Shown here in pieces: positions 1 through 23,367 of a DNA stretch of 23,367 nt. Below the pieces are notes generated by a model. It had not been told where the DNA came from. It was given only the letters and a program-made list of their open reading frames with translations, and did no database searches. How positions within the stretch are numbered: position 1 is the first letter of the stretch; each line of letters starts with the position of its first letter. The DNA is from Emiliania huxleyi CCMP1516. Taxonomy: Eukaryota. The DNA is taken from positions 1,066,758 to 1,090,124 of the forward strand of contig NW_005201192.1 in assembly GCF_000372725.1 (NCBI RefSeq), in the 5' to 3' direction. The translations under genes and the position numbers were made by a program.

Positions 1-374
1 ACCTTGTCGAGGCGAGCTATGGCGAAGACAAGCCGGACGGGCATGCAGAGGCGCTGATGGAGGCGCGCCTCCAGAGCTTTGCCCAGCTCGTGCACTCGTC
101 ACGGCAAGCAGAGGCTTCGACGCCGCTAGCTGCACCACTGGTGAGCGGGTCGGGCGCAGATGTAGAGGAGGAGGTGGCCTCCGGGGCACTGGTGGGTGAT
201 GCGCAACTGCGGCGGCTGGAGGCGGTGCTGGACCGGCGTCTGGCCACTATGGATGCGCGGCTCGCGAAGCTCGAGGCGGCGCTGGTGCACCGACTGTCGT
301 CCCGCAGCGCATCCCGCAAGTCGCTCGTCTACGCGGGCTCTCTCGGCTACGGGACCGGCCCCAGCTTCGGCTGA
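1..374 (+). CDS. 3' end of a gene entering from the left; hypothetical protein with a C-terminal coiled-coil-like segment
   Basis: Frame open from position 3 (LVEASYGEDKPDG...) to TGA at 372-374; heptad-like LRRLEAVLDRRLATMDARLAKLEAAL. Confidence 0.55.
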   Translation, partial: LVEASYGEDKPDGHAEALMEARLQSFAQLVHSSRQAEASTPLAAPLVSGSGADVEEEVASGALVGDAQLRRLEAVLDRRLATMDARLAKLEAALVHRLSSRSASRKSLVYAGSLGYGTGPSFG

Positions 375-470
375 GGGCTAACAAGCTGCCGAGCCCAAAT
401 CACTGTGAGAGGCGTGATTTCTTGTTGGTTTTCTAAAATCTCTCTCTCTGAAGAACAACATCTCTCTCTC

Positions 471-584
<114 letters not shown>

Positions 585-622
585 GAAAATGTTCATGAAG
601 GTGCGCGGCATGGAGAGAGCAT

Positions 623-1817
623 TGCCGCTCACGCCGCCTCTCTCGTACGTCGCGTTGACCCGCCCGCCGCCCTCAAGCCACGCCAGCACCGCCTCCTCCT
701 CGCCTCGCCCAGCCGCTGCCACGACCGCATCGGGGGCTGCCAGGACCACGCTCGGCGCCCGCCCTTCCGCCACCGCTGGAGATTGCGTCTCCGCGACTCT
801 CGATCCGGCCGAGGAAGCGCCGCCGGAGGAAGTGCCGCCTGCGCCTTCGCCGCCGGCTGCCGTCACCGCGGGCCGTCCCGCCACCACCTCCTGGAGGTGC
901 TTCTTGAAGGCCTCGACGCACTCGGCGTGGCCCTTCTCCTTGGCAACCTGCAGCGCTGTCTTGCCGCCCCTTGGCAACCCGTCTCTAGAGCGCCCCTTCC
1001 TATCTGCTCCCGCCCGCAGCAGGCGGAGCACGACGGCGGGGCGGTTGAAGAAGGCGGCGCCGATCAGCGCAGTCCAGCCGTCGCAATTCTGCAGGTTGAC
1101 CTCCGCGCCGTGCTGCATGAGCAGCTCGACCACCCGCTCGTGACCTTTGTTGGCGGCGTACATCAGCGCGGTGTTGCCCTGGCTGTTCTGCAGGTTTATC
1201 TCAGCCCCGTGCAGCAGCAGCAGCTCGATCACCCGCTCGTGGCCGTTGTTGGCGGCGCGCATCAGCGCGGTGACGCCGATGCTGTTCCGCAGGTTGACCT
1301 CCGCGCCGTGCCGAATCAGCTTCTCAACCACCCGCTCTTGGCCGTAAAGGGCGGCGTACATCAGCGCGGCGAGGCCGCTGCTGCTCTGCTGGTTGATCTT
1401 CGCCCCGTGCCGAATAAGCGACTCGACCACCCGCTCGTGGCCGTGGCTGGCGGCGAACATCAGCAGCGTGATGCCGCTCACGCCGCCTCTCTCGCACGTC
1501 GCGTCGGCCCGCCCGCCGCCCTCAAGCCACGCCAGCACCGCCTCCTCCTCGCCACGCTCAGCCGCTGCCACGATCTCATCGGATACCGCCGCGGCACCGC
1601 TCGACGCCCGCTCCGCCGCCGCCGGCGACAGATTGCCCGGCCGCACCCGCACGCTCTCGCCGCTGACCTCGAGCGCCACAGCGTACCGCCCGCCCTCGAA
1701 GCTCCGCGCCACGCCCCGCTGCCCGTTCAGCTCGGGGCGGGAGGAGAGCCCGCCGAGCACGACTCGCTGGCCGAGCAGCGGCGCGTCGGCAGGCGACGTG
1801 CCGGCTTCGTGCTGCAT
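623..1817 (-). pseudogene. Ankyrin-repeat protein with N-terminal SH3/KOW-like module, truncated in its second ankyrin module
   Basis: ATG at 1817 (MQHEAG...); GQRVVLGGLSSRPELNGQRG...GRYAV...VRPGNL module; about 6 ankyrin repeats (G.TALM.AA..GHERVV.LL..HGAE.N). The second module copies the first up to GGVSG, then breaks at ~623 into unrelated TC-repeat sequence. Confidence 0.75.
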
Positions 1818-1875
1818 CGCCACCCACTCGTGCTGTTTCTTTTGAGCAGGCGCAGGCGCGGAGGGGGGCAGAGCC

Positions 1876-1961
1876 TGTAGAGGATGTAGAGTGTAGAGCG
1901 CTGTAGAGCTGTAGAGATGTAGAGCGCTCTGGAGCGCTGTAGAGCTGTAGAGCTCTACATC
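1876..1961. repeat. TGTAGAG-based tandem repeat ending in an inverted CTCTACA
   Basis: About 8 imperfect TGTAGAG units just upstream of the first ankyrin gene. Confidence 0.85.
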
Positions 1962-2778
1962 CGCCGCGTGACGAACTGCCTGTGTTCGGCTGAGGGCTGA
2001 GGTAGAGCCCGACCGACAAGAGCTTGCCGAGCCTGACCTCCCGAAGGCGATGCGCGAACCGCGAGAAGGAGCGGTGCCGGTGGGGTCCTCACCCCGGCGG
2101 CCCACGCACGCCGTCTGAGCCCCTAGGCCTAGCGCAGCGCGAACTCGCTCTGAGCCTAGCGCAGCGCGAGATTTGCGCAGCAACCTGGCCGGGCAACCCT
2201 TACTTACGAAGAAAGTTATAAAAATCTTTAATCATCAGGGTAACAGGGACGTCAAAGACAGTGGTCAGTACACTCTCAGCTCAGCACAAGGAGCACGCAC
2301 CACAGCTTGTTTGTGGGAGGGGGCGCATGTGCACGTGCATTAGCTGTGTCGTAAGGCGCGATACTCTCAACTCTGCCGCGCGGAGAGGGGAGGGGGGGGC
2401 GAATTCACCGCCTGCTCCCGTCACTCTGGCCCGCAATACTTCTGGAGGATGGCGGGCTCGGAGAAGGTCAGGAAGCAGTCCCGGGGGCCTATTCACACTT
2501 GCGGCCGTGAAGCTTTGACGCGACTGTGGGTGCTCACGTGAGCTGGGAAGGGGCTGGCTGGGTGGCTCGTTCGTGGGGGGCAAAGTGTGCTCGTCGCTTT
2601 CCTCTTGCGATCTGTCTATCATTGAGCATGGCGGGGCGCCGCCGGGGATACCGGCGAGTGTCTTGTCTTGTGGTTCTGTGTGTCGCTCCTGTGTGACCGT
2701 CAACGCCCGTCTTGCGTCCACCCATACCGCGTTGGTGTCCCAGCCGTTGGTCGGACTGTGTTTCGCCTTCCCATCTAT

Positions 2779-3302
2779 CTATCTACCGGCTTCGAGGGGC
2801 AGGATGCTGATGCCCTCCGGCTTGGACTTTGTGGGGACCGAGAGGGCGAGGGGCGGTCCAACAAGAGTGCCGTCGGGTCGCATGAGCAGCACCTGCTTCG
2901 ACTTGTCCGAGATGACGAGGAGGCGGTCGCCGTCTGTACCCGGACCTGCGCCCGGGACGTGGGAGATGCCCGCGACGTCTCCGACCGACGTCACGGTGGC
3001 GAGGAGCCGCTTGGCGTTCGGCGGCTGGCGGTCCATCCGCAGGGCCAGCGCGGGTTCCTTCTCCTTGAGAAAGTAGAAGGCGTCCTCGCCGGGGGAGTAC
3101 GTCACTCCCTCCACTCCGCCCGCCGTCTGGGTAAGGTCACTTCCGTACCCCGTCTGGTGCACCTGAGGCAAGGTCAGGTACACTTCTCCACACACACGAG
3201 GTGGTGGGGCAAGGGCCAGGCTGTCCCTCGCGTCTGACTCCACGTCTAACGACAGGAGCCCCACGGCATTCAAAGTGCAAGGCCCGGTGCGCGTGGGTGA
3301 GC

Positions 3303-3351
<49 letters not shown>

Positions 3352-3639
3352 CTTGCTCGCGCCGGCACGGTCGATGACTCCCCCGCCCGAAGACACGGCC
3401 GGCAGCGTCACCTGAGGGAGGAGAGGGGAGGCAGAGAGGGGCTGAGCGATGCAGGCTGAGAGAGGCTGAGAGAGGCTGTGGCCGAGACCGGGTGAGAGAC
3501 ATACTGCTGCTGGTGCTGCTGCTGGTGCTGCTGCTGGTGCTGCTGCTGGTGCTGCTGCTGGTGCTGCTGCTGGTGCTGCTGCTGGTGCTGCTGCTGGTGC
3601 TGCTGCTGGTGCTGCTGCTGGTGCTGCTGGTGCTGCTGG

Positions 3640-3671
<32 letters not shown>

Positions 3672-4666
3672 CTGCTGCGGGTGCTGCGGGTGCGGGTGCT
3701 GCTGCGGTTGCAGTCTGCACCTCCACAAGTGCGCCGCTCCGCTCCTCGGCGAGGACGACGGCTCGCCCGCGGAGCAGCGCCACGCCCTCCGTGTCCACAA
3801 AGTTCGTCAGCGGGTAGACGGCGGCGAGCGATGGCCCGCCCGTGGCCTGAAAAAAGACACACGCGCGCTCGTCACCACAGCGGGGGGCGGGGGGGCTGTC
3901 GATCTGGGCCTCGAGATATGCGGAGATGTGGGGAGGTGTGGATATCCGCACTACCCCATCTGGGCCTCGACATATGCGGAGATATGGGGAGATATTCCGC
4001 ATCTAGGCTGGCCGCGGGGAGGGTGTACTCGCGCAGCTCCGTCGGCTTGTTGACGACGACGACGAAGCGGAGGGATCCGTCGGGCGTCGCCTCGAGGACC
4101 GCACCGTCCGACAGGTTGTCTGTGATGCCGGCGAGGATCCAGTTTCCGACCCTCCTGAACCCCGACAGAGTGTTCAGCACGGGCCGCGGGGGCGGCGGCG
4201 GCGGCGGAGGCGATGGCGGCGGCGGCGGAAACGGCGGCGGCGGAGGCGGCGGCGGAAGCGGCGGGGGCGGCGCGGGCGGGGGCGGCGATGGTGGGGGCGG
4301 AGGCAATGGCGGGGGCGGAGGCAATGGCGGGGGCGGCGGCGGGGGCGGCGGCGCGGGCGGCGGCGCGGGCGGCGGCTGCGGCGGCGGCGCGGGAGGGTTG
4401 ATGAAGAGGTACGCGTAGAGGTCGAATGGCGGCGGCGACTCGTCCCCTCCCGCCGAACTCTGGCGGCTCCCGCCGCTAAGCCCGGCCACCAGAGGGACGC
4501 CAGCGCTGGCCAGATAGAGGGACGCCAGCAGCGCCGCACTGACGCCCAGTACGAGCCAACCCTGCCGCCACCGGCCTGGCACGTGGGCCTTTGCAGACGG
4601 GCCACCCTCCTGCAGCCGCCGCCAGTTGTCGTCGCCCGGGTTCTTCTCCCTCGACATGATGTGCAC
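2779..4666 (-). CDS. Membrane-anchored Pro-rich protein with an SdiA-regulated/YjiK-like beta-propeller domain (multi-exon)
   Basis: Predicted exons 4666-~4001, 3846-3721, 3411-3352, 3162-2779. Hydrophobic anchor WLVLGVSAALLASLYLA, poly-Pro stalk, then ITDNLS, VVNKPTELREY, DTEGVA, GVEGVTY..EDAFYFLKEKEP, DVAGISH, LLVISDKS, KPEGI, typical of YjiK-like propellers. First donor site uncertain. Confidence 0.7.
3163..3351 (-). mobile_element. Intron formed by the retroposon 3'-tail family (subfamily B), GC-AG, with (CA)n at its 5' end
   Basis: Minus strand: AAG|GCGCGCAC(AC)n CGCTCACCCACGCGCACCGGGCC..GCACTTTGAATGCCGTGGGGCTCC...GTGTGTGTGGAGAAGTGTACCTGACCTTGCCTCAG|GTGCAC; homologous to 13653-13795; removal joins RAGASK|VHQTG in frame. 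Confidence 0.8.
3504..3705. repeat. (GCT/GGT)n trinucleotide/12-mer repeat inside predicted intron 3412-3720
   Basis: GCTGCTGCTGGT units; intron GAG|GTGCAG...CTCAG|GTGACG restores SGALVE|VTLP. Confidence 0.9.
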
Positions 4667-4795
4667 CTGACGAAGTGGACAAGTGGAAGCTGTGATCGGC
4701 AGGGGTTTCGACCCGCGGCCGATCGGCTCTGGCGAGCCAGGAATCGCAGATCTCGTTGTTCCGGGAGGCGGCGTGCTTTTCGCGGGGAGTGTGGT

Positions 4796-4863
<68 letters not shown>
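4796..4863. repeat. (CT)n microsatellite
   Basis: Perfect CT run. Confidence 0.97.
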
Positions 4864-4866
<3 letters not shown>

Positions 4867-4961
4867 TGCTTACCTGTGGTGTGCGTTTTTGTGAATATCG
4901 CGGTCAAGCACGCCCGCCGTCTTTAGGCGCTGTACAGTTGTATTACGCGAGTGGACCCCAA

Positions 4962-5610
4962 TGTGTGTGTGTGTGTGTGTGACACTCACACAAAAACACA
5001 ACCCCGGCCCCCCAAGACGCACAAGCTCAGACCGAGAAAGGGATAGACAGCAGCGACACTGCGACAGTCAGAAAGAAGTCAGCGATGGGTCCCAGGAAGG
5101 CGAATGCGATGACGGCCTCTAGTGTGAGCTCTAGCTAGTGAGCTCATCGCTACTAACTATGTATATGCAGCGAGTTAGGAGCCGACCGACCGACCCTCGC
5201 GTCCGGTGCTCACCGACGGCCGGGCGGGCCACCCGCCCACGCGCCGCCTACGTACGGCTACGCGCAGCGCGTGCGCCGCAAACTCGCCAGCCGAGAGCGC
5301 CGGCCAGTCGCCATCGGCCGTCGCGAGAGGCCTGCCCGGCTGTCGCCGCGGGGCCCCCACGAACACCACGCGTCGGATGCGGTGCCGCGCGAACTCGCGC
5401 GCAAAGTGCACGCCCCACGCCCGCCGCAGCGTCGTAGCGAAGTAGGACCGCGCCTCCTTCGCGCTACGCGCGCCGATCCGCCTCCAGTGCTGCTTGGATG
5501 CCGACTCCACCACACAGTCGAACAGCTGGTGCAGGTCGTCCGACGCCTCCGCGTAGGCCCCGACAACGAGGCTGCGCACGGTGCCAAACGAGCGCAGCAC
5601 GGACGCCAAG
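4962..5610 (-). mobile_element. 5'-truncated non-LTR retrotransposon relic (C-terminus resembling RLE/CRE-type ORFs) with 3' UTR and (CA)n tail
   Basis: LRSFGTVRSLVVGAYAEASDDLHQL...WRRIGARSAKEAR...RRAWG resembles from memory the post-endonuclease C-terminus of RLE-type LINEs; stop at 5175, ~190-nt UTR, then (CA)n at ~4962-4981 on the minus strand. No TSD found. Confidence 0.5.
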
Positions 5611-7094
5611 GCGAGCCTCGTGCCGTGCCCAAGACGCACCCGAGATCCAGCGGAGGGATGTGACGCACCTCCCCCCCCCTCCCCCGTCAAGCGGAGGGTG
5701 AACCCCCCTCCCCCCCCCTCCACCTCCCCTGTCCAAGGTGAGCGAGGTGTACGAGGCGCGCTTGGCGCGCGCGCGGATGGACAAGGCGGAGCGCGAGGCG
5801 TAGCTCGATGGTGCGCGTGTGCCCACACGGAGGCCCCCGCCCCGGTGACGAGTGGGCGCGCTCTCTACACTGGCGCGTCGATCATCGCTCGCGAACGAGA
5901 CGGAGGCGAGCCGCCTCTCTCTGCCGGCTGGTCGGCGCTGGCCTGTCCCTGTTTCTGTCGGCTCTGACTGGTACGGCTTTAAATGTACGTGGCTGGGTTC
6001 ACAGCGATTGTAGGAAAACGAAGGGACCAAATCACGGTCGCGGCCTTCCGACTCGCGCCTCCGCCTCACTGGCACTAGGAATCCTATTGTAGCCCTGGCC
6101 GGTGCGCGTGCGGAGTTGAAGTTCCGGAGTAAAAATTCCAACGCGTTCTCTCACGGTGACCAAAAAATGTCCACCTCAGAGGCACCTCCGGAGGCAGGCC
6201 GCCGCACGCCGGCGACACAGCTCCAGCTGTCGAACTGACCCGCAGCTCCTCTCAGAGCGGGAACTGTGACGAAAGTTGACTGAGGCGGTTGTCAGGAATC
6301 ATCATACGGATCACATGGTTGCTCTTTGATGACGGGATACCGCCCGACCACTCCTGGGTGGCACTGCCACCGGTGTCGCTCGACGTCCTGTCGACAGCGT
6401 GCCGACAGCGACACAGACCATGTGGGACGCGTCGAGTATCGACCTCTACTGCTTACCCAGCCTTCGAGTGTATCCTGGCTGTGGTCCCACACCCACTGGT
6501 GTCCATCTCAGAGACCGCAGGAGGTCATGAGGGTCGATGGGAGTGCCAACCCCACAATGCCTAAAAACCCAGCCCAGTATCTCTATCTGCCTCTGCCCAT
6601 GCCCCTGTCTCTCTAGAGCCCAGTGGGCCACTGTCTCTGCCTCTTGTCTCTGTCTATGCCAATGTACATATGCATATGACGTCGCTAGCTGTACGTCGCT
6701 AGCTAGTACGTGTGTGTGTCATGTGATGTTGGCCCATCTCTATGTGTGGCTTGTGGTTGTGGTCGCTGTCGCGGTGCACGAGTGGTGTGTGGCCGCTCGC
6801 GCGGAGGGCCCCTGAAGCAGAACCAACAACGACACTCAAATTGACCACCACGGGACTATGCAGCGAGCTCCACCCCTCCCACAAAAGCGTCCTCTCACTC
6901 TCGCCCTTTTTCAGCGATGGAGATCGCATCGCGGAGCCCCCCTGAACAGACAAGACCACGGGACAGCGAGCTCACCCCCCCTCCTCCCTGTACCCACCTT
7001 CTTCCCAGCACATGCCTTCAACCACGATCCGTGCGCCGGCGCCAGTAGCAGTACTGTACTTGGATGCTGTCAGGTTGCTGTCCTTTGCGCGCGG

Positions 7095-7203
7095 CTAGTC
7101 GGCATCCGCCTTGGCCCTCGCAGCGGCCGCTGACGCGCGCCTCGCCTTGCCGGCAGCCAGTGCCGCCTCCGCCGCCTCCGCCGCCTCTGCCGCCGCCGCC
7201 GCA

Positions 7204-7235
<32 letters not shown>

Positions 7236-9089
7236 AGCCGCGGCGGCCGCCTCCTCCTCTGCCGCTGCCAGAGCGTCGGCCTCGGCTTCAGCCTCCCGGC
7301 GCGCCTCCGCTGCCACCAAGGCTGCCTCCTCACCCGCCTCTGCCGTCTCCTCCTCGCTCGCCTCGCCTGCCGCCTCGGCCTCCTCTCCCAACGCCTCCGC
7401 CAACCCCGCGACCGACGTCTCCGCCGTGATGCCGTACCGAATCCGCTCCTCGTGGAGCGTCTCGAGAAGCCTGATCAACCCCTCCCTGTCCAGCTTCGCG
7501 GGCTTGGCTGCGTCTGCCTCTGACGGCGCCTCGGACTCCTGCGACGGCCCAGCGCCGCCGCTCCCGCCGCCCTTCTTCTTCTTCTTGCCCTTCTTGCCCT
7601 TGCCGCGCTTCTCCGCCTCGACCTCCGCCAGCAGCTCCTCGGCGTGCCGCGCCGCCTCCGCCTCCGCCGCCGCCCGCTCCGCCGCCCTCTCCGCCGCCCC
7701 CGCAGCCCACGCCGCCTCCTTCGCCGCCTTCTCGGCCGCCGCCTTGGCCGCCGCATGCTCCTCGAGGGCACGCACGCACTCGGCGTGGCCCTCCTGCTTG
7801 GCAATCTGCAGCGCCGTGAGCCCACTCACCGAGCGCAGCTCCGTGTCGGCGCCCGCCCGCAGCAGGCAGAGTACGGCCGCTGGGTGGTTCATGAAAGCGG
7901 CGATCATCAGCGCGGTGCGGCCGACGCTGGTCTGAAGGTTGATCTCCGCGCCGTGCCGCAGCAGCTCGACCACCCGCTCGTGGCCGTTGAGGGCAGCGCC
8001 CATCAGCGCGGTGCTGCCGACGCTGTTCTGAAGGTCGATCGAAGCGCCACGCTGCAGCAACGCCACGGCCAGCCGCTCGTGGCCGTAGAAGGCGGCGGCC
8101 ATCAGCAGCGTAGAGCCGCTCACACCCACAAGAGTGAAAGTCGCGTCCACCCGCCCGCCGCCGTCGAGCCACGCCAGCACCGCCTCGTCGCCCTCCTCAG
8201 CCGCCTCCACGACCTCCTCGGGGACGGCATCCTCGTCCGTTCCGCTCTCCATGCCGCCAGAAGAGGGCGCGGCAGTTGGTGCCGCCGCTGCCCCCTTGCC
8301 CGAGGCGGCATCGCCGTCCGCCCCTGCGCCGCCCGCCTCGCTGATCTCCTCGGGAACAGGCCCGCTGCTGCCGTCCGAAGCGCTGCCTGCCCCCGCGCCG
8401 CCCGCCTCGACCGCCGCCGCGTCGCGCCTCTCCGCCGCCACCTCGCCGAGAAACGTCTTGACGGCGGCGACGCACTCGGTGTGACCCTTCTCCTTGGCGA
8501 TCTGCAGTGCCGTCTTGTCCGCCGTGCGCAGCGTCATGTCTGCGCCCGCCCGCAGCAACTGGAGCAGAACAGCAGGGTGGCCGTAGAAGGCGGCGCCCGT
8601 GAGCGCAGTGCAGCCGCCGACGTCCTGCAGGTCGACCTCTGCGCCGTGCCGCAGAAGCAAGTCGACCACCCGCTCGTAGCCTTGGTTGGCGGCGAGCATC
8701 AGCGCGGTGATACCGCGGCTACTCTGCAGGTTGATCTCCGCGCCGTGCCGCAGCAGCTTCTCGACCACCTGCACGTGGCCTTCGTTGGCGGCGGCCATCA
8801 CCGCCGCAAAGCCTTTGCTGTTTTGCGCGTCCACCTTCGCGCCCCGCTTCAGCAGAACCTCGACCAGCTGCTTGTGACCTTCGGTGGCGGCGATCGCCAG
8901 GAGCGTAAAGCCACTCACACCGCCACGCACGCACGTCACGTCAGCCCGCCCGTCCCCGGCGAGCCACGTCTGCACCACGCCCGCCTTGCCGTCCGCCGCC
9001 GCGGCTTGGATCTTTTTCGGCAGCGCGAGCAGCGCAGCCTGTGGCGCCGTTGAAGCGCGCCCTTTGCCAGCTCCGGTTCGGCCGGGCAT
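7095..9089 (-). CDS. Intronless ankyrin-repeat protein (two ankyrin modules, Lys-rich motif, Ala/Glu-rich coiled tail)
   Basis: 664-aa ORF with about 10 ankyrin repeats; KRGKGKKGKKKKK; close paralog of the gene at 623-1817 (WL.GGGR.DAT..GVSG.TLL module). Confidence 0.88.
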
Positions 9090-9164
9090 GGGAGCGCTCG
9101 CGCCCCGCCCCCCCCAGCAGTTTGTTGGAATAAAGAATTCCTTTGAATAGAGAAAATTAAACTC

Positions 9165-9267
9165 CCTCGCACAACACTGGGCACGGGACTGGCGCGCACT
9201 GGCACTAACACAGTTGGAATAAAGAAATGCGTCTGGTAGCTAGTCCCGTGCCCAGTGTCGTGCGAGG
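9165..9267. repeat. 26-bp inverted repeat (MITE-like/hairpin) with a 14-bp direct repeat
   Basis: CCTCGCACAACACTGGGCACGGGACT (9165-9190) vs AGTCCCGTGCCCAGTGTCGTGCGAGG (9242-9267), 1 mismatch; GTTGGAATAAAGAA at 9124 and 9213. Confidence 0.85.
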
Positions 9268-9979
9268 AGCTATGTCGTAAATTTCTTAGCCCAGTCTTAC
9301 CGCAAGGATTGGTGTAACGCGATCCACGCAGGCGCGTTTCTGACGGCCGACCGTCAGTGTGGTGCGCGGAGTCGCCCCCAGGCCTTCTCCGACTACATGT
9401 ACGCCCGCCCGCGACTGACTGTCGGTCGGCTAGAGCTAGTGTCTCTCCTGCCTGAGGCTGAGGCCGCGGCGCGCGGGAGAGACCCCTGCCCCCACCGGAC
9501 CTATAGCGTGGTGGGGAGGAGAGGGGCTCGCTGCGAGGAAGGGCGGTGTCTAAGACGGGCCGCCAATTCCCCATGTGCAAAGCCCGTCCCACCCCTTCGT
9601 CCCCCGCGCCATCGGGCCCCGCCGCTTAAACGGCGGGCGGGGGGGCATGGGGACGATTACGTCACGGTTTCGTGTGACGGCCTCGAAGCCAAAAAAGGTT
9701 GCGGTTGTTTTCCCAGGATGACGTGTCAGCTGAACCTGTGAAGGGCCCAGGTACGATCGTACGAAGATTCTCAAGCAATTCATAATTAAGTGAGGACGTG
9801 TCAGTTGTGAAGGGCCTGCTTACCTCGCCTCGTGCGACTTCTAAAATTCTTCTACTCGAGTACGCCCGCCGCCAGTCTGCAGGTCTCGATTCACGCAGAC
9901 ACAGCTCCGGTTCCTGTTCGGTCCTTGCACGCTAAGCGCAGACAGCAGCTCTCAAACTGCTTTTAGTAGGCATCGCGGG

Positions 9980-12213
9980 ATGTTTCCACGTGGACTTAAC
10001 ATGGCGGGCCGCTCCCGGAGCTTCTCGTCGTTTTTCGAAGGGCTCGGCTTGGATCCGCCAAAGGCCGGCAAGCGCCGCACGGCTGAGCGGATGGACCCCA
10101 AGACGTTCTTTGCAAACGAGCGCACCTTCGCGCAGTGGCAGGCCGCGGGCATGCTCCTCCTCACCGTCGGCATCGCTGTCACCAAGCTCGAGGATTCATT
10201 CGACACCGACCAGCTCGGCGGCATGACCGTCATCGGCTGCTCGCTTGTGATTATGCTGTACGGCCTCGTCTCTTTCCTGCACCGGCTCAAAAAGATTAAG
10301 CGCAAGGACCCGACCGGGTATGACGACCCGCTCGGCCCCGTCGCGCTCATCTTCGTCCTCTTCGCCGCAGTTGCCCTGTACCTCCGCCGCATGTACGGCT
10401 TCAATTGGGACACTGAAGGCATGCTCACGGCCGACACGCCCTTCTTCGAGGCCTTCAAGGTGCCGCTTACCCCCCCCCCCTCCCTCCCTTTCTCGTCTTC
10501 TCTTCACAGCTGCTGCGTCTGTGAGCAGGTCCCCCTTGCCCCATCGCACTTTGCGGACGAGGCGGCCGCCGTCGAGGTGGTGGCGAGGGCGCTGCAGGCT
10601 TCGGCCGCCGTCGCGTCGGTCACACCCCTTTCGCATGAGACAGCTTCCGAGTCCTGCCACTCACGAGTCATGGTTGTAGTGATTGGGGCCGGCATAGGTC
10701 ACTCTCGCAAACGCGACCTTTGAGCTCCTGCGCCGCACGCACCTCGACACGCACCACGCGACTCCTCTCCACTCCTTCCGAGAGATTTTCAACGCCAGCG
10801 GCACGGCGGTCACGCTCACCACGCTGCTGACGGCCGCGGGAGCGCGCCGCAAGAGCCGCAGCTTTGGCTCCGGGAGCGGCAAGGGGACGCTGACAGGCCT
10901 GGCGATGAGCATCCGCGGTGGCGACTTTGCGGAGCTCGCCTCCACCGCCGCAAACTGCGTTGGACGGTCGCGGCGCAACGGCGCGAAATCACATCTGAAA
11001 TGACTCAAGGTGGTACAGTGGACACCAGTTGCGTATCTAGGTACGCGGCGCACTGCGACGTCAGGATCGTGCGGACCTCGCACGCGATGGCGAGGGAGCT
11101 CACGGTCACGCGCGTGCCGCACACGGCGTCGGTCACGTCGGTCCGCGGCGGCCTGAATGTGGGCACTCCATGGAGTGAGTACGTCTCATCAGCGTCATGC
11201 TCGAATGAGTAGGCTGCCGACTTGGGCTTCGTCCGACACGTCAAGCATCATCACGCCCCATTCCAGTCATCTGATCCTGAGTAGGTTGGCGATCAAACTA
11301 TGTATATATACTTTTGTCTCTGGTGATGCCGCCTTTCCCTGAGAACGCACACAACGCCTCGTGTGTAATGCCCTGTGTTCCGCGAGTGCGCGTGCCCCGT
11401 CGTCCATGCTAGGACGTGTGTAACACTGACTGACTGACTGTAGGTTGGCGATCTACGCGGGTACTTTGCCCTGCCGCGCGACGTGGGCGGCAGTATGCGC
11501 GCCGCGCCCTTTCTGACCGCGCGGTGCCGCCCCCTTCAACCAGTGTCATCCACAAACCTCTGGGTTCGATTCTCAGCCCGCCCGACGCCACTGCCCTAGG
11601 TGGTCACCGCTCCTGCCCGCCCGCCCCTCCTGCTCGGACGGCGAGCGGTTGTACGTGGTGGGCGAGCACTACTATTGGAGGGTGCGGCCCACAGTCCATG
11701 TTCACATCACCGCGCATTGCGCGCGGCGCGCCTCGCCTGTTTCAATGCGTCGACCTGGCCTTAGGTGCGGCTCCCGTTCTCTCTCGCGGCGGCGCCGGAG
11801 TCTCGCCTCGTCGCGTCGCTTACCACACGGTATGACACGCCGCAGCTGGCGGTGCGGCCGGACCGGGCGCCGCGCGAGGACTCGGAGCTGTCCTTCCGGC
11901 TCGCCAGCCAGGCTCGCGCGTCATGGATCACGAATAGTAGTCGGTGTGATGAACGCATCGCCCGCCCCTCCTCTTCATCGGACGCCGCCCGCCCTCGTCA
12001 TCGCCGCGCCCCTCCTCAAGCCAGGGCCCCCGGCCTCGAGCTTAGAGCCATAGCGGACCGGCGACCCCCTCCCAACCTTCTCGGAACCTTCTCGGAACCC
12101 TCCCGCAGGCTCCCGACGTCACGCCCGAGGGCGGCGACCTCGCCGGCCCCTCCCTCCTCGCCGCGCGTGCGCTCTACAGCGAGCTGCGCAGCGCGCCTTG
12201 GGCAGCACCGTAA
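9980..12213 (+). CDS. VTC1-like DUF202 three-TM protein with long C-terminal CYTH-like domain (paralog 1, 8 predicted exons)
   Basis: MDPKTFFANERTFAQW...KKIKRKDPTGYDDPLGP is the VTC transmembrane signature. Predicted introns 10460-10528, 10619-10697, 10967-11040, 11141-11443, ~11483-11599, 11682-11764, 11912-12108; TAA 12211-12213. Aligns with the paralog at 16078-18354; frame across 11600-11640 is unresolved. Confidence 0.8.
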
Positions 12214-12566
12214 GGAGTGTGTGAGCGCTCAGCGGACAGGCGCGGTGATTTATTTTCCTCACCTGGCCCTGGCGCGCTGGCCACGACCCTGCCACGTGGT
12301 TCGGTCTACGGCCACGAGCGTGTCTCTAGACTTCCTTGTGGCACGTCCACTTCGCACTTGACACTCTAAGATGCCCTCTGTAACACTATAAGAGATCTCA
12401 AACTGCTGCACACTGCATGGGAAAAATCAACAGTCACAACAGTGGTCCGTGTGCACATTTACGGCTTTATCATTTTGGGGGCAAGAACAACACTTATGCC
12501 CCGTCGCAGCGCACCGCCGACGCGCGACGGCCGGCGGAGGTACAGCAGCACAGCGTAGCGAAGCGC

Positions 12567-13792
12567 TAGCTATGCAAGGGACCGCGGCCGCGGAACCGGC
12601 GGCGGACGGGGCTGGTGCGCAAGCGCCGGCCACCGTCGTGCTGCAGGCCTGCACCGGGGGTGCGCAGCGGACCCTGGAATAGCTACGATCGCGCGCAACT
12701 GGAAGACGCGGTGATGGTCGCAAGGCTCGCAGGTGCGTCGCAGGTCAGGCTGATAAGGCCTGGCTACGCGACCATCGAGGTCGACCTGAAGCACGAGAAG
12801 GCCGCGGGCGACCGCGAGTCTGTGCAGGCGGCGGAGCGCTTGTTCATCGAGCGCACCGCGCCGCGGAAGAAGGAGGAGCTGACGGAGGAGCAGAAGGATG
12901 CTCGGGCCGCGGCTCGCAGGGCCAAAAAGGCCCGGCAGAAGGCGAACAGGGCGAAGAAGAAGGCTGCGGCGGCGGCTGCGAGCGAGGCCGAGCGTGCGGG
13001 CTACCCGTACGCGCAGCTGCGCGAGAACGCCATGTTCGTGATGGAGGGCCTGGAGGCTGCGACGCAGGCGGCGCGCATCCCCACCGGGTCCAACATTCAG
13101 GTCGCCTACGCGCTGCCTCCAGAGGGGGGCAGCGGGTTCGGCGACATGGTGTACGCCACGGTCCCTATGGGCTCCGTGGCGACGAAGGTCGCCCGGGACT
13201 GGCTCGCCAACGAGCTCTACGAGCCGTCCCGGCGAGGCAAAATTGATGCGGCCTGCAGGGACCGAAAGGTTGCCGACCTGATCACGGCTGCCGGCGCCTC
13301 GGCGCCGGCCGACGCCGTGTTCGGCGGCAGGTTCGCGACGGGCGAGACGCCCCGCCCGACGACCTCCGCCTCCGAGGCGGACGAGGGCGACGGCGGCGAT
13401 GGCGGGGCCGAGAACATGTCCTTTGACTTATTCTAGGTCCCCACCCCTGGCCTCACCCATATCTTACCTTCTGCCCCCCCCTCCTGCGACCCCCCAGGCT
13501 AGATGGAGTAGTCAGATGTAGACTTTGCCCCACACAGCCCCTTACCCCTTCACCCTCGCCTCGCTGCTTGGTGTTTCTGAACACGTAGTCGTCCACGCTG
13601 TGGGGGTTTGTGCGGGTCCTGTGTCTGGGAGGGAGGGAGTGGGGTGCAGGTTGCTCACCCACGGCACCGGGCCGGTGCTTGCACTTTGAATGCCGTGGGG
13701 CTCCTGCCCGTGTCCCGGGCGTGGAGATGCGAGGGTCGCCCCCCCTTGCCCCACCACTTTGTGTGTGTGGAGACGTTTACCTTACCTTACCT
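12567..13792 (+). mobile_element. ~1.2-kb non-autonomous non-LTR retroelement with 11-bp TSD and (CCTTA)n tail
   Basis: TAGCGAAGCGC at 12556-12566 and 13793-13803; ends TTTACCTTACCTTACCT; one ORF without RT motifs, then a ~355-nt 3' UTR whose last ~170 nt recur elsewhere in the window. Confidence 0.85.
12572..13436 (+). CDS. Element-encoded basic/coiled protein (ORF1-like), probable frameshift near the G-run at ~12656-12660
   Basis: ATG 5 nt inside the element (MQGTAAAEP...) in one frame; long coding-like frame (...RAAARRAKKARQKANRAKKK...MSFDLF) ends TAG 13434-13436; alternative start ATG at 12714. No RT or endonuclease motifs seen. Confidence 0.55.
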
Positions 13793-14158
13793 TAGCGAAG
13801 CGCGTGTTCGGCGTGTGAGACCCCAGTCGCAGTGCGCGTCGTACCGCTGCCCCGGCAGGTTGGTAGCGCACCAGCTGGAAGGGCTCGGCGGAAGTGTATC
13901 GCGCGCCTTGCGGGGGGGGCGCGGAAAAGAGGAACCTCTTAGCGCCATCGCCAGGGAGGGTGCTGCAAGCAGCGCCGGGCGACGACTCGCGCCCGTGAAT
14001 TTTCCCCGTGCGCGGAAAGCGGGCCGCCCGCGTGGCGTGTCTCTACTGGTTGCACCCAAACAGTAAATTTTGATGCACTTTCATTATCAGGACAGTAAAG
14101 TTTGGCACTTGGCCAGTCACAACTCTCAACAATTCTCGAGCCCAGTCACACCGCTGCT

Positions 14159-16003
14159 ATGCAGACACCATTCGTCTTACTGCTCTCGCAGTCGCTATCG
14201 CAGGCACCACCCGGCTTGTGCAACAGCTTCTGCGCCCAGAAGACCCAACCCTGGGATGTGCGGTGCACCTGGAACGGCTGCGGCGCCTGCACCGAGTGCC
14301 CCGTGGTGTCACAGCCACAGATCGTGCCACCACCTGCCCCTCCTCCCCCGTCTCCGCCGCCACCCCCGTTCTGCCCGGCCTTCTGCGCCAGGAAGACAGA
14401 CACCTGGGATGATCTGTGCACCTGGGACGGCTGCGGGACCTGCACCGAGTGCCTTCCGATCAGCGCACGGGTGACCGCCTAGCTTAGCCAACCGCTAGCG
14501 CGCCGAAACAAGAACAGGGGGGGGAGATGCCTGGGAGGCGGAGATGGCACACGCGCACTCGCTCGCACCGTGTGCGCAGGTCACAGTCTCGCCGTCGCCT
14601 TCACCGCCACCGCCAGCGCTGCCCTCTCCCCCCTCCCCACCTGCGGCGCCGGAGGGGTATGGCGGTGACAGAGTCGGACGACGTCTCCGAGTGCAGCTCT
14701 GCCAGGGCGACGCGGAATGAAGTTTTTCTGCTCAATAACAAGCAGCGCTGGGAGAGGGCCGACTTCAAGGAGCTGCTCGGGGATGCTTCGAACGAGACCT
14801 ATGTCGGCCCGCTGGCGAGCACCTGCGCGGCCGCAGCTCCCTCCTGCAGGTCGCGATTGAGCGAGATTGCGGCCCTGCCTGCTCCTAGCAGCAACCCGTT
14901 CCGAGATTACGACTGGTGTCTCAAGAGAGCCGCCTGCCCAGCACCAATCGGCGCCGACTGCGTCGCACGAGAGTGCGCGGCTCTTGTGCAGAAGTGTGAG
15001 TCGGCCGGCTCCGCAACGTCTCTCCCGATTGGAATCGTCACGGTCGACGCGCACGTGCACAGCGACCACCCGGGCGTCCAACGATGGAAGATGTACGCAT
15101 CGGTGCACAACTACACGTACATTAGCAAGTGGCCTGAGGTGCCTCCGGACGCAAATGAGTGCGCGAATCGAATCATGCTCCAAGATTGGTCGTCGTCGCT
15201 CATCATGCTGGACATCATTCGAGACCCGCAGTATGCGCACGTCGCCTACTTCATGTACGTCGAGCTCGACCAGTGGATGGTGCGATCGAGCACGACCTTC
15301 CGCCCATCCGCCCCGCGACCCATGCCTGCAAGTGCACTTAGCTCACGAGGCTCTGTCCATCTGCCAGGTACGCCCGATGGCGCGGCTCGAGCCCCTGTTT
15401 GAGATCGCCCACCTGACGAGCGACTTGGACTCCGCGCCAGTGATGGCGGTCGTCGACGAGTACCCCTGCCGCGATGTCCGCGGTGGCGGGCTGTACAACG
15501 CCGGCACATACTTCGTGCGGCGACACCCCGTGGTCTCCAGCATTCTTTCTGCCTGGCACCAGTCCGAGTTCTACGGGGGTGCTGGGAGCCCAGACTGGCC
15601 TGCAAGGCAGGGTGCCTTTTCGCACGACCCACAAGTGTACGCCGCGCACAGCCGCCGCATCACGGCGTTCCCGGCGGGCTGCGTCGCCGGATCGCCGTTT
15701 GCACCTCTGATTGGCCATGCTCTCGGGGGCACCATCAACGGGGTCTTTGATCCAAACGTTGCCCGTGTGGAGGTGAAGCGGGAGGTGCACCAGTGCGTGA
15801 TGGGCTCGTTGCTAGACAGGCAGGCGAGAACCTGCGTACTCAAGCAGAAGATCGACGGGGCTACTGCTCGGTGCACATTGAACCGCCACGGCCGCGGCGT
15901 CGACCGTCCGAGCGTCGTGGGTGTTGGACTGTTGCAGGGGAGCGGGAGGCCTAGCTTGTGGCACTTGACACTTTTAAACACGTTACTAGAGCCGTACACG
16001 TAG
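14159..16003 (+). CDS. Secretory-pathway protein: two Cys/Trp-rich repeats, Pro-rich linker, GT34-like (GMA12/MNN10) glycosyltransferase domain
   Basis: Signal-like MQTPFVLLLSQ; CxxFCAxKTxxWDxxCTWxGCGxCTEC twice; introns 14471-14579 and 15280-15367; YASVHNY, FMYVELD (DxD-equivalent), LYNAGTYFVR, QGAF, LIGHALG resemble GT34. A 1-nt frameshift near 14654-14657 is needed to join the parts. Confidence 0.6.
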
Positions 16004-16016
16004 AGCCGTACACGCC

Positions 16017-16068
16017 AGCTGCTCCTGCCCGTGTCCCGGGCGTGGAGATGCGAGGGTCGCCCCCCCTT
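16017..16068 (+). mobile_element. Internal fragment of the retroposon 3' tail between convergent genes
   Basis: GCTCCTGCCCGTGTCCCGGGCGTGGAGATGCGAGGGTCGCCCCCCCTT matches ~13700-13747; preceded by tandem TAGAGCCGTACACG x2. Confidence 0.85.
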
Positions 16069-16077
16069 GGCTGATTC

Positions 16078-18354
16078 TCACGCGTTGTCCGACACCCACG
16101 GCGCGCTGCGCAGCTCTCTGTAGAGGTCGTGCGCCGCGAGGGAGAGGGCGCCGTCCGAGTTGAGGTCGCTCACCTGAGGGGTTAGCAAGCAAGGTGAGGC
16201 GCGAGCTCCTCCACACACGCTTTTGTGGGGGCTCACAGGCTGAGCCGCCCTCGCTCACCTCGACGCCGTGGTTCTGGTTGCCTCCAATCTTGAAGGAGAG
16301 CTCGGAGTCTTCCCGCGGCGTCTGCAGCGGCAGCACCGCCAGCTGCGGCGACTCGTACTTTGTGGTGAGCGACGCGTAGAGGTAGACGGACGGCGCTTGC
16401 GCGAGCGCAAACGGCAGCTTGACCTGACGGGCACACAAGGCAGGGACGGGAAGTCTGGCTCGAAAGTCTGGCGGCGCCACACGCGCCACACGCGGGCGTG
16501 CAAGGCTACCCCCGCGTGCGCTGTGCTGCTGCTTCACCTTCCAGTAGTAAAACTCGTCGCGCACGTAGAGGCGCTCCTCGTCCTCCGTGCCGAGCAGGAA
16601 GGGCCCCGCCGGCACACGAGGCGGTAACGCGAAGTACCCCCTCAGGTCGCCTAGATCAGAAACACACCCGGAGATGCGCGTCTGTTTCTGGGCCCCCCGC
16701 ACACCACACCCGCGAAGGTGGTCGCCGATCGTGGTGAGCGAGGTCGTGTGCGGCATGCCCGAGATCTTGACCGAGCGCTGCCAGCTGGTGGCGGGCAGCG
16801 GCACGCGCGGCGAGCGCGGCTGGCCAACCTCCGCCTTCTCCATGTGGAAGTTCTGCTCCACCTTGACCTCGCAGTGCGCCGCGTACCGTCCGACGCAGTT
16901 GGCGGCGGTGGCGGCGAGCTGCGCGCGCTCGGTGCCCTTGACGGAGAGAGTGAGGTCCGTGCTGCCCGTGCCCGGCGCCGAGCCGAGGTTGGCGCTCATG
17001 TAGCGCGCGCCCTTGAGGGTTAGGCGCGTGGTCAGCTTCACCTTGGAGCGGCCCTGGTTGACGACGAGGTCCTCCGCCGTGTCGAGCTCCGTCTGGCGAA
17101 AGAGCTCGAAGGTGGCGTGGGCGAGTGTGACTGACGAGACCGACGCCGAGGCCTGCATCGCCCTCGCAACCATCGCGATGGCGGCGGTCTCGTTGACGAA
17201 GTACGACGGCATCACCCCCATCTCAAACTCCTTGGAGAAGGGCGTGTCGGCCGTGTGCACCTAAGGTCAGCTCACGGAAACTTCTCCACGCGTGCACAAG
17301 GGGGCGGGGCAAGGGGGGGCAGGCAGTCCTCGCGACTCCACGTCTAAGCGACGGGAGCCGGCCCGGCACTCAAAGTGCGAGGGGCCCGGTGCGCGTGGGT
17401 GAGCGGTGTGAGCGGTGTGAGCGGTCTGTGCGCACCTCCTCGCCCGGCCACTTGAAGGTATACATCCGGAGGAGGTAGGTTCCGACTGCGCCGCAGAGGA
17501 CGATGACGAGTAGAACGGGGCCGACTGGGTCGTCGTAGCCCAGCGGGTCCTTGCGCTTGATCTTCTTGAGGCGGAGGAGGAAGGTGAGGAGGCCGTACAG
17601 CATCAGCAGCAGCGCCGAGCACCTATCCACTTATGGATGATGAGTCACGAATGCACTCTCAGCGGCACAGCAGCAGCAGCGCCGAGCGCATGATCATCAG
17701 GCCGCCGCCGTCCTGCTCCGCGCCCGCCACGTCCTGTTCACAGCTGGAGGTGTGAAGAGACGCTGTTCACGGTGTGGCCGTCCATGTCCTCCATGTCGTC
17801 CTCAAGCTCGGTGATTGCGATGCCGACCGACAGGAGCAACATGCCCGCGCTCAGCCACGACGTGAAGGTGCGCTCGTTCGCGAAGAACGTCTTGGGCTCC
17901 ATGCGGGCGGCGGGGCTCCGTGCGACGCGCTTGCCCGCCGTCGGGTCGCCGTCCACCATCCGGCTCCACGCGGTCTGCGTCCCCCCGGCGGAGGCGGAGC
18001 CGAGGTGGCTGAAGGAGGGGAGCGCGAAGCTCCACGAGCCGTCGAAGCTCCACGAGCGCGTGCGCCGCGGGCCTGACGGCACCGTCACCGTCTCTGACGG
18101 CGCCGACTCTGGCGGCACCGCCTGCTTGGCGGCAACGCCGCCGCCCGCCGTGACGGAGCGCGCGTTGAGCGGCGACGAGCCCGCCTTCGCCGCCGGCGCC
18201 ACCGTCTTCATCCACTCGGCAGCACGTACTCGCTCACCGAAAGATAAGCGTTGCGCTGAGTCGAGGTGGCCACCTAGGCATCGACGATGGGGCTGGGCTG
18301 CGGGCGAGGAGGAGGGTGCTGACGAGGGCGCGGAGCTATAGGCGAGGAGGAGGG
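16078..18354 (-). CDS. VTC-family DUF202 protein with C-terminal CYTH-like domain (paralog 2); 5' part runs into the gap
   Basis: MEPKTFFANERTFTSW...KKIKRKDPLGYDDPVGP. Predicted introns 17734-17788 (or -17770), 17623-17689, 17261-17435, 16651-16725, 16424-16537, 16174-16258; TGA at 16078-16080. Collinear with paralog 1 through ...LY.ELRSAPW. Confidence 0.82.
17261..17435 (-). mobile_element. Intron formed by the retroposon 3'-tail family (subfamily B), GT-AG
   Basis: GAG|GTGCGCACAG...CGCTCACCCACGCGCACCGGGCC..GCACTTTGAGTGCC...CGTGGAGAAG...CTGACCTTAG|GTGCACACGG; splicing gives WPGEE|VHTADTPF, matching intron-free WDTEGMLTADTPF in paralog 1. Confidence 0.88.
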
Positions 18355-19199
18355 NNNNNNNNNNNNNNNNNNNNNNNNNNNNNNNNNNNNNNNNNNNNNN
18401 NNNNNNNNNNNNNNNNNNNNNNNNNNNNNNNNNNNNNNNNNNNNNNNNNNNNNNNNNNNNNNNNNNNNNNNNNNNNNNNNNNNNNNNNNNNNNNNNNNNN
18501 NNNNNNNNNNNNNNNNNNNNNNNNNNNNNNNNNNNNNNNNNNNNNNNNNNNNNNNNNNNNNNNNNNNNNNNNNNNNNNNNNNNNNNNNNNNNNNNNNNNN
18601 NNNNNNNNNNNNNNNNNNNNNNNNNNNNNNNNNNNNNNNNNNNNNNNNNNNNNNNNNNNNNNNNNNNNNNNNNNNNNNNNNNNNNNNNNNNNNNNNNNNN
18701 NNNNNNNNNNNNNNNNNNNNNNNNNNNNNNNNNNNNNNNNNNNNNNNNNNNNNNNNNNNNNNNNNNNNNNNNNNNNNNNNNNNNNNNNNNNNNNNNNNNN
18801 NNNNNNNNNNNNNNNNNNNNNNNNNNNNNNNNNNNNNNNNNNNNNNNNNNNNNNNNNNNNNNNNNNNNNNNNNNNNNNNNNNNNNNNNNNNNNNNNNNNN
18901 NNNNNNNNNNNNNNNNNNNNNNNNNNNNNNNNNNNNNNNNNNNNNNNNNNNNNNNNNNNNNNNNNNNNNNNNNNNNNNNNNNNNNNNNNNNNNNNNNNNN
19001 NNNNNNNNNNNNNNNNNNNNNNNNNNNNNNNNNNNNNNNNNNNNNNNNNNNNNNNNNNNNNNNNNNNNNNNNNNNNNNNNNNNNNNNNNNNNNNNNNNNN
19101 NNNNNNNNNNNNNNNNNNNNNNNNNNNNNNNNNNNNNNNNNNNNNNNNNNNNNNNNNNNNNNNNNNNNNNNNNNNNNNNNNNNNNNNNNNNNNNNNNNN
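18355..19199. other. Assembly gap (845 N)
   Basis: Run of N. Confidence 1.
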
Positions 19200-19621
19200 G
19201 TGTGCGGCACGCGCGTGACCGTGAGCTCCCTCGCCATCGCGTGCGAGGTCCGCACGATCCTGACGTCGCAGTGCGCCGCGTACCTAGATACGCAACTGGT
19301 GTCCACTGTACCACCTTGAGTCATTTCAGATGTGATTTCGCGCCGTTGCGCGGGGACCGTGCAACGCAATGTCCGCCGGTGAAGGGGGGATCGGCAGAGC
19401 GGGGTGCAGCGGGGGAGTGGGGCGCGGCAAGGGCAGCCTCTGTGTCGGGCTCGGAGTCGAGCCCGCCGCAGACGGAGGACTGGCGCGAGACTTGGCGCGA
19501 GCACCTGCTCACAGCTGCAGGCGTGAAGATACGCCGTTCACACTCACAGCTCGGCGGACCCGTCGGCGCGAGCACAGCGCTGCGAAGGCTTCGGCTTGAG
19601 GCCGGGCTGGAGCAACGCACT

Positions 19622-19695
19622 CAGATCTCGGCCAGATCTCGGCCAGATCTCGGCCAGATCTCGGCCAGATCTCGGCTGGATCTCGGCTGGATCTC
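19622..19695. repeat. 11-nt CCAGATCTCGG tandem repeat (probably intronic)
   Basis: About 6-7 units. Confidence 0.9.
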
Positions 19696-19698
19696 GTC

Positions 19699-20463
19699 CT
19701 GTCCGCGGGCGCGGCTGCCGAGGCGACTGTCCGCTCCGTGCGGAAGGTACCGTCGCTGCGGCCACTGACGTCCTTGAGGAGGTTGGGCAGCTGCCTAAGG
19801 TGAGGCAAGGGAAACGTCTCCACACACACAAGGGGGGGCGACCCTCGCATCTCCACGCCCGGGACGCGGGCAGGAGCTGGCACGGCATTCAAAGTGCAAG
19901 CACCGGCCCGGTGCCGTGGGTGAGCAACCTGCAACCCACTCCCTCCCTCCCAGACTGCGGGTTGTGCGGCAGCTGCCTGCGCTGAGCCTCATCGAGCTCT
20001 GCCGCCGGCGCCCAGTCGCGGACTGCGGCGAGGGAGTAGCTCGCGCCCTCGAGAGGCTGGCTGGCCAGCGCCTCCTTGACGGCGGGCTCCTGTTCACAGG
20101 CTGCACCCGTGAAGGGACGCCGTTCACAGGCTGGCTGGCCAGCGCCTCCTCGACGGCGGGCTCCTGTTCACAGGCTGCACCCGTGAAGGGACGCCGTTCA
20201 CAGGCTGGCTGGCCAGCGCCTCCTCGACGGCGGGCACCTCGAACCAGTACGGCAGCGTCTCCACCGCGCCGGTGTGCAGCGCCGCGCACCCCGTCAGGTA
20301 CTTCGAGAACTTGGCCATCGGGAGGAGCAGCTCCGACGCGAGCAGCTCCTGTTCAGGACGCCCTCTTCACTGAGTGGGCGCTTGCTCCCTCCTCGGGGAC
20401 GTCACGCTGCCCTCTCGCGAGCGGCTCCTCCACCCACGCTGGAGCCTCGGCCTGCAGCTTGAC
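19699..20463 (-). CDS. C-terminal part of a VTC polyphosphate-polymerase (TTM) domain, Vtc2/3/4-like; probably upstream exons of the gene at 16078-18354
   Basis: Spliced exons 20463-20428, 20348-20238, 20089-19977, 19794-19699 give VKLQAEAPAWVE|ELLASELLLPMAKFSKYLTGCAALHTGAVETLPYWFE..., matching the VTC EVKLQ...P.WV.EL......KFSKF..G....LPFW motif. Confidence 0.75.
19795..19976 (-). mobile_element. Intron formed by the retroposon 3' tail (subfamily A), GC-AG, perfect 11-bp TSD
   Basis: 19797-19955 is near-identical (reverse complement) to 13623-13792 apart from one short deletion and a few substitutions; GGCAGCTGCCT at 19786-19796 and 19968-19978. Confidence 0.92.
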
Positions 20464-20922
<459 letters not shown>

Positions 20923-22593
20923 CGTTGCGGCTAACTTCGAAATGTGCACCTGGGATGGCTGCGCTCCCTTTGTGCTGGCTGGCTGGTACACCCTGCGGCG
21001 GCGCGGCCGGTTGAGAGGTTTTCTTTTTGTGAGAGAAAAGCCTTGGGGTGGGAACCTCTGAGAAGGTGCAGGCGTGCGAGGGCGCTATCTGCGTCGTGCG
21101 GGGCTGCTGGCTGGGCGCTCTTGTGTTGTAAGGCTGCTGTTTTCTCAGGGCGCGGGGGGTCGCGCAGTGCGTGAGCCGCGCGGGCGTGTGTGAGTGTATT
21201 AGCTTTCCAGTTGATCCTTATCGGACTGGTGAGTTCCCTCTCGCTGTCAGTGTGACGTCCAGGCAGTCATTGGCAGCGGTGCTACACACCCTACGCCTTC
21301 ATTCGTTTTCTCCAAGTAGGAAAGAAATTTTGTGTCTCGTCATCATGTTTTTCTTTTTTTGCTTATGGCAGTAAAAAGAAACGGAACTGTGTGCGACAGG
21401 CGCGGGCTCGGTCGATATCCAATACTTCGACTCACATGTTCACTGCTGCGGTGTGTGCCCGGGAAGGCGCAGCGGCGGGATGGATTGAGAAGGTCTCAGA
21501 GAGACTGCAGGCGTGCAGAGGCGCGCGTTGCAGTGTCTCTGATTGGGCTGCTGGCGGTGTGAGCGCGAGACGGCGTGGTGAGGCGAGGGGCAGGCTGTTG
21601 TTGCGGGGTGCGGGCAGCATCGTCGAGCGCAGTGCGTGTGGTGCTGTATGCTGTGTGTGCAGGCAGGCTGGCAGTCTGTGCTGTAGACCGGAACGGATGA
21701 GCGCGCGCGCGCGCGCGCGCGCGCGTGCGGGCGTGCGTGCGCGGCTTGCGCGGTGCAGGACCTGCGTCGTACTCGCGGCGCGTCCTGGTACTGCCGCTTG
21801 TGAGATGCCAGAAGCAGTGTGCAGAGCCTGCACAGGGCGCAAAAAGGCGAGGTAGTGCTGGTGAGGTGTGCTGCGGTGCGCGCGTCGCGGCGTGAGTGGA
21901 CGAGCGGCTGGCTCTGGTAGTGCGAGGGGCGCGCAGCTGGTGCGGGCGGCGCGGGACGGCCATGGGGCGCCAGCACAGGGCAGACGCACATGGCACAGCT
22001 CTGAAATGGCGCTGCGCGTGTTTGCGTGCGCGCGGGGACGTACGCGCAGTTTTCACGCGGTGTGCGTGGAGAAGGGCATGAGGCTTGAGGGGCGCCGGCC
22101 GCGCGCGGCTCGGCGTGTGCGAGTGCGTGGTTCGTGTGGTTCGGTGCCCGAAGGCGACTGACCAGTCTTGCTGCCATCGCGGAACGAAGGCTTTAGAAGA
22201 AAGGTGACCCCCCCCCCACGAGGCAATGTTCGTCCCTGGCTCGCTTCCCCCCCAACCCCCAGTTCTATCCCCCAGTTCCAGCCCCCTCCAATCCCCAGTG
22301 TCGCCACGTACCTGCGCAGAAACCCGTATGCGCTGTGATCGGTTCCCGATCCATCCCGCTCGCCGTGCCGCATGAGAGCTACATGGAGAAGCCGGACGTC
22401 TTGGCGTGCCGCCGATCGCTGTCGGTGAAGCTGTTCGGCGCCTATAAACGGTGAAGCCTCCAGCGTGAGGGGCTGCAGAGGGGAGCAGAGGGGCGCAGAG
22501 GGGAGCAGAGGGGAGTGGCCGGGGGAGGCTCCCAATGCAATCTCGACTCGGGCAATCTCGGGTAATCTCGGGGAGTCCAAAGTCATCTCGCAC

Positions 22594-22953
22594 CTTCCAC
22601 TCGGCCGCATCGGACGGCGGCGCCGCCTGGGCTTGCTTCTTCCCGCCGCCCCCGCAGAGGACGCGGCGCAGCACCTAGAAACAGAAGTCTCCGCCGCGTC
22701 GACTCCGTGTTCTCGGCGCCGCGCAGAGGACGGCCGAGCACCGCCAAGAGCGCGAGGCCCAAAGCCACACCGCCGAGGATCTCGACCAGGCTCAGCGAGA
22801 GGGAGGTCTCCTCCGGGACAGGGGGCTGGAGCAGCGGCGGCGGTGGCGGCGGCGGCGTCGGAGAGGATAGCCACCACATCTGCACCTAGAAAAGACGAGC
22901 AAACGCGCGTGATGTCGTCTTTCGGGTCGGGTCGCGGCCCTCCGTTTGCCCAC

Positions 22954-22984
<31 letters not shown>

Positions 22985-23316
22985 GGCGGCGGCGGCGGCG
23001 CGGGTGGCGGCGGCGGCGTCTTGGTCGGCGGCGGCGTCGGCGGCGGCGGTGCCGGAAGCGCGCATCGCGACCCATTGGTCAGGAGGAGCTCGTAGAGGGA
23101 CAGGCTGCCGGAGTGCGCGCCGGCAAACATGACCGCGGCGGCGCCCGACGGCGACTGGTGCTTGTCGAGGATTGCCACAGACTCGACGCCTACTTGCGCG
23201 TGAGTGACGCCGTGCATGAGGGCTGTGGGCGGGGGAGGGCGAGAGGCTGCTGGTGCGGCTCGGGCTCCGATGTCTCCGAGCGTCTGCTCCTTGAAGGCGA
23301 CGCCCGGGCTCTTGTC
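22594..23316 (-). CDS. 3' exons of a choice-of-anchor-I-like (alkaline phosphatase-associated propeller) membrane protein; gene extends beyond the right edge
   Basis: Spliced TLGDIG|VESVAILDKHQSPSGAAAVMFAGAHSGSLSLYEL resembles the GDLGPEG..F....SP.G..LL...EVSG....YE family C-terminus; followed by poly-Pro stalk and TM helix LVEILGGVALGLALLAVL. Final exon not resolved. Confidence 0.55.
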
Positions 23317-23367
23317 CTAGTGCGTGAGTACACAACGCCAGGGCGTGAATAGAGCTCGCACTAGAGG

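Follow-up and report, generated by a model that had tools for sequence, protein, structure and literature searches.

Truncated tails of a LINE-like retroposon family as a likely source of spliceosomal introns in Emiliania huxleyi

How new spliceosomal introns come into being in large numbers is an old problem, and the cases understood in detail concern DNA transposons. A GC-rich stretch of 23,367 nucleotides of the Emiliania huxleyi CCMP1516 genome (contig NW_005201192.1, positions 1,066,758 to 1,090,124 of the forward strand; hereafter the window, numbered from its first letter) raises this question for another kind of element. It contains a 1.2-kb intergenic insertion, and a preliminary description of the window proposed that truncated retrocopies of its 3' end had become introns in neighbouring genes. 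Can the tail of a retroposon make an intron? We have high confidence that the repeat family is real, has been recently mobile and forms introns in many genes with its truncated tails. The explanation that we favour, to which we assign a probability of about 0.75, is LINE-type retroposition, with 5'-truncated sense copies in exons surviving as spliceosomal introns.

The intergenic element, a non-autonomous member of the subfamily defined below as I, occupies positions 12567–13792 (+) and is slightly truncated at its 5' end. It is flanked by two plus-strand copies of an 11-bp repeat, TAGCGAAGCGC, at 12556–12566 and 13793–13803; a search of the whole window found this repeat at these two sites only. 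The final four nucleotides of the upstream copy (GCGC) are also the element's own 5' sequence, as at a microhomology join. A contig from DNA run X9 joins position 12552 to position 13793, with 10 letters between them, and thus contains the repeat once, the element being absent. This empty site, which is an allele or a paralogue, identifies the repeat as a true target-site duplication (TSD), as the preliminary description had claimed. The (CCTTA)n tail that it reported was likewise present, at 13776–13794 (+), as TTTAC(CTTAC)2CTTA; it is pyrimidine-rich, and its final TA overlaps the TSD. Upstream from the tail lies a conserved 3' core (13653–13726, +), common to the three subfamilies defined below; an 8-bp hairpin is predicted at about 13701–13726 (+). 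Self-comparison revealed neither terminal inverted repeats nor long terminal repeats, and no small-RNA-derived head of the type carried by SINEs was found in an Rfam scan of positions 12400–14000, which gave three matches, all far under the gathering score.

The element has a single ORF (12570–13436, +), belonging to a multicopy family. In this copy, a 10-nt insertion near 12645 places the family N-terminus out of frame, and the first in-frame methionine lies at about 12714. There were 114 relatives at E≤0.001, those with names being E. huxleyi CCMP1516 proteins, apart from an MMETSP transcript and a protein labelled as coming from a proteobacterial MAG. The ORF matched no Pfam family, no protein-atlas entry and, with a low-confidence predicted model (pLDDT 48), no fold in Foldseek; constraint on it is weak (dN/dS 0.52–0.82 in six pairs). 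Read depth in the sequencing runs was far higher over the tail bin than over the ORF bins, in ratios that we do not read as copy numbers. A joint from 13814 to 16052, observed in runs X12, X9 and X2, skips 2,237 nt (window 13815–16051), including a gene at about 14160–15960, and lands within the fragment at 16021–16069 described below; it is a deletion or insertion haplotype adjoining the element.

The statistics for the family are based on at least 120 metagenome loci (an estimated 170 or so stretches) and the window copies. Most of these loci carry two assembly prefixes and therefore represent sampled sites rather than independent populations. The 3' core and (CCTTA)n tail recur at these loci, as in four genic copies in the window, and the sequence 5' of the core splits the family into three subfamilies: I, which includes the window element; II (L014 and L055), with the same ORF; and III, with (CA)n before the core. 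After de-duplication, the sequence upstream from the core extended over 0–246 nt in subfamily III (35 copies), 2–1208 nt in II (21 copies) and 0–1086 nt in I (16 copies), the search pattern missing copies shorter than the core; close to 200, some of the type I 5' ends are points at which the sequence changes to that of another ORF subfamily. Different sequences followed the tail directly in 40 and 33 contigs of two DNA runs. The family therefore has the fixed 3' end with a simple-repeat tail and the variable 5' truncation characteristic of LINEs. The variable-length TSDs of LINEs were also found, at 8–15 bp, in many copies, and were absent or unrecognisable in many others. Among 19 copies for which a 5' flank was available, most of them outside genes, 6 had a TSD of at least 8 bp, and a separate comparison added two more; collapsed assemblies may explain some of those missing. 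The hairpin was kept in 41 of 61 distinct aligned cores, with one pair being U-A in 26 and C-G in 13, a compensatory change that is a single subfamily-level event and hence lends weak support to the hairpin.

The tail pattern had no match in viral contigs; the two matches in prokaryote genomes were confined to the 45-nt pattern and were treated as chance. The tail end is repeated directly after itself in L036, and (CA)n follows the tail in L027, L097 and L115, leading into another core in L027. A further dispersed repeat, recognised by eye at window positions 4985–5135, also lies beside tail copies L006 and L032.

Comparison of the 1.2-kb element with the window by BLASTN yielded minus-strand matches at 19795–19955 (88%, E 2e-60), 3163–3302 (79%, 7e-28), 17261–17404 (74%, 7e-16) and 20485–20615 (69%, 1e-6). 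All four genic sites listed in the preliminary description were thus recovered and, as stated there, each copy is sense to its host, on the reading-frame strand, with a tail that runs into yAG|G. In the predicted 182-nt GC-AG intron at 19795–19976 (−), from subfamily I, both splice sites are spanned by an 11-bp TSD, AG|GCAGCTGCC, without a mismatch (11/11 exact); the flanks are in register, the frame is restored and the same insertion is present in L018. The 175-nt GT-AG intron at 17261–17435 (−, phase 0) is a subfamily III copy with the repeat AG|GTGCGCAC / AG|GTGCACAC. At 3163–3351 (−), a predicted GC-AG intron of 189 nt in phase 0 consists of (CA)n, core and tail (subfamily III, 92% identical to the L065 tail discussed below). 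Its direct repeat is exact over 3 nt only (AG|GCGCGC versus AG|GTGCAC), and the exon downstream matches PF06977; the predicted intron is open in frame, so the frame does not force splicing. The intron at 20464–20949 (−) takes its acceptor from a subfamily III copy, which follows some 300 nt of (CA)n. Position 20920, originally given as the end of this copy, is not a donor; the nearest AG|GT is at 20949, which makes for an uncertain donor, and there is no TSD beyond CAG|GT.

A fifth genic copy, a short and decayed version of the tail, forms an 85-nt intron at 16174–16258 (−) with a 10-bp flanking repeat, AG|GTGAGCGA. Its likeness to the tail scored 36, a value reached by none of 300 shuffles (17 introns tested), and the length of the RNA contig is consistent with this intron. 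A tail-less 49-nt fragment, identical at all 49 positions to the hairpin region of the element, lies at 16021–16069 (+), antisense to the 3' end of a gene that we take to be VTC-like; it had been reported as 16017–16068, so its existence was borne out and its limits were corrected. Elsewhere in the window, 590–1820 and 7095–9090 (−) contain two intronless, mutually related genes with 99-nt tandem units, presumably ankyrin-like.

RNA contig 3 (run X12) covers 16720–17256 and 17797–18274, with 231 letters between the two. Excision of 17261–17435, 17622–17688 and 17734–17800 leaves exactly 231 nt with an open frame, so that the prediction equals the observation, and the junction predicted for the 17261 copy held in this respect. 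The boundaries of the other two introns were inferred by us and the joint row is not among the rows shown; the RNA support for 17261–17435 is therefore length arithmetic. Direct RNA support, via an assembled contig, is available for this one of the five window copies, and its retention would shift and stop the frame. RNA run X13 has hardly any coverage of these genes. Correct splicing is indicated for this copy by RNA arithmetic and for others by frame register and domain continuity, and further tail copies are likely to be spliced too. For 17734–17800 and 17622–17688 (−), the same arithmetic implies a 67-nt GA-AG intron and a 67-nt GC-AG intron whose opening stretch duplicates some 19 nt of the exon that follows.

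The gene containing the 17261 intron (16070–20463, −) has a paralogue in the window, gene B (9976–12215, +). The two have a common C-terminal region, no coinciding intron positions near the site tested, and what we take to be a DUF202/VTC-like membrane segment. Gene B aligns ungapped through the intron site (59% identity over 54 aa), the homologous intron-free position falling between 10420 and 10421 (10410–10430, +), and an RNA contig is unbroken over 9963–10457. The absence of the intron from a homologue was observed at this one position; a comparison of 28 junction peptides yielded no further homologue that was informative. Presence/absence polymorphism, a check proposed in the preliminary description, may underlie the X9 empty site of the 1.2-kb element, if that site is an allele, but was not found for an intron: both DNA runs contain that at 17261. 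Segment 10925–11124 of gene B is 94% identical to 19200–19399, beside an N gap, and this identity is possibly an assembly artefact.

Across the family, 74 of 125 copies (the loci, numbering at least 120, and five window copies) could be scored at the 3' junction; the other 51 had a short 3' flank (23), no recognisable tail (19), a repeated site (8) or a tail running into (CA)n (1). Tails ended at AG|G[TCA] in 31 of the 74, versus 11.7–12.8% for real tails joined to random flanks (p≤5e-10), so that similarity reaches the 3' splice boundary in these copies, as in introners. The excess was found in subfamily III (26/43) and not in I and II (5/31). With 2,460 codons from the window as its training set, a codon model identified the correct strand in 67 of 79 held-out windows; it scored the 90 nt after the junction as sense-coding in 28 copies, antisense in none and non-coding in 46 (n=74), against 123:137 in distant windows. 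The scoring rule for coding flanks was revised after inspection; the earlier rule gave 28 sense and 4 antisense for 83 copies. Tabulation of orientation thus agreed with the sense bias initially proposed, as did that of TSD length (8–15 bp) and 5' truncation (0–1208 nt) with the variability expected. Sense-coding flanks were more frequent in AG|G copies (20/31) than in others (8/43; Fisher p 8.5e-5, metagenome alone p 8.6e-4), and the flanks of the other 11 of the 31 were non-coding-like. The AG|G copies were also more diverged (median 89.6 versus 93.3%, p 0.016) and fewer had at least three perfect tail units (7/31 versus 27/43). The concentration of the AG|G preference in subfamily III and older copies fits random insertion followed by selection, not targeting.

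For 35 candidate introns, 14 of them rescued by hand, the 5' flank was also available. Exact junction repeats of at least 8 bp were present in 11 of the 35, versus 2.4% in cross-paired controls; an apparent match at the 3163 copy was spurious. Where both flanks were coding-like, the frames were in register in 10 of 12 cases (p 5e-4). In L004, residues 490–527 of the V-ATPase subunit a model precede a 131-nt copy and residues 528–609 follow it. Pfam matches beginning at residue 1 after the acceptor numbered 3 in 121 sense segments and 0 in 98 antisense segments, which are small numbers. The flanks represent at least four unrelated gene families, as expected of introners under the working definition of PMC12130899, with matches to V_ATPase_I, Kinesin, Mito_carr, Aa_trans, RAI1, SdiA-regulated, eRF1_3 and Guanylate_cyc. 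The consistent 5' boundary of introners was not observed: the 5' ends vary, and the intron starts with TSD-derived host sequence, often with (CA)n. In 21 of the 35 candidates, CT(T/G/C)AC motifs were present no more than 45 nt from the acceptor; the CTTAC motifs of the tail resemble the branch-point consensus and are putative branch points.

These anatomies suggest two routes to an intron. In the first, the target would begin with AG|G(T/C/A), the upstream TSD copy would become the donor, and the tail together with the AG of the downstream TSD copy would become the acceptor. The copy at 19795 and those in L041, L087, L112 and L001 have this structure, their introns consisting of the remainder of the TSD, the truncated copy and AG. 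In the second route, truncation would occur at a CAG|GT or CAG|GC within the element, with a microhomology join to a TSD ending in AG; in L004, L026, L028 and L083, the element's own GT or GC lies just 5' of the core and is joined via the shared CAG. By either route, splicing would restore the exon exactly. As the duplicated target site and the tail supply splice signals, sense exonic 5'-truncated copies would be likely to survive as introns; insertion is probably untargeted, with selection removing exon insertions that cannot be spliced. The duplication of an AG|G site as donor and acceptor, as originally proposed, is therefore seen directly in the five copies listed for the first route, but it has to be complemented by an element-borne donor in others; the repeat at 3163–3351 is weak, and the 20464 copy lacks a clear donor.

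It could be argued instead that most copies entered pre-existing introns near the acceptor and took it over, the sense orientation being kept because the tail makes a good polypyrimidine tract. Some copies probably did so. L006, L009, L049, L074, L099 and the 20464 copy look as if they had inserted at or near the acceptors of longer introns that may be older: in L006, a stop and a TAG|GT resembling an acceptor lie upstream, and non-coding sequence separates the donor from the element in the other five, and two of the 12 register tests failed. As an account of the family, this explanation is nevertheless unlikely, because the introns of the 19795 copy and of L004, L028, L041, L087 and L112 comprise little beyond TSD and element, and the paralogue is intron-free at the 17261 site. 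Insertion into older introns, which would have undermined the first proposal had it been general, thus appears to apply to a part of the copies.

The source of the machinery is suggested by locus L065, in which a subfamily III tail ends an ORF of at least 975 aa (L065:1–2925, +); L045 and L085 are truncated copies of the same element. Pfam was blank for this ORF itself. Over the first 91 residues of the ORF, a close relative, P0150, shows 86% identity; this protein has an RNase H directly upstream from the L065-like part (PF00075, E 2.4e-5, 25.0 bits against a cut-off of 25.8). The same match was obtained in 4 of 13 cluster mates of P0150, one of them above the cut-off, and a CCHC-like motif, read by eye, follows the RNase H. 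Several LINE ORF2 proteins have RNase H and CCHC in this order. For the C-terminal part of the ORF, distant relatives match SET (PF00856, about 4e-5), and there is also a long acidic tail. Neither a reverse transcriptase nor an endonuclease (APE or RLE) was seen: the Pfam search covered the L065 ORF, in sequence starting after the first 4.1 kb of contig UPTG01005250.1, a search for longer proteins related to it gave none, and no reverse transcriptase was found in the viral contigs searched. Protein-atlas leads for P0150 were all <0.9 and concerned RNase H clusters only, and long ORFs upstream from subfamily II copies, considered as candidate reverse transcriptases, are host genes. A literature search found no paper combining E. 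huxleyi, a non-LTR retrotransposon and a SET domain.

Judging from its sequence, the L065 element is likely to be an autonomous LINE. The retroposon hallmarks on which the first proposal rested (TSD, repeat tail and variable 5' truncation) thus stand, and a LINE-like element with the same tail exists, with RNase H in its relatives, although its reverse transcriptase was not seen. The proposal also has to be amended with regard to the source of the introns: the 19795 copy, the only one of subfamily I among the four, fits the 1.2-kb element, but the other three are nearer to the L065 tail (92, 79 and 87%) than to the 1.2-kb element (79, 73 and 69%). We envisage a non-LTR retroposon family with one 3' end, composed of core, predicted hairpin and (CCTTA)n tail. 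The L065-type element, with its RNase H-CCHC-SET-like ORF, would supply reverse transcriptase in cis, and the same machinery would serve the 1.2-kb ORF-only elements in trans, with the hairpin as recognition signal and the tail as priming site in what would be target-primed reverse transcription.

A second alternative dispenses with dedicated target-primed retrotransposition: pieces of an abundant repeat, as DNA or cDNA, would be captured during double-strand-break repair at staggered breaks. Inexact break repair is a mechanism listed in the accessible part of Gozashti et al. 2022 (PMC9860276); microhomology at 5' joins and the tail-less fragment at 16021 fit it, and junction repeats are also present in introns unrelated to the element. 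In 12 such introns, 56 of 96 positions matched, versus 33.4 by permutation (p 5e-5), a test that is partly circular because five of the boundaries were inferred. In the RNA-defined subset, seven introns with RNA joints, including the gene B introns at 10460–12108, the corresponding values were 27 of 56 and 19.3 (p 0.027). Such repeats could reflect break repair, or else a more general history of insertions that create TSDs. For the tail family itself, break repair is an improbable source, given that the 3' end is fixed at the tail, tail length is variable, 5' loss is one-sided and the tail belongs to a long ORF bearing RNase H. A non-autonomous DNA element (a MITE-type introner) or a helitron, suggested by the 3' hairpin, by CTAG-like ends in some copies and by the predominance of DNA transposons among classified introners in the accessible part of PMC12130899, is very hard to reconcile with a repeat tail of variable length and with long, variable TSDs of 8–15 bp in place of the terminal inverted repeats and short fixed TSDs of MITE-type introners or the TSD-free insertion reported there for helitrons.

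LINE-type retroposition of truncated tails has partial parallels in known systems. MITE-type introners of Micromonas, Aureococcus and Symbiodinium likewise take one splice site from the TSD and restore the exon exactly. They have terminal inverted repeats and short fixed TSDs, of 4 nt in Symbiodinium according to the part of 10.1101/2020.10.14.339549 available, whereas the tail family has no inverted repeats, TSDs of 8–15 bp, a variable 5' end and a repeat tail. In sharing its tail with a long LINE-like element, the 1.2-kb element resembles the ORF1-only non-autonomous LINEs HAL1, HeT-A and Ag-Sponge, which combine one ORF with the 3' end of an autonomous LINE (PMC5786205, as accessible); its own ORF differs in having weak constraint and no detected homology to any ORF1. 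The eel UnaL2 and zebrafish ZfL2 stringent LINE/SINE pairs, in the accessible parts of PMC4176376 and PMC1636434, also comprise autonomous and dependent elements with a common 3' stem-loop tail; the dependent element here differs from those SINEs in encoding a protein and having no small-RNA head. Other papers in this field are PMC11282704, PMC7789003 and PMC11782384. We know of no stringent LINE/SINE pair of the UnaL2 or ZfL2 type that makes introns.

Non-LTR introners have been catalogued: in the accessible part of Gozashti et al. 2025 (PMC12130899), they account for about 5% of classified families, and "non-LTR" occurs 14 times in Dataset file 8. Like the tail family, these are exonic transposon copies spliced via co-opted or carried sites; unlike it, those in the rows consulted are supported for the most part by homology or structure assigned automatically. 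The terms "truncat", "tail" and "target-primed" do not occur in the main text of that paper. Its three E. huxleyi families are classed as Unknown, Unknown and LTR, one of them having 10-bp terminal direct repeats, and are about 30–70 nt long, versus 130–260 nt for tail-family introns. The five E. huxleyi families in Supplementary Table 6 of PMC9860276, also repeated introns of this species, average 70, 70, 37, 37 and 37 nt, lengths that fit the 37-nt unit described below and not the tail family. Length, and length only, sets the tail family apart from the listed families. As the PMC12130899 screen, in the part of its methods available, requires similarity to both intron boundaries, the tail family, which works like an introner, would probably fail that filter. 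Introners, including non-LTR ones, are already catalogued in these sources, and the truncated-tail route is little described: neither the family nor intron creation by truncated tails was described in the titles and abstract openings searched. The E. huxleyi genome paper, Repbase and subscription journals lay outside that search, and the LINE may already be named in them.

A second, unrelated repeated intron unit of 37 nt was observed on the minus strand at 17734–17770, in the 19505–19541 region and at 20090–20201, and in L020, L052, L054, L078 and L079 (13 matches; 86–98 contigs per DNA run). The acceptor comes from this unit, and several of its copies follow a 30–36-nt duplication of the exon downstream, so that the introns are about 70 nt long. 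Judging from the lengths in the accessible table, the unit may form a single system, marked by a very long TSD, together with the 37- and 70-nt E. huxleyi families of PMC9860276. It is conceivable, although we are inclined to doubt it, that long-TSD insertion, led by a still active LINE family and by the 37-nt unit with its duplications of about 33 bp, is the main ongoing source of introns in this coccolithophore, and that most short introns are its decayed products.

The route suggested by this anatomy needs no special adaptation of the retroposon: the repeat tail reads as a 3' splice region, the long TSD gives the missing site, and 5' truncation trims the copy to intron size. If long-TSD insertion is indeed the main source of introns, 5'-truncating retroposons would be a class of intron makers missed by the design of current introner screens, and the common GC and GA donors here would be a by-product of exon-derived donors. 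The published screen, in its accessible description, demands similarity that extends to the two ends of the intron, and it may therefore under-count families of this kind elsewhere. In one cultured and resequenced alga, fresh introns whose TSDs are perfect and introns in decay occur together with young copies between genes and with polymorphic insertions, and this coexistence would make the birth and ageing of introns directly testable in E. huxleyi.

What the first reader, a model, noticed from the sequence alone, without database searches (positions are those of the whole stretch)
19786..19978. Young intron whose splice sites lie inside a perfect 11-bp target-site duplication
On the minus strand AG|GCAGCTGCC occurs at both ends of a 182-nt GC-AG intron whose body is nearly identical to the element tail at 13623-13792. 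The TSD length equals that of the intergenic full copy. Splicing restores EAQR|RQLPNLLK with no residue gained or lost. This is the cleanest single example of the proposed mechanism.
Basis: seen in the sequence. Interest (0 to 1): 0.85.

Follow-up and report, generated by a model that had tools for sequence, protein, structure and literature searches.

The report
Retroposon insertion that became an intron
In a marine alga (Emiliania huxleyi), a 182-base intron has both splice sites inside an 11-base direct repeat and is skipped in likely-RNA assemblies, and it was likely created when a truncated copy of a mobile retro-element inserted into an exon, an apparently under-counted route to new introns.

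Summary
Minus-strand 19976-19795 is a 182-nt GC-AG intron with a perfect 11-nt repeat at both ends. All 6 likely-RNA runs laid (6 studies) skip exactly 182 nt. The host is an E. huxleyi VTC/DUF202 gene.

The intron body is the 3' end of a dispersed family (120 metagenome loci). The family ends in a variable (CCTTA)n tail and starts at variable 5' points. 12 of 32 testable copies have 7-11-nt flanking repeats at the 5' edge, against 0.55 expected. The focal copy also carries an 11-nt 5' inversion. These are marks of LINE-type retrotransposition, but no reverse transcriptase was found.

- Repeat length varies across the family.
- The 'full' copy appears 5'-truncated.
- The intron is about 4% diverged and shared by other alleles.
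- No empty allele was found.
- Only 12 of 81 sites have intron geometry.

Splice sites taken from target duplications, and non-LTR introners, are published. This family appears absent from the catalogue I checked.

The parts
19795..19976 (-). 182-nt GC-AG intron, phase 2
   Evidence: skipped in 6 of 6 runs laid
19968..19978 (-). upstream copy of the 11-nt direct repeat (inferred target-site duplication); holds the exon-end AG and the GC donor
19786..19796 (-). downstream copy of the repeat; its AG is the acceptor (the A also fits the tail unit)
19956..19966 (-). 11-nt segment that is the reverse complement of the element sequence lying directly 5' of the retained body in L097 and L109 (5' inversion)
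   Evidence: the motif lies within 120 nt of the core in 4 loci; chance about 6e-5 per position
19797..19955 (-). element 3' body plus decayed (CCTTA)n tail, which supplies the pyrimidine-rich stretch before the acceptor
19977..20089 (-). upstream exon of the VTC/DUF202 gene
19699..19794 (-). downstream exon (3' end as in run X1; X2 and X4 differ slightly)
16081..20481 (-). 3' part of the host gene (end of VTC domain, linker, DUF202, C-terminal region); the first 457 residues of P0127 are not in the window
12567..13792 (+). long intergenic copy of the family (about 1.23 kb) with a multicopy ORF of no known family; appears 5'-truncated and frameshifted
12556..12566 (+). 5' copy of the long element's 11-nt flanking repeat
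13793..13803 (+). 3' copy of the long element's 11-nt flanking repeat
17261..17435 (-). second family-derived intron in the same gene (175 nt, GT-AG, 10-nt repeat with 1 mismatch)
   Evidence: absent from protein P0127; no reads laid on it
3163..3351 (-). third family-derived intron candidate (189 nt, GC-AG, 8-nt repeat with 2 mismatches) in another gene
   Evidence: splicing not tested
20464..20620 (-). family copy ending at an acceptor of the host gene; its 5' end runs into a long (CA)n tract

Best explanation
The spliced 182-nt intron is likely a 5'-truncated, 5'-inverted copy of a non-autonomous retroposon that inserted into a coding exon and duplicated about 10-11 bases of it. Shown: the intron consists only of 9 nt of the repeat, one G, an 11-nt inversion, the element's 3' end and the AG; it is removed in the assemblies laid; the family has a variable (CCTTA)n tail, variable 5' ends and variable flanking repeats. 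Inferred: a LINE-type endonuclease/reverse transcriptase supplied in trans nicked the exon at an AG-G-C site and primed reverse transcription on the tail, with 1-2 nt of tail/target overlap. The second strand primed internally, giving the inversion. The pyrimidine-rich tail now sits before the second AG and makes it an acceptor, and the first copy offers AG|GC as donor. Because E. huxleyi accepts GC donors freely, splicing leaves one copy of the repeat and the original frame. Such insertions would survive selection, while most exonic insertions would not.
For: Skip of 182 nt in 6 of 6 runs. Run X10 holds both the joined form (depth 7.2) and an 85-nt unspliced piece across the donor (depth 4.0). 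Tail ends in every phase, with perfect runs of up to 25 nt. 12 of 32 copies have a repeat of 7 nt or more at the independently mapped 5' edge against 0.55 expected from swapped flanks (10 of 29 without window copies), and those edges lie 14 to 1090 nt above the core. 11 of 11 inverted match next to the junction. Where tail meets AG, GY follows in 10 of 18 non-window sites against a background of 0.166, p 2e-4. RTE-clade repeats are 7-15 bp, mostly 10-12, with microsatellite tails overlapping the target (PMC6007223, passages). 5' inversion by twin priming is described in PMC2912911 (passages).
Against: No empty allele or intron-less ortholog was found; every genomic allele seen carries the intron. 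No reverse transcriptase: 0 of 103 element-strand ORFs upstream of cores hit an RT family, no RT-like motif in 120 loci, and 4 longer relatives of the ORF show no RT domain. 14 of 32 copies have no repeat of 5 nt or more. The unspliced X10 piece has only 21 nt on the exon side, under the tool's 31-nt bar. No clear microhomology at the inversion junction (read), and 5' inversion is reported as rare for elements mobilised in trans by L1 (PMC2912911, passages). Only 2 of 13 loci tested give a domain hit right after the acceptor: kinesin above cut-off and PPR weak. In L015 and L110 the sequence before the first repeat looks intronic, so some copies sit at older acceptors and made no new intron. 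Tail decay is not significantly greater at AG|GY sites (p 0.07).
Confidence: 0.8

Rival explanations
1. A staggered double-strand break in the exon was repaired by capturing element cDNA or RNA without the element's own endonuclease, or an exon tandem duplication came first and the element landed between the copies.
For: Neighbouring introns of the same gene also begin with a near-copy of the next exon (14 nt with 1 mismatch at 20427, about 38 nt with 2 mismatches at 20237), so duplication-flanked introns arise here with other repeats too. No RT or endonuclease was found.
Against: Repeats of 8-11 nt recur at intergenic copies as well, as expected of programmed staggered nicks. The tail abuts the repeat exactly, and the inversion fits target priming.
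Confidence: 0.1
2. An older intron already existed here and the element inserted into it or at its acceptor.
For: Some family copies do appear to sit at pre-existing acceptors (L015, L110). No empty allele was seen.
Against: In the focal intron every base is accounted for by repeat, one G, inversion and element, and the donor itself lies inside the duplicated exon sequence.
Confidence: 0.05
3. It is a DNA-transposon (MITE-type) introner with a fixed 11-bp duplication, or an intron spread by reverse splicing.
For: Most classified introners are TIR DNA transposons (about 82%, PMC12130899 section 6). Two window copies both show 11 nt.
Against: 5' ends, tail lengths and repeat lengths all vary. 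69 of 81 sites lack AG|GY. The two ends of the intron are not inverted repeats of each other (self-hits), and its fold is no better than shuffles (z 0.13).
Confidence: 0.05

Closest known systems
[quoted passage not shown] 2E co-opts both from the insertion site)
   Same: Donor and acceptor dinucleotides come from duplicated exon sequence; the mRNA length is unchanged.
   Different: Polarella class 14 has a fixed 4-nt duplication. Here the duplication is 7-11 nt, the 5' end varies, there is a microsatellite tail, and most copies are not introns.
Non-LTR-classed introner families of Gozashti et al. 2025 (PMC12130899; 14 rows in supplement file 8, among them Pavlovales fam1, a haptophyte)
   Same: Retro-element origin of new introns; several co-opt the 5' site.
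   Different: None of those rows is E. huxleyi. Its three listed families are classed Unknown or LTR, and their alignment coordinates suggest introns of about 70 nt or less. I compared lengths only, not sequences.
RTE-clade LINEs and their SINEs (PMC6007223), e.g. Sauria SINE with an (ACCTTT)n tail
   Same: Short tandem-repeat tail, duplications centred on 10-12 bp, 1-2 nt overlap of tail and target.
   Different: No partner LINE was found. The long form carries an unknown ORF of about 290 aa, and no Rfam family reached threshold on the long copy.
5'-inverted L1 insertions (twin priming, PMC2912911)
   Same: Order is duplication, inverted adjacent segment, forward 3' part, tail, duplication.
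   Different: The inversion is only 11 nt, has no clear junction microhomology, and lies in a non-autonomous algal element.

Membership tests
Spliceosomal GC-AG intron | Removed from transcripts at GC..AG | tested here: met
   182-nt skip in 6 of 6 runs, one canonical register; RNA status of the runs is a guess
Introner (TE that creates introns on insertion) | Element homology reaches both intron ends | tested here: met
   The intron is fully explained by repeat, one G, inversion and element
Introner (TE that creates introns on insertion) | Four or more similar introns in unrelated genes | tested here: inconclusive
   Focal and 17261-17435 are in one gene. 3163-3351, L060 and L001 are candidates by geometry; their splicing was not tested
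Introner (TE that creates introns on insertion) | Empty site in an allele or ortholog | tested here: inconclusive
   L033 and the allele behind P0125 both carry it; no DNA of relatives could be reached
Non-LTR retroposon (LINE-mobilised) | Variable-length target duplications | tested here: met
   7, 8, 10 and 11 nt in 12 of 32 copies, 0.55 expected
Non-LTR retroposon (LINE-mobilised) | Fixed 3' end with simple-repeat tail and variable 5' truncation | tested here: met
Non-LTR retroposon (LINE-mobilised) | Partner LINE with RT sharing the 3' end | tested here: inconclusive
   None in 120 short loci; tail scans of genome and viral contigs were empty
SINE (Pol III RNA-derived head) | tRNA, 5S or 7SL-derived 5' head | tested here: inconclusive
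   Rfam on 12300-14000 gave one chance-level hit, but that copy appears truncated; heads of other subfamilies were not scanned
TIR DNA transposon / MITE introner | Fixed ends, terminal inverted repeats, fixed duplication length | tested here: not met

The most novel reading that the evidence does not exclude
E. huxleyi hosts an undescribed retroposon family, with an ORF-only long form, whose microsatellite tail works as a portable 3' splice signal. Its truncated copies have created many introns across the genome that introner screens miss, because 5' ends differ and GC or GA donors are mis-annotated. A second repeat family in the same gene may do the same, so retro-insertion with target duplication could be a main source of this alga's non-canonical introns.
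Probability: 0.4. Interest if true: 0.8.

Novelty: new variant of a known kind. Interest (0 to 1): 0.55.

Why it matters
Intron gain has mostly been traced to DNA transposons with fixed ends. This case records a LINE-type insertion signature (tail, variable duplication, truncation, 5' inversion) inside one spliced intron. The published screen starts from annotated introns and requires similarity up to both boundaries (PMC12130899 sections 12 and 13). The public model P0125 places this donor elsewhere and adds 14 residues. I infer that such families are under-counted. E. huxleyi has many sequenced strains, so presence/absence of these introns can be tested directly.

Tried and rejected
No whole genome is held for the window, so no genome-wide census was possible. 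No RNA holder is listed on record; the runs are guessed RNA. Family patterns gave 0 hits in viral contigs and prokaryote genomes. The element ORF has no Pfam family, no usable Atlas hit, only chance-level PDB sequence hits and a poor model (pLDDT 43.6), so no fold search was run. The deep representative search never ran because the queue was full. An unanchored repeat search (10 of 49 copies with 10-11 nt against 0.38 expected) included two duplicate pairs and one false 1504-nt pairing at the 3.2-kb copy, so I rely on the edge-anchored test. The fold of the intron is not special. Earlier-finding look-ups returned nothing. The idea that intronic tails decay faster was not significant. Literature searches listed no paper whose title or abstract start describes this family. 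I did not see Repbase, the 2022 paper's supplements, files 13-14 of the 2025 supplement, bioRxiv supplements or subscription papers, any of which may hold it.

Full report
Observation. On the minus strand the 11-mer lies at 19978-19968 and 19796-19786. Cutting after its first AG in both copies removes 19976-19795, 182 nt, GC to AG; this is the only canonical register. From base 22 on, the intron matches 13623-13795 (87.9% over 174 columns, one 13-nt gap) and more weakly four other places in the window. In shuffled DNA such an AG-starting 11-mer pair occurs in 2 of 23,840 cases, but in the real window in 93 of 2,828, which I attribute to its tandem repeats. The case therefore rests on where the repeat sits, not on the repeat alone.

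Organism and gene. Nearly all named relatives of window proteins are Emiliania huxleyi CCMP1516 models; one is filed under a bacterial MAG. The host gene matches P0127, a 1148-aa protein with VTC and DUF202 domains. Residues 458-1148 map to 20481-16081, and the N-terminal part is not in the window. GC donors are the majority in this alga (56-65%, PMC4028052, passages seen).

Splicing. Ten runs hold about a third of the words of 19200-20500, none on record as RNA. I laid 6 of the 10. All 6, from 6 studies, show a contig skipping 182 nt with 11 ambiguous letters. In one search the same contigs also skip 148 nt and 79 nt in 4 of 4 runs, as spliced mRNA would. An allele lacking the insertion would give the same join, so I looked for unspliced pieces. 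X10 has one of 85 nt across the donor beside the joined form, though with only 21 nt on the exon side. P0127 reads EAQRRQLPNLLK; the public model P0125 instead adds 14 residues from the intron start. Retention leads to a stop.

The family. Of 123 copies including three from the window, 87 had a callable tail and flank, forming 81 distinct sites; 36 were dropped because the contig ended or the tail was not called. Tails are (CCTTA)n ending in any phase. For 44 non-duplicate copies with enough upstream DNA I mapped the 5' edge by similarity to other copies; 12 ran off the contig. Of the other 32, 12 have a repeat of 7-11 nt at that edge (0.55 expected from swapped flanks), 6 have 5-6 nt (6.8 expected) and 14 have none. 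Edges with repeats lie 14 to 1090 nt above the core. Several different 5' heads share the tail. The longest form carries a multicopy ORF of about 290 aa (150 relatives) with no Pfam, Atlas or PDB match. The window's long copy begins about four codons into it and is frameshifted, so it is not full length. No RT was found.

Anatomy of the focal copy. After the upstream repeat and one G come 11 nt that are the reverse complement of the sequence directly preceding the retained body in L097 and L109; the motif lies near the core in 4 loci. The chance is about 6e-5 per position. The order duplication, inverted piece, forward 3' end, tail, duplication is that of twin priming (PMC2912911, passages), though that paper reports inversions as rare in trans and I see no junction microhomology. 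Duplication size and tail/target overlap fit RTE-type elements (PMC6007223, passages). Assigning a clade is inference.

How an intron results. The tail supplies pyrimidines up to an AG whose G is target-derived, and the upstream duplicate supplies AG|GC. Only 21 of 81 sites have AG at the tail end and 12 have AG|GY. Leaving out three window-linked sites, 10 of 18 AG sites continue with GY against 0.166 in flanking DNA (p 2e-4). One of the ten (L068) looks like a tandem element. This fits retention of spliceable insertions or a target preference, which I cannot separate. Domain support right after the acceptor was found in 2 of 13 loci. L015 and L110 appear to duplicate an older acceptor. In the window, 17261-17435 (absent from P0127) and 3163-3351 have the same geometry with decayed repeats.

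Age. L033, from a metagenome, is the same locus with the same intron and repeat, 15 nt longer in the body. Both alleles share about 7 changes against the subfamily majority, whereas 13 of 17 comparison copies have 0-1 body substitutions (the sample is biased to young copies by the exact-match scan). The intron postdates or accompanies the family's spread but is older than most sampled copies. No empty site was seen.

What is known. Recruiting both splice sites from a duplication is described for Polarella class 14 (bioRxiv 2020.10.14.339549, passages) and co-option of both sites for Florenciella (PMC9860276, passages). Gozashti 2025 (sections 6 and 12 read, other passages, supplement file 8 rows) classes about 5% of classified families as non-LTR. 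It lists three E. huxleyi families, short and classed Unknown or LTR. The Mobile DNA review PMC11282704 (passages) treats mass gains as DNA-transposon-derived. The G. huxleyi genome preprint 2024.05.26.595999 (passages) showed nothing on this family. My searches listed no description of it; Repbase and several supplements were not seen.

Verdict. This is a real spliced intron, likely made by LINE-type retroposition with both splice sites taken from the duplication (0.8). It is a new variant of a known kind, interest 0.55. An empty allele, a genome-wide count and the partner RT remain open.

Noticed in passing
window 20349-20427 and 19505-19698 (minus): Two introns with apparent GA donors in the same gene. 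The 79-nt skip is in 4 of 4 runs and the 194-nt skip in X1 and nearly so in X3. The first starts with a 14-nt near-copy of the next exon.
   Followed up: partly
window 20090-20237 (minus): 148-nt intron made of two 74-nt units, each starting with a near-copy of about 38 nt of the next exon. L033 has one unit only. It ends in a short repeat also seen at 19505-19545 and near 17735-17770, possibly a second intron-forming family.
   Followed up: partly
window 20620-23367: The N-terminal 457 residues of the VTC protein are absent from the window, and RNA contigs leave it at 20465 for sequence not in it. This suggests a mis-join at the (CA)n tract or a rearranged gene copy.
   Followed up: partly
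window 19200-19399 and 10925-11124: 200-nt inverted near-duplicate (94%) next to the N gap at 18355-19199; the gene at about 10060-12200 is a DUF202 paralog of the host gene's 3' half.
   Followed up: no
L015 and L045, L110: Family copies that appear to have duplicated an existing acceptor, leaving an AG|GY site inside a longer intron; a possible recursive-splicing point.
   Followed up: partly
L001 near the core match: Family copy with an 8-nt repeat and a GA-AG geometry inside a stretch that resembles a HEN1 methyltransferase motif (resemblance recalled, no Pfam hit).
   Followed up: partly
window 378-1900 and 7095-9090 (minus): Two related ORFs with 99-nt repeats that read like ankyrin repeats (label recalled, not scanned).
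   Followed up: no
window 16021-16069 (+): 49-nt internal fragment of the element just past the host gene's end; RNA contigs of X3 and X10 run from the last exon into it (loose ends).
   Followed up: no
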